NCBI GenBank assembly: GCA_001600695.1
Contig: BCKQ01000010.1
Location: forward strand, 116,604-125,244
DNA length: 8,641 nucleotides
Direction of reading: 5' to 3'
DNA from: Ascoidea asiatica JCM 7603
Taxonomy: Eukaryota; Fungi; Ascomycota
Each line of letters starts with the position of its first letter. The first letter of the stretch is position 1. Shown here piece after piece: positions 1 through 8,641 of this stretch. Both the position numbers and the translations under genes were made by a program. The notes below the pieces were generated by a model. That model had not been told where the DNA came from, did no database searches, and saw only the letters and a program-made list of their open reading frames with translations.

Positions 1-858
1 GAACATGATGAAGTTGAAAGTACAATGTCTGAAAAAAGAGTTTTTCTTGTTGCTAATAGAGAAAAACACCCTTTTTTAATCAATTTACATTGCTGTTTTC
101 AAACAGAAAATAGAATTTATTTTGTTATGGAATATGTTCGTGGTGGAGATTTAATGTGGCATATCCAAAAGCAAAGATTCTCTCAAAGAAGAGCTCAGTT
201 TTATGCTGCCGAAGTGCTATTAGGTTTGAAATGTTTTCATGATAATGGAATTATCTATCGTGATTTAAAATTAGATAATATTCTTTTAACACCAGATGGT
301 CATATAAAGATAGCTGATTATGGTTTATGTAAAGAGGAAATGTGGTATGGGAATACTACATCTACTTTTTGTGGAACTCCAGAATTCATGGCTCCGGAAA
401 TATTAAAAGAACAAAAATATAATAAAGCAGTAGATTGGTGGGCATTTGGAGTTTTATTATATCAAATGTTATTAGCCCAATCTCCTTTTAAAGGTGATGA
501 TGGTGATGAGGTTTTCAATGCTATTCTTACAGATGAGCCTCTTTATCCTATTCAAATGGCTAGTTCAGCTGTTTCAATTCTTCAAGCTCTTTTAACTAGA
601 GATCCTTTGAAACGATTGGGAGCTGGACCTAGAGATGCTGAAGAAGTTATGGAACATCCTTATTTTAGAAACATTAATTTTGAAGAGATTTTAAATTGTA
701 GTGGAAAAGTTCCATATCTTCCGGAAATCAAATCAGATGTTGATGTTTCAAATTTTGATGACGAATTTACTTCAGAAACACCAAAATTGACTCCAGTAAA
801 TTCAATTTTGTCATCTGAAATGCAAGAACAGTTTAGGGGGTTTTCATATATGGTATAG
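1..858 (+). CDS. PKC1: Protein kinase C (AGC family), C-terminal catalytic domain and tail; 5'-truncated by the window
   Basis: Frame 1 is open from base 1 ([15 protein letters not shown]), so the ATG at 25 is internal. Motifs: YRDLKLDN catalytic loop, ADYG (fungal PKC variant of DFG), activation loop [23 protein letters not shown] motif, turn motif TPKLTP, hydrophobic motif FRGFSY. GGDLMWH and MWYGN are typical of fungal Pkc1. Stop TAG at 856-858. Confidence 0.95.
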
Positions 859-1038
859 TTTTTTTTTATTTTTTGACTTCTTCAACATTAATGTCTAATA
901 AGGGATTTGGTTATTTATTCATTAGTAAATTTGCTTACAATGTTTATTAGTAATATCAAATATTTTAATGGTACATTCAAATATATTTTTAATTATTCTT
1001 TCTAACTTTTTTTTTCAAAAAAAATACATATTTTTAAG
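859..1038. terminator. Short AT-rich spacer between convergent PKC1 and HSH155; likely shared 3'-end formation region
   Basis: 180 bp between two convergent stop codons, with T tracts (859-873, about 1007-1015), an A tract (1017-1024) and TA-rich elements. Exact poly(A) sites cannot be assigned. Confidence 0.45.
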
Positions 1039-3996
1039 CTATATCCAGGCATCTAACTCTTCGATCCTGTATTCATCCTCTTTGAAAGAAGGATAGTAAG
1101 GAACCATTGCATTTTCACTTTGTATATAACAATTATTGTACATTTTCCAATATGAACTCCTTACTTTCCTTGCAGCATGGAATAATCCAGCTAATATATA
1201 ATTCAAAATAACTCCACACCCAACTGCATTTCTCACCCCATCAATTGCATCCATTATTCTATCTATTACTTGTGGTGATGTTTCGTAAATATTAGGAAAC
1301 AATAAATTAAGAAAGTGTATGAAGGCATCTTCAAAGCCAAGACCTATACATCCTAAAGCCATATGTTTAACAACACTGGCAGATGTTTGTCTATGAACTT
1401 GATCTCTATCAGTTAATGCGTTCTCTAATAAAGGAAGAACTGCGTAAATATAGTCCTTAGTCATAGGACCTATATATTCAAACATGAAAGTCATTGCCTT
1501 CAAAACACCATTTTGAACATTATTATCTGGAGTTCTATACTCATTCATCAATGCCGGCAATACGGTGAAAGGTTCACAAGTTTCTGCAATAATACCGATT
1601 GCAACAGCAGTACATACTCTTGATTGACGTTCTTGAACCTTTAAATTATTTAGTAAAGTAGATAATACTTCCTGAGGTCCTATTGCTTTGGCTATATATC
1701 CAAACGTCTTGTTTGCTGCTTTTCTGATGGATTTTCTATGTGCTTTCAACATATCAACCAATTCAAAACAAATTCTCATCCACTCTTTTGAAGGTACATA
1801 TTCTGGAGCTCTATCTGCTATTCTTCCAATCAATTCTATTGCATTTTCTTGAACCTTTTCGTGTCTATTTCTTAGAATAGGAGTTAGATTGGGTAATAAT
1901 TGTTCTATTGGTGGATTCATTGAAACTAAACCCACGACAGCAACAATGTTTTTCAAGGTACGTAAAATTGACCCAAGAACCTCAGGAAAAACTTCACCTA
2001 AAGATTCATATAAAACCTTACTAAGCTTATACATTATTTCGTCTTCACCACAATTTTTGATAGAGTTTGAGACTGTTGAAACAAGATCTGCAGCTTGTTG
2101 ACGAACTTGAGGGTCATTGTTTTTGAGTCTATAAAGAACAATAGACACGATGTTGGGTATATAGGGCTTTACTCTTATATCTAACGAATTCACAACAGTT
2201 TCAAATGCAGTTAGTACCGATTGATCGTCATTTGATAATTGTAGTTCAAATGCCACAAGCATTCCATCTATTAGTCTCTTAACAACTCTATCTGACAAAT
2301 CTGCTGTTCCTAGACTTGAAACCATAATATCAATTGTTTGAACTGCCATCTTCCTGAATGGTTCAGATTCATCTTTCAATATATTCAATAACCCTTCCAC
2401 AATTTCACTTACTCCTACTTTTTTAGCAAGTGCATTTGTGGTTTCAACAACTAATTTATTATTTTTATTGTCAAGAGACAATTTTCTAATCCAGAAATAT
2501 TTCAAAAAAGGTGGTAAAACCTTATCACGTAAATATCGTGGTTGTACTCCATCGGTTGTTGAACACTGCTGAATAACCTTAAGGATTGTCCTTTTCATTT
2601 CTTCGTCGGGAGAATCAAATTCTCTTAAAATTATCACCATTATTTCACCTGTATAATAATTTGCATATTCTGGATCCATCAAAGGTATTAAATAACCAAT
2701 GCATCTTAAAAATGCTGACAAGCTACCGCCTCTTTGTCGTCTCATTCCCGTCCACAAAGGTTCTAAAACATTTTCGAAAGATTCGATTCCATAAGGAGCT
2801 GAAGCCTCTGCTAATGCAGCCAAAGCCAAAGCTGTATTTCTTCGTATACTGACATTTTCATCTTCCAAGCCCTTATAAATTGCTTCGACCAACTCACCTA
2901 AATGGGGTAAGATTCCACATCCAAAAAGTACTGCAATTTGCTGTACTATTTTAACACCAGTTAATCTGGCTTGACTGCTTTTTCTTGATCTACAAACAGC
3001 ATGAAGAAAAGGTAGTAACGATTGAATACCTAAAGCACTTGAAATAACGGCAAAAGTTCTTGCAGTCATATTTCTTATATATTCATCTGTTGTTTCAACG
3101 TCTGGTCGCAAAGTAGAGATCATTTCTGCTAAACCAGCAGCTCTAGATAGATTCGAAATAATTTCACGAGCCTCCATTCTGGCTACATAGTCTTCTTCCA
3201 TTAAAAACGGACATATTACTCTTAATATCTGATGTGTATAAGGCCTTATTAAATCTCCCAATTTATATAAAACTCTATCAACAATTTTAACAAGCAAATG
3301 TCTTTCCTGTTCATCAAACTTTTTTTCCATTAGTAGGGGTAATATTTGTTCAAATAAAACTCTGGGACCAAAGTTTCTAGCATTATCTGTTAAGGTTCTT
3401 AATGAAGCCTTTCTCACAGGGGGTGTTCCATTTTTTATTTTTAAAAGTAATCTCATAACTTTTCTTTCTTTAACTTCATAAATTGTTAGCGTTTTATTAC
3501 CTTCGAATTTAGATTCATCTTTTGTTCTTAACAATTTAGAGAAATATTTGGCATCTTCTGGCTTGAAGAACTGTAAGTTTTTAATTCCAGGAATTTCTGT
3601 TAGTAGTGCTTCCTTTAGTTTTTCAGTATATTCTTCTTTTAAATCGGGAACAGAATAAATGCCTGTAAGATTTTTTTCATCATCATTTTGTTGATCAGTA
3701 TTAAAGGTTATACTAGTTTTATTATTAGAAGAAACCTGAACAGGAACCAAGGCCATCATTGGCTCTTCAGGTATAAATCTGGAATTTCTTTCACTATCAG
3801 CATCCTTATCATTATCCCATTTCGATTTTTTGATTATTTTATTTATAAATTCACTGGCTGTTTTTTGAGTAGTTTCATCTATTTTTTTTTTCTTTTCTTC
3901 TAGAATTTCAGATTCATTTGGAAATTGCCACCTTCGTTTCCTAATCTTTTCTCTCGGTACTAATCTTGGGGGTGTTTTATCTCCTTCTTCTAACAT
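1039..3996 (-). CDS. HSH155: U2 snRNP SF3b subunit 1 (SF3B1/Hsh155/SAP155), HEAT-repeat protein, 985 aa
   Basis: Signature segments [108 protein letters not shown]. The short N-terminal domain has ULM-like RKRRW and KSKWD motifs. Uninterrupted ORF. Confidence 0.98.
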
Positions 3997-4354
3997 TATG
4001 TTCTCTTTAACTATTCACTGAATTAAAAAGGTTTTATCTTTATTTATTCTTCAATCAAAATATTTTCATAAATAACCTTCATAGTTCATCAAAATCAACG
4101 GTACCTTACTGAGCGCGTAATCAATGCCAAATAAAAATTTTAATACTTCATTTTTGGGATCCGCCGTACTGGTTTTGCACCACTAACTCTAAATTAAGCT
4201 TGATGGTGTCCTAAATTGAATTCAACCAAAATAATCAATTAGAATAAATGAGAATTTGTATTGGAAAATAAATCGATTACAAAATTAATCAGAATTTTTT
4301 TTAATTTTCTGCTCCAAATAAATCATTTCAGGACATTTTTTTCAATTCCAAATA
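3997..4354. promoter_or_regulatory. Divergent (bidirectional) promoter region for HSH155 and GPI16
   Basis: 358 bp between head-to-head ATGs. A GC-richer core at about 4098-4190 (includes GCGCGT at 4113-4118) is flanked by A/T tracts. Individual factor sites are not assignable. Confidence 0.6.
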
Positions 4355-6226
4355 ATGCAGCTACGTTTTCAAAGTTTTCTTCTTCTACTACTTCTTTTCA
4401 CTTTTTCATATGCTGAGATTGAAGAAACCAAAGAAATTAAAGGCAATTCATATCCTTATAAAGAAAAGTTATTATTAAAGCCATTGCCTAATAATCATTT
4501 ATTATCATCTTTTATATTTGACTTAAACTCTCATGAAATACCAATTGATTCATTAACTGGGTCAAGTATATCCAATAATTCAATAAAAATTACAGAAACT
4601 GCTGCTCATTATAAAATATTTCCAAAAACTCTTGGACCTATTTTACAAGCTACAAAAGCTCATGAATTACATTTAAGATTTTCTAAAGGATTCTGGGATG
4701 CTGAAAAATGGGGAAAATTACCTTATAATGGAAAATATTCAGGTGGAATGGGTGTTGAAATATGGACTGTAATAGAAGCAAATGATAAAGAAGACGCATA
4801 TAATTCATGGTTAATATTGGTAAATTATTTATCTGGTTTATTTTGTGCTTCATTTAATTTTATTGATAGCCAAATAACAACGTTCCCAATAAAATCATTT
4901 CAAAGTACTGTAGATTATCAGATGAACAAAAAAAAATTATTTTTACTAAGAAGTGCATTACCTAAAGAACCGGTCTGTACAGAAAATCTAACTCCATTGC
5001 TAAAATTATTGCCTACTAAGGGAAAAGCTGGTATTTCAACATTACTTGAAGGTCATAGATTATTTCATTCTTCTTGGCATTCTATGTCAATTGATATTAT
5101 ACCATTAGAGGTTGAAGAAAATAAATTTCATATGACTATTCATGTGGACGAAGTAATGAATGTTCCAAGAATATTAGATTTTGCTAAAAATCCAATACCT
5201 AAACCTGTAGATGGAGATCATTTGTTATGTGATAAAGAAACAAAATTTTACGATATATATCATTGTTTTTATAAAGGTGAATCACTGAAAATTTCTTGGG
5301 ATTTGGAAAAAATATTTGGTAAACTTATTCTTGGCCCTGTTTTATTTGCAGAAAAAGAAAGCGAAGTATGTATTGAAGCTACTGAAGATTGGAATATAAT
5401 GGCCTTAATTGAAAAAGAAGATGGATTTTTAGTCAGTTCGTTAGATAAAGGAAGAGGTTGTTTTCAAATAAAAGATCCCGGAAGCAAATTTAATTTAAAA
5501 TTTGAAAGTGAAAATTCAAATAATATTACTAAAATTCAAAATCCAGATATTTATGTTTCAAGATCTTTAACTGGATATGGTCAAGGTAATGGAGGATTAA
5601 GAACTATTTTCAAAAATCCTTCGAATGAAGATGTTCATATAACTTTTTTTGAAAGTTTACCTTGGTATATGAGAGTTTATTTACATACTTTAAGAGTTGA
5701 ATCAAATAATAAGATATTAGAGTCTGATAGAATAGGAAAAATTATAAAAGATATGTATTACAAACAAGCTATTGATAGGAGAAGGCCAACGCATTTAGAA
5801 TTTGATATGATAATTCCAAAAAAAAGTACAATTGCTATAGATTATAATTTTGATAAATCCTTATTACTATATTCAGAATATCCACCAGATGCGAATCATG
5901 GATTTGAATTAGAACCAGCAGTTGTAACAATATTAAATAATGAAGGTAAAGTATCTTACGTGCTTAGAACAACATCATTATTACTTTCATTACCAACTCC
6001 AGATTTTAGTATGCCATATAATGTTATTATTTTTACATCAACAGTTATGGCGTTAATATTTGGTACGGTATTTAATAGTTTAATTAAAAGAATGGTTACA
6101 GAAGAAGAAGCAGATTTGATAGCATCCCAAAATAGTATTATAAGTAGAATGAAAAGTAGAATACAAACAATTAAATCAAAGATATTGAGTAGAGTTGGAA
6201 TATCAAAAACTTTGATTAAAAAATAG
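4355..6226 (+). CDS. GPI16: GPI transamidase subunit Gpi16/PIG-T, 623 aa
   Basis: N-terminal signal peptide (FLLLLLLFTFSYA), ELHLRF..G.W, LSGLFCAS (conserved Cys), PKEPVCTENLTPLLKLLP, ESLPWY, EYPPDANHGF, LPTPDFSMPYNVII followed by one C-terminal transmembrane helix and a basic tail. Confidence 0.96.
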   Translation: MQLRFQSFLLLLLLFTFSYAEIEETKEIKGNSYPYKEKLLLKPLPNNHLLSSFIFDLNSHEIPIDSLTGSSISNNSIKITETAAHYKIFPKTLGPILQATKAHELHLRFSKGFWDAEKWGKLPYNGKYSGGMGVEIWTVIEANDKEDAYNSWLILVNYLSGLFCASFNFIDSQITTFPIKSFQSTVDYQMNKKKLFLLRSALPKEPVCTENLTPLLKLLPTKGKAGISTLLEGHRLFHSSWHSMSIDIIPLEVEENKFHMTIHVDEVMNVPRILDFAKNPIPKPVDGDHLLCDKETKFYDIYHCFYKGESLKISWDLEKIFGKLILGPVLFAEKESEVCIEATEDWNIMALIEKEDGFLVSSLDKGRGCFQIKDPGSKFNLKFESENSNNITKIQNPDIYVSRSLTGYGQGNGGLRTIFKNPSNEDVHITFFESLPWYMRVYLHTLRVESNNKILESDRIGKIIKDMYYKQAIDRRRPTHLEFDMIIPKKSTIAIDYNFDKSLLLYSEYPPDANHGFELEPAVVTILNNEGKVSYVLRTTSLLLSLPTPDFSMPYNVIIFTSTVMALIFGTVFNSLIKRMVTEEEADLIASQNSIISRMKSRIQTIKSKILSRVGISKTLIKK

Positions 6227-6548
6227 TTGAATTTTAAATTTTAGGAATGGTTTATAATCTCACAAAACTTTTATCGTAGTATACCCAAATAAAATGGCCA
6301 CAAAATAGAAGCACCGATTTACCGAGTTGAAAATTTCAAACTTATTCAAGTAAAATATATTTTTGTAAGTTGATAAAAAAATAATATAACGTTAGTTAGT
6401 AGTTTATTATAGAATATAAATATTGTTATAAATAATATAGTAAATAATAGTAAATATATATTGTTTTCCTGAAATATTGAATATTATTTAAGAAAGGAAT
6501 AAAAATATTGTTTTAGATTTATCAAAAGAAAGACAGAGTTAAGAAAAA

Positions 6549-7589
6549 ATGAGTGGAAAAAGTAGTATTGTTTTATTGAATAGATTGTTATCATTAAAAG
6601 AATCTAGTCAATCATTATATTTAATAATTGATTCATTTAAGCAATCATCGAATTATTTAATCAAAGAAATAATTGATGAAAGAATCAATAAAAATGAAAT
6701 TCAAATAATATACTTATCATTTGAAACTATAGTTCAACCAGAATGGGCAAATGAGTTCATTGATTGTATAGATTTACCAATAAGTCAGATAATTTTACAA
6801 ACACAAAATATAATTAAAAAGAAATATGCAAAAAGTAATATTGAGAATACTAATGCTGAAAATAATAACAATATTAATAAAAATAATAATAATAATAGTA
6901 ATAATGGTGGAAATTATATTGGAAATAAAAATAAAAAATTACTAATATTTATTGATTCAATGAATTATATTAAAAATATAGAAGTAAATGAATTCATTTC
7001 AAATTTATATATTCAGAATAATATAATTCTCTTTACAATTTTTCATTTGAATATACCCGAAATTTTATCAAAAAATAATTATCCAACAACACTAAATTTT
7101 TTAAAAATTATTTCAACATCAATATTTGAAATCAGCTCATTAAATTTTAATTTCAATTATAATTATAACTCAAATTTTGAATATGAATTAATTGAAGATG
7201 ATTTAAATAAAAAATTTAAATTTTATTCAAGAAATTTATTCAATAACTCTAAATTTAAGCTAGAATTAGTTCTAAAAAGAAAAAGTGGTAGAGAAATTAT
7301 TTATAATTATATAATTGATAATAAAGATCATTCGATAATGATTGATATTGATAAAGAAAAAGAAAATAATGGAAATAATGAAAGTAATGAAAGTAAAGAA
7401 GATGAAATATTAAAGAATTTAACAACATTTAAATTAAGTATGAATGAAAAAGAAAAAGAAGCTAAATCAAAAGTTGAATTACCATTCTTAGAAGCTCAAA
7501 GAGATATCACTGCAGGAGGGGCAATTGTATATGAGTTTGAAAAAGATGATGATTATGATGAAGAAGATCCATATGAAGATCCATTTTAA
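6549..7589 (+). CDS. IKI1: Elongator complex subunit Elp5 (Iki1/Hap2), 346 aa
   Basis: N-terminal LLNRLLSLKE, IIYLSFET, IDSMNY, RKSGR, LTTFKL, VELPFLEAQ and the diagnostic C-terminus GGAIVYEFEKDDDYDEEDPYEDPF. Good start context AAAAATG. Confidence 0.93.
   Translation: MSGKSSIVLLNRLLSLKESSQSLYLIIDSFKQSSNYLIKEIIDERINKNEIQIIYLSFETIVQPEWANEFIDCIDLPISQIILQTQNIIKKKYAKSNIENTNAENNNNINKNNNNNSNNGGNYIGNKNKKLLIFIDSMNYIKNIEVNEFISNLYIQNNIILFTIFHLNIPEILSKNNYPTTLNFLKIISTSIFEISSLNFNFNYNYNSNFEYELIEDDLNKKFKFYSRNLFNNSKFKLELVLKRKSGREIIYNYIIDNKDHSIMIDIDKEKENNGNNESNESKEDEILKNLTTFKLSMNEKEKEAKSKVELPFLEAQRDITAGGAIVYEFEKDDDYDEEDPYEDPF
6861..6905 (+). repeat. Imperfect (AAT)n microsatellite encoding an Asn-rich insertion in Elp5
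   Basis: aataataacaatattaataaaaataataataataatagtaataat, read as NNNNINKNNNNNSNN. Confidence 0.85.
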
Positions 7590-7685
7590 TAGTTTCTTTA
7601 GTAATTTATTGTATAAGTTAATTATATTTATTATTTCGTATATGTCTAATATATTTGTTATTTGTTATACTTATTATCTTCGGTA

Positions 7686-7761
7686 AGTAATGCCAGTAAT
7701 GCCAGCAATCAAGGAGTAACAATCAAGGAGTAACAATCAAGAAGTAGCAGTAAAGGGGTGG
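7686..7761. repeat. Compound minisatellite: 2 x AGTAATGCC, then a 14-bp unit CAATCAAGGAGTAA (2 perfect, 2 decayed copies)
   Basis: AGTAATGCC at 7686-7694 and 7695-7703. CAATCAAGGAGTAA at 7706-7719 and 7720-7733, CAATCAAGAAGTAG at 7734-7747 (12/14), CAGTAAAGGGGTGG at 7748-7761 (9/14). Confidence 0.85.
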
Positions 7762-7772
7762 CACTGCTCTGG

Positions 7773-7779
7773 TTACCCT
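7773..7779 (+). promoter_or_regulatory. Reb1-type site (TTACCCT) about 190 bp upstream of IRC6
   Basis: Matches the TTACCC(G/T) consensus at a distance typical of general regulatory factor sites. Motif match only. Confidence 0.35.
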
Positions 7780-7970
7780 ACTTCTTTGGCGCTAAAACAG
7801 AAACTGCAAGCAATAAAAGATAACAGAATGCTCAGGAATATTATTTACTTTTATTTGTATCTATCAGTGTAGTTAAAAGGAAAAGAAAATAAAGATAGAT
7901 AAAGACAGAGATAAAGACTTAAGTTAAATGTAGATATATGAATTTAGAGAGTAGTCAATTATTTATAAAA

Positions 7971-8641
7971 ATGATTTCTAAGGATAAGATTTTAATTGTT
8001 GGTAGAAGGAAATCAGGTAAGATTCGATTATTAAAAAAAATATTAAGAAAAAATTTCATTGAAGATTTAACTAATGAAACTGATGGTCATTGTGGATTAA
8101 TTTATAAACATAATATTATCAATAAGTATTATCGTAAGGATATTGAAATTTGGATTGATGAATTTAAGGAAGTTGAAGAAGAAGATTTATGGGTTAAAGA
8201 ATTTTTAAATTTTGAATATAAAGAAATTCGAGATGTTATTAATGGTATAGTTTATTGTATTGATTTAAACAATTTAAAAGAGAATGAAATCATCAGGGAA
8301 ATTAATTTAATCAATGATAGGTTAAAGATTATCAAAAAAGAATTTGAAAAAGATCAAATAATCAATAAACATTTTTTAAATTATGAAGAAGAATTTAGTA
8401 GTAATATTGAAGATTATGATAATATTAGTGATTATAATAATAGTATTGATAATTATAATAATATTATTCTTGAAAACTATAATAAAAATATCAATAATAT
8501 TAATGAAGAATTTGCAATTTGGGAAGGATTTATGTTGGTTGTTGGATTAATGGAAGAAGAAAATATTGAAAAAAATACATCAATAGTTGAAGATATTTTA
8601 TGTTTAAATAATATTGAGTTTATTCCAATCAATTGTAACAA
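7971..8641 (+). CDS. IRC6: Irc6/p34 (AAGAB-like) adaptin-binding clathrin accessory factor with N-terminal G-protein-like fold; 3'-truncated
   Basis: Manual translation has no stop to the window end: MISKDKILIVGRRKSGKIRLL...GHCGLIY...NKYY..DIEIWIDEF...W.KEF...EIRDVINGIVY...WEGFMLVVG. The P-loop-like GxxxSGK, HxGLI, KYY, IDE and WxGF.xVVG blocks match yeast Irc6 as recalled. Start context AAAAATG. An in-frame upstream ATG lies at 7938. Confidence 0.85.
   Translation, partial: MISKDKILIVGRRKSGKIRLLKKILRKNFIEDLTNETDGHCGLIYKHNIINKYYRKDIEIWIDEFKEVEEEDLWVKEFLNFEYKEIRDVINGIVYCIDLNNLKENEIIREINLINDRLKIIKKEFEKDQIINKHFLNYEEEFSSNIEDYDNISDYNNSIDNYNNIILENYNKNINNINEEFAIWEGFMLVVGLMEEENIEKNTSIVEDILCLNNIEFIPINCN

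What the first reader, a model, noticed from the sequence alone, without database searches (positions are those of the whole stretch)
2719..2976. SF3B1/Hsh155 naturally substituted at a cluster of human cancer-hotspot positions
Seen in sequence: HEAT 4-7 reads [21 protein letters not shown] and RRQRGGSL. Recalled human SF3B1 reads KSWQARHTGIK, DEQQKVRTIS and RQHRGKGL. With a constant offset of 317 this gives W658->S341 (2974-2976), H662->L345 (2962-2964), K700->S383 (2848-2850), I704->N387 (2836-2838), K741->G424 (2725-2727) and G742->S425. Equivalents of E622, R625, N626, K666, G740 and D781 are intact. Established: these positions are recurrently mutated in MDS/CLL and line the surface contacted by Prp5/DDX46, SUGP1 and intron RNA. 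W658, H662 and K741 are retained in S. cerevisiae (W327, H331, K410), where substitutions alter use of non-consensus branch sites. K700 and G742 already differ in S. cerevisiae, so those two are less informative. TGG->AGT and CAY->TTA need 2-3 base changes, so sequencing error or editing is unlikely. Inference: this lineage has remodelled or lost a branch-site proofreading interface, possibly with co-evolution of Prp5/Cus2 or unusual intron branch points. It would be a natural model of the disease alleles.
Basis: partly seen in the sequence, partly recalled or inferred. Interest (0 to 1): 0.8.

Follow-up and report, generated by a model that had tools for sequence, protein, structure and literature searches.

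The report
Ascoidea Hsh155 with rebuilt cancer-hotspot groove
An Ascoidea yeast's only copy of the core splicing protein SF3B1 naturally carries two exact human leukaemia substitutions and loses three more groove residues, but it has gained a new positive charge beside them and its partner protein and introns look ordinary, so the surface seems rebuilt rather than broken.

Summary
Observation confirmed. The ORF at 1039-3996 (-) is the single HSH155/SF3B1 gene of an Ascoidea yeast, almost certainly A. asiatica. All six substitutions sit at the stated coordinates. W658S and H662L are the only two radical changes among 277 near-invariant columns. H662L and I704N are exact alleles reported in CLL patients.

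The changes are a stepwise lineage trait. A sister, Saccharomycopsis-like protein already has K700Q and K741N plus a new T703K. A. rubescens adds H662L and I704N. W658S is private to this species.

Loss of proofreading is not supported. Prp5 keeps an acidic-loop motif and a DPLD-like motif, and the DPLD docking site on Hsh155 is intact. R625 and K666 are intact, U2 is canonical, and a small intron sample shows ordinary branch points. No SUGP1 was found, which weakens the disease-model idea. A few other long-branch yeasts also replaced W658/H662. No paper describing this was found. No read-level check was possible. Verdict: real, modestly novel and testable.

The parts
1039..3996 (-). HSH155/SF3B1 gene, 985 aa, intronless, single copy
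   Evidence: synteny with A. rubescens
3925..3942 (-). ULM-like motif 1 (RKRRWQ, aa 19-24), the usual Cus2/Mud2 UHM docking motif, retained
   Evidence: role from general knowledge
3814..3831 (-). ULM-like motif 2 (KKSKWD, aa 56-61), retained
3220..3222 (-). V576R; basic in both Ascoidea and the sister protein; on an outer A helix, role unclear
3067..3084 (-). inner helix carrying E622, R625, N626 (intact) and T627M (changed)
2980..2982 (-). K656 equivalent (K339), contact for the Prp5 DPLD motif, intact
2974..2976 (-). W658S (S341); private to this species, A. rubescens keeps W
2962..2964 (-). H662L (L345); shared with A. rubescens; exact allele of a CLL patient
2950..2952 (-). K666 equivalent (K349), intact
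2848..2850 (-). K700S (S383); also common in Phaffomycetales; P in S. cerevisiae
2839..2841 (-).
2836..2838 (-). I704N (N387); shared with A. rubescens; exact allele of a CLL patient, possibly weak
2722..2730 (-). G740 intact, K741G (G424), G742S (S425); A. rubescens has P/C, the sister protein N/T
2599..2607 (-). D781 and E783 equivalents, intact

Best explanation
This is an ordinary, essential Hsh155 whose RNA-path groove (the inner helices starting at E622, W658, Q699 and G740) was rebuilt in steps with compensation. Shown from sequences and tree: the sister protein has lost K700 and K741 and has a basic residue at 703; both Ascoidea add H662L and I704N; this species adds W658S. Shown: residue 703 lies in the same helical register as N626 and H662, one repeat over, and R625, K666, D781, E783 and the DPLD docking site are intact. 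Inferred: R703 reaches into the space vacated by H662 and K700 and takes over their contact with the Prp5 acidic-loop aspartates and with intron phosphates downstream of the branch site. Prp5 would still dock and proofread, with at most a modest shift in stringency. Absence of SUGP1, whose predicted contacts are H662, K700 and K741, plausibly removed one constraint first.
For: Tree: ((window, A. rubescens) 100/99, sister P0162) 94/95. Residue states. R or K at 703 occurs in only 1 of 200 other word-search homologues (the sister) and 5 of about 150 distant representatives. Helix register (AF2 pLDDT 92.9; helices start at the four predicted positions). The Prp5 acidic-loop motif and DPFE are retained. 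I610, F647, V651, K656 and D894 are intact (contacts). U2 branch-pairing region is canonical. Branch points seen: TACTAAC, TATTAAC, AACTAAC, TTCTAAC, TACTAAT and a few xxCTGAC, with no -1/-2 transversions, the class that hsh155 MDS alleles affect most (PMC5416834). One SURP-containing ORF only, with no G-patch in it.
Against: No side-chain geometry or complex model could be computed, so the R703 contact is inferred from register alone. The order of events rests on one unnamed sister protein. Prp5 itself is atypical: DPFE is unique among 56 homologues, S replaces the usual D/E at the 202 equivalent, and the register of the loop is assigned by motif only. Another yeast (P0369) lost W658 and H662 without a basic 703, so compensation is not obligatory. 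The intron sample is about a dozen de novo calls without RNA data.
Confidence: 0.5

Rival explanations
1. Relaxed constraint and drift. With no SUGP1 and mostly near-consensus branch sites, these side chains are nearly neutral; T703R is incidental.
For: S. cerevisiae strains carrying only MDS alleles are viable, grow normally and splice consensus introns normally (PMC5416834). The protein differs from consensus at 79 of 466 well-conserved columns, and by total changes the hotspot excess is weak (p about 0.06-0.07). Other long-branch yeasts (P0369, P0379, P0396) replaced W658 and H662.
Against: Radical changes concentrate in this groove. Yeasts with similar overall divergence (Pachysolen, the sister P0162) keep W658 and H662. 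S. cerevisiae lacks SUGP1 (own knowledge) yet keeps H331 and K410. H662L and I704N are fixed in both Ascoidea species.
Confidence: 0.3
2. One reading: branch-site proofreading has been lost or retuned and co-evolved with Prp5 and unusual introns.
For: Three of the eight published acidic-loop contacts that are otherwise conserved are changed, including K741, which makes three H-bonds. DPLD mutations relax fidelity in yeast (PMC5238730), and this Prp5 has DPFE. Unselected branch points look more degenerate than the S. cerevisiae consensus. Unchecked first-stage notes report odd branch points in this genome.
Against: Prp5 anchors and their docking sites are retained, U2 is canonical, and RES (Bud13) is present. 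The variants seen are wobble or distal changes of the kind reported in intron-richer yeasts (PMC3879985). Branch-to-3' distances are about 11-50 nt.
Confidence: 0.18
3. Assembly error, mistranslation or a decaying paralogue.
For: W658S could not be checked on reads.
Against: The changes are shared with an independently sequenced species. The gene is single copy, syntenic, has an intact branch-A pocket and no CTG codons. Three runs hold all sampled words.
Confidence: 0.02

Closest known systems
Human SF3B1 and its MDS/CLL hotspot alleles
   Same: Same HEAT scaffold. H662L (PMC9458487) and I704N (PMC11610591) are exact patient alleles; K741 and W658 are mutated sites in patients.
   Different: Fixed in the only gene copy rather than heterozygous and somatic. 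No charge-reversal allele (K700E, G742D, K666E); R625 and K666 intact; R703 gained; no SUGP1 found.
S. cerevisiae Hsh155 (PDB 5gm6) and engineered hsh155 MDS alleles (PMC5238730, PMC5416834)
   Same: Short N-terminus with ULMs, no SF3b1 p14-binding Pfam hit, K700 and G742 naturally replaced, yeast-type N at V1078.
   Different: S. cerevisiae keeps H331 and K410 and has I at the 703 position. H331L, K410G, W327S and I372R were not found among the alleles in the passages I read.
Ascoidea rubescens Hsh155 (P0008) and sister protein P0162 (Saccharomycopsis-like, unnamed)
   Same: Basic 703 and 576, loss of K700 and K741; A. rubescens also has H662L, V701I and I704N and the same gene order.
   Different: Both keep W658; P0162 keeps H662 and has M704.
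Other divergent Hsh155 proteins (P0369, P0379, P0396 yeast-like; P0372, P0393 other eukaryotes)
   Same: W658 and/or H662 replaced independently.
   Different: Branches several times longer (1.1-3.0 against about 0.25 changes per site), with changes spread over the protein and no basic 703 in P0369.

Membership tests
SF3B1/Hsh155 orthologues | Full-length HEAT-repeat homology to SF3B1/Hsh155 | tested here: met
   phmmer E=0 to human and yeast chains over residues 139-975; AF2 helical repeats for aa 250-520
SF3B1/Hsh155 orthologues | Single-copy orthologue with conserved gene order | tested here: met
   one match in the genome; PKC1-HSH155-GPI16-IKI1 as in A. rubescens
SF3B1/Hsh155 orthologues | Branch-adenosine pocket residues (K1067, K1071, R1074, Q1104, R1106, F1153, Y1157) | tested here: met
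   numbering by offset to a mammalian sequence, pocket list from own knowledge
SF3B1/Hsh155 orthologues | N-terminal ULM motifs | tested here: met
   two motifs at aa 19-24 and 56-61
SF3B1 cancer-hotspot alleles | Substitution identical to a patient allele | tested here: met
   H662L and I704N only; no report found for W658S, K700S, K741G or G742S
SF3B1 cancer-hotspot alleles | Mis-splicing through lost SUGP1 binding | tested here: not met
   no separate SURP plus G-patch gene found in the genome
SF3B1 cancer-hotspot alleles | Altered Prp5/DDX46 binding | not testable with these tools
   needs pull-down or two-hybrid; Prp5 motifs are retained
SF3B1 cancer-hotspot alleles | Changed use of branch sites with -2, -1 or +1 substitutions | tested here: inconclusive
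   about a dozen unselected de novo introns and a motif-excess survey show no -1/-2 transversions; no RNA data

The most novel reading that the evidence does not exclude
Ascoidea Hsh155 is a natural multi-hit hotspot protein made tolerable by an intragenic suppressor: a basic residue at 703 replaces H662 and K700 in binding the Prp5 acidic loop and intron RNA. T703R might then suppress the Prp5-dependent effects of H662 or K741 alleles in yeast or human SF3B1, and would separate Prp5/RNA contacts from SUGP1 contacts in the same groove.
Probability: 0.25. Interest if true: 0.7.

Novelty: new variant of a known kind. Interest (0 to 1): 0.45.

Why it matters
How HEAT 4-7 mutations change branch-site choice from a distance (through Prp5/DDX46, intron RNA, SUGP1 or conformation) is still debated. 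A lineage that fixed H662L, I704N and loss of K741, apparently after gaining a basic residue at 703, offers a ready series of alleles in a known order. It can be tested with existing yeast reporters. If R703 suppresses, it identifies charge on that helix column as the functional requirement. If not, it shows these supposedly invariant residues are dispensable in SUGP1-less yeasts, which is useful but ordinary.

Tried and rejected
Second HSH155 copy: none. CUG mistranslation: no CTG codons in the gene, and A. rubescens L662 is TTG. Compensating change in U2 snRNA: none, the branch-pairing region is canonical. Loss of Prp5 anchors: rejected at motif level. SUGP1 orthologue: not found. V576R as part of the RNA path: rejected, it lies on an outer helix. 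Genome-wide pattern counting of branch points: too much background (44 hits against 66 control). Cus2, Mud2 and U2AF1 were not inspected. A. rubescens Prp5 was not among the named hits. The ESM Atlas added nothing. Literature searches found no paper on Ascoidea Hsh155 or on natural variation at these residues, but the library is incomplete.

Full report
Identity. The window holds the 3' part of PKC1, HSH155 (1039-3996, minus strand, 985 aa), GPI16 and IKI1. The ORF matches human SF3B1 and S. cerevisiae Hsh155 with E=0 and is the only match in the genome. The assembly has 20.3 Mb in 71 contigs, the same figures as Ascoidea asiatica JCM7603 in PMC5499181. The order PKC1-HSH155-GPI16-IKI1 is the same in A. 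rubescens, and the two proteins are sisters (100/99). The species name is therefore an inference, but a strong one.

Observation. All six substitutions and all six intact residues are at the coordinates given. The offset of 317 was checked against PDB chains and a mammalian sequence. No CTG codon is involved. Among 201 homologues W658 is kept in 200, H662 in 199 and K/R741 in 199; G742 and I704 vary, and K700S is frequent in Phaffomycetales. Among about 150 representatives at 50% identity, W658 and H662 are nearly always kept at this level of divergence and are lost mainly in sequences under 50% identical to a conserved reference. The protein is fairly divergent overall (79 of 466 well-conserved columns differ), so by simple count the hotspot excess is weak (p about 0.07). 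Radical changes, however, concentrate there: of 277 columns at least 98% conserved only two carry one, W658S and H662L. With only published PRP5 contacts p is 0.015-0.02. The test is post hoc and the reference set is poor in budding yeasts.

Artefact. H662L, K700S, V701I and I704N are shared with A. rubescens, with different codons at three of them, so they are real. W658S is private. I worked beside those places and sent none of their letters to a search tool afterwards.

History. An unnamed sister protein, P0162, groups with the two Ascoidea (94/95). It has no CTG in 1041 codons, as expected for the CUG-Ser2 clade, so it is probably a Saccharomycopsis (inference). It has V576K, K700Q, T703K and K741N but keeps W658 and H662. 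Both Ascoidea have R703, H662L and I704N; K741 is G here and P in A. rubescens. The simplest order is: K700 and K741 lost and a basic 703 gained; then H662L and I704N; then W658S. This order rests on one sister sequence.

Anatomy. AlphaFold (pLDDT 92.9) starts four successive inner helices at the equivalents of E622, W658, Q699 and G740. In that register N626, H662, T703 and A744 form one column, and T627, T663, I704 and A745 the next. T703R therefore places a long basic side chain next to the position where H662 became Leu, one turn from the lost K700. A basic 703 is otherwise rare. That it contacts Prp5 or RNA is inferred; I could not read side-chain geometry from the model.

Partners. In the human 17S U2 snRNP the PRP5 acidic loop fills the RNA path: K741 makes three backbone H-bonds, D203 binds H662, R625 and K666, and Q699/K700 and D781/E783 flank. 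The DPLD helix binds K656, I610, F647 and V651 (bioRxiv 2022.11.07.515429). The Prp5 of this genome (1101 aa) has KRKFVFNSDDD at about aa 185-195, matching the fungal motif KRxLxFGDEE, and DPFE where the 55 homologues with both motifs have DPLD or DELD. The D203 and D205 equivalents are kept; the 202 equivalent is Ser. I610, F647, V651, K656 and D894 are intact in Hsh155. U2 is a compact 190-nt RNA with a canonical branch-pairing region. Bud13 is present. The only SURP-containing ORF has two SURPs and no G-patch, so it is Prp21-like and no SUGP1 was found. H662, K700 and K741 are the residues predicted to bind the SUGP1 C-terminus (PMC10760632). That fits relaxation after SUGP1 loss, but it cannot be sufficient because S. 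cerevisiae keeps H331 and K410. Cus2, Mud2 and U2AF1 were not inspected; both ULM-like motifs of Hsh155 are present.

Introns. A gene model without a branch-point term gave about a dozen plausible introns not selected for TACTAAC. Their branch sites were TACTAAC, AACTAAC, TATTAAC, TTCTAAC and TACTAAT, about 11-50 nt from the 3' end. A survey downstream of GTAWGT showed excess over control for TACTAAC (mostly by selection), TATTAAC, AACTAAC and xxCTGAC, and none for other cores. These are distal or wobble variants. The -1 transversions that hsh155 MDS alleles affect most (PMC5416834) were not seen among these calls. The sample is small, biased and has no RNA support.

Disease comparison. H662L was reported in a CLL case (PMC9458487) and I704N in a CLL patient, where the authors suspected a weak effect (PMC11610591). 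W658C is listed in systemic mastocytosis (PMC9139197). The effect at K741 depends on the new residue (PMC7960499), and H331R and H331D act in opposite directions in yeast, so the direction of H662L or K741G cannot be predicted. Yeast strains with only such alleles grow normally, so viability here is not surprising in itself.

Uniqueness. P0369 (groups loosely with Pachysolen; W658R, H662Q, K700S), P0396 and P0379 are other yeast-like proteins that replaced W658 and H662, on much longer branches. The positions are thus not freely variable, but the loss has recurred. Ascoidea stands out because the change is focused on a fairly short branch.

Verdict. A real lineage-specific rebuilding of the SF3B1 hotspot groove, for which I found no published description. 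Compensated remodelling 0.5, drift 0.3, lost or retuned proofreading 0.18, artefact 0.02. New variant of a known kind; interest 0.45.

Noticed in passing
L005:1518-4823 (-), Prp5, aa about 185-320: DPLD motif reads DPFE, unique among 56 homologues; the acidic loop and this motif are about 120 aa apart, separated by Asn-rich sequence.
   Followed up: partly
L002:1501-1690 (+): Compact 190-nt U2 snRNA, unlike the long S. cerevisiae U2; the stem I loop lacks one U; branch-pairing region canonical.
   Followed up: partly
P0162 / L030:4367-7492 (+): The Saccharomycopsis-like Hsh155 naturally carries K741N, an exact CLL allele (yeast K410N), together with K700Q, T703K and Y623T.
   Followed up: partly
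P0369 / L026:10001-13438 (+): An unnamed yeast Hsh155 with W658R, H662Q (a common patient allele), K700S and G740S, arisen independently of Ascoidea.
   Followed up: partly
window 1711-1713 (-), aa 762: The V1078 equivalent is Asn, as in most budding yeasts sampled; from own knowledge this is linked to pladienolide B resistance in S. cerevisiae.
   Followed up: no
window 7971-8641 (+): ORF running off the window end, resembling IRC6 by eye; no Pfam hit.
   Followed up: partly
window 6840-6930 (+): Asn-rich low-complexity insertion inside IKI1/ELP5.
   Followed up: no
G000 C2:2501807, C10:603705, C18:124290, C18:264683, C18:304192, C20:153007: A repeated 43-nt element that looks like a 5' splice site plus branch point occurs at several loci, one near a contig end; probably part of a repeat family.
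   Followed up: no
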